DNA of 64,000 bases, taken from the IMG/VR virus record IMGVR_UViG_2936413993_000002, positions 1 through 64,000 of that record, one strand, 5' to 3'. How positions within the stretch are numbered: position 1 is the stretch's first letter; every line of letters starts with the position of its first letter. A program made the position numbers and the translations under genes. The notes under the pieces are model-generated. The model did not search any database. It was given only the letters and a program-made list of their open reading frames with translations, and had not been told where the DNA came from. Below are positions 1 to 64,000 of this stretch, piece by piece. This DNA comes from a virus (lineage: Duplodnaviria > Caudoviricetes).

Positions 1-144
1 ATGAGACTAGGTGAAAGAGTTATTAAATTAAACAGCTTATATATAATGTTGGACAATAAAAATCTTTTTAAGAACCTATGGTCATATAATGCATCAATTG
101 CCATATCTGATGCAGTTAAGAAATTTAACGTTATCACAGAGTGA
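1..144 (+). CDS. Probable 3' end of a hypothetical protein cut by the window edge
   Basis: Frame 1 is open from base 1 to TGA at 142-144. Confidence 0.35.
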   Translation: MRLGERVIKLNSLYIMLDNKNLFKNLWSYNASIAISDAVKKFNVITE

Positions 145-548
145 TAAAAATGGTGATTATTTTATAAAAAGTTGAGAAAAGGAAGTGCTAGAAACCGTGG
201 TATATGTGAGTTCTAGGGATATTGAATTGTATTATGCTGATACCGATATGATGGGGGTTATTTGAAGTATTTTCGTTAAATATACAGGTTTAGAAACGTT
301 GATATAGAGCCAAAAAGCTTGTCCTATAAGGTTTTCGTATGATAAATTATCATTTGTGACTTCTTCCTAAGCTTTCCTAAAACGTCCTAAAAAATTACTA
401 AATGCGGTGATTTTATATGTGATTTCTAGGCGTTTTTGGACAAGTTGTGATTTTTCTTGTGATTTTAAATCATATATAAATATGCGTCGGTTTGTATATG
501 AATTTATAACAAGTTACTTGAAGGAGACTCTTCGAGGGAGGTGTTTTT

Positions 549-1283
549 TTGTTTTCTGAAAGTGAATTGTCTTGGATGAGAGAAGTATTAAAGGATGATG
601 GAGTGCTCAGAATTTCACCATCATACTTTTATAAGTTGAAAACGGATTATGAGAGAAACTCAAAAAGAGAACAAACAAGAAAAGAGCTAGACTTAATCAG
701 AAATAGAAATAAGAAATACTCTCCTGAAGATTTGTTAAAACTTAAAAATTATAATATAAGAAGACAATTAAACATGGAAGATATTGCAGGAATATACGTA
801 ATTCATAATGTGGATTTAGATAAATACTATATTGGTCAAGCTAAGAGTATATTTGATAGAGTATATCAACATTTCAAAGCTAATTCGGGAAATGTAGAAG
901 TATTTGAAGATTTTAAGTTAGGTGATTATTTCGAGATCTCAATAATACCATTGGGTCAAGTTAACTTTGGGGATTTGAATGAATTAGAAGATAATGCAAT
1001 TAGGGCTTATAATTCTATGTATCCGAATGGATATAATAAGGTTATGGGGAATTTACCAACTAAAGTATTTTTTCTTAAAGAGGAATATAGTGAAGTAGCA
1101 ATGTTGATTTTAGATAGAATGGACACAGAACTATTAGATAGTTTAACAAATGTTAAAACTAGAAAACGGTTTTTATTTAAGTTGTACAAAGAGTATAACT
1201 TACCTAGTAATGGTAATTTTCATTCGAACTTCATTAAACTACTTACTGAATATAATAAGCAGAAAAAAGGTAATAAAATTTAA
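549..1283 (+). CDS. GIY-YIG nuclease domain protein
   Basis: Motif AGIYVIHN...YYIGQA...R..QH with later E and GYN; GGAGG RBS before the TTG start. Confidence 0.8.
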   Translation: MFSESELSWMREVLKDDGVLRISPSYFYKLKTDYERNSKREQTRKELDLIRNRNKKYSPEDLLKLKNYNIRRQLNMEDIAGIYVIHNVDLDKYYIGQAKSIFDRVYQHFKANSGNVEVFEDFKLGDYFEISIIPLGQVNFGDLNELEDNAIRAYNSMYPNGYNKVMGNLPTKVFFLKEEYSEVAMLILDRMDTELLDSLTNVKTRKRFLFKLYKEYNLPSNGNFHSNFIKLLTEYNKQKKGNKI

Positions 1284-1345
1284 CTTTTAAGAGCATATTA
1301 AAATTACCACTGTTTATCACCTTAGAGGTACATCATGAAGAATAG

Positions 1346-1386
1346 AAATCCAGTGAGGATACTCTCCATTTCCCTCACTGGATTTT
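1346..1386. terminator. Bidirectional intrinsic terminator between convergent genes
   Basis: AAATCCAGTGAGG...CCTCACTGGATTT inverted repeat. Confidence 0.7.
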
Positions 1387-1392
1387 CTTATA

Positions 1393-1725
1393 TTATTTTG
1401 CTGCAGACTTAACTTCTTTCACTACAGCTTCAATTAATTGATTCAACTCGTCTTCACTAATCTTAATTTTCTTAGATGCTAAGAGATCCAATAATTGTCC
1501 TTTTGCAATTTCGAATTTTTCTTCACCTTTTAATTCATGTGAAACTTGTTCCACAGCATTGACTACAATTTTAACTAGACCTTTATTATGTTCTAATTTA
1601 GCAAGCAAACCTTTTTGTTTTAAAAATTTTGTTACGTAAGTTGTGATAATACCAGCGAAAGCAACTAACACAGTTGATAATAATTCAATAAATTGACTTT
1701 GTAGTAATTGTTGAATAGCTTCCAT
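1393..1725 (-). CDS. Phage holin (LL-H family-like)
   Basis: One N-terminal TM segment, 'VNAVEQ..GEEK..IEAVV' pattern, directly downstream of the endolysin. Confidence 0.8.
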   Translation of the reverse strand: MEAIQQLLQSQFIELLSTVLVAFAGIITTYVTKFLKQKGLLAKLEHNKGLVKIVVNAVEQVSHELKGEEKFEIAKGQLLDLLASKKIKISEDELNQLIEAVVKEVKSAAK

Positions 1726-1793
1726 TTCATATTCCTCCTAAAATTTAATAAATAAAAAATCCCCAACTGAGCGAACAGAAGGGGATGATCATA

Positions 1794-2966
1794 TTAAGAT
1801 AAGTCGCTAGTTTTAACCCATGAATAAATTTCCTTCAATAAAACTTTTCCACTATCGACTTGTTGAATTGTATATTTCTTACCTTTAATTGACTTAGGAA
1901 TACTTTCACCAGTAGCATATTTAGTTGCTGAAGATTTTAAAGTAACCTTAGTTCCAACTTTTATAGTAGGGGAAGAAGTAGTTTTTGTATTTACTTTAGC
2001 TCCACTAGTTAACTTTTCTAACAATTTAATATTTTGGTCAGCAGTACCTTTATAACCACTAATTCCATATTGTTTAGCTAATTTTTCACGATTAGAAAAG
2101 CTAGAATTCATTTTATTAGCATTCATCCAGTCAACTAAACCTAAATTCTTAGGGTTAGCGTTCGTTTTAGGAGTAGATTTAGATGAAGAAGCAGGTTTCT
2201 TTCCAGCCTGTAACAAATCAAGTAGTTTTTCATTTTGAGAAGCAGTACCACTATATTTAGCTATACCATACTCTTTGGCTAATTTAGTACGATTATTGTA
2301 ACTTGAATCCATTCCTTTAGACTTCATCCAATCAACCAATCCTAAGCTTGTAGATGGCTTAGAAGGGGTTTTAATCACTTCAGATTTAACTTCTTCTTTA
2401 GGAGCTTCAATAACTTTTTCGTCAGTTTTATTTCCACCTTTTAATGCTTTTAATTCATTCTCAATTGCTTTCAGGACTTCGTTCCATCTACCAGCATCTA
2501 ATACTCTATGAGGGCAATTTTTAACATAAGTGGAGTAACCTTTTTTGACCCCAATTTCAGTCCATGATTTATGAGTACGAACTTTATCAACTCCCCAATT
2601 ACGTTCGTGTAAAAGTTGAGCGATAAATTTAATTGCTAAGGCTTCAGCTTTTTTATATTTTTCTCCACCAGATTTAGAATAACAAACTTCAATACCAATT
2701 GATTTTCTATTTCCATCACCTTCAGAACTATCACCAGTATGCCATGCGTTACGGTTGAGAGGGAGTCCCTGTACGACTTCTTTATCATCAATAGCAAAGT
2801 GGAAAGATACTTCACTGTTGTTACCGATCATATATTTGACCTCGTTTTGTGCACTAGCATCGTTTGCAGTATTATGGAAAGTTATGTACTCAGCGTCCAT
2901 AGAGTAGGGGCATTTGATACTGTACTTAGAAGACGAAACCAACATTTCTTTTATTTTTATACTCAT
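1794..2966 (-). CDS. Endolysin: N-acetylmuramoyl-L-alanine amidase (Amidase_2, XlyA/CwlA-like) with two DUF3597-like repeats and a C-terminal SH3-like domain
   Basis: ITFHNTAND, SFHFAIDD, AWHTGD, SIGIEVC and KNCPH motifs; duplicated 'LGLVDWM...MDSS..NR.KLA..YGI..Y.GTA.QN..LL'. Confidence 0.9.
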   Translation of the reverse strand: MSIKIKEMLVSSSKYSIKCPYSMDAEYITFHNTANDASAQNEVKYMIGNNSEVSFHFAIDDKEVVQGLPLNRNAWHTGDSSEGDGNRKSIGIEVCYSKSGGEKYKKAEALAIKFIAQLLHERNWGVDKVRTHKSWTEIGVKKGYSTYVKNCPHRVLDAGRWNEVLKAIENELKALKGGNKTDEKVIEAPKEEVKSEVIKTPSKPSTSLGLVDWMKSKGMDSSYNNRTKLAKEYGIAKYSGTASQNEKLLDLLQAGKKPASSSKSTPKTNANPKNLGLVDWMNANKMNSSFSNREKLAKQYGISGYKGTADQNIKLLEKLTSGAKVNTKTTSSPTIKVGTKVTLKSSATKYATGESIPKSIKGKKYTIQQVDSGKVLLKEIYSWVKTSDLS

Positions 2967-3081
2967 TAAAAATTCCTCCTAATTATTTTTTTTGCATATA
3001 AAAAAAAGAGTCTCCGATTTCTCAGAAACTCCTTAAATGCCAAACTATTAATTTGCTTTTTTACACTTCTATAAAAACATA

Positions 3082-3110
3082 TTGTAAATATAATAAATGT
3101 TCTTTAAAAT
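3082..3110 (+). promoter_or_regulatory. Sigma-A-like promoter of the acyltransferase moron
   Basis: TTGTAA-17 bp-TAAAAT. Confidence 0.55.
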
Positions 3111-3145
3111 GAACGTTATAGTACACAATAAAGAAACGTTGAGGT

Positions 3146-4261
3146 GTGAAAATGAAAAAAGAGATAATAAACGAAATATTCTTATTGAGAAGTATTTCAT
3201 GTTTAGCGGTCGTGTTAATTCATTCTATTGGATTTGCATTAGAAAACGTCGATCATTATAATTCACTAGATGAAAAGATGTTAGCAATTATTAGAACCAT
3301 TTTAAATTTTGGAACACCAACTTTTATTTTCATTTCTGAATTTTTACTAGCTAAATCATACCCGGATAAAGTTCCAAAAGGCTTCTTTATAAAAAGGTTT
3401 AAATTTTTATTAATTCCTTATATTTTTATGGCTTTCTTTTACGCATTGATCGATATTCAAAATAATGAGATGCCGTTTTTGTTTTCTAATATTCTAATAG
3501 AAACTTTCAAAAATATTTTTCTAGCTGACTACACAGGATATTTTGTTGTGATCATCTTCCAGTTCTATATTCTTCACACATTATTAAATAAAACTTTAAA
3601 GAAGTATAAACCAACAATGGTGCTAAGTATTTCTTTACTTATTAATCTAATTTACTTAGGCTTTTTCAATTTTACAAACCCGCTATCAGAATATATCTGG
3701 TATTATTCTAGTTGGATGCCGTTTGTAGGATGGGTGTTTTATTTTACAATGGGATATTATTGTGGCACCAATTACCGATATTTTAAAACTTTGTTGAATA
3801 AGTATAAATTGTTAGTATATATAATGCCCATATTGACGCTAATATTTGTACTTGGTTTACGATACACAGGGTTACTAACAATACCGTCTTCTAAGACAGT
3901 AGGGATACTAATATTTACACCAGCAATGATTTGTTTGATTGTACACATATCTTTAAAAATGAAGAGAATACCTTATCTAATGCTTATAATAAATAATTAT
4001 TCATTTAGTATATACTTATTACATATTGCATTAATCAATGTACTAAGTCCTCTAATAAACAAACTTTCGTTTTTAAATATATACCTGTTTACAATGGTTA
4101 TCTTTTTAATAGCTCTATCTACGTCCATACTAGTAGCTATATTATTTAATAAATTACCTTATGGGAAATATGTAATTGGAAATATACAGAGATCAATAAC
4201 ACTTCCAAAACGACAAGAAAACACCTATGTATCACTGCTAAGAAAATTCAAAATTATTTAA
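3146..4261 (+). CDS. Membrane acyltransferase (Acyl_transf_3; IcaC/YfiQ-like)
   Basis: About 10 hydrophobic segments; LRSISCLAVVLIH, FGTPTFIFISEFLL and YSFSIYLLH motifs. Confidence 0.85.
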   Translation: MKMKKEIINEIFLLRSISCLAVVLIHSIGFALENVDHYNSLDEKMLAIIRTILNFGTPTFIFISEFLLAKSYPDKVPKGFFIKRFKFLLIPYIFMAFFYALIDIQNNEMPFLFSNILIETFKNIFLADYTGYFVVIIFQFYILHTLLNKTLKKYKPTMVLSISLLINLIYLGFFNFTNPLSEYIWYYSSWMPFVGWVFYFTMGYYCGTNYRYFKTLLNKYKLLVYIMPILTLIFVLGLRYTGLLTIPSSKTVGILIFTPAMICLIVHISLKMKRIPYLMLIINNYSFSIYLLHIALINVLSPLINKLSFLNIYLFTMVIFLIALSTSILVAILFNKLPYGKYVIGNIQRSITLPKRQENTYVSLLRKFKII

Positions 4262-4265
4262 TGAC

Positions 4266-4296
4266 AAAAAGAGTTCTCTAAACAAATAGAGAACTC
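4266..4296 (-). terminator. Intrinsic terminator between acyltransferase and SGNH genes
   Basis: GAGTTCTCTA/TAGAGAACTC stem with a U-tract on the minus strand. Confidence 0.65.
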
Positions 4297-5044
4297 ATAA
4301 ATTTGTAACTAAATCTAATGATTGAAGCGATATAGTATCGTAAATGTAATCAGCAATTTTTTCATGTCCGCTTTGATTAGGGTGGAAGTGGTCAGAAAAA
4401 TAATCGTCCCATTTATTTAAAAGAATTGATATATCTACAAGCTTTATTCTATTCTCGAATTTAGTAGAATAATCAAAAATCCATCCCTTGTATTTTTCCA
4501 AAGAAGAGAGGGAGCAGGGATAATAACGTTCATCTATACCACAATGTGATACGAGAATAATATCTGCTTTAGTATTATTAACCAAACTCTCAATAAACTG
4601 ACTAAAGTAAATCTTAAAGTCTTCCAGTGGAGTCAATTGCATCCCACCATCGTATTCAATCAATTTATTCTTGACTCTCCATCTAAGAGCAGACTCTATT
4701 TTTTGATATTTACATTTAAATAATTTAGAAGAAAAATACGGTCTTGGGTCTAACCAACCAATTTTTCTATATTTTTTAGGCATAAATTTCAAAGAATTAT
4801 TAGTAGGACGAACAATTGATTCAGTTATCCCATGCATAACAAATACATAGTTAGGATTTAAAGATATAATATCTTCAAGCTTATAAGCAGATTCTTTAAT
4901 TTGCATAGCACTTCCTGCGAAATTAAACAACTCTGTTTCCAAATTAGCAATATTGTTGAATTTTTGAGCAATTAAATCAATGTACGAATGATCACTAACC
5001 CCTAGACCTTGGGTAATAGAGTCCCCACAAGAAACAATTTTCAA
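4295..5044 (-). CDS. SGNH/GDSL hydrolase (esterase)
   Basis: Block I GDSITQG and block V DHFHPN. Confidence 0.85.
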   Translation of the reverse strand: MKIVSCGDSITQGLGVSDHSYIDLIAQKFNNIANLETELFNFAGSAMQIKESAYKLEDIISLNPNYVFVMHGITESIVRPTNNSLKFMPKKYRKIGWLDPRPYFSSKLFKCKYQKIESALRWRVKNKLIEYDGGMQLTPLEDFKIYFSQFIESLVNNTKADIILVSHCGIDERYYPCSLSSLEKYKGWIFDYSTKFENRIKLVDISILLNKWDDYFSDHFHPNQSGHEKIADYIYDTISLQSLDLVTNL

Positions 5045-5116
5045 TTCATACCACCCCTTTGGTTAATACCATAATTATACAATGGTCTAACCAATATTAT
5101 CCAATGTTTTTTTAAA

Positions 5117-6475
5117 TTAAACCCCTTGAATAATAATATTAGAATTGTAAACTAAGCCCGAAGCTATTTTAGAAATAGTGATATCATTTCGAGTAACAGA
5201 TATTGGGATGTCGGTTGGATTTAGAATATATGGGTTAGTTACAAACGGGATATCAAATGATAAGGTAAGGTTGGCATCTGCATCATGTTTAAAGTTCGAT
5301 AGTCTAACTACGTATGTTTTAATATCAGGACTTGCGATACTTTGGTGCAATCTCATACTACCCGAAGTGCTTCCATTAAGAGATTTAATTGTAATGTCGT
5401 TTGGATATAGCAAATTGGTAAATGGGAAGTCAGATACATTGAATTTACCAATCCAACGTGCAGTATTTTGTGCTATCTTAAAAGCTTTATTAGAACCATT
5501 TCCTTTAAAAGGATTAAGTCCTGGTTCGTATATTATAACATCATGACAGTATCCCACGACCACCGATGATTCTGCGACTCTTGATTGGATTTTATAAGAT
5601 GAATTCCATGAAAAACCAACATCAATAAATTTTGAATTACTTATGCCACTTCCGTTTATATTGGAGTACTGTTCAGTGTATATGGCAGCATTACCGATAG
5701 ATTCAAATCTTACGTGATCAAATAATACATCTACTATAAAATCTTTATTTGTAGCTGTTCCCTGTTCCTGATATATTCCATAAGGAGCAAATCCTACATG
5801 AGTTCTAAGGATAGTGCCTCCACCAGACATATTCGCGTCAGAAGAAACCCCAATACTTGCCATTTGAGCACCTGAAAAATCACAGTCAAAATAAAAATTA
5901 TCTCCATTATCCTTTTGTATGAATAGATTGTAAAAATTATTGGTACTTTTAACGTTCACTAAACTACAATGACCACCAATTGTATCTATTATTACACCTT
6001 TATCAAACCGCTCAACTCGAACATTTTCAATCTTTTGTGAACCTATAATTTGTATACCATCACCATTAGCATTTTTAGTGCCAATGACCCAACTGCCTTT
6101 ACCAACTAAACTAAAATCTCTTAAGGTACATTCTCTTCGTAAAGTACTAGGGTTGGTAATTATAGCTGGAACGTTAGTGCCTAATGATTTAGTAAGTCTT
6201 AACTTAGTGGCTTGTATCCCTGAACCTTCAAGGATTATTCCTCCTAAATTTAACTGACTTGAAAAGTTATATGTGCCTTTCGAAAGCTTTAATTTTCCAC
6301 TTCCTCCGTTGAAAAAGTTAATTGCTTTAATGAATGCTGCAGTACTATCATAACCAGGTGATTCTTCATCGATTTTAGCGCCAAACATTTCTAAAGAGAT
6401 AAACCCTTCGATCTTTTTATTAATATTTTTTATTTTTGAATCTGAATTGTTAGGGTCTAAATAAAAACCAGACAT
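5117..6475 (-). CDS. Pectate-lyase-like beta-helix protein (putative depolymerase / receptor-binding protein)
   Basis: 'SLEMFGAK..DSTAAF..AI...GTY' N-terminus typical of Pectate_lyase_3; N/G-rich beta-helix repeats. Confidence 0.7.
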   Translation of the reverse strand: MSGFYLDPNNSDSKIKNINKKIEGFISLEMFGAKIDEESPGYDSTAAFIKAINFFNGGSGKLKLSKGTYNFSSQLNLGGIILEGSGIQATKLRLTKSLGTNVPAIITNPSTLRRECTLRDFSLVGKGSWVIGTKNANGDGIQIIGSQKIENVRVERFDKGVIIDTIGGHCSLVNVKSTNNFYNLFIQKDNGDNFYFDCDFSGAQMASIGVSSDANMSGGGTILRTHVGFAPYGIYQEQGTATNKDFIVDVLFDHVRFESIGNAAIYTEQYSNINGSGISNSKFIDVGFSWNSSYKIQSRVAESSVVVGYCHDVIIYEPGLNPFKGNGSNKAFKIAQNTARWIGKFNVSDFPFTNLLYPNDITIKSLNGSTSGSMRLHQSIASPDIKTYVVRLSNFKHDADANLTLSFDIPFVTNPYILNPTDIPISVTRNDITISKIASGLVYNSNIIIQGV

Positions 6476-6491
6476 AAATTCACCTCCTTTG

Positions 6492-6782
6492 CTAGTATGC
6501 AGCAGACCAAATATACTGAATTCCAGGCTCCTCTATTTTGAAACTATATATTTTAGGATCAACCTCATTGGAAGTAAAACCTTGCCCAGCTTCTCTAAAT
6601 TGTCTAGAGCCGTTAACAACTATATGACAATCTTGATAATTCTTAAAAGAAAACTTATAAAAACTAAATTTAACATTTATCCATTTTTCGTCTGTTGGAG
6701 GTACAATTTCTGTATTTTCTGTAGAGGTAAGGATATCTTCTGCACCCATAAAACCAGAACCAATTTGAACCGTCATGATCAA
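6492..6782 (-). CDS. Small hypothetical phage protein
   Basis: AGGAGG RBS; co-oriented with the downstream beta-helix gene. Confidence 0.65.
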   Translation of the reverse strand: MIMTVQIGSGFMGAEDILTSTENTEIVPPTDEKWINVKFSFYKFSFKNYQDCHIVVNGSRQFREAGQGFTSNEVDPKIYSFKIEEPGIQYIWSAAY

Positions 6783-6896
6783 ACCTCCTTATAAAAAAAA
6801 TAAAGAGTCTTCGTATTAACGAAAACTCTAAAATTACTAAATTAAAGTATAGAGGAGGGGACTTACAATAAAAGTCACCTTTTAACATGATTATAT

Positions 6897-7271
6897 TTAA
6901 CTAATTGAATAAGTTTGATAATCTTCGTCTTCTAATACATCAATTGCACCCTCGAATTCTGGCAATGTTTTAAGATATTCGTACCCTTGTTTAAAGTTAT
7001 TAGGGGAGTCAAACGAAACAGAAGGGTTAAACGAATATACCCTTGTCTCTAATACGTATTTTTTAGTGTTATCTTTGTAAACTGATAAGACAATATCCAT
7101 TTTCTCCTTATTTCCTTCAATTTTGACTATTTGAAAATACGCATCTTTTACAACTAGAGTTTCTGTTATCTGTTCTTTAACTTCATTAAATTCAGACTTG
7201 AATTTAGGATCTAATTGTATTTTTGTATTGATGTAAGTTAACTCATAATTATAATTCATGACAAGCGCCAA
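6897..7271 (-). CDS. Hypothetical protein, possible tail-fibre accessory/chaperone
   Basis: AGGAG RBS; 'QGYEYLKTLPEFEGAID' C-terminus; follows a spike-like gene. Confidence 0.6.
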   Translation of the reverse strand: MALVMNYNYELTYINTKIQLDPKFKSEFNEVKEQITETLVVKDAYFQIVKIEGNKEKMDIVLSVYKDNTKKYVLETRVYSFNPSVSFDSPNNFKQGYEYLKTLPEFEGAIDVLEDEDYQTYSIS

Positions 7272-7297
7272 TTTTAAACACTCCTTTCTTCATTTAA

Positions 7298-9541
7298 TTA
7301 CCTAGTTACTTTCATAGTCAGCTTAGAAGTAGTGGTCGGAGATTTACTGAATTTTATTGTATATCCTGTTGTTGATTTTGATTCTAACCACCAACTACCA
7401 TAATCCCATTCAAAGAAAGGATACACATCATAATCTGTATCCGGTTGCAATCTTTCAGGGGTAAATAAGTACTTATATTCTGTCCATCCTGTAGGTATAC
7501 TCAAACTGATTCTAGGTACATTGTAGTTTTTCAATCTTGTTGGTTCATCCGTTTCGGATAAATCAATGTTCCCATCTTTTGCTATAAAAGTAGGCTCCAT
7601 AAGTCCTGCTTTGTAAAAAGCTCCTACTTTCCCACGGAAAAGGTTATTTACCGCAATAATATTTACATTAAAAGAGTTAATTTCTGTACGTATCCATCGC
7701 ATTTTACCCATAGAATAAAACATATTACCATCTAAAATAATAAGATATGAGGAGATATCATCAACATTTGATATAGCGAAAAAGTTTTTAGCGTCAGATG
7801 CATTAATTGATTCATCGAACTTACTATTTTTTATACGTAAAACTCCAGCAGCCATAGAATTGCTCGCAAGAACTGTGTCATCTCCAATACTCGTTGTATT
7901 GGTTAGATTAAACCCGAGATTTGTTAGGATACTATCATTAATAGTAGTATCTGTACATTTAGCTATAGTAATTAACATTACATCGCTTCGGAGATTCCGA
8001 ACATATGGCACATTGCTAATCCGAACCTTTTTGTATGCATCAATCTCAAATAATTTATTTGTCCACTCCTGACGGGGATTGTTTTCGTTTGTTATCTCTA
8101 TAGACGTGTTATCAAGAATGAAGGCGGTTTGCATATACACTCCCCGATAAGCAGCAGCAAAATTGTATTTGGTTCTTTTGAATACTAACTTACTATTAAG
8201 TATTTCAATGTGCGGACTTTTTGTAACTCTCATCGCATCCATGTATATCAGTGAATTATTTACATGGATTCTTTGCGCCCAAGCCATTTGCAAACTACCT
8301 TTGCAATTATCTAATGAAATATTTCCTACCATGTCTGGAAATTCGTTGATTCCATTACTTGCTAAGAAGTTACCCACGCAATTAACATAAGTAATATCAA
8401 ACTCGCCCATCCCGTGGCAATCGAACGCTCCATGCCAATCGTTTATCATTCTTGCATTCTCTACTCGCATATGTCCACTTGATGTAAAATCAATTAGATG
8501 ACGTAGAAAATATCCACGAACGTTTTTGATTGACCCATGAACACTTGACATAATTTGCATACCGTATCCGCAACCTGCTGTTACAGTTCGTGCATAACTA
8601 GCAAGAAAGTTATCAATTATTGGATTGTAAACATTGCGCATCATCAACGCTGGAAATCGATGTTTTGAAGCTTTGTAGTTAAGTAATGTGAAATTAGTTG
8701 CGTAACGCACACTTATTCCAGCCACCCAACTGTCACGTTCACTATTATCAGTTATAGTTGAAGGAATAGGGGTATCGTTTATATCCTCAAATATCAAGTT
8801 TTCTATGGTTACATTATTTACTGGTTTTAATAAAGTGATATTCCCATTTACTTTATCAGGATTAAAACGAAGGTCTGAACAAACATCAATATACACATTA
8901 GCAGCATCGACATAGATAACACGCGCAATTGCATTCAACATGGATGGATTGTCACCATAATTCTTATCCCATGTGCCACTATGATTTCTTACATATACAG
9001 AAACAAAATCGCCTTTTTTAATTACATTTCCAATTGCCGTATTATCAGTTATGATTTTTGTCACTTGTGTAAATGGTTGTTTTAATCCCTTAAAATTATC
9101 ACCATTTGAATAAAACTCTTGATCAATAATTCCTTCATTAGAGATAATATCTACCACGTTTGTTTTAGTCGAATCAATTAGCTCTCCTCTAACAGTAATA
9201 GCTCCATATATTCTACCTGTACCATTATCAGAATCTAAACTTTCTGTTCCAGCGTAAAGTAATTTTGAACCATTAAAATCAATATGTATATCGTCTCTGG
9301 TAATAATTAAAGGTCTTGTGATTTTAAAAACTTTTTTATGAGGAAAACTCACCCTTGATCCAAATGGTAACGAATTGAATATACTTTGGAGAATAGTTGT
9401 TTCATCAGTTACTCCATCGCCTTTTGCACCTAACGATAATACGTTTGTGTTTATATCTTCTATTCGTATGGCAGTATTATTAAATTCTTGGTGTACATCA
9501 TCTCCTAACATAAACTTTGGTATTTTATTTAAATCAGCCAA
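7298..9541 (-). CDS. Pectate-lyase-like beta-helix tail spike / depolymerase
   Basis: 'NVLSLGAKGDGVTDET' Pectate_lyase_3 start and a long beta-helix-type body. Confidence 0.75.
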   Translation of the reverse strand: MADLNKIPKFMLGDDVHQEFNNTAIRIEDINTNVLSLGAKGDGVTDETTILQSIFNSLPFGSRVSFPHKKVFKITRPLIITRDDIHIDFNGSKLLYAGTESLDSDNGTGRIYGAITVRGELIDSTKTNVVDIISNEGIIDQEFYSNGDNFKGLKQPFTQVTKIITDNTAIGNVIKKGDFVSVYVRNHSGTWDKNYGDNPSMLNAIARVIYVDAANVYIDVCSDLRFNPDKVNGNITLLKPVNNVTIENLIFEDINDTPIPSTITDNSERDSWVAGISVRYATNFTLLNYKASKHRFPALMMRNVYNPIIDNFLASYARTVTAGCGYGMQIMSSVHGSIKNVRGYFLRHLIDFTSSGHMRVENARMINDWHGAFDCHGMGEFDITYVNCVGNFLASNGINEFPDMVGNISLDNCKGSLQMAWAQRIHVNNSLIYMDAMRVTKSPHIEILNSKLVFKRTKYNFAAAYRGVYMQTAFILDNTSIEITNENNPRQEWTNKLFEIDAYKKVRISNVPYVRNLRSDVMLITIAKCTDTTINDSILTNLGFNLTNTTSIGDDTVLASNSMAAGVLRIKNSKFDESINASDAKNFFAISNVDDISSYLIILDGNMFYSMGKMRWIRTEINSFNVNIIAVNNLFRGKVGAFYKAGLMEPTFIAKDGNIDLSETDEPTRLKNYNVPRISLSIPTGWTEYKYLFTPERLQPDTDYDVYPFFEWDYGSWWLESKSTTGYTIKFSKSPTTTSKLTMKVTR

Positions 9542-9724
9542 AGTTCTTCAACTCCGTTCTATTTTCATTTGTATTTCTCACATGATTAAAAAGAGAACCT
9601 TCGAATGAAGATTCTCTAACGTTTAACTATTCAATTCTTCTGCAATAAACATAATTAAAGATATATAGTAGAGTAGGGAGCCTCCTCTTTAATATAAAAT
9701 CGTAAAAAATAAAATGCTACCAAT

Positions 9725-10819
9725 CTATGAAACAATAATTGTTGTAAGTTTATTTATACTCTGAAGTGCCGATCTGTTATCTTGTTTTATAGACACTTCA
9801 ATTGTCCCACTTAGAGGGTTAATTGTATAAGAACCTGTAATTACATTATAAGTGAGTTCAGCAACATGTTCTTGACCCGTTCCTAGCCATATCTCAAACC
9901 TTTTTGTTTTTAAGTATCCCTGAATTAACATGTTGCCAGTTTCTTTTACAGACCATTGAGGGTATAGCTTATTAAGAATTGGTACCCCCCAATAGTCTCT
10001 TGTAAATCTTACAGGATTATTTTCACCAGGACTTGCATGAATCCATCTAGGGGTATTGTTTGGTGTTGTAACACTTAGATAATAGTTTGTTCGATTGTTT
10101 AAATCCATCTGTTCTTTTACAATTTGCGATTGAACTGGTGGAACGTTTGTATCCTCAGAATCATGGAACATCCATAAGAAACCATCTGTTAAATTTTTAG
10201 CTACCCCATATTGGTGTGCTCTTGAGTAGTAAGCTCCTAAGTTATTTGTTGGATTATATCCTACCCAATTTTCTAAAGAAGTCCTTCTACTTGGATTAGT
10301 AGCCCACCAACTATTTACTGGATTATATCCGTAATCAGAAATTCCAAAATGAGAAACTAAAGAATTAAAGTAATCAGGAAACTTAGCAGCAAGACCAAAT
10401 ACATTACCTCCACCACCACTATATCCAGCAACATGTATTTGACTAGGATCAACAACATCAGAAAAGTTGTTTTTAACATACTCAACCGCGTCGATAACAT
10501 CGTATAATTCTCTTGCGCTTACATCTACACTCCCTGTTGCTCCGTCTCTTCCGCGCATTCCCACCGCACAAGTGAAAAATCCATATTCAGCCATATCTTT
10601 CATAATTTGCGCTGTCATAGACTTTGAGTCTTGGGTGTACCCGTGCATTAAGATAACGATTGGTAAATTGGTATCAGACTTTTTATATGCATAATGGGCA
10701 TATAAATTTGAAATATCATCAATTGTGCTTGAATATTGAAAATCACCTGAGAACAGCAACTGATTTTGTTTTTTAATGACAGGTTTATAATTTATAGAAA
10801 AAGGATCATATAGTATCAT
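9725..10819 (-). CDS. Alpha/beta-hydrolase (S9 peptidase/esterase-like)
   Basis: ILMHGY oxyanion motif, GYSGGG nucleophile elbow, 'FHDSEDTNVP' acid, later His. Confidence 0.8.
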   Translation of the reverse strand: MILYDPFSINYKPVIKKQNQLLFSGDFQYSSTIDDISNLYAHYAYKKSDTNLPIVILMHGYTQDSKSMTAQIMKDMAEYGFFTCAVGMRGRDGATGSVDVSARELYDVIDAVEYVKNNFSDVVDPSQIHVAGYSGGGGNVFGLAAKFPDYFNSLVSHFGISDYGYNPVNSWWATNPSRRTSLENWVGYNPTNNLGAYYSRAHQYGVAKNLTDGFLWMFHDSEDTNVPPVQSQIVKEQMDLNNRTNYYLSVTTPNNTPRWIHASPGENNPVRFTRDYWGVPILNKLYPQWSVKETGNMLIQGYLKTKRFEIWLGTGQEHVAELTYNVITGSYTINPLSGTIEVSIKQDNRSALQSINKLTTIIVS

Positions 10820-11394
10820 TTTTGCCTTTCAACCCCGACTCTCAAAACACCGTCTGTTGGAATGGTTGTAGGAGCAAGTTTGATAACTAAAAACCCAAGG
10901 GGTAATGGTGAATACAATTGTTTATCAAGCCCTCCGGGTCCGAAATTTAAAGTTGCTCCATTGGAGAGAATTTCAGATGTAAACAATGTCTGTACAAGTA
11001 ACCTATTAGAGATATTACCTCCATTAAAATCTCCGGAAATCTCGGGTAGCAGATAGGCACTTATATCAAAATCTTGATTCATGTTGCTGTTAATGGCTAC
11101 ATGAAATGTTCTATATCCTTTAGAAGCAATAGGTATTCCAATCCATGTAGGTTGCCCAGTAGTAAATGCTAAATATCCGAGATAGGGTACAGCAGATGCA
11201 GGGTTTGATGGATTTAATACAACACCAGAACTCAAAGATCCTTCGTTTACTCCTTTAGCAAAAATAAAATCAGTTAGATTACCTTTTAAAGATGTTGCGT
11301 TATTGGCACCTGCGACCCATCCATAAGTATACTGACTAGATGCAGAAACATTTAAAACCGGATTTGTAATTTCCGTCATTGTAAAATCATTCAT
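10816..11394 (-). CDS. Hypothetical protein, translationally coupled to the tail-fibre-like gene
   Basis: ATGA overlaps at both ends. Confidence 0.65.
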   Translation of the reverse strand: MNDFTMTEITNPVLNVSASSQYTYGWVAGANNATSLKGNLTDFIFAKGVNEGSLSSGVVLNPSNPASAVPYLGYLAFTTGQPTWIGIPIASKGYRTFHVAINSNMNQDFDISAYLLPEISGDFNGGNISNRLLVQTLFTSEILSNGATLNFGPGGLDKQLYSPLPLGFLVIKLAPTTIPTDGVLRVGVERQK

Positions 11395-13217
11395 AATGCA
11401 GACTCTCCTTCATTAGTGACTATGCTAGTTACAATGTTATTAACATCTCTATTAATAACAGTCATTTGAGTTTTACCATTAACCCATTTTTTAAGCATAG
11501 ACGTGACATATCCATTTGCATTTCTTAGTATTTCAACACTCGATATGTCATTAGTAACAGTTTTAAGAAGACCATTACTATCTCGATTAAAAATGGTCGT
11601 CCCTAAAAAATTGCTTTTATCTTCTAAATCTTTAACTCTTCCTGCTAATCCAAGAGGATTTCCGACTCCATCTCCTTTATTGATTACTAATTCTGTAAAT
11701 GAAAACGAATCAACGAATTCTGTTGTAAATCCTCTAACATCAAGTTGTATAGTAAAATTCATAGTTTTTGCATTTAAGGGAATTTCTTGATTTTCTAGTC
11801 GGTAATGACTTTCCTTTTTTTGTAGATAGTGACTTGTCAGTGCATTTCCACTAGAATCATAAAATGCAATTCCTATTTTAACAGGTGATGAAAAATTGCT
11901 GTCACGTAAAATTTTAATTCCAATATTTAAATGCTCTCCATCACTAATTGTGTCTCCATTTAAAACTATTCCAAATTTTATTTCACTTAGATGAGTTTTT
12001 GTAGTAGATTGAGTGTCAACTTTTAATTCATAGCCTTTTGAAATTTTAGTTATCAAACCAACTTTCTCTAAGTCTATAAGATAATCTGTGTCCGAGATAG
12101 TTTGTTCAAGAGTCTTACGAAAATATGTATCTGGGTATACATTATCTATCCCGAGAGTGGTTTTTAATTCTGCAGCAAGTTTATTGGCTGTGATAGTTTT
12201 GTTTCCAACTTCTATACCTTGGTAAACCCCTGCGTCTTGCCAAGAAGAATTAATCCATAAATAGATATGTCCGTTTTCAAGTACTAAAAAAATCCCATCG
12301 GTTCCATTCGGGTAAGCGTTTTGTAAAGAAGAAAGAGTATTAAAAAAACCTTTTGGTGCTCCTGAAACTACTGCAGCGAGAATAGTTTCAACATCAGACT
12401 GATCTGCTTTTTTACGTTCAACAATAGATAACTGGGTTGCAGTTTCATATAAGTTATTATTAGTTTTATTTAACTCGGCATATATACCTGTAACATCAAC
12501 TGAATTGTTCACAACTTTTTTGCCTTCAGACCATTTTACGTAAACTTTAACTCCAGCGGGAAGGGGGGTAAGTAGTTTAATTGTTTTTTCATTTTCTAAG
12601 ATGAAATTATCAGAAGATTGGGGGACATTCCCAATTGATAAATCAATCAAACTTTTTTCGGTAAATTTTCCAGTGTCGATAATAAATGTGTCTTGATTAG
12701 CAATAGAAATCCAAGTAAATTCTTTTGGTGATTGAAACGTAGTATCCTTTAAATAATTAAAATCATCTAGCTTAACAATTTGATTACGTTCAATAGTAGT
12801 TTTAACATCTGTAACTTGTGTATAAATGTCCTCTTGAGTGTCTAATATGTCTTGTACTGTTACTTCTTCTTCATTAGTAGGACTTGTATTTACAATTATT
12901 TTATTAGCCCCAAAATTCACCTGACCTGTTCCGGTATAGCTTATTTCAATTTCTTCGCCTTCCATAGCAGAGTGGAAGAATACATCTCCAGTCACAAAAT
13001 CTACCCTAAACTGATTGGAAGAAGAAGGCGTAGTGTCAACCATATTCAATGCTGTTCCTTCAAGTTTTTTTACAGCTATAGAATGTTTATAGCTAGGTAT
13101 TTCTTTAAGTGTGACTTTGTTATATTTAACTATTTTAGTCTGAATAAGTTGAATATACTGATCAGGATTTCTAGGAAATACATAGTTAGGAGAGACGTTA
13201 GGATAAAATAATGACAT
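11391..13217 (-). CDS. Tail fibre / baseplate-attached protein
   Basis: N-terminus resembles that of the 999-aa spike; contains a 'GAPKGFFNTLSSLQNAYPNG...WQDAGVYQG' tail-fibre module. Confidence 0.65.
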   Translation of the reverse strand: MSLFYPNVSPNYVFPRNPDQYIQLIQTKIVKYNKVTLKEIPSYKHSIAVKKLEGTALNMVDTTPSSSNQFRVDFVTGDVFFHSAMEGEEIEISYTGTGQVNFGANKIIVNTSPTNEEEVTVQDILDTQEDIYTQVTDVKTTIERNQIVKLDDFNYLKDTTFQSPKEFTWISIANQDTFIIDTGKFTEKSLIDLSIGNVPQSSDNFILENEKTIKLLTPLPAGVKVYVKWSEGKKVVNNSVDVTGIYAELNKTNNNLYETATQLSIVERKKADQSDVETILAAVVSGAPKGFFNTLSSLQNAYPNGTDGIFLVLENGHIYLWINSSWQDAGVYQGIEVGNKTITANKLAAELKTTLGIDNVYPDTYFRKTLEQTISDTDYLIDLEKVGLITKISKGYELKVDTQSTTKTHLSEIKFGIVLNGDTISDGEHLNIGIKILRDSNFSSPVKIGIAFYDSSGNALTSHYLQKKESHYRLENQEIPLNAKTMNFTIQLDVRGFTTEFVDSFSFTELVINKGDGVGNPLGLAGRVKDLEDKSNFLGTTIFNRDSNGLLKTVTNDISSVEILRNANGYVTSMLKKWVNGKTQMTVINRDVNNIVTSIVTNEGESAL

Positions 13218-13292
13218 ATGTATTCCTCCTTAAATTATATTTATTTAATAAAAGACGCATTTTATTTGTAGACAAATGTGTCGCTGTTAATT

Positions 13293-13700
13293 TTATAAGC
13301 CAAATGATTGCAAAATTTTAGGAATATCAGAAATAGCTATTTTTACTCCTGAAACGATTATAATAATGAACATAAATATTCTAAATACCTTACTTGTATT
13401 ATCAGTTAAGTAAGTCTGATACCACTTTGTATGAGTATTTGTTGTTTCTTTAAAATCATTTCTCAAATTACCAATTTCTGAATCAACATGTGTTTTTAAG
13501 CCGTTGATATCTTCTTTCATTTCAGCATTCTGTCTTTCTTGATTTTTTAAAATTTCTGTTTGTTGTATTTGAGTTAGTGTTAGCTGATTTATATTTTTTG
13601 TTAACATTGTTTTTGTCTCTTTTACATCAGCTTTCACCTCATCGATATCCTTTTTCATATGTTCTATTTCAACTTGTATAGCTTCAATAGATTCTGCCAC
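13293..13700 (-). CDS. Coiled-coil protein with C-terminal TM (XhlA/BhlA-like lysis-associated protein)
   Basis: Coiled coil followed by one hydrophobic helix; located after the tail spike. Confidence 0.55.
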   Translation of the reverse strand: MAESIEAIQVEIEHMKKDIDEVKADVKETKTMLTKNINQLTLTQIQQTEILKNQERQNAEMKEDINGLKTHVDSEIGNLRNDFKETTNTHTKWYQTYLTDNTSKVFRIFMFIIIIVSGVKIAISDIPKILQSFGL

Positions 13701-13824
13701 AATTGATTCACTCCAAACTATCTATATGTTCTTGTCATATATCGCCTCGGTTTGATATAATAAAGACAAGCATTCGTGCTTAAAGAGACTGTTTAACCTC
13801 AACCGTTGACAGTCTCTTTTATTG

Positions 13825-16824
13825 TTATCTGATAAATACCAATGCAATTCCATAGCCAATTGATTCAATATACGGCTTAGTTATTTTCATAACTTTCCAT
13901 CCTTGACCACGTTCAACTGACATTGTTGCAATTCCATCAGATGGTTTTATGTAATCGCCTTGCTTAACTGTTTCATCAATTCTTACATATACCTGACCAA
14001 CTAATCCTACAATGTTCCATTCAGGTCTTTCAGAACGGGGAAGATAGTTGTCCGATTCCTTATAATTAGGATTCTCTTTAGGCAATAAAGCTACACGATT
14101 AGTCGTTGAACCTGTATCTGCATTGACTTCAGTAAGTACAACTTCTTCATAAATTAATCCTCCAAAGTCATTTCTTAAGTATTTACCTTGCCAATAGAAT
14201 GAAGATTCACCTAATACACTTCCTGCAGTTTCAGAAATTACTCCTAGCATATCGTCTCCATCTTTAGCAATACGAATAAACCCTTGATCTAAGGTAACAA
14301 GAGTTCCACTTGGAATACTGTTGCCATCTATACTTTCAAAATACTCGGCGTAGTCACTAAAAGAGGAGGAGCCTGTAATAGCGCCTGTGGCTTTAATAGT
14401 ACCGTTTGCTGCATCTAATTCAATATTTCGATTAGCAGTTGATGGAGTCCATCCATGACCCAATACTACTGTATTACTTCTAGGATTTATAACGTTATTA
14501 GAAGCCAATACAACTGATTCATAAGCATCCGTATTTGTTATTTTAGATCCATTGGAAGCTATAATAGCTCCACGAGTATTCTTCAATTGTGAATCTCCAG
14601 ATGATGAAATAATCGCATTGTATTCTCCTGTTGTGTCAACGTTAGAAGAAGAAATAATTGCATTTTTACTACCGCTGGCAATCGAATTAGCCGTACTTGC
14701 TGCAATAAATGCCGTATCAGATTTAGCTGCTCCTGATGAACTGGCTACAACTAATCCATTACGAATACGAGAAGGGGGAGTGGTGTGATCTACCCCTGCG
14801 ATAGTTGCTTGTTTACTGTATCCAGAAACTGTTAAGCCTAGTAGATTATTTTGTGAGTTAATAGCAACAACACCAGTTCCACTATTACTAGTTTTATATA
14901 ATGCTACCTTAGAAATGTCAGCATTTGTAACTTGGCTTCCTAAATAAATACCGTTTTTCGCAGATTCATAACTTGTCATATTACTCACATTTATATTGTC
15001 GGCTTTTTGTGCACCACCAGTTATATATAAATCATTATCCGCATTTTTGAATCCACTCACTTTAACGTTATTTACATTTATCAATCCTGATTTATACTGA
15101 AAGACAATTACAGAATCACCAGTAGTTAAATTAGAAGATTCACCGATAGCAGTAAAATTATTAATATTAACATTTCGATATGCAGAAACAACCAATGCAC
15201 GTGGTCTCAACGAAGCATATAGAGAACCCGTTTTAGGATTAATAGCCGTGCAATTATTTAAAGTAACATCAAAAGCATTTGGTGAAATAGGTTCATCATC
15301 TGTGTGGTGTCCAATATGACGTAAATCAAATGAACGAATACTGTTGATAGATTTACAGTTATCTAGTGTAATATTTCTAGCAGCAGGGGCATATACATGC
15401 GCCTTTATTTCAAACCCACGAACTCCACCAATAGCCGTACAATTTGTTACCCAAATATTTCTTGATCCGTCATCTATTTCAAAGTTATTGCTGTTAGCCG
15501 CACCTTCTTCATGTACATTTCCAAGAGGGGCGTAGGAATAGCAATTATTAAAATAAATATACTCGCTGAAATGAGTAGTGAAGTTATCATCACCCGCTCC
15601 AGTAGCAATACAACTATCAAGCCATATATTTGAGCAACCTTTTGGTTGATAGTAAGTAGGACTATTTTGTCCACTTGTTCGGTTATACTCCGGAGAAGTA
15701 ATATCAAAACAATGTAAACCACCGTTCTTAGAAAAAACTCGATTTATCCATGCAAATTGAGTGTTAGCTAACATTAAACCAGAAGAAGTCGGACCCGCTG
15801 GAATTGTGTAACCAGATCCCAATCTTTCTCTATTCCAATCTAATTCCAAGTCTTCAATACGTATGTGAGAATTGCCGTTATTGACTTTATCGGAGTTAGT
15901 AAATAAGTGTTCTCCAACAGGAGCATTTTCAATTAACAAAATATGAGTATTGTATAAACCATCCCCATAAATATAAGTGAAGGAAGGAATATTTACTTGT
16001 CTAGTTCTGTATGTACCGGCAGGAAAATATAATTCTACATTACCATCCCCTAATGCTGCCTTAATAGGTTCTGTCCAGTCCCAAAAGTCAGGAGAGGAGG
16101 CAGTGTTCTTATTAGGAATTAAATCTTCAAATTCGTAAATTGATAATCTGTGTTTTATCTTTTTCGATAACATATAGAATGCGTCTAGTTTTACAGATTG
16201 TTCATCTATTGTTTTATCTACTGAATCAAAACGATTTTTAATAGACGTATAGTGTCTACCATCTGCACCTTCAAAAGCTTCTTCAACAGAACCTTGAATT
16301 GCTGTAACCATATCTCTAGCTACTTTATATACTTTTCCGTTTCTATCGACCCTTAAATCAACAACTTCACTGGGTTGAGGATTTCCTACTATTAATTCAT
16401 CAACACGATTTTTTTGTTCTAAATCTGCACGATCTAAATCTTTGAACTTCAATGCCACATTAGTGAACTTTTTATCTCCAGTTAAATAAATTCTAGTATC
16501 AGGAGTATAATAAGCACCTTTACCGAAATATTCTACTGTTACACTTTTATCATTATTATCTGCAGTAAAAAAGACTACACCTTGAATGTAGTCGACTTGG
16601 TAGTAATTATTTTCTAAAGCTTCATTTTCGACTTCATACCATGTTTTATCTGGGCTTGTGACTATGACTTCTCTAGTATGTTCTGGAACCTCACGTAAAA
16701 CTGCTCTGCCGTTGACAATCTGAACGGTTTCAACAATGTGTTTGTACGGATCAGTTGCATCGCCTTTCCTACTTAAAAAGACAATGGGGTCGTTGTAATT
16801 AATTATTTCATCATCCCAACTCAC
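13825..16824 (-). CDS. Tail spike / pre-neck appendage-like protein with beta-helix and C-terminal Peptidase_G2 autocleaving chaperone
   Basis: 'LYFPAGTY' beta-helix start, 'NNFEIDDGS', and C-terminal 'DYAEYFES...RPEWNIVGLVGQ' as in phi29 gp12/YobO-type proteins. Confidence 0.85.
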   Translation of the reverse strand: MSWDDEIINYNDPIVFLSRKGDATDPYKHIVETVQIVNGRAVLREVPEHTREVIVTSPDKTWYEVENEALENNYYQVDYIQGVVFFTADNNDKSVTVEYFGKGAYYTPDTRIYLTGDKKFTNVALKFKDLDRADLEQKNRVDELIVGNPQPSEVVDLRVDRNGKVYKVARDMVTAIQGSVEEAFEGADGRHYTSIKNRFDSVDKTIDEQSVKLDAFYMLSKKIKHRLSIYEFEDLIPNKNTASSPDFWDWTEPIKAALGDGNVELYFPAGTYRTRQVNIPSFTYIYGDGLYNTHILLIENAPVGEHLFTNSDKVNNGNSHIRIEDLELDWNRERLGSGYTIPAGPTSSGLMLANTQFAWINRVFSKNGGLHCFDITSPEYNRTSGQNSPTYYQPKGCSNIWLDSCIATGAGDDNFTTHFSEYIYFNNCYSYAPLGNVHEEGAANSNNFEIDDGSRNIWVTNCTAIGGVRGFEIKAHVYAPAARNITLDNCKSINSIRSFDLRHIGHHTDDEPISPNAFDVTLNNCTAINPKTGSLYASLRPRALVVSAYRNVNINNFTAIGESSNLTTGDSVIVFQYKSGLINVNNVKVSGFKNADNDLYITGGAQKADNINVSNMTSYESAKNGIYLGSQVTNADISKVALYKTSNSGTGVVAINSQNNLLGLTVSGYSKQATIAGVDHTTPPSRIRNGLVVASSSGAAKSDTAFIAASTANSIASGSKNAIISSSNVDTTGEYNAIISSSGDSQLKNTRGAIIASNGSKITNTDAYESVVLASNNVINPRSNTVVLGHGWTPSTANRNIELDAANGTIKATGAITGSSSFSDYAEYFESIDGNSIPSGTLVTLDQGFIRIAKDGDDMLGVISETAGSVLGESSFYWQGKYLRNDFGGLIYEEVVLTEVNADTGSTTNRVALLPKENPNYKESDNYLPRSERPEWNIVGLVGQVYVRIDETVKQGDYIKPSDGIATMSVERGQGWKVMKITKPYIESIGYGIALVFIR

Positions 16825-16842
16825 ATATATCGACCTCCTTAT

Positions 16843-19800
16843 TTAAGATTTGTATGCTTCCCAGTAGTAAATGACATTTAATTTATTTCCATAGCATTCA
16901 GTTGAATTGCCAGTGAAGAAACCACCACTATCTAATTTCCCATTCGCAATAGATATGGGGGAAATGAGAACACTATTTTGTCCAAATAAAAAACCGCCTT
17001 CTGAAGACGGAATGAATAAACTAACATCTGTTGAGTTAGTTGTATATAATTTAACCAAAGAAGGGGAGAAGGGAAGTGCTATTAATTTACTTTGTGTTCC
17101 ATCTCCGACATAGCTACCACTAGCAAACCTTGATGCATTGCCTAACTGTGTTAAAGGAACATTTGCAGTTGAATCTAAGGTTGCTAACCCATTTGAAACT
17201 CCAGGTCTACGATTTCCAACGGAATTAGCATTTCCTGTAATGGATGCGTTTATCAAGCCTTTTGAATCTCTAACTGGAATAGAATTTGGAACATCATTAA
17301 TATCAGTTGGATAACCCGAAACAGAATTAGCATTACCTGATGAAAGAGGTTTATATCCAGTTTCGGTTAGCACTGATTGTTCTAAAGTTGCAGGGTTTAC
17401 CCATACAGTCTTGTTTACCTCGGCTTCTTCTGGTTCAACATCTGAAGTAACATAAATTGCCCCGTTTACCTTTCCGTAGAGTAATCCATTGACAACCGTT
17501 AATTCACTTGGTTGATAAGGATTTTGGTTTACGTCAGAAGGAGTTACTAAGTCAGAAAAGATAATCCCATCTATGTTAATGTCATCATCAACATGTCTAT
17601 AGGCTCGAACCCCCAATGTATAAAAACGATTAGGAGGGACGCTTGGGAAAGTGTATGTTTTAATAGAATAATTAACGGATATTATAGTTTCCTTTGCAAT
17701 TGTTGATCCGAATACATAGCGTTCTTTGGTTAAATCTGAATACATGTAGACAATAAATCCGTCAATGTTATCTGCATCTTTTTTAGTCTTTTCGTAATCA
17801 TTATAATTCCAGTTTATTGTTAAGTCAGCAGACCCATTATCGTTAATTTTATGTGCAATAGTTACGTTGGTTGGACTATTAGGTGTAACTGAAATACGAT
17901 CATTTCGAGAATTAAAATTTGTAGCAATATTGTTCCAATTGCGCTTCCGTTTATTGTAATCAGTATTAACCTTATCAATAGTATAAAGAGCATTTATTAA
18001 TCTTTCTTCATCGGATTTAGGTCTCTTAGTATTAGTAACGTTAATGCTAATCGAATAATTATCAAAATCAAATGCTAAAGAATCAACGGTTACTCTGACA
18101 TCTATTCCTATTTTTTTATGTTTAATTTTAATAATGTCACCAATAGATAAACGATTCCAATTATGTTTTTCTTCAAGGACAGCAAAGAAATTTATTATCC
18201 CCATTGAAATATTAATAGGAGGGGAACTAATATTTTTTAATTCCGTAATGGCAGATTCATACAAATCAGCATCATTTATTTGACTGTCATCTGAATATTC
18301 GCCCTCGAAAATAAAGTTCCTCAATTCTATTAAAAGGTTATCAGCAATATTGTTTTCTAATTTTAATAATAAATTTAATTTAGAAAGCTCAACATCAACA
18401 TTGGTTATTTCAGCCTGTTTAGAAGATAATTGCTTTTTCTGAGATGATATTTGAGATTCTTTATTATCCCGCTGCTGATTCAATGAGGCAGTTGATTCTC
18501 CACCATCTTTTGCTATTTGAATATTGTCTAATATAATCGTTAACTCGTTTTCTAATGTTCTAAATTTTGCATTTATATCCGCTAATTCCTTTTGTAAATT
18601 TGATTTTTTTTCTAGTAATTTACTGAAAGTGCCTGTGTTATTTTCTACTAGTTTATTATAGTTGATTAATGCAAGGCACAGTTCATCAGACATATAATAG
18701 CTGTGATTTGTTATATTGCCTTGAGTATCCATATCAAACGGATAAAGAAAATAAGAAAAGTTATCAATATACGATTGTCCAGTTGGATTAACCGAATTAA
18801 TGGATACATCATTAGCACCACTAACATGCAATCTTGTAACTATATCCTCAATTTCATCTGTTTGTTCAATGTTCTGAAGATATTTACCATATTCAACCCA
18901 AAAACCTTTATAAATAGAAACTTCTTCTTCCTTACAAATATGTACCTTTTTGTTAACCGTGTCGTAAATTACATACGCATTAAATTTTTTACATATCTCA
19001 TTGATAAAATCTAATTTACTACTGCTAGACACATCAAATTGATGGTACTTCAAATTGAATTCATCGTTTATATATCCAATGCTCCAATTAGTGTCTTTTA
19101 AAACATCATTTAACACTTGGAGGCAGTTATAAGATACAGCTTGGTAATTCAACATTTTACGATATCTTAATTCATACTCTAGTGAAAAACACTGAACATT
19201 AATTAAGTCACTATCTGATGAAGAGGGCTGTTTTTGAGTAATAATATACCAAGACTCTACACCAGCAAAAAGTAACTTTATTAAAAATCTCTCTCTTAAT
19301 AAATTCACTGTTTTATTTGAAACTAATTTATTTAATACTTCTATTTCATAAGGAAGAGAGAAGGATAACTCATTAGGATTTGTAAAATTTAGTGTCAACT
19401 TTCTATTGTACGATTCAGATAAATCTGCAATCACATTTCCAGTAGGAGTAGCTAAGAACAATTGGGGATTAGCTACATTTTCTCCATTTCTAACAATATA
19501 AGAACTAATTAAGCTATTAGGGTTAACTAACTCTTTTTCATATGGTATTTCTATTGGAGGCTTAATTACTCCATCTGTATCATCATCAGGTTGCTCAACA
19601 TCGTCACCATTACTACCATCATCATCTGGTTCTTCTGGTAATTCAGGAACAATAGGAGGTTCAGGCTCCTCAACTGGCGGTTTTTCAGGCTCTGGCTCTG
19701 GTGTTGGAACAGGTGTAGAAACAGAAAACGATGTAAAGTAAGATAGCGGTTTAGAACCATATAGTGCATTTAAATCGACATCACCTGATATGCCAGACAC

Positions 19801-20319
19801 TGACCCAGTAGATGTGTATTGCCATAAATCACATGCAATAGAAGGTTTAGTACTAGGTTTACCATTGTTCACACCGTATCTTGCAATCCATAAGAAATCT
19901 GCTTTAACTCTTGATAATTTATTAGTCTTATAGAAAGAATCACCTGAATATAACCCAACCTTTTTAGCACCTTGACTATGTAAATAATCAATAAAAGCTT
20001 GAGTCGCTGGAACTAAGTCGCTTGAATTCCTAGTTGTAATTTCTTCAACATCAATAACATAAGTGGTAGCGTTTTTGTCTGAACGTTTCCAAAAATCTTT
20101 AGCTTCTTGAACGGCATCGCTCACAGAAACATATTGAGCATATGCGTAGTGACCAAAGGGTATTTTATATTGTTTAGCACCAGCAACATACTCTTTATAC
20201 TTAGAATCAATTAAATTAGATCCATACTGGACTCGAATGAAAACATAATCCAACTCATTTTTTGCTTTAGACCAATTTATCGTTCCTTGCCATTTAGAAA
20301 TATCGGCTATTTTCCCCAA
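16843..20319 (-). CDS. Tail hub/Tal-like protein (prophage tail endopeptidase family) with N-terminal GH25 muramidase and Pro/Asp-rich linker
   Basis: GH25 motifs DISKWQG, IDVEE, LWIARYG, WQYTSTG..VDLN; then PEPEP linker; then 'IVTRLHVSG', 'LSIGDII' tail domain and an FN3-like region. Confidence 0.8.
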   Translation of the reverse strand: MGKIADISKWQGTINWSKAKNELDYVFIRVQYGSNLIDSKYKEYVAGAKQYKIPFGHYAYAQYVSVSDAVQEAKDFWKRSDKNATTYVIDVEEITTRNSSDLVPATQAFIDYLHSQGAKKVGLYSGDSFYKTNKLSRVKADFLWIARYGVNNGKPSTKPSIACDLWQYTSTGSVSGISGDVDLNALYGSKPLSYFTSFSVSTPVPTPEPEPEKPPVEEPEPPIVPELPEEPDDDGSNGDDVEQPDDDTDGVIKPPIEIPYEKELVNPNSLISSYIVRNGENVANPQLFLATPTGNVIADLSESYNRKLTLNFTNPNELSFSLPYEIEVLNKLVSNKTVNLLRERFLIKLLFAGVESWYIITQKQPSSSDSDLINVQCFSLEYELRYRKMLNYQAVSYNCLQVLNDVLKDTNWSIGYINDEFNLKYHQFDVSSSSKLDFINEICKKFNAYVIYDTVNKKVHICKEEEVSIYKGFWVEYGKYLQNIEQTDEIEDIVTRLHVSGANDVSINSVNPTGQSYIDNFSYFLYPFDMDTQGNITNHSYYMSDELCLALINYNKLVENNTGTFSKLLEKKSNLQKELADINAKFRTLENELTIILDNIQIAKDGGESTASLNQQRDNKESQISSQKKQLSSKQAEITNVDVELSKLNLLLKLENNIADNLLIELRNFIFEGEYSDDSQINDADLYESAITELKNISSPPINISMGIINFFAVLEEKHNWNRLSIGDIIKIKHKKIGIDVRVTVDSLAFDFDNYSISINVTNTKRPKSDEERLINALYTIDKVNTDYNKRKRNWNNIATNFNSRNDRISVTPNSPTNVTIAHKINDNGSADLTINWNYNDYEKTKKDADNIDGFIVYMYSDLTKERYVFGSTIAKETIISVNYSIKTYTFPSVPPNRFYTLGVRAYRHVDDDINIDGIIFSDLVTPSDVNQNPYQPSELTVVNGLLYGKVNGAIYVTSDVEPEEAEVNKTVWVNPATLEQSVLTETGYKPLSSGNANSVSGYPTDINDVPNSIPVRDSKGLINASITGNANSVGNRRPGVSNGLATLDSTANVPLTQLGNASRFASGSYVGDGTQSKLIALPFSPSLVKLYTTNSTDVSLFIPSSEGGFLFGQNSVLISPISIANGKLDSGGFFTGNSTECYGNKLNVIYYWEAYKS

Positions 20320-20332
20320 TTATTTTCACCTC

Positions 20333-21097
20333 CTATGAAACAAATTTAAAGCGATATTGAAATTTAATTTTACAATTTCCCGATATCTGAATCCGATTCT
20401 TCCCTACATAAAGAGGTAAATAAAAATCATTGAAATTATCATACCTATATATGTTAGGTAAATTAGTTTCAATGATTTGATTTTCCCCATTTATCATAAC
20501 TTTTTCATTCTTATTTAATGAGACTATTTTCAGAACATTATTAGCTCTACTTAAATTCGTAATTTCTACATTTCCGTCATCCAATTTACTTATATAAATT
20601 AAAGGATATATCGTTTCATGTCCTAGATTTATTATTTCTAAAGTAGTAGGTGAATTCTTACATTCATACCATCGAGTAGTAGATTGTCTACCATAGACAT
20701 ATGGAGAGTCACAGCGCATGGTTAGTGTGATATAACCTTGCTTTAAACCATTATGAATAAGTTCAGTTGATTCTACAGGCATACAATAATAAACTTTATC
20801 TAGATTTTCACTGAAAGATAGAGGCTGGTAATAGTCAACATTCAACCATTTAATTACTTCATGTATTTGTTTATCGTCCCACTTATCATCAAAGTAAAAA
20901 CTTAATTGAAAGGAGAGAGGGGATTTTTCGATATCTATAAAATAAGGCTTATCTCGACCACGAATCGACACTTCATTTATTGTTCGATTACTCATTAATG
21001 GTTCATTAAATAAACTGTTACTTACAGACACATTCATAATGTTAAATCTAGTTGAACGCACACCCGCAAATTCAAAATATAAACTTTCCCTAATCAC
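20333..21097 (-). CDS. Distal tail protein (Dit, YomH-like)
   Basis: Lies between tape measure and Tal; 'LTMRCDSPY', 'LYVGKNRI'. Confidence 0.8.
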   Translation of the reverse strand: MIRESLYFEFAGVRSTRFNIMNVSVSNSLFNEPLMSNRTINEVSIRGRDKPYFIDIEKSPLSFQLSFYFDDKWDDKQIHEVIKWLNVDYYQPLSFSENLDKVYYCMPVESTELIHNGLKQGYITLTMRCDSPYVYGRQSTTRWYECKNSPTTLEIINLGHETIYPLIYISKLDDGNVEITNLSRANNVLKIVSLNKNEKVMINGENQIIETNLPNIYRYDNFNDFYLPLYVGKNRIQISGNCKIKFQYRFKFVS

Positions 21098-21153
21098 TGT
21101 TTTTCACCTCCATATAAAAAGAGCCAACTATTTAAGGCTGACTCAAAGTATGA

Positions 21154-24100
21154 TTATATATTTCCACCTAATTTTCTTACTCCGTTAACAAATGTATTTA
21201 ATAATGTTTTAGCACCGTTTTGATCACCAGTCACCTTTAAGTCCCCAAATGTTACATGGTAATGATTATCTCCTCCAGTAGATATAGAAGGGGAAAGGGA
21301 GGGGGCATTAGGTCTTTTAAAACTTGTCTGTAAATTCAGCGCTGCGTTACCTAAAACTTTTCCCAACTCTAAACTTTTCAACGAATTCGCTAAAGTTTTT
21401 GACTCTTCTATAGTCGATAAGAAATTTTCAGTGTCATTTTCTTTCAAAATAATTTCTTTCTTATCCAAGTAGGCTAAACCTTCAGAATCACCAGTATATC
21501 CGCCGGTATTAAATTTCTGAATTTTGATAGGCTTATAATCTTTACCGTTTAGATATCGATTGGCTTGGTTGATTAAATCAATAAGGTTATTAGATATAGC
21601 TTTTCCCATGATATTAGAATTAGCTTTAATATTACTGAAATACTTATTCAAATCCTTTTGAATCTGACTAGCATTTCCATTGATAATGTCAGAGCGCATT
21701 TTAGCAAACTTACGTTCATCATTTACAAGATTATCAAATTCTTCTTGGATAGAATCCTTTTGAGTATTTAGATTATCGATTCTAAGCTGTTTTTCTCTGT
21801 CGGATTGCATGTCATCTAGCACTTCATCCATATCTGCTAATTGATCTTGTAACTCTTTAACCTTAGCAATACCTGCAAATGAGTCATCTAATGAATATTT
21901 AGCTATGTCATCTAATAACTTTTGTCGCTCACTTTGTTTTTTAGCTAAGTCTTTTGTGTATGATTCATCGTCATCTTTCTTATTGATAGCATCAATCATT
22001 TTATCAATTGTCTTAAGACGAGTGTCTTTAATTGATTCCGCAGCTTGTTTGTAAGTATCAACAATGGTATCTACCATTTGCTTACGTTGGTCTAATAGCT
22101 GAGTCTCAAGAGAAATCATATCTTGAGTACGTTGAAGTAAATCATCTGATAATTGAGCTTTCTGCGCTTCGGTTAAAGCTTTATTGTTTTTAATTTGCTC
22201 TTTCAGATATTTTATAGCTTCTTGCTCATAACCAAACTGTTTACGAAGTAGCTTTTCTTTCTTTAATTGCGCATCCGTCCACTTATTAGAAGACTCTGTT
22301 TCATAACTTTGAACAAGGTCAATTTGAGCCAAGTCGTCTTCGAGTACAGCTTTTTTGTAGTCGATGCCAGCAAGAACAGAGTTAACTAGCTCCATATTAA
22401 GATCATTGATTTGTTGCTGTATCTGTAATGCTTCTTCTTGCATACTCAATACGTCAGACTTAGCTTGGTCAATAGCTTGTATTTTATCTGCTATTGCACT
22501 TGATGTATCTGCACTAGCTGAGCCAGTAGGGGTAGTACCAGCATATTTCGTATATATACTGTTGGCATACTTTTGACGATTACCTAGAGCATCACCACCT
22601 GAACGTTCAAACGCTTTTTCGAATAGAAGGGCAGCATCGTTAACTCCCATATTCATGAAAGCATTCATACCACCATTTTTATTAATGATGGACTTTGTTG
22701 TAGGGTCTGCACCGTTTAATTCTTTCCATAACCATTCAAGTTGAGTGTTAAGGTTAGTATAGCTAGTACCTTGAGATCCAGCAAAGTTTTTAAGTCCACT
22801 TAAACGCCCACCTAACCATTGAGCGATACCAGTAGCACCTGATGACCTATTAACAGCAGTGGTTGAAAAACCAGATTCTTGACGTAAATTTCCCATAATA
22901 CCAGCAGTTGCAGAATCAGAGAAACCTTTAGACTTAAAGAAATTCCAAACAGACGCTTCAGTACTTCCTCCACTTGCATAGTTGGAAGTAGAAGGGGAAG
23001 TGGAACTTATAGTTGTCTTAGTACCTTTAGCAACTATATTTCCTGATTTAATTTGCTTGTTAAGGCTATTAACTTCAGTATTCATTAACTTCAATTGCTG
23101 TTCTTTAAGTTTGATTTCCTGTTTAATTGCATCCTGGTATTTCTTAGAACGCTGTGGATATTCACTTTTAATTTTATCCACTTTAGCTAAAGCAAGACCT
23201 AACTCTTCCATTTTTTGCTTATATTTATCAGTTGTATATGTAGATTTTTCGTTAGCTTTGCTTGTTTTATCAGAGGAAGATTCTGCAGATGTGCCAACTT
23301 CAGTTAATCCTTGAGATACTAATCCAGAAAGTGAATCGATTTGATCATATAAATCAATTACATCTTGAATTGAATTGTATGCACCAACCATGTCGTTCAC
23401 GAATGTATCATCTGGACTAGGTAGCCCGCCCATTGCATACATTTCTAAACGTTTTTTATTTTCTTCTGATTGAAGATCCGCTAAACGTTTCTTTGCATCT
23501 TGTAATGATTGGATAGCCTTAATTTCGATGCCATAATTTTTAAGTTTTGACAGTGTAGCATTTGCAGTATTTTGCGCTTCTGCTATAACTGATTTTTCCA
23601 TATCTTTATAAGATTTTAATTTAGCGTCACGAAGTTTTAATACCGCTTCTTTATTGATGGATACCTGTCCGTTTTCAATTTTGATAGCATCGGTGAGCGA
23701 TTTTTCCTTATTCATTAGGTTTATCGCTTCGTTAGCAGATATAGATTTACCGTTAGCCATTTTCTCTAAAACTTCATTTAAAGGCGAAATTTCATTTGAA
23801 AGTGCTTCATACCCATCTTTTAATGCAACATTGACAGCGGCTTGATAATCTCCAGCTTGAGCCATTTCGATGATAATGTCTTTTATGGCTTCAAAGTCAC
23901 CTTTAGCATCTTGGAGTCTGGATGATAAATCTTTGTATTCACCCGAAACTTCCCCGACAACTTCACCATTCTCATCCCAAATTACTTTCTGACCTTTAGC
24001 TGCATCTGAAACTCCATTTATACTATCTTTAACTTGTTGGAAGGATAATTCTAGATTTCTTGATCCGCCTTCAGCAACATTATAAGAAGTAAGAAGATCA

Positions 24101-25352
24101 TCTAAATCAGCTTTAGCAATCTTATAGGCATTCTCATCATTATTTGTTACAGCATTTTGCATTTTCTTCATAGCAGAAGATACGTTGGTTGCAAAAGTAT
24201 TCAGTTCTTCAGCAGATGCACCAGAAACATCAAGTGAGCTAATAACACTGTTTACTTTAGCAGTAATAGAAGTGTCAATAGTTATGTCAGTAAAATAAGA
24301 GTCTACAGTTTTCTGCAACTCTTCACGTAATTTCATTTGTTGCTCATTGTATTGACGTTTTAATTCAGTAATTTCAATTTCGATTTTCTTTTTATCCGCA
24401 TCTGAGTATTTAATACCACTGACTCCAGCTTTATGATCAAGAACTCGATTCTTTTTATCAATTTTATTGTCTATTTTATCTGCTGATTTCAATGCGGATT
24501 GGATATTGTCTTGAGCTTCAAGTTGTTGTAGTTCTTTCTTTTGACGAACAAGTTCTTTAGTATACTCAATTTCTTGTTTAAGTGCATCTCCAACTTTTAA
24601 GACAGCATTTCCTTGTGAGTCATAATGATCAACAAGAGAAGGGAGGAGACCCGCAAGTTGTTGTGATACTTGTAAATACTCTTTTTCTTTATCGCTATTA
24701 AAATTGCCCGAGTGTTTAGCTTCAGTTAATTCTTGATATTTCTTTAATAATTCATCAGTTGCTTGTTTATTAGCTGTTAATGACTCAACCGTTGTATTCT
24801 GAATTTGTTCATATTCTTGTTGTTTTTGTTTAGCTTCGGCAAAGTGGTTTGTTATTTTTTCGATAGCAAAACCTAAAACAGTTAATATAGCACCTACGCC
24901 AGTAGCCACCATTAAACCACGTAATGCTGTTTTAAATACAGCAGTAGCTATAGCTGCTCTTGACATACCAGCTTCCAAACCAAATAAAGAAGTTGCAGTA
25001 CCAGCTAGAGATACATTTCCAGTAAGAAGGGCAGTAGACATTCCTCGAACATTCTTACTTAGTAATACTGTTGCGACACCAGCAGTTCCCATTACAATAG
25101 GTAATACTCCAATTACATCTATTACATCGCCAGTAGTTTTTAGAAAGTCACCAAATTCTTCAGTAGCCACAATTAAAGTATCAGATATTAGTGCATCTCC
25201 AGCACTTACTGCCAAAGATGTAAATGCGTTAGAAAGGCGGTTAATACGAGCTTGTAGAGATTCTGAATATTTTTCTTGTTCACGCATTGCCGAGCCAAAA
25301 CTATTAGCCGCTGTTTCAGATGCTTCTTGCGCTATCGAGTAGTTGTTCATCA
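21154..25352 (-). CDS. Tape measure protein, exon 4 (contains a phage tail lysozyme domain)
   Basis: Long helical protein with 'VWNFFKSKGFSDSATAGIMGNLRQESGF...GIAQWLGGR' lysozyme; continues exon 3 in frame after intron removal. Confidence 0.9.
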
Positions 25353-25662
25353 CGTTAATTCATATATTTCTATATGCACAGACTATATCATCATCTTAAT
25401 AAGATGTTCGGCACTTCGAACGGTAGCTCATTACCCGTCCTACAATTAGTCGTTGCACTTTTCCTCCCATAAAAGAAATAGGGGACTTAGCACAGGATTG
25501 CCATATTCAATATAAATAAGATATATTGAACTTAGGTTTCCCTGTTAGCAAATTCATTAGCAATCATTTCCTATTGTTACTAAACGTTGAATTTACACCT
25601 CTGAGCAATAGAGTTCACCGAATTTTACATATATTATCACTAATATACGGCACTGTATTCCA
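25353..25662 (-). ncRNA. Group I intron 3 of the tape measure gene (310 nt, no ORF)
   Basis: Exon ends in U (GCAU); P1 GCAU|UG-GAAUA-CAGUGC with U.G pair; P7 elements GCAACGACUA and GAUAUAGUCUG; terminal G; splicing gives RFNALMNNYS. Confidence 0.9.
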
Positions 25663-25885
25663 ATGCATTAAACCTCGATAGTTGATACATGCCAGCACCT
25701 TTTACACCCACATTTTGTTTTTCAGCATCAGATAGGGTGTTCCATTTAGCCGCAATCTCATCTAAAATTTGACCAGTTGGCTTTAGTTTTCCATTAGCAT
25801 CATTTATTGAAATACCAATATCATTTAATGCACCAATTGCTTGAGAATTATTTGTTAATCTAGCGAAAATAGTTTTTAAAGAGTT
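25663..25885 (-). CDS. Tape measure protein, exon 3
   Basis: NSLKTIFARL...YQLSRFNA, conserved TP901-type tape measure core. Confidence 0.9.
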
Positions 25886-26122
25886 CACTCTGTTACTTTC
25901 ACCAATAAAGGTTACTGACCATAGTTAATTATATGGCGGTAAGGCACTTCAACCTTACTCTCTATGTCTCCATAGAAGTTCAGACTATCGCTTCATTCTA
26001 TTAAGAATGTCTCTTCACTTAGTCGTTCACGCTGCAATTACGCTTGCGCCCTGTCTCCCTCGTCTAAACGTTAGGGGTTCCAAGTCAATCAGAAGAGATT
26101 TAATGTCAGCAATTCGACATTT
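25886..26122 (-). ncRNA. Group I intron 2 of the tape measure gene (237 nt, no ORF)
   Basis: Exon UGUCGGU pairs with guide GCUGACA (U.G at the splice site); P7 elements GAACGACUA and CGAUAGUCUG; terminal G; splicing gives GNIVG-NSLK. Confidence 0.88.
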
Positions 26123-26258
26123 ACCGACAATATTTCCGCTTTCTCTTGTAGTACTTGCAATGGCTGTTGTGTAACCAATTAAATCATTTAATTCTACATT
26201 GAAAGTAGATGCAGTACTACCTGCTTTACGAATAGAATTTGCTAAATCTAATGTTGTT
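26123..26258 (-). CDS. Tape measure protein, exon 2 (absent from the ORF track)
   Basis: Translates as TTLDLANSIRKAGSTASTFNVELNDLIGYTTAIASTTRESGNIVG. Confidence 0.9.
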
Positions 26259-26569
26259 CAATTATACCCTGTGTTTCCACATATTTAAAAGGGGTTAGAC
26301 TATATCTTGTAGTCAATGACTACGTTGGCACTTCCTATAAAGGAATTTCACCTTTACAGTACAATCCTCATCTCCATATCATTTGACGTAGGAGGTACGA
26401 ATTAGTCGTTACACCTTCAAGAAAGTTTCCCTTCAAGCTTGGCACGGTATTACCATATCCCTATGGACTTAGGCTTCCACCGTTAGCATTCGCTAGAACA
26501 CACCCTGCATTTACAGGTTCACCAACTTCTTATAGTATGTCGCCATACTAAGCAGCACAACAGAAGTTT
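26259..26569 (-). ncRNA. Group I intron 1 of the tape measure gene (311 nt, no ORF)
   Basis: Exon GCAGU pairs with guide GCUGC; P10 UGUUGU pairs with 3' exon ACAACA; P7 elements AACGACUA and AGAUAUAGUCU; terminal G; splicing gives DNNYAV-TTLDL. Confidence 0.92.
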
Positions 26570-27975
26570 ACTGCGTAATTGTTATCAACTTCATTTAATT
26601 TATCAGCTATCTGAGCAGAATCTTCCGCAGCTATATTGAAATTGAGCATTGCTGCAGTAAGAGTATTAACAGTATCATCTGGAGTTAAATCCGAGACATT
26701 CTGTAGGATTTGAGCAGTGCGTGATACAGCAGTCAACTGATTTTCATCATATCCCATTCGACCAAAGCCGCCATACATATCAAGGATGTCACCGATTTTA
26801 TTCGAGAGTTGATCACCTAGAGCAATAGATTCCTTCATTAAATCATTAAATTTATAGTCTGGTAAATCCATCACTCTTCGTAAATTGGTCATTTTTGTAT
26901 CAAGTTCAACCACTTGATTTGTCATGTCTTTAATAGTATTAACAAATCCATAAAATGCCCCATATGTAAGCATTCCAACCGAAATAAAGCTAAATGCCGA
27001 TTGCACTCTTTCGCCAAATGTTCTAGCTTGAGCACCTGCATTTCTTGCTTCTGAGGTTATTTCATTAAACCTTAAAGACATTTCACGCAATCTTTGATTC
27101 AATTGAGGAGTTCTAGCTGTTAATGAGTTTATTGACTGTAAGTAAGCATTCAACTGAGCCGTTTGCGTTGAGTTTAAATTAGAATTAGCTTTAAAGTTAT
27201 TTACTTTTAATTCAGCTTCACGTTGAGCAAGTATTAACTTATTTTGCATTTCTCTAACTTTATTAACATTATCAATGTTTTGTTTAAGTCTATTTAATTG
27301 TTCAATATTCTTAGCACTATTAACTGCATTATTTAATCTAGATAAACTATCAGAAGATATTTTACCTTCACTGTTTAAAAGTCTAAGGGTATCTCTTAAT
27401 TTATTTTTACTATTTATTAATGTTTCAGTTGCTTTTCTTTCTTGGTCTAGGTTCTGTACAGTTTTAACAGAGGTAACATCACCATTGACATTAGAATTTA
27501 CAGTTGTATTTGTGAATCCATTCTTAAATTGATTAGAAGTAGAAGTACCATTATTAGTCTGAGTAGTAACTTGTTTTTGTTTCTGACCAAGTTTATCATA
27601 CGCTACTTGTAATTTATTTGTATTTTCAATTTCCTTTTGAGTAGCTTTATTCTTATTATTAATACGAGTTATTTCTTTTTGAATAATTTCTCCACTTTTT
27701 AACTGTTGAGAAATCCTTTCTTTTGTAACGCCATTTACATCTTTAGTAATTGTTTTTTCTTCTTTAAGAACTCTATTCAATTGAGAAGAGATATTCTTAT
27801 AGTTTTCCATAGCTTTAGCATAATCTGTAAGAGACTTTGCTACTTTATCATCAAGCTGGATATTTAGTTTAATCTTTGATAAATCTTTTTCTATTTTGGA
27901 TATTACTTTATTTACTTCGGTAATAGTAGCTTTAGAATTCAAAGTACCTATAATTCTAAGTTTTAAATCTGACAT
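26570..27975 (-). CDS. Tape measure protein (YomI/CwlP-like), exon 1; spliced CDS is 5964 nt / 1987 aa
   Basis: AAAGGAG RBS; 'LDTKMTNLRRVMD...ADKLNEVDNNYAV' tape measure core; exon lengths 1406+136+223+4199 sum to a multiple of 3. Confidence 0.9.
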
Positions 27976-28039
27976 TAAGACATCTCCTTTCTAAAAAAGT
28001 GCATAAAAAAAGAGATGCTCTTATCAGAACATCTCAAAA

Positions 28040-28843
28040 TTAATTGCTATAATTTACAACTTCAATTTTATACTTTGTATATTTCTCTCCGATCATTTCA
28101 ACCATAGTATCAAAACTCTTTTGTTCATTTGGTAGTAATGCATCAGAACTGTTTACATAAGTTGTTTTCGTATCTTGAATATCTCCATTTTCATTATAAA
28201 ACGATACTTTTACTTCAATATAGGAGAGAGGGGAAGAAGTATTATTCTTAACTGTTCCTATGACTGAAATAAAATTACCACTATATTTAGCGTTATGTTT
28301 CTCAATACTTACTTTAGAAGTACCTGATTTCTTTGACTTATCACTAGATGAATTTAAAGTTATAGTTTTATTGCCCCCAGTACCGATAACTTCCATAGCT
28401 AAATCATCGGCAGATTGATCATACTCATAGGGGATTACGTAAGAAACAAGGTCATCATTTTCATCTCTACCCATTACAAATATGTCTTGTATGGAACAAT
28501 ATTTGTTCCTCCCGCATTCGACAAGTGAACTAGTCCCGGTTGTTTCATCTATCTGTTTCGAAATACTCTCCATCGCCAACAATTTCTCATCATCTGACAT
28601 TTCTATAAACTTAGAAGATGGGTATGCGGCTATTTGATAAGGATAAGATTTCTTTCCTTCGAGTGAAAACACTTTAGCATCATCATCTTTAGTTATGTCC
28701 ACTGATGATATATATTCATTTTCTAAGAGTTTGCTTTCAAGATATCTTAGTTTCGTCTCATCTAATCTATTTATATACAAGAATAAAGAAACTGAAATAA
28801 TTAAAATTATACCAATAAATAATGATATTTTCTTTTTACTCAC
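28040..28843 (-). CDS. Membrane-anchored protein with C-terminal FxLYD-like domain (moron)
   Basis: N-terminal TM; 'GTVKNNT..LSYIEVKVSFYNENG...LLPNEQKSF'. Confidence 0.7.
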   Translation of the reverse strand: MSKKKISLFIGIILIISVSLFLYINRLDETKLRYLESKLLENEYISSVDITKDDDAKVFSLEGKKSYPYQIAAYPSSKFIEMSDDEKLLAMESISKQIDETTGTSSLVECGRNKYCSIQDIFVMGRDENDDLVSYVIPYEYDQSADDLAMEVIGTGGNKTITLNSSSDKSKKSGTSKVSIEKHNAKYSGNFISVIGTVKNNTSSPLSYIEVKVSFYNENGDIQDTKTTYVNSSDALLPNEQKSFDTMVEMIGEKYTKYKIEVVNYSN

Positions 28844-28921
28844 TCATGTCTCACCCTCACAAATATAGTTACTTCCATAATATCACATCACATGAAAATT
28901 GTAACTATGGTGAAGGGGAGA

Positions 28922-29068
28922 GATCAATAAAAAAGACCCCACCATTTAAGGTAAAGGTCTTTTTTATTGATCGATCACTAAGAAAAATCTACTTGAATAT
29001 TTCCTTAATTAGATTTTTCTTCTCTAATTCAACTCACTAGAGGTATAGTACCTCTCTCAAAACTATCT
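28922..29068 (-). ncRNA. Candidate ~140-nt small RNA downstream of the PemK-like toxin (two hairpin units plus terminator)
   Basis: Own TTGACA-17-TATTAT promoter; hairpins at 29039-29055 and 28980-29021; terminator palindrome 28922-28972; no ORF with an ATG start. Confidence 0.6.
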
Positions 29069-29074
29069 AATCTA

Positions 29075-29103
29075 ATAATAACGGTAGTAAGTTTTATTGT
29101 CAA
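29075..29103 (-). promoter_or_regulatory. Near-consensus sigma-A promoter for the candidate small RNA
   Basis: TTGACA (29103-29098), 17 bp, TATTAT (29080-29075). Confidence 0.7.
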
Positions 29104-29112
29104 CTCATATGT

Positions 29113-29673
29113 TTAAATTTTTATTCCTGATTTTTTCATCGCTTCATTAATCGCATCCATATATTTCCCTTGCAATCTCCCTGTTCTTGAAGTGAAATCC
29201 AATCTCATCTTACTCACACAAACAATCCTTAATACATTCGCCCATCTTGGTATTGCAGCTAGATCATATACAAATGGAATATCTACGCAATATGGTTTTC
29301 CTTTTTTATCAAGAGGAATTTTCCCACTTGATAAAGGTAACACAAAAACACTGTCCCCAGTTTCCTTTAATATTACCGCAGGATGATGTCCGCCGAATTC
29401 TTTACCTACATTGAAACCAAAATGAACCCAATGCACATAAGATCTTTTAATCAAAGGAGCTTTATTATCTGGGATAGTAAACAAATCTTCATTTTTGATC
29501 ATTTCTGTTTTTAAAGTAGTCCATTCTAAATAATTTTTAACTTTTTTCGAAGATTCACTACCTGTCCCATATACTGACTTTTTAAAATTCGTAATTGATT
29601 GGATTGTATTATCCAGTATAATATCTATTTCATCTTTATTTACTTTGATTTCACTCAAACTCTCACCTCCCAT
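29113..29673 (-). CDS. PemK/MazF-family toxin-like endoribonuclease with N-terminal extension; no protein antitoxin gene adjacent
   Basis: 'RSYVHWVHFGFNVGKEFGGHHPAVILK...VFVLPLSS...IVCVSKMRL' MazF-fold pattern. Confidence 0.75.
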   Translation of the reverse strand: MGGESLSEIKVNKDEIDIILDNTIQSITNFKKSVYGTGSESSKKVKNYLEWTTLKTEMIKNEDLFTIPDNKAPLIKRSYVHWVHFGFNVGKEFGGHHPAVILKETGDSVFVLPLSSGKIPLDKKGKPYCVDIPFVYDLAAIPRWANVLRIVCVSKMRLDFTSRTGRLQGKYMDAINEAMKKSGIKI

Positions 29674-29769
29674 ATTTCTCTACATTTTACCATATTAAGA
29701 AAATAGCAGGGAGGAAACTATTCGAAATAAAGAACATTTTGTCAATTATTGCGGTTGCCTGGGAAATTA

Positions 29770-31236
29770 TTAAATATGAGAAACCTGAAACTGTGTATTT
29801 GCAACCATAAAATAAGGTTGAATGATTGTGTTATTTAGAACTATGCTTCCGTTAGAAGTTAAATGATAGTTAAAACTATTGTAATCATCTAAAATACCAT
29901 TTTTCAGAATATAAAATTCTATTAACTTTTCGCAGAGAAGAGAATTTTTATTTATGTCTTTTTCCCATAAATAAAGTATCTTTGTATTATACTTATTTTC
30001 AATATAATTTCTTTTTCTAGAATCTTTCTTGGCATTCTTAGCTTGCATATCATTTAAATATTCTACACTTTCGTATCTTATAGGAGAGGCATGCCAATAA
30101 TCTCCCATTATTTCTATTCCTAACTGATAATCAGGTAGATAAATATCCATTGAATAATATCCAAATACTTTTTCATTTTGATAACTAATCCCTATTGATT
30201 CTAACAAATTGTTAATTTTAACATGAATACTTGTTCCAGTGTTTTTTAAATCAGAGATTTCCATTCTTCTTTGTTGATAACAATCGAATGAGCAAAAGAA
30301 GTACTTATTCTTATTAAAAACACTTTCATGCACATACTTAATTTTTGCGCATGTATAACATTTAACTTTTACTTTTTCTTTTTTTGGATTGGGATTATGA
30401 AGTTTAAAGTATTCATTTCTACATCTCGATGAACAGAAAATTATATTTCCTCGAATTTCACTAGGATATTTATAGGTTTCTGTATTACATAGTGCACAAT
30501 AATTTTTTAATTTATTTTGTTCTCTTTTAAAGTCGCTCATTACATCTTTAAACTCATCCGTTTTCGTCCATATCAATCGACAAGCATTGGAGCAAAAATA
30601 TCTATCTTGAGATTCAATTCTGTATTTCGCTAAATAAAATTCATTTCCACAAGTATGACAATTTACAAAAGAACCTTTCATAATTGAAGTATTCGATTTA
30701 CCAATTTTATGCTTATCAGCACATCTTCTTGAACAAAAATGATTTTCACCACTATTTACTCTTGTTTTTATTCTAATAATTTCAGACGAGCAATATGTAC
30801 ATTTTAGTTGTAATCTCTCAACCCTATATCCTAAGGGACGACCTAGTTTAAATTTATCAGTACATTCTTTTGAACAAAAGACATTTTTATTTTCAATTAA
30901 ATCACTTTTTGCTCTTAATATTTTTTTGTGACAATACATACAATTTAAATCAATTTTACTATAATTCCAAGGTTTTTTTCCTATTAAATATGAATCCTGA
31001 CAATTACGTGAACAAAAATGATTTTTATTTTTAGATTTTCCACTGTAAGTAGCTATATGATTTTCTCCACAATAGTCACATATAAATTTAACTGGAGCTC
31101 TGCTAGAAAAAGGTAAATGCTCCACATTTACATGGAATTCCTTACCGTTCTCAAAACTCTTATATCCTAGATTAGTATAATAGGCTTTATTTCTATTACT
31201 CCATTTCATGACAGTAGTCTGATTAGGCACAATCAC
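29770..31236 (-). CDS. Free-standing endonuclease: about six tandem CxxC..FCSxxC zinc-binding repeats plus C-terminal Vsr/DUF559-like nuclease
   Basis: Repeated C-x2-C...FCS-x2-C; 'YSMDIYLP..LGIEIMGDYWH...KD..K...LYLWE'. Confidence 0.8.
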   Translation of the reverse strand: MIVPNQTTVMKWSNRNKAYYTNLGYKSFENGKEFHVNVEHLPFSSRAPVKFICDYCGENHIATYSGKSKNKNHFCSRNCQDSYLIGKKPWNYSKIDLNCMYCHKKILRAKSDLIENKNVFCSKECTDKFKLGRPLGYRVERLQLKCTYCSSEIIRIKTRVNSGENHFCSRRCADKHKIGKSNTSIMKGSFVNCHTCGNEFYLAKYRIESQDRYFCSNACRLIWTKTDEFKDVMSDFKREQNKLKNYCALCNTETYKYPSEIRGNIIFCSSRCRNEYFKLHNPNPKKEKVKVKCYTCAKIKYVHESVFNKNKYFFCSFDCYQQRRMEISDLKNTGTSIHVKINNLLESIGISYQNEKVFGYYSMDIYLPDYQLGIEIMGDYWHASPIRYESVEYLNDMQAKNAKKDSRKRNYIENKYNTKILYLWEKDINKNSLLCEKLIEFYILKNGILDDYNSFNYHLTSNGSIVLNNTIIQPYFMVANTQFQVSHI

Positions 31237-31416
31237 AATCCATCATCCTCCTCACAATATCTCACTCTAATAAGAAAATAGGGCAGGGGAGATGTAGAGT
31301 GAGGATTCATCATCTTTCTTCACATATGATCAGTATGCTGCACCACTGCCGAATATTAAACTTTCCATAATACCCGTGACCGTTTCTCGCTATGTAATAA
31401 CTAAAATATTTCTCTC

Positions 31417-31629
31417 TTACTCTTCAACAGTATCTAAAATTCCTTCGCCAACTATTTCACAGATATCAACTTTATGCCGCTCACCTTTGTAATCAATTCG
31501 ATACAGTTCATAACCAATGTTCAAATCAGGTGAAAATTTGTAATTAGCTTGTTCCAATACAACTTCTTCATTGTCACCGTCAATTCGCATTCCTACTAGA
31601 ACTTCAACTTTTCCCATAGCATAAGCCAT
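31417..31629 (-). CDS. Small hypothetical protein divergent from the XRE regulator
   Basis: AAGGGAG RBS; 70-aa ORF. Confidence 0.6.
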   Translation of the reverse strand: MAYAMGKVEVLVGMRIDGDNEEVVLEQANYKFSPDLNIGYELYRIDYKGERHKVDICEIVGEGILDTVEE

Positions 31630-31800
31630 TCACATCGTTCTCCCTTATATATTAAATTTGTAATTACATATTTGCAATTCTAGTTGTTAATTACATATTA
31701 CATATATGCAATTATATAGTCAAGACTTTATTGACAATTATATTACAAATGAGTAATATGTAATCATAAAGATAAAGAGTTACACGATTGGGGAGGAAAT

Positions 31801-32085
31801 ATGAGTCAGCGTACAAGATTTGTTGCTAAAGGTAGGCTTAAAGAATTGCTTGAACAAAGTGAATATCCTAACCAAAAAGAATTTGCTAGAGCGGTTGGTG
31901 TAGGTGAACCGACTATTAGCAGATTTGATAGTCAAACAAGATATGATATTAATACATTAGTTTCTATTAGTAGAGTTTTAGGTGTGACGGTTGATGAATT
32001 ATTTATCATTGAAGAAAATGAAAATTACAGTCATCTGAGACCTATAGGTATAAATATGCAATCACACACTAAGAAAGATAACTAG
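31801..32085 (+). CDS. XRE/Cro-family HTH transcriptional regulator
   Basis: 'LKELLE...NQKEFARAVGVGEPTISRF...LGVTVDELF'; TTGACA upstream; TTACATAT-type repeats in the divergent spacer. Confidence 0.85.
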   Translation: MSQRTRFVAKGRLKELLEQSEYPNQKEFARAVGVGEPTISRFDSQTRYDINTLVSISRVLGVTVDELFIIEENENYSHLRPIGINMQSHTKKDN

Positions 32086-32208
32086 TAAATAAACATCTAA
32101 TAAAACAGCACTTTTAACTTATCGTAAACACAAGAAGACATTGGAATTGTCCAGTGTCTTCTTGTATGCACAATAGGGGAGAAGGGAGGGAGCATAATAT
32201 AACTCCCA

Positions 32209-33216
32209 TTAACCAAATATTTTATTCTTTTCTTCTTCGAAATCACGCAAGTCATAATGAGCAATAGTTGTAGCCACGTTTTCATGGTGGGCAACATATT
32301 TAGAGACTAATTCAAGTTTTACACCTTGCTCCAATAGATATGTGACACAAGAAGCTTTAAATAAGTGAGGATTAATCCGTCTACCTAATATGTCTGACAA
32401 TGTGTTTGCACAAAAATAGTCAGCCCAAGAAGCTGACATCTGATCTATACTACCATTATATTTAGTTGTAAAAATATACTCATGATCATACCCACGCTTA
32501 TCTAACCATAGATTTATATAATCTAATGCCTCTCGATTAATCATGTAAGGTTCTATTTTTCCGTCTTCTCCACGTCCTTTCAGACGAACATTATGGCTAT
32601 AAACAAAAGTAGCATCATCAGGGAAATTATAACTAGTGATCTCAGTTTTGAATTGAATTATTTCTGAACGTCTAGCACCTACATTAAAGGCGGTGGATAA
32701 CCAAGCCATACCTAAATAGTTTTCATCATTTTCTAAAACCGACATCATTTCCTTGTATTCTTCATATGTAACTTTAACCTTATCATATACCTTATTTTTG
32801 GGTATTGGAGGAAGACCACGAGTGAAGTTTCTGAACAATTTATAATCCTTAAAGTCATCTTCACCAACAATTACATTCTCGATATAATTACAAAGACTAG
32901 AAACACAAGCTTTCTTAAAACTAATTGCACTAGAAGACATTTTTCGGTTATCACGTAAATAACTCATGTATCTTAAAAAGTCACGTTTAGTTATTTTATG
33001 TAGAGCTTTGTTATTCATAGCGTCATATACGTAATAGCCAAATTGCCTAAGACCCGATATATATTGCTTTTTAGTAGCTGGAGAGTGGTTTTGTACTGAA
33101 ACAAATTCTTCTACTAATTCACGATACTCTGCATTAACTAATTTCCACATTTCATCCGTCACTTCTGGTAATTTAGGGGCTCTATCACGAAGCATATTCT
33201 TTTCAATTTTACCCAA
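32209..33216 (-). CDS. Tyrosine recombinase (YomM-like)
   Basis: GARRSE (R), LKGRG (K), NPHLFK (HxxK variant of HxxR), AHHENVATTIAHY (H, Y). Confidence 0.85.
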   Translation of the reverse strand: MGKIEKNMLRDRAPKLPEVTDEMWKLVNAEYRELVEEFVSVQNHSPATKKQYISGLRQFGYYVYDAMNNKALHKITKRDFLRYMSYLRDNRKMSSSAISFKKACVSSLCNYIENVIVGEDDFKDYKLFRNFTRGLPPIPKNKVYDKVKVTYEEYKEMMSVLENDENYLGMAWLSTAFNVGARRSEIIQFKTEITSYNFPDDATFVYSHNVRLKGRGEDGKIEPYMINREALDYINLWLDKRGYDHEYIFTTKYNGSIDQMSASWADYFCANTLSDILGRRINPHLFKASCVTYLLEQGVKLELVSKYVAHHENVATTIAHYDLRDFEEEKNKIFG

Positions 33217-33234
33217 TTTCTCACCTCCTATAAA

Positions 33235-33723
33235 TTATTCAATATCTAATCCACGAGCTTTAAGTGATTGTTTCATTGTTTTCGTATGTAAGTCTCTACT
33301 TAAAATTTCCTTCTCTGCTTCCTGAGTGAATGGGCGAGGGGAGGTATATTGATCAGCAGTACCATCACGGTTAGATGTATATTCATATCCAGTACCATAC
33401 TCAATTCCCTCAGCTATTTCATAACCATTTGCACCTTTAGTTATGTTCTCAACAGATAATTCAATACCATCCCCAACACGCTTAACATCAACTTTCATGT
33501 TATCTCTAGAACGTAAGCCACCTTTATCCCGTCTACGTTCATAAACCCATGGCTCACCATCTTCAGTTCCTGGTTTATAAGCATCATATACTGTATTATC
33601 AATAGCTTTCTGTTCCTCGTCTTTGACCATTTCAGCCATAACGGTTTCCATTACTGGTCTAAAGTGATTCTTTTCAACATGTTTTAATAGCTTTGCTAGA
33701 CTATCAAATGTGTCAGTAGCCAT
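33235..33723 (-). CDS. Neck/tail completion protein (HK97 gp10-like)
   Basis: 'YERRRDKGGL', 'IEYG', 'PRPFTQ'; position in the tail cluster. Confidence 0.6.
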   Translation of the reverse strand: MATDTFDSLAKLLKHVEKNHFRPVMETVMAEMVKDEEQKAIDNTVYDAYKPGTEDGEPWVYERRRDKGGLRSRDNMKVDVKRVGDGIELSVENITKGANGYEIAEGIEYGTGYEYTSNRDGTADQYTSPRPFTQEAEKEILSRDLHTKTMKQSLKARGLDIE

Positions 33724-33738
33724 TTACATCAATCCCAA

Positions 33739-34275
33739 CTACACCATAGGTATTTGTTTCTTTTGCTTAAAAGCCGACTCAATTAAATCAGCATTTTTCA
33801 GATCTAACTTAAATAGGTGTTCTTGAACCATATTTTGTAATTTTTCTACATATTCAAATTGTGCAATGTGTTTAGCTGTGTATTGATAAACTTTATTTAT
33901 CTCTGTTTGTAAGAATAATTCGTTCATAATAAATTCAAAAGCACTATCTCCATTATCTACACGTAAATCAATTAAGGCATCAATTTCACCTAACACCTCA
34001 TTGAAAGTTTTAGCTTTCAATTGAGATTTAAAATGGGTAAAATGCTTAATAATAAAAAAATGCAATAATGAAAAAGTTAACTTTTCACTTAGATTTATAT
34101 TTTCATCTTTTGTAGCCAAGATATTTTGAAGATCCTCATGCAATTCTAATATTTTTGTATGAGGGAAGAGAGGATAAAATGTGATAGTAGAACCGTCATT
34201 AAGTTCGTATTTTTCTGTTTCGTGTACTTCTTTGACTTTCTTCTTAGTTAATTTCAAATCGGTGGATTTACCCAT
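33739..34275 (-). CDS. Hypothetical tail-cluster protein, possible tail assembly chaperone
   Basis: Directly downstream of the major tail gene. Confidence 0.5.
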   Translation of the reverse strand: MGKSTDLKLTKKKVKEVHETEKYELNDGSTITFYPLFPHTKILELHEDLQNILATKDENINLSEKLTFSLLHFFIIKHFTHFKSQLKAKTFNEVLGEIDALIDLRVDNGDSAFEFIMNELFLQTEINKVYQYTAKHIAQFEYVEKLQNMVQEHLFKLDLKNADLIESAFKQKKQIPMV

Positions 34276-34346
34276 GTTATTATTTTCCTCCTTTTAATCC
34301 TAAAAAAGAGGACTCCGAAGAATCCTCAATAAAATTTATTTATGTA

Positions 34347-35111
34347 TTAAGCTTCATCGTCATTTTCGAAAATGTAGTCAATATAAGTACCTTCACCTGA
34401 AGCATCTTTGACTTCATACATATCAAAGACAATTTCAAGATTAGTAGCTTCAGTACCACTCATAGTAAAAGTCATGTTTTGTTGAGGTTTTGCCTTGTAA
34501 ACAGTCACATGACAAGGGTAATCACTATCATCTTCTTGGTTTCTAGCTAAACCTGTTCCATAAATCGCCACAGTCTTAGGGAATTTAGTTGATTTAATAC
34601 TAACTCTATTAGAAGTTGCAGGGGCTGCGTATTGATAGAAAGCAATAACTTCTTCACCATTTACAGCAGGAGTAGAAATATCCACTTCTTTAGCTGTTAC
34701 ACCAGTAATTGTTAACTCTTCCCCGGTGTCACGTAGACCTTTCAATTTATATAATTTTACGTCTCCAACAGGAGTTTCTGATAATGTAACGGAAGGAGCT
34801 CCGTCAGTTTCAGTTATTTTTAATACTTCTCGTTTAAAGATTGAACCAACACCTTTACCTAACTCTTCTCCAGTTAAAAGTGCTAGTAAATTTAAATCCA
34901 CCAAAGGAACTGTTAATGTAAAAGTACCTGCTTTTGAGTGATCAAAAGACATCTGCTTAGCATTACCACGTCCGCCAGTTAAATCCAATCTTTCTCCTGT
35001 AACTTCATTAGTTGTTGCTTGTGCATAATCAACAAAAGCAACAGGATTCTTTGTTTTAAAGTCGACGATATTAACGTCTAATACTTCCTTAATCCCATAT
35101 TGTAAACCCAT
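34347..35111 (-). CDS. Major tail (tube) protein
   Basis: 'YGIKEVLDV...LTGGRGNAK..SFDHSK' and beta-rich composition; strong RBS; downstream terminator. Confidence 0.7.
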   Translation of the reverse strand: MGLQYGIKEVLDVNIVDFKTKNPVAFVDYAQATTNEVTGERLDLTGGRGNAKQMSFDHSKAGTFTLTVPLVDLNLLALLTGEELGKGVGSIFKREVLKITETDGAPSVTLSETPVGDVKLYKLKGLRDTGEELTITGVTAKEVDISTPAVNGEEVIAFYQYAAPATSNRVSIKSTKFPKTVAIYGTGLARNQEDDSDYPCHVTVYKAKPQQNMTFTMSGTEATNLEIVFDMYEVKDASGEGTYIDYIFENDDEA

Positions 35112-35126
35112 TGGATAATTCCTCCA

Positions 35127-35867
35127 TTATAATTTAATTTTATTATTACCAACTACCCAATGCTTCATTTCTTTCCTATCTTTTTCAGACATATGAGGTA
35201 GATGGATATAATCGTTATGATAGTTGTCCCAAAGCACTAGTCTTAAATACTCAAGATATAATTGGTTAACTGTTAACTCCCAAACATTTAAAATACTAAT
35301 ATTTTTACTATTACTCGCAACAATAGAAATTGTATCTGCTAAAGTTAAACTGTCATTACCAGTCTTTTTTTGAATTTCACTTTTAACTTTGTTTAATCTT
35401 TCAAGTAATGCGTTAGCTTTTTTATTGGCAGGTTTATAATTTTCAGCAGAATCACTTCTGAAGTTCTGTTTAGATAAAACATCTCTTAAACGTAAAAAAT
35501 CTTCCTCTTTCAAAGGAAGATGGTTGTTATTATTAATTAAATAAAAATTTCTAGTTGCTTCGTCGAAAAATGAATCAGTCCTTAAAAAGACTCTAATTGC
35601 ATTAGTCACAATTTCTCTCATATTCAAATCTACTTCTAGTAACTGAATAAAAAACTGATATTCTGTTAATTTGGAATGAGAAACTCTTTCTTCATAACTT
35701 AGTTCGTTAATAGGTATGTGGTTTTTACTCATTAATAATCCGTTCAAACAGAGAACATATAAATCTTCGCCCAATTCAGAGATTTCTCCGAGAGTGAGAG
35801 GATGAACAAAAATATTATCGATTAACTGAATAGGGGAGCCTTTTAATATTTTCAGATCATCACTCAT
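35127..35867 (-). CDS. Conserved tail-cluster protein (YomV-like)
   Basis: Synteny; coupled to the upstream gene. Confidence 0.55.
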   Translation of the reverse strand: MSDDLKILKGSPIQLIDNIFVHPLTLGEISELGEDLYVLCLNGLLMSKNHIPINELSYEERVSHSKLTEYQFFIQLLEVDLNMREIVTNAIRVFLRTDSFFDEATRNFYLINNNNHLPLKEEDFLRLRDVLSKQNFRSDSAENYKPANKKANALLERLNKVKSEIQKKTGNDSLTLADTISIVASNSKNISILNVWELTVNQLYLEYLRLVLWDNYHNDYIHLPHMSEKDRKEMKHWVVGNNKIKL

Positions 35868-36373
35868 TTTCTAAAACTTCCAAACTCATATACGCACTTG
35901 TAACCAACATAATTTCTAGGTACACCTGATATTATATTCCCACCAACATACTCTAATTTCCCAAACACACCTTTAACTTTTGCATTTACTAGTAAGTCGT
36001 TTAACCTATCAGTAATTCTAGAGGAACGAAAATCTCCATTCTCATAATCAACATGACATAGTATATCAATATGTATTTCTTGATCTGCAGTAGCGTAATT
36101 ATTTCGTTCAGGAGTTCTTCTTCCTGGATAAATAAATAATCTGCACAATTTTATAGGCTCCAAATCATCAACTTTCACTGACTTCATAATATGCTTATTT
36201 TGAATATCAGATAATTCTTCAGGCGGTTTGTCTATAATATTTGGTAGAGTAGGGGATAGGGGGTCAGGAATACCTTCAGCAAAATTCTCTGGTTTAAGAG
36301 TTAATAATCTTAATAAGTCTTCATCTTTCCTAATATGTATAAATGTGTTGAGGATGTCATCATATAAGCCCAT
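35864..36373 (-). CDS. Putative tail terminator/completion protein
   Basis: Synteny between head-closure and tail tube genes. Confidence 0.55.
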   Translation of the reverse strand: MGLYDDILNTFIHIRKDEDLLRLLTLKPENFAEGIPDPLSPTLPNIIDKPPEELSDIQNKHIMKSVKVDDLEPIKLCRLFIYPGRRTPERNNYATADQEIHIDILCHVDYENGDFRSSRITDRLNDLLVNAKVKGVFGKLEYVGGNIISGVPRNYVGYKCVYEFGSFRK

Positions 36374-37056
36374 TATGAAGTCACCTCGCTTGGTATAATA
36401 TCAGCCGTAATTGTCATTAATCCAACCTCATTAATCACCTTAGTTTTATCAACGTTGACAATTTTGTAAGTATTGTCATACATCATAAACTCAGAGTTAT
36501 CTTTAACATTGGAAATTGGTTGATATTTCATTGTTATAACAATTCGACCATCAGGAAGATTTAGCTGACTATTTTTCTCTCTATCTTTTATACTAGATTC
36601 CACAATACAGGGTACTAAGAATTCTTCTCCACCAACCCATTGATAAACAGGATCTCCAAACTTATCTCGAATGACATTTCCTTGATCATCCCGCATTAAA
36701 ACTTTCGTTTTATCAGTAATGGCGGGGAAGAAGGAGTTACAAATCTTCATATCTGCTTTTCGATAAATTTTGTTATCCTCTGGAATTGTCACAACTAACC
36801 AATCTTGCTTATTGATGTTTAATATGTTCCCACGTTCTATATCTGCAATATGCCCGATAACTCTTTTAGTTTCACTATCAGAATCGTATTTTTGATAAAT
36901 CAATACTCTAATAGGAGTAGGATAGCTATCTACAAATGCTTCATAAGATTCAAAACCATTAAGAGAATGTTCTAATAAGGTCATTCCGTCTCGATGTATT
37001 TTATCATTGGTATTTATGTTGTGATAATTACTATAATCCTTCATCTTCATCACCAC
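36373..37056 (-). CDS. Putative head closure/completion protein
   Basis: Synteny; beta-rich. Confidence 0.5.
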   Translation of the reverse strand: MVMKMKDYSNYHNINTNDKIHRDGMTLLEHSLNGFESYEAFVDSYPTPIRVLIYQKYDSDSETKRVIGHIADIERGNILNINKQDWLVVTIPEDNKIYRKADMKICNSFFPAITDKTKVLMRDDQGNVIRDKFGDPVYQWVGGEEFLVPCIVESSIKDREKNSQLNLPDGRIVITMKYQPISNVKDNSEFMMYDNTYKIVNVDKTKVINEVGLMTITADIIPSEVTS

Positions 37057-37279
37057 AAATGACTAGTTGACTTATCTTGGAAACATCAGCGCTAACAGTA
37101 AGGATAATATCTCTCAATTCAACCAAATCCGGCTCATCTAATAATCTTTTACCTAGATAATTCTCCAACTTATATAAGATTGAATTATTTCTCTTACTAA
37201 TTCTTGAGCAATAAGCATACAACGATTCAATCTCAATAGTTCCGTCATTTTTAACTATTTTTACTTTAAGGTTGCTCAT
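37031..37279 (-). CDS. Small hypothetical head-tail cluster protein
   Basis: Coupled ORF within the operon. Confidence 0.55.
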   Translation of the reverse strand: MSNLKVKIVKNDGTIEIESLYAYCSRISKRNNSILYKLENYLGKRLLDEPDLVELRDIILTVSADVSKISQLVICGDEDEGL

Positions 37280-37671
37280 AAGAAATCAACCTCCGTATTC
37301 ATGATTAAACGGTCAATAGTTTTATCTTGGAGTTCAATAGATGATTTAAGAGAGTTAAGTTGAGTGCTGAAGTTTTTTAAGCCTACATCTTTCGAGAAAG
37401 GCTGCCAAAGATTCTCAAAGTATGTCTTTTGGTTAATTAAAAATATATAACGAATATAGTTTGCTAAAATCAAAAGGTGATCTTGTGTTATTTCTTTATC
37501 TAGCGTTTCTTTAACATCATCGCAAATTAGGTCTGTTCTCAGTCTGTTATTCATATACATGACTGCATTTCTGATAGATTCATAAATTGCTTTATTCGTT
37601 TGAGGTAAATCTAAATCGGATACTTTACAATTATTTAGAAAGGTAGTCCAAATTTCATCATAAGAAGTCAT
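37276..37671 (-). CDS. Putative head-tail adaptor
   Basis: Helical 131-aa protein after the capsid genes. Confidence 0.55.
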   Translation of the reverse strand: MTSYDEIWTTFLNNCKVSDLDLPQTNKAIYESIRNAVMYMNNRLRTDLICDDVKETLDKEITQDHLLILANYIRYIFLINQKTYFENLWQPFSKDVGLKNFSTQLNSLKSSIELQDKTIDRLIMNTEVDFL

Positions 37672-37684
37672 TTATCATCACTCC

Positions 37685-38149
37685 TTATTCGAATAGAAGA
37701 GAAGGGTCAATATTCATCCAATTAGCTAAGAAATCAATTTTACCTTTAGTTAAATCATCTTTTAGTGTAGCAGCAACTTCTAGAACAAATTGTTTTTCTG
37801 AATCAACGGTAATTTTGTTTAAAGATGCTTTCATTTTATTGATATTGCCTTCTAATAATTTTTTAATTTCTTCATGAGAGTGAGTGTTATTTTCATATGT
37901 TTCAATCTCTGCGATACCATCTTTTAGTTCAGTTGTAGTTTCATTCTGATCCATAATTACCAATTCGCCTTTGTCAAAACAAATAGTACTCATAGTTAAC
38001 CATTCAACTACCTCACGAGGTACTTCTTTTACATCAGGTTTACCATTTTTACTACCATTCCATGTATACTGACGATTTGATCCATCCCCATCATATCTAA
38101 CAAAATAAGATGTGTTTCTATATCTACCTAATTTAACTTTATCTGTCAT
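37685..38149 (-). CDS. Conserved head-cluster protein (YonA-like)
   Basis: AGGAGG RBS; follows the major capsid gene. Confidence 0.6.
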
Positions 38150-38224
38150 ATAAGATATCCTCCTTATTATCCTAAGAAAGGAGTAAGTTTTTTCTTACCC
38201 CTTGTAATTTATTTTTATAAAAAA

Positions 38225-39241
38225 TTATAAAGTAACTGCAGATTGCTCTTCAATAATCCCGATAGCCTCACCAAATAATAGGTTAACTGCAACATCTTGA
38301 GTAATTTTCATCATAACTCTTTCATCTTCAATATCTGTAGCAGTTTGTTGACGTAATCCACCATACTCAACGATAGAGAATGGTTTTTGTTCTACTCCAC
38401 CGGCAAACATGTAACCTTTATTTACTGGAAGCTCAACTTTTGAGTTAGTAGCATCAGTGAATGGGTTTACCAAGTTGACCGCAGTAGTACGAGCTATAGT
38501 TGCTGGATTTAATGCTGTTAATAATTCATCTTTAATACCATCAGTTAAAAGGTTTTTCAAAGTAGAATCTGTAGCTTGTTGCATAGCAAAATAGTCAATC
38601 AATAAAGCATCTGCAACAAATACAGGACGACCACCATAACGTTGAAGTACAGAAGCCACTTTATTGTATTGTGCAATTGTCAAGTTAGCACCTGTTACAA
38701 CGTTTTTACCTGGGATCTTACCACTTGTAATAGCTGTAGCAGTAAGTTCATTGATCTTATCAAGGAATAAACGTACTTTTGCATTAGCAACGTCATTGAT
38801 TAATTTGCGGAAATATTCTTCTGATTCCTTAACTAAATCAAGTGGCTCATAATAGAAACCAGTAGATAGGTGAACAGGAACTGCTACAATAGACTTTTTA
38901 CCTTCTACACGTACTAAATCCACACCAGAACCAACAGCAGACCAAACTACCTTAGCTTTGTTCTTTTGTGGAATCTTTAATTCTACTAAATCACCGCGAT
39001 TACGATTTTCCACTTTAGCAAATAAAGAAAGAAGGTTAGTCACCATAGGTTTTGCAATTTCATCTGCCATTTCTACAACTAAAGTGTTAAATTGATGCAA
39101 TGCAGAAGGATCTGGAGTTTGTGAACCATCGCCGAATACTTTAGTAATATAAGCTTTAATATCAGTTGAATCCTTTTCTTCCATTTTGTTATTGTATACA
39201 CGGCTAAACAAGCCTTTTAATTTTGAGTTATCAAGTGTCAT
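38225..39241 (-). CDS. Major capsid protein (YonB-like)
   Basis: 338 aa; follows protease/scaffold and decoration genes; followed by a hairpin. Confidence 0.75.
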   Translation of the reverse strand: MTLDNSKLKGLFSRVYNNKMEEKDSTDIKAYITKVFGDGSQTPDPSALHQFNTLVVEMADEIAKPMVTNLLSLFAKVENRNRGDLVELKIPQKNKAKVVWSAVGSGVDLVRVEGKKSIVAVPVHLSTGFYYEPLDLVKESEEYFRKLINDVANAKVRLFLDKINELTATAITSGKIPGKNVVTGANLTIAQYNKVASVLQRYGGRPVFVADALLIDYFAMQQATDSTLKNLLTDGIKDELLTALNPATIARTTAVNLVNPFTDATNSKVELPVNKGYMFAGGVEQKPFSIVEYGGLRQQTATDIEDERVMMKITQDVAVNLLFGEAIGIIEEQSAVTL

Positions 39242-39272
39242 TATTAAATCTCCTTATAAGTTATTTTTAAAA

Positions 39273-39809
39273 TTAGGCTTCAATTACTTCAAGACGCACA
39301 GTTGCAGCACCTAAAGTGTATTCCATGTCATCTTCACTATTTACTACTAAGAACTTAGCAGAAGATCCTGCGTAATCTTCATGAGCTGATCCAACTTCAG
39401 AAATAATAAATTTCTTAGTAGCAGGATCAAAGTGAGCAACCTGTCCTTTAGCAACAGCAGAAACGCCAGTATTTAATGTGAATGCGGATGTTTCAAATCG
39501 AGTATAACCCGGTTCGAAAATTACGATTCTCGCACGTTCTCCAACCCCATTATAGAAATCAACCATTGCTTCACCTAAATATCTCACTTCAGGAGTAGCA
39601 ATTAAGTATGCCTTCTTATCAATAGCTGATAATTGTTTCGCAGTACGTTCTCCATCGTCATTGAAACCAAGTTCAACAAGTGTGAAGTTATCAATATCTG
39701 TTCCTTCAACTAAAGCACCATGCGCTAGTGTTTTGATTTTCATAGAATTTAAGTTACCAACAGTATGAGTGCCTACCTCAGTTAAGGCTTTTAAAATACG
39801 ACTTGCCAT
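39273..39809 (-). CDS. Putative capsid decoration/cement protein (YonC-like)
   Basis: Lies between scaffold and capsid genes. Confidence 0.55.
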   Translation of the reverse strand: MASRILKALTEVGTHTVGNLNSMKIKTLAHGALVEGTDIDNFTLVELGFNDDGERTAKQLSAIDKKAYLIATPEVRYLGEAMVDFYNGVGERARIVIFEPGYTRFETSAFTLNTGVSAVAKGQVAHFDPATKKFIISEVGSAHEDYAGSSAKFLVVNSEDDMEYTLGAATVRLEVIEA

Positions 39810-39842
39810 TGTTTTATTCCTCCAATTTGTAATTTAATTGTT

Positions 39843-41273
39843 TTATTTTGAATATCTACTATCAAAGTCATCACTAGCAGGAATAAGGTTTTCTCTCTTA
39901 CTAGAAACTTCTCTGATAACATTTTCCTCTGGTTTAGCTTGTTCAAATACTACTAAATCTACTAAAATACTGTTTAACTGTAAGATTGCTTGTTTACCAT
40001 CTTCATTTTCGTAGATAGATTTATTTAATAGTTCTTGAACTTCATCTGAAGCAAATGTATCACTTGCTTTCAATGCTTCAAATTTCTTAGAGTAGAATTC
40101 TTTCTTCTCATTAAGTTTTTCCTCATTTTGTTTCGCTTCAAATTGAGTCTTGAAAGGTTCTAATTCAGAAACTTTAGTAGTTAGTTCAACAACCTTTTCA
40201 GAAGCACTATTGAATTTGTTTTCAATATCATTTTTCGTTTCTGTTAAACTATTAACTTGTGTTTGTAAGTCAGTAATAGTCTGATCTTTTTCATTAAGTT
40301 GGGATTGAACAGCTTCAGGAACAAGCTCTTCCCAGTTGCGAGTTAGAAATACTTCAACTTTTGAATCAAAATCAATTTCAACATCATTTTCTGATTCTGT
40401 ATAGTTTAACTTAAAGTGTTTATCATACGAATTTTCTTCAGACCAACTATATAAATTCACAATAAAGTAAGTTTCGTATACATCTGAAATCCACGAATCT
40501 TCATTTTCGCCAAGTGTGGCATCCAATTTAGCATATAATTTTGATCGTATATCACTATGCGATAATTCAAACACTTTCTTAAATTTTTCCACTTTATTAA
40601 CCTCCTTGTCGTTCAATTGTTTATCAATATTTTCTTGATTAACTGCTTGAGCAACTAATTTTGTTATCTTAGAAACGTCGTAAGCAGGATAGACTTTTTG
40701 ATGATCGCCACGTTCTTCAGAGTTCAAAATGCAGTGTCCTTCATAAACATATGAAAGAATTTCTTCAACTCCATCTTTAAACAAGTAACTATCATATAGA
40801 ATTTCCATACTTGAAACTACATCAATTCCACTATCATTCCATTCTTTTAGTAAACCAATGACATTGGGGAATCTAGAAGCCCATAATATTCCTTTACCAA
40901 TAACAACTTCTTTTTCTTGACCATTTTCATCAAGAATAGTCGATATGTAACCATCTTCAGTAAAAACTCCTATAGGTACTGTATCCAATCCTAATATGGT
41001 GTCACCAGATTTTCTGTCTTGATCCAAATAAAGTTCATGAGAGCCAAGAGCATCATCTTCTGCACCACTCTCTGAAACTGGATGATATTTACAAACAATA
41101 GGCATATCTTTTAAAGTATGTAAGGTCTTTAATGCAGTCTCTTTTGAGATTATTGAATTATTATGACTAACTTCGAAATCATGTAGTATAAACTCGACTT
41201 CTTTTTTAGTCGGATTATCAGTGTCCTGTATTGAATTTAATTTAATATCAAATAATGCTCTCTTTTTTTTCAA
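39843..41273 (-). CDS. Prohead protease/scaffold (YonD-like)
   Basis: N-terminal protease-like region ('SSMEI', 'GHCIL..PAY') and acidic C-terminal coiled coil. Confidence 0.7.
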   Translation of the reverse strand: MKKKRALFDIKLNSIQDTDNPTKKEVEFILHDFEVSHNNSIISKETALKTLHTLKDMPIVCKYHPVSESGAEDDALGSHELYLDQDRKSGDTILGLDTVPIGVFTEDGYISTILDENGQEKEVVIGKGILWASRFPNVIGLLKEWNDSGIDVVSSMEILYDSYLFKDGVEEILSYVYEGHCILNSEERGDHQKVYPAYDVSKITKLVAQAVNQENIDKQLNDKEVNKVEKFKKVFELSHSDIRSKLYAKLDATLGENEDSWISDVYETYFIVNLYSWSEENSYDKHFKLNYTESENDVEIDFDSKVEVFLTRNWEELVPEAVQSQLNEKDQTITDLQTQVNSLTETKNDIENKFNSASEKVVELTTKVSELEPFKTQFEAKQNEEKLNEKKEFYSKKFEALKASDTFASDEVQELLNKSIYENEDGKQAILQLNSILVDLVVFEQAKPEENVIREVSSKRENLIPASDDFDSRYSK

Positions 41274-41303
41274 TATCTCACCTCCTTAAAGAGAGAAAAG
41301 TAA

Positions 41304-42836
41304 CTAAGTAGGGGAGTTGTTCCCATCTATAGTTTTAGATTGAATAGTATTTTCATTTGTCGGATCTTCAACAACAGTTCTACCGCTATCATTATCACCG
41401 TTCATCGTATAACTAGATTGATAAGGCTTAATTTTCTTTTGTAGCTCAAGCTCCTCAGTCTCATACAAGGTTTGTTCAAGATAAGATTCCCATGAAACAC
41501 CAGCTAAATGATCAACTACATGCTTAATAGACCAACCTTTATCATTAAGTTTGATCAATACATCTAATTTTTCTTTTTGAGTTAATGGAGTTTCTTTGTC
41601 GTATTCCATTCTGTAATTATCCGATTGGGAAGAGGGGAGGATTATATTGAATAATTTTTGATATACTTCTTGTTCGATATCTTCAAGTAATACAGCCAGG
41701 CGCTTATAAATTGTATCTAAGTTCAATTTAGCAGTAGAGTAGTTACCGCTGTTCCCATTTAAAATAGCTCCTGAAATTCCGTATCCAGATTGTATATCAT
41801 TGTTGATATGTTCGAACTTATCGCCATCTAAACCGTCTGTTTTAACATCAGGGAATTCAAGGGAAGCAAAATCTGGAATAGTAACTACAGTAACTCCATT
41901 GGAGTTGTTTTTTTCAAGTGCTGCCTTAACACCACTATGAACTTTTTGTTTTACAGCCTTAGGTAATTTTAAGTTTGCATAATCTTGTAGTTTTTCGTTA
42001 GTTCCGATATGACCGACAGTTAGAACAGCAACAGCATTAATTATCTTATTGGCAATTGATCTTTCAACATCTTTTAATTTTTTCTTATGTAAAACATCGC
42101 TTAAACCTGGAGTGACCCATGAGGTTCCTAAACCTTGGTTTCTTTTTAAAGTACCTGTTCTTAGTACAAATGTTCTATCTTGAGGCAGTTCAAGATATTG
42201 TTTATTATTTGTATCAGCTAAATAGGCTTCGTAAAGCTTTTTTGTAACATAAGGACTTAGATTAGAAAATTGAATGTTTCTTTGGAATTCAGTCATAGTT
42301 GAGAACCAACTCATATCTATAACACAAACCCATTCTCCGTTTTTACGAGAAGCAGGAAAGATGTATTTCAAGTCGTCAAATACATAAGGGTAGGGTTTAT
42401 TTTTATCGCCTAGCCATATACCAACTAAAGTGCCTGCTGATGTGGTCTGTTTCATTAAGTCTCTTGTTAATCGTTTGTGTTTCACTTTATGTAGAGTCTT
42501 ATTAATTGTAGATATATGTTTCTCATTACCTTTTGAAGTATCGAATAACTCTAATCTATAATTTAGGGTTGGAAGAGATTCTATTAATTCATACATTTGA
42601 TGTATTTCTGCTGTAGAAATATAAAAGTATTGTGCTAAATCCTCAATTTCTTTTTGGTAAGTATCAGGATTAGAAAAATAGTTTTTAATTGTCTCCGCTT
42701 CAACTTCATTCACAATATCTTTTGAAAATAAGTTACTCACAAATCCATTAACATACGTAGCGATATAATCTTGATAATCATTTACCATGCGTTGATACTC
42801 TTCTGACTCCATATCTATTTTTACTGTTTCAACCAT
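41304..42836 (-). CDS. Portal protein (YonE-like)
   Basis: 510 aa, immediately after the large terminase. Confidence 0.75.
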   Translation of the reverse strand: MVETVKIDMESEEYQRMVNDYQDYIATYVNGFVSNLFSKDIVNEVEAETIKNYFSNPDTYQKEIEDLAQYFYISTAEIHQMYELIESLPTLNYRLELFDTSKGNEKHISTINKTLHKVKHKRLTRDLMKQTTSAGTLVGIWLGDKNKPYPYVFDDLKYIFPASRKNGEWVCVIDMSWFSTMTEFQRNIQFSNLSPYVTKKLYEAYLADTNNKQYLELPQDRTFVLRTGTLKRNQGLGTSWVTPGLSDVLHKKKLKDVERSIANKIINAVAVLTVGHIGTNEKLQDYANLKLPKAVKQKVHSGVKAALEKNNSNGVTVVTIPDFASLEFPDVKTDGLDGDKFEHINNDIQSGYGISGAILNGNSGNYSTAKLNLDTIYKRLAVLLEDIEQEVYQKLFNIILPSSQSDNYRMEYDKETPLTQKEKLDVLIKLNDKGWSIKHVVDHLAGVSWESYLEQTLYETEELELQKKIKPYQSSYTMNGDNDSGRTVVEDPTNENTIQSKTIDGNNSPT

Positions 42837-42867
42837 TCATACACCTCCAATTCGTAATTTAATTTTT

Positions 42868-44643
42868 TTAATAGTAAACTAGATCATCATCAATATCAAT
42901 TTCTTCATTCTTGTTTAATTTTCTTTCTAATAGAGTGGCAACATAATTACCGTATGAAACAGAAGAATACCTATCTTTACGTTTTGAATTAGGTTCTTTT
43001 AATTTAACTTGACCATTCGAGTCATTAAATTCAGCTTCTAAGTTAATCATTTCGTTTATAAGTAGAGTTATTTGAGAGTACGAAGATACAAATTTAGCTT
43101 TCATTTCCTCTGGTAAATTCTCAAAACCTCTTAATTTCTTTAAGTATTCTTTACCTTCCATTTCATTGACTGGCATTCTAATTTTCCCACGCTTTAAACT
43201 ATCTCTCATAACAAATGCTATCTCAGAGTTCAACGATGCGTTACCTTTAATACTATAGATAACTTTTTCAGCATTAGAGTACGTACATCTTTCCGCCATA
43301 TCATCATTATTAATACAATTCAAAGGTTCGTATTCTTTATTTCTATCTTTATCGTAGAGAGGTAAAATCAATTGGTCATACACACTTAAACCAATATTTT
43401 GTGTATCTAAGACAATGAAATCACAATCATAGTCATCGTATAATTGTCTAATACGGATAGCTTGATGTACTGTATTTTCTCCATTCAAGCTTTCCATGTA
43501 AACAATTTGTCTTTCATATCCTGATTTAATAGGTATTAATCTAAATACCGTATAAACACTCGAGTCATTCTCCTTACCAGCCATACCAGCAATATCACAA
43601 GTTACTAATCTTATTTCGTTTGATTTTTTATTATCATATTTAAATGACGTATCTTTAATTAAATCATAGTATTCTCTAGGATAAAGAGGAGAGGCTAATT
43701 TTCTGTTTTTCTCTAAATCTTCAAATTTAAAAAATGCTTTTTCAGATTCACCAAACCATAATGCTTCCATTTCCATGCTCCAGCCCACTGAGTCAAAATC
43801 ATCTTCAGACATCTCATCTCGAACTTGTTCTTCATCAAGAAGTCCTTCTTTGATTGCAAGCTGATAAGGGAGACCACAAACGAAATATTTCGCTCCGTTT
43901 GTCATAGCTTTATAGTATGTTAAGAACCTGTTATAAGACCAATGCACCTTGTACCAACATGAACTCAAATATATTTCCTTATTACGTTCTTTTAAATGGG
44001 CGTATTCTTCTTTTTCTAAATACTTAGGAGAACGTGGAGCAGTTAAAAACTTTCTAAGAACTTTACTAATAATTGTTAAATCAACCATTCTAAATTCATC
44101 TACTATTAGTAAATTTGCTCTTTTACTTCTTGCTCCATCATTAGATGCAACGATCTTAATCCAACTTCCATTATGAAACTCAACTCGAGCATCATTAGTA
44201 GAAGTTCTCAAATCGCTTATTTCTCTAGCCAGGTTAGGAGAAGTCTTCCTAAGATCGTCTATTTTTTCAATGACTTCTCTCGCTTGTCCTTTGGTTCCAG
44301 ATGCTATGACAATTTTTGTTTGAGGGAAGAGTATTGCTCGTACACAACAAAATATTGAAGTTAAAAACGTTTTTCCTTGCCCACGACTAGCTAGATACAT
44401 AAAGTAATGGTTATGCATCATCATATAAATCAATATACATTGAAACATTTTTAACGTAATACCAAGATACTCTTTAACAAATCGATGAGGATTACTTCTA
44501 TAAAAAGAAGCCCATATCCCTATGCCATCCATTAAGCGTTCTGATTTTGTTTTCTTTGTATTAAAATTTCTATCTTTTTGAAAGACGTTGATACCTTTAG
44601 AAGATTTATTACGGTTAACTTGGAAATTATTATAACTCGCCAT
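42868..44643 (-). CDS. Terminase large subunit (YonF-like)
   Basis: Walker A ASRGQGKT, Walker B LIVDE, nuclease 'CDIA..ND', 'KDRYSS'. Confidence 0.9.
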
Positions 44644-45553
44644 TATCTAATTCCTCATCATCCATAACAGGCTCTTCAACGGTTAATTTATCAATCTCTT
44701 CCCAATATTCTTCCTCATACTCATTTTTTAACCCTAGCATTCTAGTTAAATGCCCTAAAAAGAATACTCTAATATACTTACTAACCTTATCAACATCTTT
44801 CCATTTCTCGTCGGGCTCTGGAATAGGTTTCTCATTTTCGTACTTCTTGATTAAAGTGCCAAATGTCTCTTGTTCAACTGCATTTGCTCCTGTTTCTTGG
44901 ACTGGCTTCAAATTACTTGATCCCAATAAATCTTGAAGCGTTTTTAATTGCTGATCAACTTTTTCACCGTTAGCTCTCCTATTTTTAATATCTAATTGTT
45001 GGAGGCATATTTCTTTAATAAGAAGTTCCATCCCTTTTGAATCACATTCATATCTATTCAAAAAGTCTTCGTACTCTTGTTGCAGCCATATGTATGATTC
45101 AACTTCAAACCCTTTTCCCCAAAAGTTAACTAGAAACCTTAATTCATCTTTATCTAGAGTAACAATTTCTTCTTCGATTTCTGAAAGTATATTTTCATTG
45201 TCTATAACTTCTTGTGCAGTTACCTTTTTATGTCCTTCAAATTCACTATCATTCCAATTGAAGGATTTATACTGACCCATTGATACGTTTTTCATATATA
45301 GAGACCAAACAGCTTTATTAGTTTTATTAGATTCTTCTAATGAGGAAAGAAATAGTTGGTCAATAAATGGTTTATCAATCATCCTCAAAGTATTAATTAA
45401 TGATTTTTTATCATTAATATTTTTTAATAAGCACACTTTACAAACATGCAATCGTCCTGTTCCTTGATGGAAAGGAGAGTGAGAAATATAATAATCTCCA
45501 ACTTTTTTTTCTTTAGTGCAACATGAGCAAACAATTTTTAATATTTCACTCAT
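44630..45553 (-). CDS. Putative terminase small subunit (YonG-like, N-terminal Cys cluster)
   Basis: Overlaps the terminase start; CSCC...CKVC. Confidence 0.6.
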
Positions 45554-45769
45554 AGAAACTCAACTCCTTTCTAAAGTAATTCTGTTAATCCATTTCAAGA
45601 GAGCACTTGATGAGCAGTAAAAGGAGAGGGGAGGTGGAAGCGAACACCAAAAAAAATACTCACCAAATGTTCTCTGGGAATGGATTAAATTAAAAAGCCG
45701 AGAAGAAATTAATCTCCTCGACCTTGGGAATAAAGTATGTATAAGTCAAAATAAAACCTTGATTTTAAG

Positions 45770-46027
45770 CTAATCGTCTAAATCTTCTAAAAAGTCATTT
45801 TCAAACTGACAAACTTCTTCTAAATTAGATAGTGTTTGTCTAGCTGAAGTAATTAAGTATTGTTTTAATGACCAAAAAGAAACTTCTTCTGCAAATAATT
45901 CTAAGAACTCTTTCACTGAAACTCCTTTATTAAGGTTATAACTAATCATTTCAGTAAAATCTTCAACAATATCTTCTAATGTCTCAGAATTATCTGGTAT
46001 TAATACTAAATTTGGATAATCTTCCAT
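45770..46027 (-). CDS. Acidic hypothetical protein (start re-assigned to MEDYP)
   Basis: GGAGG RBS precedes the ATG at 46027. Confidence 0.55.
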   Translation of the reverse strand: MEDYPNLVLIPDNSETLEDIVEDFTEMISYNLNKGVSVKEFLELFAEEVSFWSLKQYLITSARQTLSNLEEVCQFENDFLEDLDD

Positions 46028-46100
46028 GTCATTACCTCCACGAATATAATAGGGAGGAAGCGGATGTGTAAACATCGTACCTTATGTAATTTATTTTTAA

Positions 46101-47339
46101 TTAAATATAATATATAGCATCAAGATTAGTAGGGGAATACTCAAATAATTGAAACCTTTTGTGAGCCCCTATGAATCCATTGGAGTCATGCCAATCATCG
46201 GTCTTACCTTTAGTACTCAATGTTCTAACTAGCACTCCAAACTTATCCTTAGCAGCTTCTGTATGCAGATGTCCACTGTGAATTTCAACGACATCTGCTA
46301 CTGCCATTTGTTTACCGAAATCAGATAAGAAGTTTTCATGAAGTCTGTTAGCACCTTTATGCCCATGTGTATAGCCAACAAAGATACCATTCCATTGAAA
46401 TGATTTTCTAACTTTCTTGGAAGTATCAAATTCAACATCAGGGAATTTAACTTCTAAACATTTTACAAAAGCCCAACTCATTGAATCATCATGATTAGCA
46501 ATAGAGTAACTACATTCAACTGTTCGTGAGTTATCTTGTGCTAGATTAATTAACTCACAATAGAATTTAAATGCATCCTCCCAAGCTTTATCCATATCCA
46601 CTTGTTCAATAGGAGTACCACTTGATGTTTTACCGTCAAATCCATTATTGTGCAGGAGATCTTGCCCAATTATAAAGAAAATCTTATCCCATTTCTTACT
46701 TGCAATCTTTGAGATAATACTTTCCTTCACAACTAAATAGTCGTCATATGTATTTACACCAAAGTGCATATCGAATAAAGGAATTTCTAATAATCCTGTA
46801 CCATCAGAAGTTTTCTCTTTAATATGTACAGGTATAATTTCCTTTTTAGCCTTTTCAAGAAATTTCTCATAATCAAATCCATTAACTCTCGGTTTAACAG
46901 TTATTTTACTAGAATATAAAGTTTGAACACCATCTTGCTTACTATGCACATTCCAAATATTATTCTTAGCATTGACTAATTCCCATGATTTCGTATCAAA
47001 TCCGTGAGCAGAGAGGAGATAATCAACATCTTTAGATTGTTCAGAAGTCATTCTTAGCAGTTTATCAGATTTATGAGAACCATTAGCCATAATTTCAGTA
47101 GTTTCTTTATAAGGAATTTCTTCATCAGAGGATAGCTGTTCAATTTCTCTAGCTTCCAACTCCAACTTCCACCCAGAAGCATACTTTCGAAGTGATTCAG
47201 CACTGTGTTGGAAGTTAAACATTTCCTTAACATCTAGCCAATCCATATTATGTAACTTGTTTAGCTTATCAATTGCTACACGTTTCAAATGATCGAAGTC
47301 TGTTTCACCTTGTAATCTATCAAAATTATATTCTGTCAT
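46101..47339 (-). CDS. Metallophosphoesterase-like protein (YonJ-like)
   Basis: DMHFG, GQDLLH, ANHD, THGH and GHLH calcineurin-like motifs. Confidence 0.75.
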   Translation of the reverse strand: MTEYNFDRLQGETDFDHLKRVAIDKLNKLHNMDWLDVKEMFNFQHSAESLRKYASGWKLELEAREIEQLSSDEEIPYKETTEIMANGSHKSDKLLRMTSEQSKDVDYLLSAHGFDTKSWELVNAKNNIWNVHSKQDGVQTLYSSKITVKPRVNGFDYEKFLEKAKKEIIPVHIKEKTSDGTGLLEIPLFDMHFGVNTYDDYLVVKESIISKIASKKWDKIFFIIGQDLLHNNGFDGKTSSGTPIEQVDMDKAWEDAFKFYCELINLAQDNSRTVECSYSIANHDDSMSWAFVKCLEVKFPDVEFDTSKKVRKSFQWNGIFVGYTHGHKGANRLHENFLSDFGKQMAVADVVEIHSGHLHTEAAKDKFGVLVRTLSTKGKTDDWHDSNGFIGAHKRFQLFEYSPTNLDAIYYI

Positions 47340-47342
47340 CTA

Positions 47343-47549
47343 TTAGACCTCCTCAACAACAGGGGCTTCATCTTCATATGAAACAGTAATAGAAACTTTT
47401 CTGCCATCAAATTGCTTCAGCATTTCCTTTAAATCATAGGTGAATTCTCCACCATCTTTTTCATCAATATTAACTACAGTAAAATCTTCAAAATTTAGAA
47501 TACCAACTCTATTACTTGTCTTAGTGTCTAGATTTTTCTTTTTTGCCAT
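47343..47549 (-). CDS. YonK-like small protein
   Basis: 'MAKKK...TYDLKEMLKQFDGRKVSITV' and synteny. Confidence 0.65.
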   Translation of the reverse strand: MAKKKNLDTKTSNRVGILNFEDFTVVNIDEKDGGEFTYDLKEMLKQFDGRKVSITVSYEDEAPVVEEV

Positions 47550-47699
47550 TTGTAATTCTCCTCCTTTTATATCCTTAAAACAAAATAAAGAGAGCCTTCG
47601 TCAATCGAGGGCTCTCATATTTAAATGATTAATGTTCTAATACTTTTATTAGTCACTGTTGTATTTAGGTGCTATTGTGCAGCGTAACTGTTAACTTGT

Positions 47700-48410
47700 T
47701 TATAATTTATTTACTGTATCTAAAACTTGATCAGCAAGTAAACTGAACGCTCCACGATAATTAGTTTCCAATTTATGATATGTAACATTGAATCCTTCAA
47801 AATGTTTCATATAAACTTCAAATGGTGTTAAACCACCGTATCTTTTAAGTTTTGTGTTATCAACCTGAAGTGTGGAACCAATCACTACTACCTTACAGGT
47901 AGAATCTACTCTTGTTAAAAGCGTTTGTAGTTCATGTAAATCAAAATTTTGACTCTCGTCAATTACTACATATGCATTCTTAAATGTTACACCTCTGCTG
48001 TAAGAACTAGACATGGCATAAACTTTCGGAATTCCTTCTTCGCCATTAGACCACTTTTCAAAAAGGGAAGGGTGGACATAATCCATCGCATCAATTAATG
48101 GTTGCATATAAGGCGATTCTTTAGCTTCTGTTGTTCCAGGTAAGAATCCTTGATCACGAACTGCAACAGTATTTCTTATGTAAATTAACTTATCATATGT
48201 TCCTATTTCAACTTCATAAATACCAGCTAAGACAGCTAATGTTGTTTTTCCTGTGCCTGCCGGACTATTACAAAAACATCCATGAACAATATCAACGGGA
48301 CTCCATAAACTTTGCATATAAGCATATTGATGTTTATCAGATAGAACGTTAAAACCTTTTTCAGCTAACCATTTCCAACGAATGTCACCATATTTGTTTC
48401 CCATTGACAA
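47700..48410 (-). CDS. phoH: PhoH-family ATPase
   Basis: PAGTGKT, GFLPG, RGVTF..AYVVIDESQN, LTRV, QVD. Confidence 0.9.
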   Translation of the reverse strand: MSMGNKYGDIRWKWLAEKGFNVLSDKHQYAYMQSLWSPVDIVHGCFCNSPAGTGKTTLAVLAGIYEVEIGTYDKLIYIRNTVAVRDQGFLPGTTEAKESPYMQPLIDAMDYVHPSLFEKWSNGEEGIPKVYAMSSSYSRGVTFKNAYVVIDESQNFDLHELQTLLTRVDSTCKVVVIGSTLQVDNTKLKRYGGLTPFEVYMKHFEGFNVTYHKLETNYRGAFSLLADQVLDTVNKL

Positions 48411-48572
48411 AACCCCTTATTTAATATTTTTATTACTTTCTTGCAGAGTAGGAGGGAGGTGAGGGGATGATAAATACCTACTCTTAATGTAATTTATTTT
48501 TATTTAATGAATGGTGCAAATACACAAGTTAAAAGAAAAATTTTATTATGTATCCATACTGATAAATAAGCT

Positions 48573-49409
48573 CTAATTGCTAACATTTCCTCTTTTATTT
48601 CTCATTAAAATTTTTTGATAATTTCTTCTATGCTCCTTATAGCATTTGTCACAATATTTCTGCCTGTTGCTTTTTGGTAAGATTTGTTCATTACAACCTA
48701 AACAAAATACTTTTTTATTTCTATTAATATCCTTTACATAATTCTGCATGTATCCAGTTAAACTCTTACAAAAATACTTAACAGCAAAATTATCATCGCT
48801 CCAACCATTAACATTAACCTTCATTTCCCATCCATGTTCTTTTTCGTATTCATGTGGGGGAGTGTAGTTATTAAATAATCTTTCAATATATGTGTTAATT
48901 AACTTTTTATATTCTTTCCATGTTAATTCAATTTTCTTTTCCTGATCAATCTTTTTTATTGTAGGAGCTTTATCTAATGCATAATCAATTTTATGTCTTA
49001 CCTCATTGTAATTAACTTCTTCTTTATTCTTTAATTTATTTACAACTATGTAATATAAGTTTCTAGGAGTCATAACCATTTCATAATATTGCTTTGATAA
49101 GTACACATTTTTATCAGTCAGGTATCCAAACATGTTATTAATGTGTACTCTTATGTAATCCGCAGCAGTTAGTTTCTTTTTATAAAAACTTTTACAAAAA
49201 TCCAACTCGATTATTCTATGTTTATTGAATAATTCGATTAAATCTTGCCTGTCATCTAATAGCTCATCATTAACATCATATGTATAAATCTTTTTATACG
49301 TACTATACCGACATTTACTTTTCCAAATTAAATCAATAAACTCATCAAGTAATTCTTTTTTTAATGTTTCATCGGCTTCTTGATAGTCTTCTAAAATATC
49401 ACTTAGCAA
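48573..49409 (-). CDS. Hypothetical protein with C-terminal zinc finger, coupled to the RNAP gene
   Basis: CLGC...YCDKC; starts within a few bases of the RNAP stop. Confidence 0.65.
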   Translation of the reverse strand: MLSDILEDYQEADETLKKELLDEFIDLIWKSKCRYSTYKKIYTYDVNDELLDDRQDLIELFNKHRIIELDFCKSFYKKKLTAADYIRVHINNMFGYLTDKNVYLSKQYYEMVMTPRNLYYIVVNKLKNKEEVNYNEVRHKIDYALDKAPTIKKIDQEKKIELTWKEYKKLINTYIERLFNNYTPPHEYEKEHGWEMKVNVNGWSDDNFAVKYFCKSLTGYMQNYVKDINRNKKVFCLGCNEQILPKSNRQKYCDKCYKEHRRNYQKILMRNKRGNVSN

Positions 49410-49413
49410 TATA

Positions 49414-51996
49414 TCACTCTCCTAAAACTTTCATAAATTTATAGTGTCTTCCTAGAAATTCATGAGAATTGACATCTTGCTTTGAAGTTTCTACAATTTT
49501 TAATTCTTTTCGCTCATCTGAATTATGTTTAAGATTAGATAACATAACATCACTAAACAATAGCCAACATAATGTTTTATCAGTGCTCATGGATCGGTAT
49601 GCCGTTTTAACACAATAATTAGCTAACAGATAGTCATCACCTATGATTTTATGTAATTTATTTTTATATAAATCGGCTATTGGTTTCATATCAATTTCTT
49701 CTTCAGTATCAAGTATTTCACGAAACTTCTCATCAAACTCAATTATAATTTTTCTTATTTTTTTCATTACCTTTTTGTCTTCTAGTTGTAATGAGTTATC
49801 TACTAAAAGATGACCATTATTAATTAAACTTCTATCCCAGTCAATCTTTCTTTTTTCCCATTGCTCAATGTATTCACATAACTCATTGAGTGGGGAGGGG
49901 GACTTAAATGCATTATATTCAACTCTTTCTATATAATTGTTCGACTTGTTGATTGCTTTTAAACGATTGTAAACATCTAATTTTTTAGGATAGTTATGTA
50001 ATAAAAAATATGGCAGTTTCTTTAAGTACTTTCTTAAATTCTTAGTTATTATCCATCTAAATCCTGTTTTTAGAAAATCAATTTCTTTTCCCTGGTATAA
50101 ACGTAACAAGGAAACATTATCAGCATTTACTTTTTTCCATTTTTCATTCTCGGTATAGTGATTAAGAATAGATGTAGCAATATTAGTAATCTCTCCAATT
50201 CTACTATCACGACTGTTACATTCATATTTCACAATCTCATCCATACAGTATTCTACTGGCTCAGTAGTTACTTTATCATCCATATCAACAACAATAGGAG
50301 TATTAATTTTGGAATTTATTAAAATAGGTTCTACGCTGAGAAAAACACTATCACCATCCATATCCATTCCACCTTGTTGTTGCTGAGTTAAATCGTACAT
50401 GTTTATCATGCAAATATCATGATTTTTCAAGTGTTGCAGATATTCATCAGTAAAATCATTTGTTGTTAATTTAATTTTATTAACTTCTGATGGATCGACC
50501 AAAGGACTTCTGAAAGAGACGGCATCTCCAATAGGGAAGGAATGTGTGAAAAATTCACTTTCATGTAAACAACCTGTAATATTCAATCCCGCAGCATATT
50601 CTAAATAGCCTTTTATATCACCGACAACAGTATGATAAAAACCTTTAGCAAAAATCTTACCGTATTTCATTTGAGTAATTGTTTTGTCTAATTTACGTTT
50701 AAGCATTTTTTTAATACTTGGGTCTTTTAACATTGAGTCATTAGTTAAGATTGCTTGAATATATTTACTTTCTAAATCACTTTCAAGCGTATTGTTTATA
50801 CCCAAAAACTTTAAGGAATATAATTTATCACCTTTGATTATTTTCTCCAGTAAATCAGTAGAGTAAGTAGCTAAATCAACTATCTTACCATTGTTATCTT
50901 TATCTAAAATGTCATATTTATCATGGTTCTTATATTGATCTATGTATTTTGTGTTCCACAAATCTAAACATTGAAGATACTGAAAGTTGAGCTTGGAGTA
51001 TAAATTAATCTCATCTAAATGATGACTGTACTTACTAATACCTATTTTATATCCATATTTATTAACTCTTTTTAGATACTCATTCCATCCTTCGCTTCCG
51101 AATTCTTTTTTGAATATGCCAGCGCCTTTCCACATTGATGTATTCCAAATACAATCAATTTTATCAATATCATGCCACTTACCAAATACATCTTTTATCT
51201 TTGTAATAGGCGTATCTAAACTAGCGTAGTATTTTTTAAAATCCGTCTCGATTGTTACACCTTTCATAAAGGGTAAGCGAATTTGAAATAGAACAGAATC
51301 GTGTGTACTAGCAGTATATTTAGAGAATAGTTTACTGATTTCTTTTGTATGTACTCCAAAACCATCGAAAGGTAATATTTCTATATCAGTTGTACTTTCC
51401 TCAATAAATTTCTGATTTTTTGCAATTACTTTCTTATGAGTTTGCGGATTAGTATATTCCACATCTTTTTGTACAGCATATCTAACATGCTGATCATGTA
51501 TCATTTTACTATATTCATCAACTATAACTATGTAAGGTAATTCTTCATCAACCATTTGACAAGAGCTTAAAATTAAGTTTCGGTAGCTTTCATATTTGGA
51601 AATGACACATTTTTCAACTTTAACTCCTAGTTGACTACGTTCCATCATTTCTTCATATACGTCATTATCAATGAAAACTGTAACACCGTCTTTTGCTTGA
51701 GAAGAACTTTTCCCGTATCTCACAAACAATTTACCATTATAGTAAAAACCTTCTTTAAGTAGTTTTTCTAACAGAGGTCTGCGTTTTTTATTATGTTTAG
51801 CTTCAACGAATACAAGCTCATCGATTCTTTTTGTTTCTTTACCCCTAATCAAAGATAATTGTCTGAATAGGGGAGTATCCTGCTGTTGTATTATGTATTG
51901 TTTTTCATCTTCTTCAGTGATAGAAAAATTATAATCTGATTTGATGATTTGTTGAATTTTTATCTTTGGTAGTTCGAACATTTTAATTTTGTTCAT
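49414..51996 (-). CDS. yonO: YonO-type single-subunit DNA-dependent RNA polymerase
   Basis: Catalytic GGMDMDGD (DxDGD), 'FDGFG', 'QIRLPFMKG', 'FRSP'; upstream of the late genes as in SPbeta. Confidence 0.9.
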   Translation of the reverse strand: MNKIKMFELPKIKIQQIIKSDYNFSITEEDEKQYIIQQQDTPLFRQLSLIRGKETKRIDELVFVEAKHNKKRRPLLEKLLKEGFYYNGKLFVRYGKSSSQAKDGVTVFIDNDVYEEMMERSQLGVKVEKCVISKYESYRNLILSSCQMVDEELPYIVIVDEYSKMIHDQHVRYAVQKDVEYTNPQTHKKVIAKNQKFIEESTTDIEILPFDGFGVHTKEISKLFSKYTASTHDSVLFQIRLPFMKGVTIETDFKKYYASLDTPITKIKDVFGKWHDIDKIDCIWNTSMWKGAGIFKKEFGSEGWNEYLKRVNKYGYKIGISKYSHHLDEINLYSKLNFQYLQCLDLWNTKYIDQYKNHDKYDILDKDNNGKIVDLATYSTDLLEKIIKGDKLYSLKFLGINNTLESDLESKYIQAILTNDSMLKDPSIKKMLKRKLDKTITQMKYGKIFAKGFYHTVVGDIKGYLEYAAGLNITGCLHESEFFTHSFPIGDAVSFRSPLVDPSEVNKIKLTTNDFTDEYLQHLKNHDICMINMYDLTQQQQGGMDMDGDSVFLSVEPILINSKINTPIVVDMDDKVTTEPVEYCMDEIVKYECNSRDSRIGEITNIATSILNHYTENEKWKKVNADNVSLLRLYQGKEIDFLKTGFRWIITKNLRKYLKKLPYFLLHNYPKKLDVYNRLKAINKSNNYIERVEYNAFKSPSPLNELCEYIEQWEKRKIDWDRSLINNGHLLVDNSLQLEDKKVMKKIRKIIIEFDEKFREILDTEEEIDMKPIADLYKNKLHKIIGDDYLLANYCVKTAYRSMSTDKTLCWLLFSDVMLSNLKHNSDERKELKIVETSKQDVNSHEFLGRHYKFMKVLGE

Positions 51997-52023
51997 TTAA
52001 TTCCTCCGAATTCTATTTTTTTA

Positions 52024-52650
52024 TTATTTCCAATAAAACCTTCCGTTGTCGTCAACATCGTTGTAAATGTGATATCCGTTAACTAATTCAAGATTTTCTC
52101 TAAATCTAGCATCCTCATCAAAATCATCAAAGGAGTAATCATCTTTTGGAATCCAATGATTGTCATCATCAATATAAAATCCACAGGAATCTGCTACGTC
52201 ATCTATTGTCATATTATCTTCATCATCCATATCTTCTTCGTCATCATAATCACTATCAACTTGAAATATGTAATCTTCCCATTCTAGTAAATATTCAAAT
52301 TTATCAAGTAATGTTTTCGCATTTTCAAGTATATCTTCAATATAGAATGAGTCATCCTTCTCATAATAATAGTAATTTGAAGTCTCGAAATTATAGTCAG
52401 TGTTCGCATAAGTAATTGTGAATTTTAAATCATAAATATTAGACTTTGTATACGCACTAAAATCTTTCTCAGGCTTATTAAATTCAATTTTAGTTAATTT
52501 AATTGGAGCCAACGTTTCATACATATATTCATCAGGAATCGAATAGCCATACGTATCTCCACAGTTCAATATTTTCTTAATGTTATTTTCTATGTAATCA
52601 ATCTTTCCACATATTAATGTTTCTACTTTTTTTCTCGGATACTTTGTCAT
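52024..52650 (-). CDS. Hypothetical protein with highly acidic C-terminus
   Basis: AGGAG RBS; D/E-rich tail. Confidence 0.65.
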   Translation of the reverse strand: MTKYPRKKVETLICGKIDYIENNIKKILNCGDTYGYSIPDEYMYETLAPIKLTKIEFNKPEKDFSAYTKSNIYDLKFTITYANTDYNFETSNYYYYEKDDSFYIEDILENAKTLLDKFEYLLEWEDYIFQVDSDYDDEEDMDDEDNMTIDDVADSCGFYIDDDNHWIPKDDYSFDDFDEDARFRENLELVNGYHIYNDVDDNGRFYWK

Positions 52651-52771
52651 TTTAGAACTCCTTTTATAATTTATTTTTATGAAGATATCGATTCTACGCT
52701 AAGTTTCTTTGATAGTATTCACGGAAACTTCAACTGATTCTACCAACCAATGTATTCATACCTAAAACCTA

Positions 52772-53047
52772 TTAATCTTCTTTTTTACCATGTAATTTAG
52801 ACATTCTTTCACTCATAGCCTGACGTTGTTCTTCACTCATCACACGTTCCTTCTTCATACTTACTTGTTTTTCATTTAAAAGACCTTTAACTGCAGTAGG
52901 GCGACCATCCTCATTATCTAATATTTCAAGATCAGTCAATTCAGCTAATTTCCTAATATGTTTAGGACATGTACTATAAACACTCCACATACCAGTTCCA
53001 TTATCGTAAACAAGTGTAGTTTCTTGTTCATCTCTGCTATACATCAT
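52772..53047 (-). CDS. Conserved hypothetical phage protein
   Basis: AAGGAG RBS; 'EQETTL..WSVYS...MSEEQRQAMSERM'. Confidence 0.65.
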   Translation of the reverse strand: MMYSRDEQETTLVYDNGTGMWSVYSTCPKHIRKLAELTDLEILDNEDGRPTAVKGLLNEKQVSMKKERVMSEEQRQAMSERMSKLHGKKED

Positions 53048-53185
53048 TTCAATCCATCTCCTTTTATAAATATCAATTCTAAGCCAAGTAATTCCATATA
53101 TTCACATAAAAACTCCATATGAAATAGAAGGGGAAGGTATTTATAAGCTTAGAGTAATACCTAATAATATGTAATTTATTTATAT

Positions 53186-53395
53186 TTAAAAACCATTATA
53201 TGTATTCATTTCTCTAATAATCTCATTAATTAGCTTTCTATGTTTCTTTGTATCTATGTATTCGCCTTGCCACTTAAACACCTGATAAAAGAGTTCCATT
53301 TCGTAAGAAGCAGATCCTTCTAGCATCATTTCCTCAACATAACTTATCACCTCACTTAAAGTATGTCGTTTCATCTTGCTGTCCATCCATTTCAC
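53186..53395 (-). CDS. Small hypothetical protein (true start may be a downstream ATG)
   Basis: AGGAGGTG RBS overlaps the annotated GTG; first gene after a TTGACA promoter. Confidence 0.55.
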   Translation of the reverse strand: MKWMDSKMKRHTLSEVISYVEEMMLEGSASYEMELFYQVFKWQGEYIDTKKHRKLINEIIREMNTYNGF

Positions 53396-53455
53396 CTCCT
53401 TATTTGTAATTTAATTATATTTAAAAGTAAAAAAAATAAAATTTCCCTTGTCTAT

Positions 53456-53485
53456 ATTTTACATTACAAATTGAGTTTTTGTCAA
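53456..53485 (-). promoter_or_regulatory. Sigma-A-like promoter of the operon leading to yonO, flanked by two 18-bp motif copies
   Basis: TTGACA (53485-53480), 18 bp, TAAAAT; motif copies at 53406-53423 and 53482-53499. Confidence 0.6.
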
Positions 53486-53523
53486 TTTAATTATATTTAA
53501 AACGATATGAGGGAAGAAACAAA

Positions 53524-53745
53524 TTATTCTTCATCGTCTATGTATACAAATAAATCATCAACCTTACAATTCAATATGTAGGCAATTTTGAATGCTGTTT
53601 CAATCGGTGGATTGTTATGACCATTTTTCCAATTAGTTATTGTCTGTTTGCTGACAGCTAATCTTTGAGCAAGTTCGGTATTACTCATATTAGCTTCTGC
53701 TAGTTTTATCTTTAGTTTTGATTCCAACATTATAAGTTCCCCCAT
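53524..53745 (-). CDS. XRE-family HTH regulator
   Basis: 'LKIKLAE..MSNTELAQRLAVSKQTITNW...LNCKVDDLF'. Confidence 0.85.
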   Translation of the reverse strand: MGELIMLESKLKIKLAEANMSNTELAQRLAVSKQTITNWKNGHNNPPIETAFKIAYILNCKVDDLFVYIDDEE

Positions 53746-53951
53746 TGTTTCTACCCTCCTTTAAAATATACTTGTCTAAAATGATTATAGCAAGTCTATT
53801 AAGAAAAGTACAATTATTTTTATAAAAGTACAGATAAATTTATATTTTTCTCTTGCATACTGCTTGTTTTTAAGTTTATACTCTAAATCAGATAGACGAA
53901 TATCATAGAAAATATTCAACTATTTCTAGCGATAGTCAAAAATATTTAAAG

Positions 53952-54275
53952 ATGAAGGAGGTAGTCATCATTATTACCGATACTTATTTTTATGAAATAG
54001 TAGACAGTCTAACAGTTAAGGATTTCTTTTTGCTCAGTTATTTAACAGAGAACAATGCAACTGAGAAATTTAAATCAATCAAAAGAAGAAAAGTTGCAGA
54101 AGACATGTTAAACAGTGATGCGAGGATCACAGAAGCGACACTAAGAAAATGTCTTTATCGTTTAGAGCCAATGAAATTTATTGAAATAGTAAGAGAAGAA
54201 AAAGAATATAAAATGTTCGTTACACCAAGAGGAATTGAAGCTTTACAAATCAAATTGGAAAATGAGGGGGAATAA
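53952..54275 (+). CDS. Winged-helix DNA-binding protein, putative TubR adaptor
   Basis: wHTH-like 'ITEATLRKCLYRLE..FIE...VTPRG'; directly upstream of tubZ. Confidence 0.65.
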   Translation: MKEVVIIITDTYFYEIVDSLTVKDFFLLSYLTENNATEKFKSIKRRKVAEDMLNSDARITEATLRKCLYRLEPMKFIEIVREEKEYKMFVTPRGIEALQIKLENEGE

Positions 54276-54278
54276 TAT

Positions 54279-55400
54279 ATGTATTTTGGATTCATAGGTC
54301 TTGGGCAAGCAGGAGGCAATATTGCGGATTTGGCAGCTAAGCATTTTTACACTAGTGTAGCGATAAATTACTCAGAAACTGATTTAAAATCAATTACTAA
54401 TATACCTGAGGATATGATTCACTCTTTATTAGGTAGCGAAGGGGTAGGTAAAGATAGAGAATTAGCTAAACAACTAATGAGAGATAACTGGGAATCAACT
54501 GTAAACTTTGTTAAAAAGCATTTATCCAAACCATCAATTGAAGTTATTTTAGTCCCATTCGGTACAGGTGGGGGAAGTGGTTCAGGGATGAGCTCATTAT
54601 TATTAGAAATACTATCTAATGAGATGCCTGATAAAACATTTGTAGCTTGTCCGATTTTACCTGCCAACAATGAAACACTCAATAATAAACTAAATTCGTT
54701 AGAGGCTCTTAGTGAGTTATCCGATTTAGAATTTTGCGTTATTCCAATTGACAACAATACAGTTCTAACTAATAGTAATACTTTTATCTCTAAAAATATC
54801 ATTTATAAGAAAACTAACGAGGAATTCATTTCAATGATTAATAAGCTGCTAGAATACACAAATAAAAGCAGTGAAAATGGAGTGATTGATAGAAAAGATT
54901 TGCGACAAATATTCTCGGTGAAAGGAGTGTCAGTCATAGGTGTAGCAAAAGTGATGGATGTTTCAGGGACAGCATTAACAACTGATCATTTTGCTAAGGA
55001 AATACAAGAATCATGGATTAACAGTATATTCGCTCCTATTGAATACGATCAAGTAATTAGAGCGGGAGTTATTTTCAATGGAGATGACTACTTAATGGAA
55101 CTTATGGATTATGATGAAATATTTAATGTTTTTAAAAATAAGCGTCCGTATGATCTTTTTGAAGGAAACTATAAAGAGAAAAGAGGAGAAGTAATTTCTA
55201 TCCTTAGTGGTCTACCTTGGATTAACTCAAGAATGCAAGAATTAGATACATTAGCAGATGAAGAAGAGAATACTCTTAATGAAATCAAAGTTGTTGAGTA
55301 TAAGCCAAAAGCTAGAAAGAAAAGTGTAATTCCAGTAAGAAGTAGTAGCGTCAAGGCAAAAAGTAATCCTACTGATGTTTTTAATAAATATCTTCGTTGA
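54279..55400 (+). CDS. tubZ: Tubulin/FtsZ-family GTPase, TubZ-like partition protein
   Basis: IGLGQAGGNIA, GVGKD, GGGSGSG tubulin signature, IDN, 'ID..DL' T7 loop. Confidence 0.85.
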   Translation: MYFGFIGLGQAGGNIADLAAKHFYTSVAINYSETDLKSITNIPEDMIHSLLGSEGVGKDRELAKQLMRDNWESTVNFVKKHLSKPSIEVILVPFGTGGGSGSGMSSLLLEILSNEMPDKTFVACPILPANNETLNNKLNSLEALSELSDLEFCVIPIDNNTVLTNSNTFISKNIIYKKTNEEFISMINKLLEYTNKSSENGVIDRKDLRQIFSVKGVSVIGVAKVMDVSGTALTTDHFAKEIQESWINSIFAPIEYDQVIRAGVIFNGDDYLMELMDYDEIFNVFKNKRPYDLFEGNYKEKRGEVISILSGLPWINSRMQELDTLADEEENTLNEIKVVEYKPKARKKSVIPVRSSSVKAKSNPTDVFNKYLR

Positions 55401-55455
55401 TATCTATTTATTTCTAGCAATATTTGAAAATATTCGCCACAGCAGGAGTGATAAT

Positions 55456-55644
55456 ATGAAAATTTATCAGCATAAATGTAAATCGTGTAATCGAGAATAT
55501 AAAGGTGTAAGCAAATTTCCAAGTATCTGCACAGAATGTAAAAGAATAATTATCGAGTGGTATTCTACTATTGATTTACTAATAAAAGAAGGAATGACGC
55601 CTGAGACTGTTTTAGAAAAATTAAAACTATCCCCTCCTAAATAA
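55456..55644 (+). CDS. Small zinc-ribbon protein (62 aa; start re-assigned)
   Basis: AGGAG RBS before ATG at 55456; CKSC...CTEC. Confidence 0.55.
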   Translation: MKIYQHKCKSCNREYKGVSKFPSICTECKRIIIEWYSTIDLLIKEGMTPETVLEKLKLSPPK

Positions 55645-55762
55645 GAGGGAGGGGTAATTATTATTCAATTTATAAAAACAGTCATATTTTCCAACATGCA
55701 AATCATATAATTTTCCCGAAGGATAAAACCTTTTGACGTAGGGAAAATTTTAGATAGCTTGT

Positions 55763-55828
55763 TTAGAACGGTAATAATCCAATTGTAATCAACGTTAAAC
55801 CAACCCCAATTAAAGTCGCAGTTATCAT
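55763..55828 (-). CDS. Candidate 21-aa hydrophobic peptide MITATLIGVGLTLITIGLLPF
   Basis: AAAGGTGG RBS; entirely uncharged; hairpin 55711-55748 downstream. Confidence 0.4.
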   Translation of the reverse strand: MITATLIGVGLTLITIGLLPF

Positions 55829-55906
55829 CTTAGATTCCACCTTTCCATCTTGTCTTGTTTTTAATATCTCCTAAATATAATTAAATTATTCTTTGAAGTG
55901 GGTGAA

Positions 55907-56014
55907 ATGATGATTCCTTTTTTCGGTATGCTTTTTACAACTATTGTTTACTGGGCTTTCGGTTTTAAACATGTAAAAAGAATGGAGGAAAAGAAAAATG
56001 ATCATAAGGATTAA
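55907..56014 (+). CDS. 35-aa single-TM protein (not in ORF track)
   Basis: MMIPFFGMLFTTIVYWAFGFKHVKR...; overlaps the start of the next gene. Confidence 0.45.
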   Translation: MMIPFFGMLFTTIVYWAFGFKHVKRMEEKKNDHKD

Positions 56015-56462
56015 TGGCGAAGAAATCAACGAACAAATACATCGTGAAATTATAGATATATCCGAATACTTACCAAAGACTAAAAAAGAAGCAAAGAAGA
56101 TGAAAAAGTTAGCAACGTGGTTATGGGGGATATCGGGAGTGATGATGTCTCAAAGTAGAGTATTTGCTTCTACCACTGGTGGAATGAACATTTGGAATAG
56201 TATGCAACCCTTATGGGATGTTTTCAAGGATATTAGCATGGTTTGTGGGACGTTGGCACTCTTTATCGGAGTAATTACTTTTTTGTTTAAACGTAACGCA
56301 GGTAAACAAGTCATATTGACTTCAGTCATTGTAATTGCAGGATGTTTCTTAATTCCTTCAGCAGTTATGTTATTTGCAATAATAGGTAATATGCTGAATG
56401 ATGTTTTAACAGAAGCTTTCCAGAATATGAATTTCAAAGATAGTGTAAAGGTGGGAGGATAA
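55998..56462 (+). CDS. Membrane protein, TrbC/VirB2 pilin-like
   Basis: 'SRVFA' processing-like site followed by two TM helices separated by a short basic loop. Confidence 0.55.
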   Translation: MIIRINGEEINEQIHREIIDISEYLPKTKKEAKKMKKLATWLWGISGVMMSQSRVFASTTGGMNIWNSMQPLWDVFKDISMVCGTLALFIGVITFLFKRNAGKQVILTSVIVIAGCFLIPSAVMLFAIIGNMLNDVLTEAFQNMNFKDSVKVGG

Positions 56463-56611
56463 TGCTAAAGAAAATAATCTTTACTATTATTGGATTTATA
56501 TTTGGATATTTAATCGGATTTCCATATGGGATTTATTACACTGTGGAAGCAAATGATAATTACTTTTTACTTAAAGCTATCTCTGTTATTAAGGCTATGA
56601 TCGGCTTATGA
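56462..56611 (+). CDS. 49-aa hydrophobic protein (not in ORF track)
   Basis: GGGAGG RBS; TAATG and ATGA coupling to both neighbours; MLKKIIFTIIGFIFGYLIGFPYG... Confidence 0.6.
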   Translation: MLKKIIFTIIGFIFGYLIGFPYGIYYTVEANDNYFLLKAISVIKAMIGL

Positions 56612-58995
56612 AAATTATTATGTTGGGACATTTAAATGATCCATTAATTAAAAAGAAAGTAATAAAAAATACATTTCCCATGAAAGTGGAATTTACAGTT
56701 ATTCCTAAAGTTGAACAAGTGATAGAAATACCTGAAGAACTGCAGCAAAAAGAATTCAAAATACCTGAAATAAAATTCAACTTCCAAATTCAACAACCAG
56801 AATTAGTAACTTATCAAATAAAACCAACTCCATCCACTAAAAATGATAAAGTGCATCTTCTATTAGATTATCTTTCCGACTCTTTTCAAGAATTAGCGCA
56901 TATGACCAACCAATTCAAGATGGATAGTGATGGAATTACACTACCTGTTCAAAATAAGTTTTTCTTTGAAACAAAAATAACTAATAAAGAATATTCCAAC
57001 TATATGACTTTCCCAAAAAATATTGAAGAAGAAACGCTTCAGACAATGAATTTTACATGGCATAAAGCAGCCAAGGTAAATGTTAGTAATCCCATACCTA
57101 ACGTAACTAACCATACTGTATGTTTCGATTTAAAACTTAAATATACCCCTGGGTTATCACTATCAGTTGATCAACGTTTAAAGGAAAAGCCTATAAGAGA
57201 ACTAATGGAACAATCACAATCCATTCGAAGTGGTGAAGATGTTTTTATACAATTTGGCATTCAGCCTGCAGAGTTTGATTGGTGGAGAGAAGCTAAGAAA
57301 AGAAATTCTTCTCTTCCTAAACGTAAAAGTGTTTCTGAATCAAGCAATTCTAAATTAGGAAATCCAGCGTTTGATTGTTGTTTGAGAGTAATAGTAAATG
57401 GCGAGAGTATTAGAAGGTCAGAAATGATTTCGAGAGGGATCATATTAGCTTTAAAACAACTTAATGGAGACAATGAATTAGTTGAAATACAAATTAAAAA
57501 CAAAAAACTATATAAATGGTATAAAAAATATGTGGAAAGAAGAAAAATCGAGACTTATTTCTTTAACTTTAATAAGCGCTTTTTGTTGACTAGAAAAGAA
57601 ATTAAACACTTTATTAAATTGCCTGAAAGAAATATACAAAAAGACTTTGACTTAGGTATTGACGAAAGACAAGAATTGTCTGTGAATAAAATGTTAACTA
57701 AAAAGGACGGTATTTTAATTGGTCACACGGAAGACAAAGGTAAACAGGTTGAGATAAGATTGCCAAGCGATAACTTGGATGCATTGTGTAATACTAATGT
57801 ACTTACAGGGTCGCCAAGAATGGGAAAAGATACGGCTGCTATTAATATGATAGTTGAATTTGCTAACACAATAAATGCAGGAGCCATTGTACCTGATGTC
57901 ATTGATGAAAAAGGAAACGGTCGTGGAATGTGTGATTCTTTATTAGAGTCATTACCTAGTGATAGAATAATCGACATTAATCTCGGTGATTACAATAATC
58001 CTGTATATTTTGGATTAGAAGATGTAGCTCATTTAATCGGAGTAAATGGAATGAACGTAATAGCTGATAATTTCACCAAAGTACTCGGACTAGAAGACAC
58101 AACAACTTCTCAGGAAATCTGTTCATTGGTAGCTAAGGTATGTAAATGTAATCTTTACGATATGTATTGTTGTCTAAAGTCTAAACAATTTGCAAACAGT
58201 ATGTATGAAATTGTAAAAGAGGAAGATGAGTTACTAGCTTTAGAATATTATCATGATTTCTTAAACGCTAAAAATGAAAAAGCAATAGCAACTGTAAAAA
58301 CTAGACTGAAAATGATTTTAGGTAATCCGCATTTTAAGCATATGATTGCACAGGAGCCTAACAAGAATATTGATATTGAGAAATGGATTAGAGAAAGAAA
58401 AATAGTTCTGTTTAGAATGAAAAAAGTAAATATTGGAGATATAGGTGTTCAAATACTTATGTATTTACTAACAATGAAAGTATTTTGGATTAAGAAAATT
58501 ATCCAAACTGATGATCCTACATTGATTGTATTCAATGAACCACACCAGTTTATGTCCGATGGCTTCCAAGAACTAGCTGAATCCATGATGGCTGAATGTC
58601 CAAAGTATAGATTGTGTATTAATTGGTTATTCCACAATCCAAGTCAACTACCGGATAAACTATGGAATATCATGAAATCTAGTAGTTGTAATAACTTCAT
58701 ATTTAAAAATACTAATTGGAAGATATACAATGACTTAAAAGAACAATTACAGCCAATAGAAGTGGAAACAGCTATGAAAACCAATCGTTACGAATCCATA
58801 TTTATGCCTTTTATAAATGGTATGCAATTAGATCCTTTTTTTGTGAAAATGTTACCCCCTCCAGTTAAAAGAGGAATTAAATATGATAATGCAGATATTA
58901 CTACCAAACATACAAGGAAATATGGCACTCCTGTAGAAGAAGTAAGGAAAAGAATAATGGAAATAGAATTAGCAATGTATAGTGAAAGTGCTTAG
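56608..58995 (+). CDS. VirB4/VirD4/HerA-like P-loop ATPase
   Basis: Walker A GSPRMGKD, Walker B LIVFNEPHQF, 'AECPKYRL', 'HNPSQL'. Confidence 0.7.
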   Translation: MKIIMLGHLNDPLIKKKVIKNTFPMKVEFTVIPKVEQVIEIPEELQQKEFKIPEIKFNFQIQQPELVTYQIKPTPSTKNDKVHLLLDYLSDSFQELAHMTNQFKMDSDGITLPVQNKFFFETKITNKEYSNYMTFPKNIEEETLQTMNFTWHKAAKVNVSNPIPNVTNHTVCFDLKLKYTPGLSLSVDQRLKEKPIRELMEQSQSIRSGEDVFIQFGIQPAEFDWWREAKKRNSSLPKRKSVSESSNSKLGNPAFDCCLRVIVNGESIRRSEMISRGIILALKQLNGDNELVEIQIKNKKLYKWYKKYVERRKIETYFFNFNKRFLLTRKEIKHFIKLPERNIQKDFDLGIDERQELSVNKMLTKKDGILIGHTEDKGKQVEIRLPSDNLDALCNTNVLTGSPRMGKDTAAINMIVEFANTINAGAIVPDVIDEKGNGRGMCDSLLESLPSDRIIDINLGDYNNPVYFGLEDVAHLIGVNGMNVIADNFTKVLGLEDTTTSQEICSLVAKVCKCNLYDMYCCLKSKQFANSMYEIVKEEDELLALEYYHDFLNAKNEKAIATVKTRLKMILGNPHFKHMIAQEPNKNIDIEKWIRERKIVLFRMKKVNIGDIGVQILMYLLTMKVFWIKKIIQTDDPTLIVFNEPHQFMSDGFQELAESMMAECPKYRLCINWLFHNPSQLPDKLWNIMKSSSCNNFIFKNTNWKIYNDLKEQLQPIEVETAMKTNRYESIFMPFINGMQLDPFFVKMLPPPVKRGIKYDNADITTKHTRKYGTPVEEVRKRIMEIELAMYSESA

Positions 58996-59025
58996 AGTGA
59001 TGGTTTATTACTGTCACTCTATTTT
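58994..59025 (+). terminator. Intrinsic terminator after the ATPase gene
   Basis: AGAGTGATGG...CTGTCACTCT stem plus ATTTT. Confidence 0.6.
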
Positions 59026-59177
59026 CTGTGTCTATATGACCAATTCTAAGGTATTCAGGAGACTTACTGTGAGGATTTAAAGTAGGGAAGGTGTAAATGC
59101 TAGGGTATTTATTAGGACACTATATAAAGCTAATACGTAAGCTAGAATCAATACTGTAATTTAATTATAATTAAGTA

Positions 59178-59206
59178 TTGTGTTTTAAATATAAATAAAT
59201 TACAAT
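59178..59206 (+). promoter_or_regulatory. Sigma-A-like promoter of the helicase operon overlapped by an 18-bp motif
   Basis: TTGTGT-17-TACAAT; motif at 59186-59203 and an inverted copy at 59156-59173. Confidence 0.55.
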
Positions 59207-59238
59207 TATGGTTATAAAACGATAAAGGAGAGGATTAT

Positions 59239-61026
59239 TTGACTGAACTGAATGAGCAACAGAAAGCTGCAGTTGAAGTTACAGAAGGAGCTTTTGGTGT
59301 AATTGCAGGAGCCGGTAGTGGGAAAACGAGAATAATTTTAGAAAGGGTTAGGAATTTAATTGATGTTCATGGAGTGCCAGAAAATGAGATTCTTGCTATT
59401 AGCTTTACCAATAAAACTGCTACTGAATTAAAGAACAAATTATCAAAGATGGGATTTAACGATATTCACGTAGGAACATTTCACGCTATATGTGGAAGAA
59501 TATTGGCTAAAACTGGGAGTTACATTAATAGTAGAAACTTAATTAAGGATTGGCAAATTGAAAATGAGTTTAAGCGAATTGATCCCAAGGTGAATACATC
59601 AGAAGTTTTGTCATGGATTTCATATCAAAAGAACTATATGAGAATGCCAAATGATGAGTTTGTTTATAAAGAGAATAATTACACAGAAGATACATTAAGA
59701 ATGCTCTATCTCACATATGAAGAGTTTAAGAAAAAGAAAAGGTTGTGTGACTTTGATGACTTTTTATTAGAGTGTTATAAGGTATTAAAGGAAAATCCAG
59801 ATTTAACAGATTATACATATGTTCTTATTGACGAGCATCAGGATTCAAATCTTGTACAAAATGAGTTGCTAAAATTGTTAGCTAAGAAGGGTAATATATT
59901 CGCCGTGTATGATACCCGTCAGTCAATTTATAGCTTTAGAGCGGGAAACTTAGAATATGCAATGCAATTTCAAAAGGATTGGAATGCTAAAATACTCCAT
60001 TTGGATATAAATTATCGCTCAACTAGAAATATTGTTAACTCAGCAAATGAATTCATACGTCCTTATTTTGAACACTTTGAGCATTACCAAGATTCCATTC
60101 CGAATAGCAAAGAAGATGGGGAAATAACATTACATACATATCAAACTAGAGAAGATGAAGCTGTAAAAGTAGTTGACCATATTGAGAGATTAATAGAAGA
60201 AGGGGAAGAGCTAAAAGAAATATCTGTATTATATCGTATGAATGCCCATGCTGCTCATATAGAAAATGAACTGAGAGCAAGGGAGATTGATTACGATATT
60301 ACATCTACAGATTCATTTTTCCAAAGGAAAGAAATACTGGCAATTATGAGTTATTTAAGATTGGTACATAATTTGCAAGATGACGCAGCTTTCATAAACA
60401 TATTCAATTTACGCAATGATCCATTAAAGTTTTTTAAGAATAGTGTGTTGAAGGATATCCAAGAACAATCTGCTAAGAATGGGCTATCTCTATATGAGAA
60501 TTTCTTGGATTATAAGTTTGATGCTAAATGGCATTATGAGAAGAAGAATCAATTTGAACAAAACATAAACAGGTTGAGAATGCAGAAGGAACGTAACATA
60601 GGAATTAAAAGTTTGATTGATAATATAATTAAATTGTTTAAATTAAAGAACTACATATATGAAACTTATACTAATGAGGAAGAAATCCAGGAACGATTGA
60701 AAAACATGAACATACTGAAAGGGTTTGTTAAGACAGACAACTTAGAGGAGTTTATCAATTACGTTTATGGAACGAATTTGAGTAAGAAAGCTAAGAAGAA
60801 TAGTGTTAAGTTGATGAGCGTTCATTCCTCAAAAGGTCTTGAATTTTCAAATTGTTTCTTAGTTGGAGTAGAAGAAAAGAAATTTCCACATGAGAAGGCA
60901 AAGTTAGATGAGGAGAGTAGGCTCTGGTATGTTGCTGTGACGAGAAGTAAGAAGAACTTATACATAAGTCAAATTGGAGAAGGATCTCAATTTATTGAGG
61001 AGTATTTTGGAGATATGGTCAATTAA
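59239..61026 (+). CDS. UvrD/PcrA-family SF1 DNA helicase
   Basis: LNEQQ, AGAGSGKT, FTNK, TFHA, IDEHQD, QSIYSFR, NYRS, HSSKGLEF, YVAVTR. Confidence 0.92.
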   Translation: MTELNEQQKAAVEVTEGAFGVIAGAGSGKTRIILERVRNLIDVHGVPENEILAISFTNKTATELKNKLSKMGFNDIHVGTFHAICGRILAKTGSYINSRNLIKDWQIENEFKRIDPKVNTSEVLSWISYQKNYMRMPNDEFVYKENNYTEDTLRMLYLTYEEFKKKKRLCDFDDFLLECYKVLKENPDLTDYTYVLIDEHQDSNLVQNELLKLLAKKGNIFAVYDTRQSIYSFRAGNLEYAMQFQKDWNAKILHLDINYRSTRNIVNSANEFIRPYFEHFEHYQDSIPNSKEDGEITLHTYQTREDEAVKVVDHIERLIEEGEELKEISVLYRMNAHAAHIENELRAREIDYDITSTDSFFQRKEILAIMSYLRLVHNLQDDAAFINIFNLRNDPLKFFKNSVLKDIQEQSAKNGLSLYENFLDYKFDAKWHYEKKNQFEQNINRLRMQKERNIGIKSLIDNIIKLFKLKNYIYETYTNEEEIQERLKNMNILKGFVKTDNLEEFINYVYGTNLSKKAKKNSVKLMSVHSSKGLEFSNCFLVGVEEKKFPHEKAKLDEESRLWYVAVTRSKKNLYISQIGEGSQFIEEYFGDMVN

Positions 61027-61064
61027 ATAAAAATAAATTATATAATACAAAGGATGATGTTGAG

Positions 61065-61856
61065 ATGGATTTAACTATTGTAGAACAAAATAATCAATTA
61101 TTAGTGGATAGTCGTGAAGTTGCAGAAATGGTTGAAATAGAACATAAAGAATTGTTGCGTAAAATTGAAGGTACTGAAAATGGTAAATATATAGGGTACA
61201 TACCTACTTTAACTAAGGGGAAAATTCCCCCTAGTGACTTTTTTATTAAAAGTAATTATATAGATAGAACAGGAAGGAACGCAAAACACTATCTGTTAAC
61301 CAAGAAGGGTTGCGATATGGTAGCAAATAAATTAACTGGTGAAAAGGGGATATTATTCACCGCTACATACGTAACCAAGTTTGAAGAAATGGAAAATAAA
61401 TTAAAACATGTTACATTACACTCTTACATGATTGAAGATCCAATTGCCCGTGCTGAAAAGTGGATTGAGGAGCAGAAGGAGAGGAAACGTATTGAAACTC
61501 AGAAGCTGATGTTAGAACAGCAAGTTAAAGAGTATGAACCTAAAGTAACTTATTATGATGAGATTCTTAAATCTAAAACTGCTATGACAATTACTCAAAT
61601 TGCTAAAGATTACGGAATGTCAGGTAAAGCAATGAATCAATTATTACATAAAGAGAAAGTACAATACAAACAAAGTGGTCAATGGTTATTATATAGTAAT
61701 CATCAAGATAAAGGGTACACTAAGTCAGATACTCACTTAGATAAGAAAGGAAATGCGCATATGAATACTAAATGGACACAGAAGGGTAGATTATTCATTT
61801 ATGATTTATTAAAGCGTAAAGATGTTTTACCTGTCATGGAACAGAATGAAAAATAA
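61065..61856 (+). CDS. Phage antirepressor (Rha N-terminal plus KilAC/ANT domain)
   Basis: VDSREVAEMV, LTKKGCDMVANKLTGEKG, ITQIAKDYGMS, TKWTQKGRLFI. Confidence 0.9.
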   Translation: MDLTIVEQNNQLLVDSREVAEMVEIEHKELLRKIEGTENGKYIGYIPTLTKGKIPPSDFFIKSNYIDRTGRNAKHYLLTKKGCDMVANKLTGEKGILFTATYVTKFEEMENKLKHVTLHSYMIEDPIARAEKWIEEQKERKRIETQKLMLEQQVKEYEPKVTYYDEILKSKTAMTITQIAKDYGMSGKAMNQLLHKEKVQYKQSGQWLLYSNHQDKGYTKSDTHLDKKGNAHMNTKWTQKGRLFIYDLLKRKDVLPVMEQNEK

Positions 61857-61936
61857 ATTTAACATACTAAAGTGAAACAAAACGGAATACATAATAATTT
61901 ACAATTAATACCATAAATTACATAGCATATTACAGT

Positions 61937-61968
61937 TAGGTGGTTCAGTTGATGAGCTGCCTATTTTT
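61937..61968 (+). terminator. Intrinsic terminator
   Basis: TAGGTGGTTCA...TGAGCTGCCTA plus T-tract. Confidence 0.7.
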
Positions 61969-62099
61969 TATGGAGAAAAGCGAAAATGGATAAGGTAGAA
62001 ATATGGAGTAAATTAGAGATAAATGGAGTATAATGGTTGTTTTATGATAGAAATACTGTGTGAATATAATATTTGGTAAAATTTAAGGTTATATGGTAG

Positions 62100-62420
62100 G
62101 TGGAAAATAGGGTGATTGAAATAGTGTAAAATAAGCCCCCGATAGAGGTGTATCGTTGATAGGGTAAATACGAGGGTGAAAAGTGGGATGAAACGTTGAT
62201 ATATAAAGGTTTGTGAGGTGTTTTCTATATGTAAATTAGTGATTATCGAGGTGGAGTATCGTTCAGCCCTTATGTACCAAGGTATTGAGCCACTTTTAGG
62301 GTGAAAATGAGTGAAATTATGAAAATGTGAGGTTAGAGAAAGTCAATGATACCAAGGGTTCTATCGACATGTTCCGATAGACTTTCCGATAGAAATAGGG
62401 TGAAAATGAGTTAAAATGGA
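62100..62420. repeat. Non-coding region with short direct repeats
   Basis: AGGGTGAAAATGAGT at 62298 and 62397 (partial at 62109, 62173); CCGATAGA at 62139, 62374, 62386. Confidence 0.6.
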
Positions 62421-62903
62421 AAAATAAGTATGGTGTGTGGATGGAAGTGTTAGGGGGATTTTACCAGGTAATAAATGGGTTAAAAATGTAAACTATGCCC
62501 CCTCTTTATTACCATTTATTAGTAGAAAATAGCCTATTTTTACTCGAAAAACCCAATAGAATAACCATTCCATCGGGATAAAGGAAATAAATGTAAGTTA
62601 AATTTGATCAATTCAACAGCTATTATGCACGCATGAAAAGGTTATTGATTGGTAAAGTTTGTAAAATTTTAAATTTGAAAATGATATAAATTCTAGATTG
62701 ATAGTTACTTTTTACACCGTCGCCCGATAACCGTTCCGCACGAATCTATGTGTTATACTTATAATAGAACAGAATATATTCACCTTATATAATTAAATTG
62801 TACGCAATATAGTTTATCACTATCATATCATCCATTTGTACTATACATAATCATTAATACAAATAATACAACAAAAATAAATCAATTTATTTATATTTAA
62901 TCA

Positions 62904-62932
62904 TTTACATATGTAAACAAATATAGTATAAT
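62904..62932 (+). promoter_or_regulatory. Sigma-A promoter of the yonT-like locus
   Basis: TTTACA-17-TATAAT. Confidence 0.65.
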
Positions 62933-62955
62933 ATAATTAAGGAGGTGAGATATGG

Positions 62956-63165
62956 TTGTGGTATGAGAAACTGTTTTACATTATCACTCTCATAGGTGCT
63001 ACATTCTACACAATAGAAAAGTTTGCTAATCTTATACAAAAGATACTAAACATCATAGCTACATACGAATCATTAATCACACGTATCAAAGGTATGAGAA
63101 AGCAACCAAAGAAACATAAGCCACCTAAGAGAAAAAGAAAACCTTCTCCACATAGAAGAAGGTAG
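62956..63165 (+). CDS. YonT-like type I toxin
   Basis: N-terminal TM and very basic C-terminus (KKHKPPKRKRKPSPHRRR); AAGGAGGTG RBS. Confidence 0.65.
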   Translation: MWYEKLFYIITLIGATFYTIEKFANLIQKILNIIATYESLITRIKGMRKQPKKHKPPKRKRKPSPHRRR

Positions 63166-63210
63166 GTTACCGACAAGGGAAGAAGTTTAGCGACAGATTC
63201 CCTTGTTAAT
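63130..63210 (-). ncRNA. SR6-like antisense antitoxin RNA overlapping the toxin 3' end
   Basis: Minus-strand TTGCAT-17-(TG)TATATA promoter (63245-63217); ACAAGGGAA/TTCCCTTGT hairpin; ACCTTCT/AGAAGGT terminator with U-tract. Confidence 0.55.
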
Positions 63211-63239
63211 AAATAATATATACCACAACTCAAATCAAT

Positions 63240-63413
63240 ATGCAAATATTCAAATCAGATTATTTATTCCTAATTGTCTTGATCATTTATTGGATCACTC
63301 GCTTTGTATCTGATACATCACTAGGCACATTCCAAACTGCAGCAGACATCATCATAGGCATAGGGACATTATTAGTAATCCTTTCTATTATCAAAAAGAA
63401 GGTGTCTAAATGA
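63240..63413 (+). CDS. 57-aa two-TM protein, YoyJ-like position (not in ORF track)
   Basis: MQIFKSDYLFLIVLIIYWITRF...IIIGIGTLLVILSIIKKKVSK; weak RBS. Confidence 0.5.
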   Translation: MQIFKSDYLFLIVLIIYWITRFVSDTSLGTFQTAADIIIGIGTLLVILSIIKKKVSK

Positions 63414-63445
63414 GCCTTCTTATCCCTTGTTAAAGAGGTGAAACC

Positions 63446-63682
63446 ATGTATACATTTAACAGTAAAGAAGAGTTAATAAAGTTTATTCAAACAGAAATAG
63501 TCAATACAAAAGAAGCTACTGAAATATTGAACACAACTAGACAAAATGTAAAAAGATTAGTTGATAGCGATATACTTATACCTATTAAAGTTATGGATAG
63601 GGATAGACTATTCTTTAAAGAAGATGTCCTTAAACGTAAAGAACATACAAAAGGGAAGTATAAACATAAGGATGTGAAATAA
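63446..63682 (+). CDS. Small HTH (excisionase-like) DNA-binding protein
   Basis: 'VNTKEATEILNTTRQNVKRLV...LIPIK...RLFFKEDV'. Confidence 0.7.
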   Translation: MYTFNSKEELIKFIQTEIVNTKEATEILNTTRQNVKRLVDSDILIPIKVMDRDRLFFKEDVLKRKEHTKGKYKHKDVK

Positions 63683-63801
63683 TTCATATCCTTTAGATAA
63701 TATTTTAAATATAAATAAATTACTTATATACATATACTTAATTATATGTTATAATAAGTATATAAGGTAATAACAAATCAAACTTAAAGGGGATCATTAA
63801 A

Positions 63802-64000
63802 ATGAACAACAAACAAACTCTAGTATTCAATCAATATGAAGTAACTGAACTATCAACTAATGAATGGAATAGAGATATCACTAAACATATGGTAGCATAC
63901 AAACAACTTAAAGATGCTGAGGTTATCACTGAAGAACAACTAAACAATCTAATTGATTCTGGTTGCTACTTTTGGATCAAAGTTGTAAATAACAATCCTT
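63802..64000 (+). CDS. Hypothetical protein, truncated by the window end
   Basis: AAAGGGG RBS, ATG at 63802, open to the end; TGTTATAAT extended -10 upstream. Confidence 0.55.
   Translation, partial: MNNKQTLVFNQYEVTELSTNEWNRDITKHMVAYKQLKDAEVITEEQLNNLIDSGCYFWIKVVNNNP

Follow-up and report, generated by a model that had tools for sequence, protein, structure and literature searches.

Three predicted endonuclease-less group I introns in an SPbeta-like provirus, all within its tape measure gene

The tail tape measure gene of the SPbeta-like provirus analyzed here is very probably interrupted by three group I introns, none of which carries an endonuclease gene, and splicing of all three would yield a single protein of 1987 aa. 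The gene lies within a DNA stretch of 64,000 nt that was analyzed as a whole (hereafter, the window) and that is part of a provirus record of 75,052 bases. This reading of the inserts is based on their matches to the Rfam group I intron model RF00028, the open reading frame of the spliced gene, the Pfam domain PF10145 that is rejoined by splicing, the colinearity of the spliced product with YomI of SPbeta, the P1 helices at the 5' splice sites, an allele lacking exactly intron 3 in the public DNA run X2, and covariation among intron homologues.

The gene occupies positions 21154–27975 on the minus strand and is predicted to comprise four exons and three introns. Exon 1 (26570–27975; 1406 nt) contains codons 1–468 and two additional nucleotides, the last of which is U. 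It is followed by intron 1 (26259–26569; 311 nt), exon 2 (26123–26258; 136 nt), intron 2 (25886–26122; 237 nt), exon 3 (25663–25885; 223 nt, with U as its final base), intron 3 (25353–25662; 310 nt), and exon 4 (21154–25352; 4199 nt), which carries a tail lysozyme domain. In the list of ORFs the gene appears as three pieces on the minus strand, of 475 aa (26548–27975), 82 aa (25640–25888), and 1399 aa (21154–25353), as reported in the first-pass annotation, which had proposed the three intervals as introns. Their excision in silico (311 + 237 + 310 = 858 nt) produces a coding sequence of 5964 nt, encoding 1987 aa with a single terminal stop codon, and reproduces the junction peptides given in that annotation, NNYAV/TTLDL, GNIVG/NSLK, and RFNAL/MNNYS (the slash marks the splice junction). 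Also in agreement with it, each of the three inserts is preceded by an exon U and has G as its last base. The placement of intron 3 has a 2-nt ambiguity caused by a TG repeat, and one placement only gives both the exon U and the terminal G.

The description of the introns as ORF-less holds: all are at most 311 nt long and are overlapped only by antisense chance ORFs of 51–57 aa. In-frame stop codons are located at nucleotides 20–22 of intron 1 and 21–23 of intron 3, and in intron 2 the first in-frame stop, as read from the sequence, is codon 32. Computed translation of the unspliced RNA ends after 475 codons, giving the truncated product that had been predicted earlier, and in every computed exon-skipped form the frame is lost and a stop is reached after 471, 514, or 480 codons. 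Two other kinds of interrupted gene were considered and ruled out: inteins, since the inserts do not keep the frame and have stop codons in them, and programmed frameshifting, since the inserts are 237–311 nt long and contain ribozyme cores.

A search with RF00028, suggested by the first-pass annotation as a check on the group I assignment, matched all three inserts on the coding (minus) strand over the full length of the model (positions 1–253). Intron 3 (25360–25626, minus strand) exceeded the gathering score of 50 with 79.5 bits, and the matches at intron 2 (25960–26211; 36.1 bits, E 4.5e-7) and intron 1 (26277–26579; 31.1 bits, E 1.4e-5) are below it. These two E-values were obtained in a permissive 2-kb scan of positions 25000–27000; the per-record E-values are 4.1e-9 for intron 2 and 1.3e-7 for intron 1. 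Scanning of the whole 64-kb window at the Rfam gathering thresholds revealed one family, RF00028, at intron 3, and the 75,052-base provirus record as a whole yielded no RF00028 match beyond the three.

The helices of the putative introns were examined at several levels. At all three 5' junctions the minimum-free-energy fold of the last 10 exon bases and the first 40 intron bases contains the P1 helix described previously, with the last exon U opposite an intron G. The wobble G is located at intron positions 14, 13, and 10 in introns 1, 2, and 3, respectively; P1 comprises 9 bp with one bulge in intron 1, 9 bp in intron 2, and 6 bp in intron 3, and in the folds of introns 1 and 3 it is followed by a P2 hairpin. 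The strands GACUA and UAGUC, which had been recognized by eye as P7, are aligned to P7 of RF00028 in introns 1, 2, and 3. P3 of intron 2, as read from the alignment of its homologues, is a perfect helix of 7 bp (UCUCUUC/GAAGAGA), and P3 of intron 1, as assigned by Rfam, includes three pairs flagged as non-standard. P10 is weak: a script looking for its pairing from exon position +1 found no more than 2 bp in intron 1 and in intron 2; for intron 3 it found 4 bp, against a different candidate guide. By eye, exon positions +2 to +6 at intron 1 are complementary to the 5 nt immediately 5' of the P1 G, and a P10 of 5 bp with a 1-nt offset appears plausible for this intron. Introns of subgroup IA (IA2-like) are marked by additional helices, P7.1/P7.2, lying after the 5' strand of P7 and before the 3' strand of P3. 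The insert at this place in the general Rfam alignment is about 70 nt in intron 1 and 31 nt in intron 3, and there is none in intron 2.

Some of these features could be read as signs of decay. The inserts would then be descendants of group I introns, at least one of which no longer splices, which would make the gene a pseudogene and the prophage defective. Consistent with decay are the scores of introns 1 and 2 below the gathering score and the three flagged pairs in P3 of intron 1, as well as the estimated completeness of the provirus record, 58%. However, P1 and P7 are intact, and so is P3 in intron 2. Further evidence bearing on decay comes from relatives of the introns and of the exons, described below.

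Judged by sequence similarity, the host gene is that of a YomI-like phage tail tape measure protein. The PhageMin_Tail domain (PF10145) is distributed in order over three exons, with profile positions 6–89 in exon 1 (residues 385–467), 95–132 in exon 2, and 136–196 in exon 3. The PHROG family phrog_4211, "tail length tape measure protein," is matched by exon 1 (profile positions 198–725) and exon 4 (850–1777), and the exon-4 product contains the Phage_lysozyme2 domain (PF18013; 113.6 bits) at residues 797–936. Genes for a Dit-like protein (20333–21097) and a minor tail protein (16843–20319) are located downstream, in the same order as yomH and yomG of SPbeta. The product of exon 1 is 41–42% identical to YomI proteins of the SPbeta family over residues 14–468. 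The first-pass annotation had pointed to YomI as the protein with which the spliced product should align, and blastp comparison with the uninterrupted YomI of SPbeta (2285 aa; locus L001) bears this out: the two proteins are colinear, with 605 identities in 1480 positions (41%). At all three junctions the spliced protein is nearly identical to YomI, and the alignment has no gap.

An arrangement with no splicing at all was also considered, in which each piece is a gene in its own right and the products together form a split tape measure. The 1399-aa piece does have a listed GTG start at 25353, and the tape measure of Geobacillus virus E3 is deposited as two CDSs, GP42 and GP43, with N-terminal and C-terminal annotation. 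Against separate genes, exon 2, with its 45 codons, has no ORF of at least 50 aa in the ORF list, and a single Pfam domain runs colinearly through pieces that are in different frames. Moreover, the gaps between the pieces hold group I intron matches, including the one in E3 (48.7 bits with RF00028), and the allele lacking intron 3 forms one continuous frame. Split proteins are thus a highly improbable explanation, and interruption of a single gene by introns is preferred.

The occurrence of similar inserts was analyzed in 86 loci related to the tape measure gene: 75 loci collected with a three-sequence alignment of tape measure N-termini, nine metagenome loci, and the loci L001 and L002. Comparison of these loci with residues 380–720 of the spliced protein showed that the region is uninterrupted in 66 of 77 loci of the first set (11 are interrupted) and in seven of the nine metagenome loci, which indicates that the inserts are optional. 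More than two interruptions in the region were found in none of the 86 loci compared, and none of these relatives has an insert at site 3, that of intron 3. Among the 60 phage records listed out of 137 with the tape measure core, only E3 has it split into two pieces. Single-protein scans of genome and viral contigs with exon 1 revealed no relative, and megablast of positions 25200–26800 against 50,697 phage records gave no match.

At site 2, after codon 514, homologues of intron 2 are present at the same nucleotide in eight of the 86 loci. Inserts of 224–225 nt, plainly homologous to intron 2, are found in L009, L029, L036, L039, L067, and L069. In L015 the same intron ends surround an ORF of 214 aa with a LAGLIDADG_2 domain (95.9 bits), and L081 carries, in addition to a member of the intron-2 family at this site, a further group I intron, scoring 102.7 bits, some 20 codons upstream. 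RNAalifold analysis of the window copy aligned with five homologues revealed compensatory changes in 9 of 66 predicted pairs. One of them is in P7, where a G-C pair in the five homologues corresponds to A-U in the window, and others are in P5, P6, P8, and the P9 hairpins. The maintenance of these helices by compensatory changes in the six-sequence alignment argues against decay of the family. A 67-kb search of six interrupted loci with RF00028 gave no match at E ≤ 0.01 in L009, L015, L016, L029, and L069. Homology of the inserts of L009, L015, L029, and L069 to intron 2 is based on direct alignment and not on RF00028, and the curated model thus recognizes the intron-2 family weakly. The insert of L016, 1.7 kb long, contains an ORF of 382 aa with a weak CapR/zinc-finger match.

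Other introns are found close to site 1. Geobacillus virus E3 (NC_029073; locus L002, the same phage as L077) carries its group I intron 14 nt upstream of this site. A group I intron of L084 (96.8 bits) is at about the same place, its splice points being approximate. Locus L012, from a Saccharibacillus genome, contains an ORF-less group II intron of 659 nt (104 bits with RF02004 and 62.1 bits with RF00029) 4 nt upstream of site 1. Introns 1 and 3 of the window and the intron of E3 have a common core and differ by compensatory changes in P2 and the hairpin that follows P7. Other phage introns are matched by each of the window introns only in part: intron 1 resembles the DNA polymerase introns of the SPO1-like Bacillus phages SDFMU_Pbc, phiAGATE, Grass, and Bastille, intron 2 has partial matches to a region of Tuc2009 and others, and intron 3 to regions of SPbeta-family and Staphylococcus phages. 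Overall, at least five distinct insertion points are located between codons 463 and 588 across different phages, occupied by members of at least two group I families and by one group II intron. The part of the gene encoding the PhageMin_Tail core therefore looks, at the sequence level, like a hot spot of intron insertion.

A close relative of the gene was found in the public DNA run X2, in a contig of 21.8 kb that is nearly identical to the exons of the window (three differences in 351 nt and none in 442 nt). The contig skips positions 25351–25664, with four letters between the flanking matches, which corresponds to a net loss of exactly 310 nt. At this junction it encodes Ala-Leu-Met and differs from the predicted exon ligation at two synonymous positions. 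The allele thus lacks exactly intron 3, and the boundaries of this intron are fixed independently of the splice-site prediction. Intron 2 is retained unchanged in X2, and intron 1 is present as a diverged copy, in which the core (26368–26459) is kept and two peripheral stretches are replaced. All 12 exon differences listed between X2 and the window fall on third codon positions of the spliced frame and are synonymous, including the five in exon 2, which by itself has no reading frame. Exclusively synonymous changes are what purifying selection on the spliced product would predict.

DNA run X1, with at least 99% identity, reads through every splice site with all introns present; it may represent the source sample and is therefore not independent. 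No RNA joint at a predicted splice site was found in the four runs examined, one of which is a metatranscriptome. Run X19, probably of DNA, contains a single joint, from 25588 to 26500 (side 26), which appears to reflect cross-matching of the cores of related introns. RNA run X20 contains three short contigs, none of which bridges a splice site. One of these, of 163 nt, is identical to the interior of intron 1 (26381–26543), and may represent the excised intron, carried-over DNA, or a different copy.

With respect to decay of the introns, the lack of a spliced RNA joint in the four runs is compatible with a loss of splicing in at least one intron. On the other side, the 12 listed differences between the exons and those of the close relative are uniformly synonymous in the spliced frame, and in X2 intron 2 is unchanged and intron 1 retains its core in spite of a replaced periphery. 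Together with the intact helices and the covariation described above, these observations leave a pseudogene with non-splicing introns an unlikely alternative to three functional introns.

The predicted pathway from the transcript to the protein would be the following. Each intron would fold into a group I core (P3–P9), and its internal guide would pair with the last bases of the preceding exon, forming the U·G wobble at the 5' splice site. Two guanosine-dependent transesterifications could then remove the intron, which ends at its terminal G, and ligation of the four exons would produce one mRNA for the 1987-aa tape measure protein with its tail lysozyme domain. The introns lie in the DNA encoding the most conserved part of the protein, the PhageMin_Tail core. 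Introns 1 and 3 are related to each other and to the E3 tape measure intron. Intron 2 belongs to a different family, homing to its exact site, with the LAGLIDADG endonuclease present in one relative and ORF-less copies elsewhere.

Most simply, the introns are selfish passengers, nearly neutral for the phenotype because they splice. It is also conceivable, if improbable, that their splicing is other than neutral. If the three introns, packed into 1.2 kb, were spliced slowly or under certain conditions only, this could determine when full-length tape measure protein is made or how much of it, and the truncated N-terminal proteins of 471–514 aa from unspliced or exon-skipped RNA might have a role of their own. 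The same group of possibilities includes mobilization of the ORF-less introns in trans by the 488-aa product of a free-standing Vsr-like endonuclease gene (29770–31236) located about 1.8 kb upstream. The suggestion that splicing delays or gates virion production is speculation.

Introns in tape measure genes are not as rare as the first-pass annotation implied, since group I introns at three sites of such genes were described in 2008. The introns TMP-IVS1, IVS2, and IVS3a/b are inserted at three sites in the tape measure genes of B. cereus-group prophages, lambdaBa01-like and others, and a tape measure intron is also known in Lactobacillus phage JCL1032 (Tourasse and Kolsto, 2008; PMC2504315). 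In that text these introns belong to classes IA1 and IA2, mostly lack a complete endonuclease gene, and number at most two per gene, with IVS1 and IVS3a present together in E33L (PMC2504315). The gene of the window resembles the cases reported there in its occurrence in a prophage of a Bacillus relative, in the use of several sites per gene, and in the lack of complete endonuclease genes, which is the rule there. Related introns of the B. cereus group are described as adapting P1 to different sites and as having early stop codons; here, introns 1 and 3 are related and their stops fall within 23 nt of the intron start. Unlike the genes covered in that description, with up to two introns, the gene of the window has three within 1.2 kb and is of the SPbeta/YomI type.

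The same number of introns was reported for Vibrio phage ICP1, whose tape measure transcript, as characterized by RNA-seq and RT-PCR, comprises four exons plus three introns (Barth et al., 2023; PMC10448857). The tape measure gene is called a frequently interrupted gene by these authors (PMC10448857). The likeness to the window is one of intron count. ICP1 has a Gram-negative host, its middle intron usually contains an HNH endonuclease gene, and its splicing is shown, whereas the introns of the window are ORF-less and their splicing is predicted. Another tail structural gene with three group I introns is orf142 of Staphylococcus phage Twort, for which exon skipping was reported (Landthaler and Shub, 1999, as cited in PMC11878797) and which was later assigned to the tail tube protein (PMC11878797). 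Twort differs from the present case in being a lytic myovirus with another gene interrupted and with exon skipping, while here every exon-skipped form is out of frame.

The closest example by gene order is Geobacillus virus E3, which has an SPbeta-like arrangement and whose group I intron has the core common with introns 1 and 3; unlike the gene of the window, that of E3 has one intron, and the record presents two CDSs rather than an intron. Multiple group I introns per gene are also found in Bastillevirinae, in which DNA polymerase and terminase genes contain two or three of them, 802 nt on average and often with endonuclease genes (PMC11878797). Intron 1 of the window resembles such polymerase introns. 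In contrast to the replication and packaging genes of Bastillevirinae, with introns described there as often endonuclease-bearing, the interrupted gene is here a tail gene and the introns are ORF-less.

Thus, the arrangement is already familiar for phage tail genes and involves no new principle. What is new is an SPbeta-type gene with three ORF-less introns, more than in any of the 86 relatives compared; a literature search on SPbeta yomI introns gave no publication describing introns in genes of the yomI type. For annotation, gene calling would break such a gene into three or four fragments, as happened with the deposited E3 record, while the predicted product is one protein of 1987 aa. The provirus provides the SPbeta-type example with the highest intron count found in this gene family, again among the 86 loci compared. 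With its close relative that lacks intron 3 only, it would make a natural pair in which to measure how costly or beneficial an intron is to a structural gene.

Related tape measure genes are interrupted close to the insertion points of the window's first two introns, designated site 1 (intron 1, 26259-26569) and site 2 (intron 2, 25886-26122, after codon 514 of the spliced protein). The tape measure gene of a prophage in a Saccharibacillus deserti genome contig contains a 659-nt ORF-less group II intron (L012:6589-7247; RF02004, 104 bits; RF00029, 62.1 bits), inserted 4 nt from site 1. This intron starts with GUGCG at its 5' end, and its removal restores the junction ...NNFA|ITTQDL. According to a 2008 survey (PMC2504315), group II introns had not been found in phages.

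In the deposited record of Geobacillus virus E3 (NC_029073), the tape measure is entered as two proteins, N-terminal GP42 and C-terminal GP43. The gap of about 300 nt between them is a group I intron (L002:7546-7849, 48.7 bits), located 14 nt upstream of site 1. Two tandem group I introns, separated by a mini-exon of about 55-60 nt, are present in a related gene on a metagenome contig (L081:5456-6027): the first (102.7 bits) is inserted at about codon 494, and the second, at site 2, is a member of the family of intron 2. An endonuclease-bearing form of this family is present in a Siminovitchia genome contig (L015:6057-6988) and is likely the mobile ancestor of the ORF-less copies.

A distant homologue of the tape measure gene, from an uncultured Clostridium MAG, carries a 1.7-kb insert (L016:5700-7435) between codons about 507 and 547, containing a 382-aa ORF with weak matches to CapR and treble-clef zinc-finger domains. 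The Rfam search revealed no intron match in this insert.

Window positions 26381-26543, inside intron 1, are matched at full identity by a 163-nt contig from run X20, a metatranscriptome of a food fermentation. Possible sources of this contig are intron RNA that remains stable after excision, carried-over DNA or a further copy of the intron.

The lytic domain of the tape measure protein is Phage_lysozyme2 (PF18013, 113.6 bits), occupying residues 797-936 of the exon 4 product (exon at 21154-25352, minus strand). Since the alignment with the SPbeta tape measure protein YomI is interrupted between residues 1435 and 1549, the enzymatic module is unlike that of SPbeta. PHROG matches of the 1158-aa tail protein (16843-20319, minus strand) comprise endolysin families in the first 280 residues or so (phrog_291, 1e-59) and minor tail protein phrog_6211 beyond them.

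A free-standing ORF (29770-31236, minus strand), located some 1.8 kb upstream of where the tape measure gene begins, codes for a 488-aa product matching a PHROG annotated as "homing endonuclease" (E 8.6e-6); its weak match to Vsr endonuclease (24.3 bits) is below the cut-off of 27. In E3, a comparable place is occupied by an unrelated HNH_repeat protein (183 bits). The 488-aa protein may be a candidate mover of the ORF-less introns.

What the first reader, a model, noticed from the sequence alone, without database searches (positions are those of the whole stretch)
28922..29673. Orphan PemK/MazF-fold toxin followed by its own repeat-structured small RNA: candidate RNA-antitoxin (type III-like) system
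Seen in sequence: no antitoxin ORF flanks the toxin gene. About ten bases after its stop there is a TTGACA-17-TATTAT promoter, about 140 nt without a usable ORF, and a strong terminator. The RNA has two units with the same frame, GAG-[hairpin]-AGUGA (AGAGGUA/UACCUCU and AAGAAAAAUCUA/UAGAUUUUUCUU). Established: ToxN/AbiQ type III toxins have a MazF/Kid fold and are inhibited by repeat RNAs that they process, but those arrays lie upstream of the toxin. Inference: a downstream, independently transcribed RNA antitoxin for a PemK-type protein, possibly an anti-phage or addiction module carried as a moron.
Basis: partly seen in the sequence, partly recalled or inferred. Interest (0 to 1): 0.78.

Follow-up and report, generated by a model that had tools for sequence, protein, structure and literature searches.

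The report
MazF-like nuclease with its own RNA
A phage-borne MazF/PemK-type RNA-cutting protein has no protein antidote next to it but is always followed by its own small two-hairpin RNA gene, which looks like an undescribed family of RNA-controlled toxin modules on phages and plasmids.

Summary
It extends to 62 distinct related loci.

- **Layout in the window (minus strand).** A 186-aa PemK/MazF-fold gene (29673-29113) is followed 9 nt after its stop by a TTGACA-17-TATTAT promoter. Then come about 140 nt with no usable ORF, two GAG-[hairpin]-AGUGA units and a strong terminator.
- **Promoter in relatives.** 57 of 62 loci have a >=10/12 promoter at the toxin stop, against 217 of 2452 control windows. 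The loci come from phages, prophages, plasmids and metagenomes.
- **RNA in relatives.** In most loci read, the promoter is followed by two [single-stranded motif]-[hairpin]-AG units and a terminator. The most distant loci keep only the promoter, hairpins and terminator. Hairpin stems covary while their flanks stay fixed.
- **Neighbours.** No protein neighbour is conserved.
- **Cassette.** DNA homology to the closest relative covers only 29789-28926, so toxin gene plus RNA gene is one cassette.
- **Known families.** No Rfam family matches the RNA, including pemK and the type III antitoxin RNAs. Nine literature searches found no description.
- **The protein.** It carries a family-specific N-terminal helical hairpin. 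An invariant His replaces the catalytic Arg of MazF.

My best reading is a type III-like module in which the RNA binds and neutralises the nuclease (about 0.5). Toxicity, binding and transcription are untested.

The parts
29684..29745 (-). Candidate promoters of the toxin gene. One is TTGACA-17-AATAGT at 29745-29717. The other is an extended -10, TGnTAAAAT, at 29692-29684.
   Evidence: 10/12 match. This stretch lies inside the block that is homologous to L002. Which site is used is not known.
29113..29673 (-). PemK/MazF-fold nuclease gene, 186 aa, or 181 aa from the TTG at 29658. It has an N-terminal helical hairpin (residues about 13-60) and a MazF barrel (residues about 77-181).
   Evidence: Pfam PF02452, E 7e-9. 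AF2 model, pLDDT 74.8. Best Foldseek match is S. aureus MazF, TM 0.78 normalised to the target. His97 is invariant in 56/56 relatives at the position of the Arg in the GGVRP motif of B. subtilis MazF.
29075..29103 (-). Promoter of the RNA gene, TTGACA-17-TATTAT.
   Evidence: 11/12. An equivalent promoter is present in 57/62 related loci against 217/2452 control windows.
28975..29068 (-). Body of the RNA. It holds a GAUAGU leader, unit 1 (GAG, hairpin 29055-29039, AGUGA), a linker, and unit 2 (GAG, hairpin 29021-28980, AGUGA). The transcription start at about 29068 is inferred from the -10 position.
   Evidence: Compensatory changes occur in both hairpins within the window's clade. It is the top hit in the window for a covariance model built from other clades.
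28922..28972 (-). Intrinsic terminator, a long symmetric stem with an A-run and a U-run. It ends both the RNA and read-through toxin mRNA.
   Evidence: Homology to L002 ends at 28926.

Best explanation
The locus is a self-contained cassette of about 865 bp (window 29789-28926, minus strand). It is carried as a moron between the tail genes of a prophage.

The cassette has two parts. The first is a MazF/PemK-fold endoribonuclease with a family-specific N-terminal helical hairpin and a His in place of the catalytic Arg. The second, directly downstream, is a small non-coding RNA made from its own near-consensus promoter. That RNA also forms the 3' end of the toxin mRNA, because no terminator separates the two.

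The RNA consists of two tandem units. Each is a conserved single-stranded motif, a stable hairpin, and AG(U).

I propose that these units are pseudo-substrate binding sites that occupy the RNA groove of the nuclease and keep it inactive, which would make the RNA a type III-like antitoxin. The stronger RNA promoter would keep the RNA in excess. When transcription stops (loss of the element, host shut-off by an infecting phage), the RNA would decay and the nuclease would be freed, causing growth arrest.

Shown here: the anatomy, the conservation, the covariation, the cassette boundaries, the MazF fold and the conserved active-site residues.

Inferred: transcription from the promoter, toxicity, direct RNA-protein binding, and any anti-phage or addiction role.
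For: 1. A promoter sits at the toxin stop in 57/62 distinct loci (>=10/12 match) against 217/2452 control windows. At >=11/12 the figures are 24/62 against 42/2452.
2. A two-unit architecture recurs in most of the RNAs read, with clade-specific flank motifs. The 5' and 3' flanks of two hairpins match at >=7/8 positions in 39/57 RNAs against 289/1140 shuffles.
3. Covariation:
   - Clade C, 17 sequences: 24 pairs, 15 with changes on both sides, 99% of cells paired, 0/500 shuffles reach the score.
   - Clade B, 9 sequences: 10 of 15 pairs compensatory.
   - 45 model-aligned hits: covariation score 1.02 against 0.29 for shuffles and <=0.17 for slid controls.
   - The window's own clade, 5 sequences: hairpin 1 has two double changes, and hairpin 2 has a different sequence in three lineages while the GAG and AGUG flanks are kept.
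4. Hairpin 1 loops are mostly 4-nt loops of the stable GNRA or UUCG type. The only conserved sequence is the single-stranded flanks, as expected for a protein-binding RNA and not for a base-pairing one.
5. No protein neighbour is conserved: no neighbour cluster occurs in more than 4 of 62 loci. The next gene is often on the opposite strand.
6. Homology to L002 (90% identical protein, different neighbours) covers only 29789-28926.
7. The RNA promoter is closer to consensus than the best site upstream of the toxin gene in 44/55 loci. It is equal in 7 and lower in 4.
8. There is no cognate-specific RNA-mRNA complementarity.
9. Active-site-like residues are invariant: His97 56/56, Ser/Thr116 55/56, Arg157 55/56.
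10. The module occurs on plasmids next to rep or par genes and in prophage accessory slots.
Against: - There is no expression, toxicity or binding data. No RNA-seq run holding the locus was found.
- Within the window's own clade only 5 sequences exist.
- Models built from other clades rank the window RNA first but barely above background: 26.4 bits against 24.4 bits for a chance hit on a coding 3' end plus terminator.
- Loci are related and linked, so counts across loci are not independent events.
- Arg-to-His at the catalytic position could mean altered or lost RNase activity.
- The conserved N-terminal extension could itself regulate the nuclease.
- The RNA has two units and lies downstream, unlike any proven type III system.
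- The most distant relatives (L009, L011, L016, L067-L086) keep promoter, hairpins and terminator, but a shared unit motif is not evident in them.
Confidence: 0.5

Rival explanations
1. The protein and RNA form a functional ribonucleoprotein and not a toxin-antitoxin pair. Either the RNA is a cofactor, scaffold or specificity element that the MazF-like protein needs, or the protein matures the RNA by cutting at the hairpin flanks. The complex or the processed RNA would then act on phage or host targets.
For: The co-inheritance, flank conservation and covariation data apply equally here. A family-specific N-terminal domain co-occurs with the RNA. Several clade B loci carry a second tandem RNA gene.
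Against: Apart from the hairpin flanks the RNA has no conserved single-stranded stretch that could act as a seed or guide. Stems and loops vary freely. Solved MazF-family structures are toxins that need no RNA cofactor (established knowledge; fold match). Placement next to plasmid rep or par genes fits addiction modules.
Confidence: 0.2
2. The N-terminal helical hairpin is a fused, built-in antitoxin or regulatory domain. The downstream RNA is only a 3' stabiliser and terminator region with an incidental promoter.
For: The N-terminal extension is conserved: K43 49/56, W51 50/56, E62 54/56. The PHROG family that covers residues 24-118 is labelled 'antitoxin mazE-like'. That label is untested.
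Against: An incidental promoter would not be kept at near-consensus -35 in 53/55 loci. Nor would it sit at the stop codon in 57/62 loci. A stabiliser does not explain two units with matching flanks. The N-terminal part has no sequence relative among solved structures, MazE included, down to E = 10.
Confidence: 0.1
3. The RNA is a base-pairing, type I-like antitoxin that represses translation or stability of the toxin mRNA.
For: RNA antitoxins of prophage toxins in Bacillus usually act by base pairing (established knowledge). The RNA is abundant by design.
Against: The RNA is co-directional, so it has no built-in antisense overlap. Duplex energy against the translation-initiation region is -20.3 kcal/mol for cognate pairs and -20.4 for non-cognate pairs, with median rank 0.48. 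The longest complement to the whole toxin mRNA averages 8.3 nt for cognate pairs and 8.5 nt for non-cognate pairs.
Confidence: 0.05
4. Chance: an AT-rich intergenic spacer that happens to contain a promoter-like site and hairpins ahead of an ordinary terminator.
For: AT-rich DNA gives many promoter-like hits. The region shows 16 sites at >=9/12, against 12.1 expected from shuffles.
Against: The recurrence, covariation and cassette boundary argue against chance.
Confidence: 0.02

Closest known systems
ToxIN / AbiQ-antiQ (type III toxin-antitoxin, abortive infection)
   Same: Both have a Kid/MazF-like endoribonuclease with no protein antitoxin. Both have an adjacent repeat-structured non-coding RNA whose units have single-stranded tails flanking a folded core. 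In both, the RNA is physically part of the toxin transcript and is made in excess. Both are carried on plasmids and phage-related elements.
   Different: The protein here is a Pfam PemK_toxin member, not ToxN/AbiQ. The RNA lies downstream, not upstream. RNA excess would come from a second, stronger promoter and not from a leaky terminator. There are two imperfect hairpin units instead of 2.8-5.5 near-identical pseudoknot repeats. Processing and binding are untested.
CptIN and TenpIN (the other described type III families)
   Same: They show that unrelated toxin sequence families can share the RNA-antitoxin principle.
   Different: They have the same upstream-array architecture as ToxIN. There is no sequence or Rfam match here.
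MazEF / PemIK (type II)
   Same: The toxin fold and family match: best structural matches are S. aureus and B. subtilis MazF.
   Different: There is no MazE/PemI gene. The protein has an about 75-aa N-terminal helical extension. His replaces the catalytic Arg.
Rfam pemK RNA motif (RF02913)
   Same: It is a structured RNA named for its association with pemK genes in Bacillota.
   Different: It is a different RNA. It gives no hit at this locus: the best hit in the whole provirus is 12.9 bits elsewhere, against a 34.8-bit cut-off. In Robertmurraya siralis, which also carries this cassette, the pemK motif lies on another contig and no ORF of 60 aa or more flanking it looked like a PemK gene; those ORFs were not searched against protein families.

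Membership tests
Type III toxin-antitoxin systems (ToxIN, CptIN, TenpIN) | The toxin belongs to the ToxN/AbiQ, CptN or TenpN sequence families. | tested here: not met
   Pfam at E <= 0.1 gives only PemK_toxin. PADLOC gives no hit. All listed Foldseek PDB rows are MazF/EndoA/MoxT-type entries.
Type III toxin-antitoxin systems (ToxIN, CptIN, TenpIN) | The antitoxin is a tandem array of direct RNA repeats upstream of the toxin gene, under one promoter, with a terminator between them. | tested here: not met
   The RNA is downstream with its own promoter. It has two imperfect units and no terminator lies between the toxin gene and the RNA.
Type III toxin-antitoxin systems (ToxIN, CptIN, TenpIN) | A non-coding RNA partner is co-inherited with a toxin that lacks a protein antitoxin. 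| tested here: met
Type III toxin-antitoxin systems (ToxIN, CptIN, TenpIN) | The RNA binds and inhibits the toxin protein, and the toxin processes the RNA precursor. | not testable with these tools
   This needs co-expression, pull-down and cleavage mapping.
Type II MazEF/PemIK | The toxin is in the PemK/MazF family with the MazF fold. | tested here: met
   PF02452, 36.3 bits against a 23.1-bit cut-off. TM 0.78 to 4mzp_A, normalised to the target.
Type II MazEF/PemIK | An adjacent, co-transcribed protein antitoxin gene is present. | tested here: not met
   The window has no flanking ORF of 30 aa or more on this strand other than the 488-aa and 267-aa genes. No neighbour cluster occurs in more than 4 of 62 loci.
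Type II MazEF/PemIK | The catalytic Arg and Thr/Ser pair of MazF is present (Arg25 and Thr48 in B. subtilis MazF; residue roles recalled from the literature). | tested here: inconclusive
   The profile alignment puts GGHHP on the GGVRP motif. The Arg position is His in 56/56 relatives, and Ser/Thr116 is kept in 55/56. Activity is unknown.
Rfam pemK motif RF02913 | The covariance model matches at or above 34.8 bits. | tested here: not met
   Scans of 25 related loci also gave none.
Type I toxin-antitoxin | The antitoxin RNA is complementary to the toxin mRNA. | tested here: not met
   cognate pairs are no better than non-cognate pairs.

The most novel reading that the evidence does not exclude
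A genuine PemK/MazF-family nuclease, the textbook type II toxin, has swapped its protein antitoxin for an RNA. A two-hairpin decoy RNA, transcribed from its own strong promoter just downstream, is gripped through its hairpin flanks, perhaps with help from the new N-terminal helical domain. This would define a new type III-like family with inverted gene order. It is spread through Bacillota phages, plasmids and gut metagenomes, including Staphylococcus temperate phages. It would be a direct evolutionary bridge between type II and type III systems.
Probability: 0.45. Interest if true: 0.85.

Novelty: new variant of a known kind. Interest (0 to 1): 0.82.

Why it matters
Only three type III toxin-antitoxin families are described, and all share one architecture. 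This would add a fourth with a different toxin family, a different gene order and a different way of setting the RNA:toxin ratio.

It would also explain a class of "orphan" N-extended PemK-like genes. Annotators currently give these conflicting labels: toxin, transcriptional regulator, repressor, antitoxin MazE-like.

The module is small (about 865 bp) and sits in known accessory or defence slots of prophages. It also occurs in cultured systems where it can be tested at once: Geobacillus virus E3, Bacillus and Heyndrickxia plasmids, and Staphylococcus temperate phages. The RNA family itself (promoter, two flanked hairpins, terminator) is absent from Rfam.

Tried and rejected
- **Rfam.** Scans of the window region, of the whole window at gathering thresholds and of 25 related loci gave no family on the RNA. 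RF02913 (pemK) was searched directly with no result at this locus.
- **Expression.** No RNA holder was listed for the locus. Laying four runs gave only short contig fragments, with no information on transcripts.
- **DNA similarity.** A megablast of 28000-31300 against the phage collection gave no match.
- **Defence and naming libraries.** PADLOC and NCBIfam gave no hit for the toxin.
- **N-terminal domain.** The ESM Atlas look-up returned only low-score PemK-related clusters. A PDB sequence search found nothing meaningful.
- **Antisense pairing.** Tested and rejected.
- **Downstream gene.** The idea that the 267-aa protein equals the 'immunity protein' gp41 of phage E3 was rejected: BLASTP E = 0.27.
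- **Covariance models.** The models also hit window 1340-1440, which proved to be the 3' end of a holin-like ORF plus its terminator. The model score alone is therefore weak evidence for the window RNA.
- **Earlier findings of this scan.** Nothing related.
- **Literature.** Nine searches and passages in three papers gave no description of this arrangement. The supplements of Weinberg et al. 2017, where the pemK motif is described, were closed and could bear on prior notice.

Full report
**What is in the window**

On the minus strand, an ORF at 29673-29113 encodes 186 aa. An in-frame TTG at 29658, preceded by GGAGGTGA, is the likelier start, and the closest full-length homologue begins there.

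Pfam gives PemK_toxin (E 7e-9, residues 77-181) and nothing else at E <= 0.1. Nine bases after the TAA stop lies TTGACA-17-TATTAT (29103-29075). At 11/12 it is the best promoter-like site on either strand of 27900-30000.

The following about 140 nt contain no usable ORF. They fold into two hairpins plus a long terminator: -47.3 kcal/mol, z = -5.95, 0 of 200 shuffles as good. Both hairpins sit in the same frame, GAG-[stem-loop]-AGUGA, at 29058-29034 and 29024-28975.

**The protein**

A profile of ten homologues matches B. subtilis MazF/EndoA among solved structures (E 1.6e-3). That alignment places the family's GGHHP on the GGVRP motif of MazF, so the catalytic Arg position is a His (the role of that Arg is recalled from the literature).

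An AF2 model (pLDDT 74.8, 10-sequence alignment) shows two long N-terminal helices (13-34 and 39-60) followed by the barrel. Foldseek's best PDB matches are all MazF-type chains; the top is S. aureus MazF with TM 0.78 on the target.

Among 56 family proteins of 150 aa or more taken from the loci:
- His97, Gly86, Asn88, Glu92, Phe93 and Gly95 are invariant (56/56);
- Ser/Thr116, Arg157 and Pro113 are kept in 55/56;
- the N-terminal extension is conserved too: E62 54/56, W51 50/56, K43 49/56.

This pattern of purifying selection suggests an active enzyme with a modified catalytic site. PADLOC and NCBIfam do not know the protein. PHROGs splits it between a family labelled 'antitoxin mazE-like' (residues 24-118) and 'MazF-like growth inhibitor'. 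An exhaustive profile search found 148 representative clusters at E <= 1e-10 and 733 at E <= 1e-3. The family is real but uncommon.

**Relatives and their downstream DNA**

Scans of viral, genome and metagenome collections, plus tblastn against phage and plasmid records, gave 86 loci. In 83 of them the toxin frame reached a stop, and these gave 62 distinct downstream sequences. The loci include:
- Geobacillus virus E3 gp38;
- a Heyndrickxia oleronia plasmid and a B. subtilis plasmid, where the gene lies next to rep;
- Robertmurraya siralis.

In 57 of the 62, a >=10/12 match to TTGACA-16..18-TATAAT lies within -40 to +120 of the toxin stop. The control is 217 of 2452 windows of 160 nt elsewhere in the same loci. 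At >=11/12 the figures are 24/62 against 42/2452. Of the five misses, three (L035, L051, L072) still contain the RNA according to the covariance model. In L072 and L073 the frame is broken early.

Read one by one, most of the RNAs share one plan. A short leader is followed by a conserved single-stranded motif and a short hairpin, usually 4-7 bp with a 4-nt loop of the stable GNRA or UUCG type. Then come AG(U), a linker, the same motif again, a longer hairpin that frequently doubles as the terminator, and AG(U) with a U-run. The most distant relatives (for example L009, L011, L016) keep only promoter, hairpins and terminator.

The flank motif differs between protein clades. Examples are UGAG...AGUG in the window's clade, GUGAAG...AGU in a second clade, and AUGrrAG...CAGU in a gut-metagenome clade. 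In contrast, the stems vary freely.

A simple statistic compares six bases 5' and two bases 3' of two hairpins. It reaches >=7/8 in 39/57 RNAs against 289/1140 dinucleotide shuffles, and 8/8 in 13/57 against 24/1140.

**Covariation**

- Gut clade, 17 sequences: RNAalifold predicts 24 pairs, 15 of them with changes on both sides. The pair count gives 99.0% of cells paired against 86.6% in shuffles, covariation 0.527 against 0.271, 0/500 shuffles as high, and slid controls <=0.16.
- Second clade, 9 sequences: 10 of 15 pairs are compensatory.
- Cross-clade detection: a covariance model built from the second clade alone finds the gut-clade RNAs (E 6e-6 to 5e-4). It also finds second tandem RNA copies in seven loci. 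All full-length hits are on the toxin strand.
- Rebuilt model, 38 hits: it reaches Geobacillus E3 (E 1.7e-5) and R. siralis (E 0.069) in the window's clade.
- The 45 aligned hits: 98.8% paired and covariation 1.02 against 0.29, with 0/500 shuffles as high. Two caveats apply. The alignment is fitted to the model, and two rows are probably chance hits in the window.
- The window's own clade (WIN, L002, L003, L004, L018): hairpin 1 shows two double changes (A-U to G-C and G-C to A-U). Hairpin 2 has a different stem sequence in three lineages (12, 9 and 11-12 bp), always between GAG and A/UGUG.
- Search of the window: with filters off, models that contain no sequence of the window's clade rank 28972-29078(-) first, in a 6-kb region (16.8 bits, E 0.0078) and in the whole window (26.4 bits, E 0.0024). 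The runner-up at 24.4 bits is a coding 3' end plus terminator. This test alone is therefore weak.

**The RNA belongs to the toxin gene, not to its neighbours**

All-against-all comparison of flanking ORFs shows that no neighbour cluster occurs in more than 4 of 62 loci. The next sizeable gene is on the opposite strand in, for example, L002, L008, L009, L011, L015, L016, L027, L040, L054, L057 and L062.

The closest relative, L002, has a 90% identical protein and different neighbours. It shares DNA homology with the window only from 29789 to 28926, at 86% identity. That span runs from about 115 nt upstream of the toxin start to the last base of the terminator. These are the boundaries of a mobile cassette.

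The downstream 267-aa gene (an FxLYD-domain membrane protein) has its own promoter-like site after the terminator.

**Mechanism**

Antisense control is not supported. Cognate RNA-to-initiation-region duplexes are no better than non-cognate ones (-20.3 against -20.4 kcal/mol). The longest complement to the toxin mRNA is likewise no longer (8.3 against 8.5 nt).

The RNA's only conserved information is the single-stranded hairpin flanks, present twice. That is what a protein-binding decoy would look like, and it recalls how ToxI repeats present two single-stranded tails to ToxN (established knowledge, recalled).

The RNA promoter is closer to consensus than the best site upstream of the toxin gene in 44 of 55 loci (equal in 7, lower in 4). 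The difference lies mainly in the -35 element: >=5/6 in 53 loci for the RNA promoter against 20 for the toxin promoter. No terminator separates toxin and RNA. The RNA would therefore be made both in cis, as the toxin mRNA's 3' end, and in excess. ToxIN reaches the same stoichiometry with a leaky terminator.

I therefore favour a type III-like RNA antitoxin (about 0.5). The main rival is a functional RNP or processing relationship (about 0.2).

**What is known**

No Rfam family matches. The pemK motif (RF02913) is a different RNA found elsewhere.

Nine full-text searches returned nothing on a PemK/MazF protein with a downstream RNA partner. I saw search listings and abstracts for these. I also read passages only of PMC5737381, PMC11599779 and PMC8460829. 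The supplements of PMC5737381 were closed.

**Extension to Staphylococcus phages**

Distant homologues sit between the repressor-type regulator and integrase genes of Staphylococcus phage 92, and 36 further Staphylococcus phage records hold a match. They carry varied labels: 'antitoxin mazE-like', 'PemK-like', 'repressor' or 'hypothetical'. Three records were read in full. Phage 92 ORF020, StB27 orf2 and PT1028 ORF005 are each followed by a promoter at the stop codon, two hairpins and a terminator. In phage 92 the two units are about 33-nt near-repeats that differ by a compensatory pair.

**Verdict**

The feature is real and the family is conserved. It appears to be undescribed. Function is not yet shown.

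Noticed in passing
window 25360-25626 (-), with ORFs 26548-27975 and 21154-25353: A group I intron (Rfam RF00028, 79.5 bits) lies between two large minus-strand ORFs. The upstream one carries a phage minor-tail (tape measure) domain. The tape-measure gene therefore appears to be split by an intron, and about 920 nt between the ribozyme and exon 1 could hold an intron ORF.
   Followed up: partly
window 29770-31236 (-): The 488-aa protein just upstream of the cassette has repeated Cys-rich zinc-ribbon-like segments and a C-terminal Vsr-like endonuclease domain. It also matches PHROG 'homing endonuclease' and 'endonuclease' families. It may be a free-standing homing-type nuclease.
   Followed up: partly
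window 28040-28843 (-): The 267-aa protein has an N-terminal membrane anchor and a C-terminal FxLYD domain (NCBIfam, E 1.2e-10). It has its own promoter-like site at 28905-28877. It is not similar to the 'immunity protein' gp41 of phage E3.
   Followed up: partly
L023 2718-2808, L024 1277-1367, L025 2605-2697, L027 1202-1303, L028 2717-2814, L030 1046-1136, L035 2778-2868: In one clade the toxin gene is followed by two tandem copies of the whole two-unit RNA gene. This looks like a step towards an array.
   Followed up: partly
L090 (Staphylococcus phage 92) 1935-2760; L091 (StB27) 1369-2250; L092 (PT1028) 1369-2280: Staphylococcus temperate phages carry distant N-extended PemK-like genes, inconsistently labelled. 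In phage 92 and StB27 the gene lies next to the integrase gene. Each is followed by a promoter at the stop codon, two hairpin units and a terminator.
   Followed up: partly
L014 (Geobacillus virus E3) 2941-5401: As in the window, the cassette (gp38 plus RNA) sits just upstream of the tape-measure gene. It is followed by a second, short PemK-like gene (gp40), which has a small ORF (gp39) in front of it and may form a classical type II pair with it.
   Followed up: no
L089 (Robertmurraya siralis, G001 contig 7) 1501-1598 (-): A strong Rfam pemK-motif hit (62.8 bits) lies between two small ORFs (61 aa and 86 aa) that did not look like PemK genes. I did not run them against protein families. The name of that motif does not always reflect its context.
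   Followed up: partly
L006 4823-4903; L016 836-891: A skipping-rope RNA (76 bits) lies about 1.3 kb downstream of the cassette in a large viral contig. A Bacillus-plasmid RNA (59.5 bits) lies on the B. subtilis plasmid.
   Followed up: no
window 1340-1440 (-): The second-best hit of the RNA model overlaps the 3' end of a 110-aa holin-like ORF (1393-1725) and its terminator. I judge it a chance match.
   Followed up: yes
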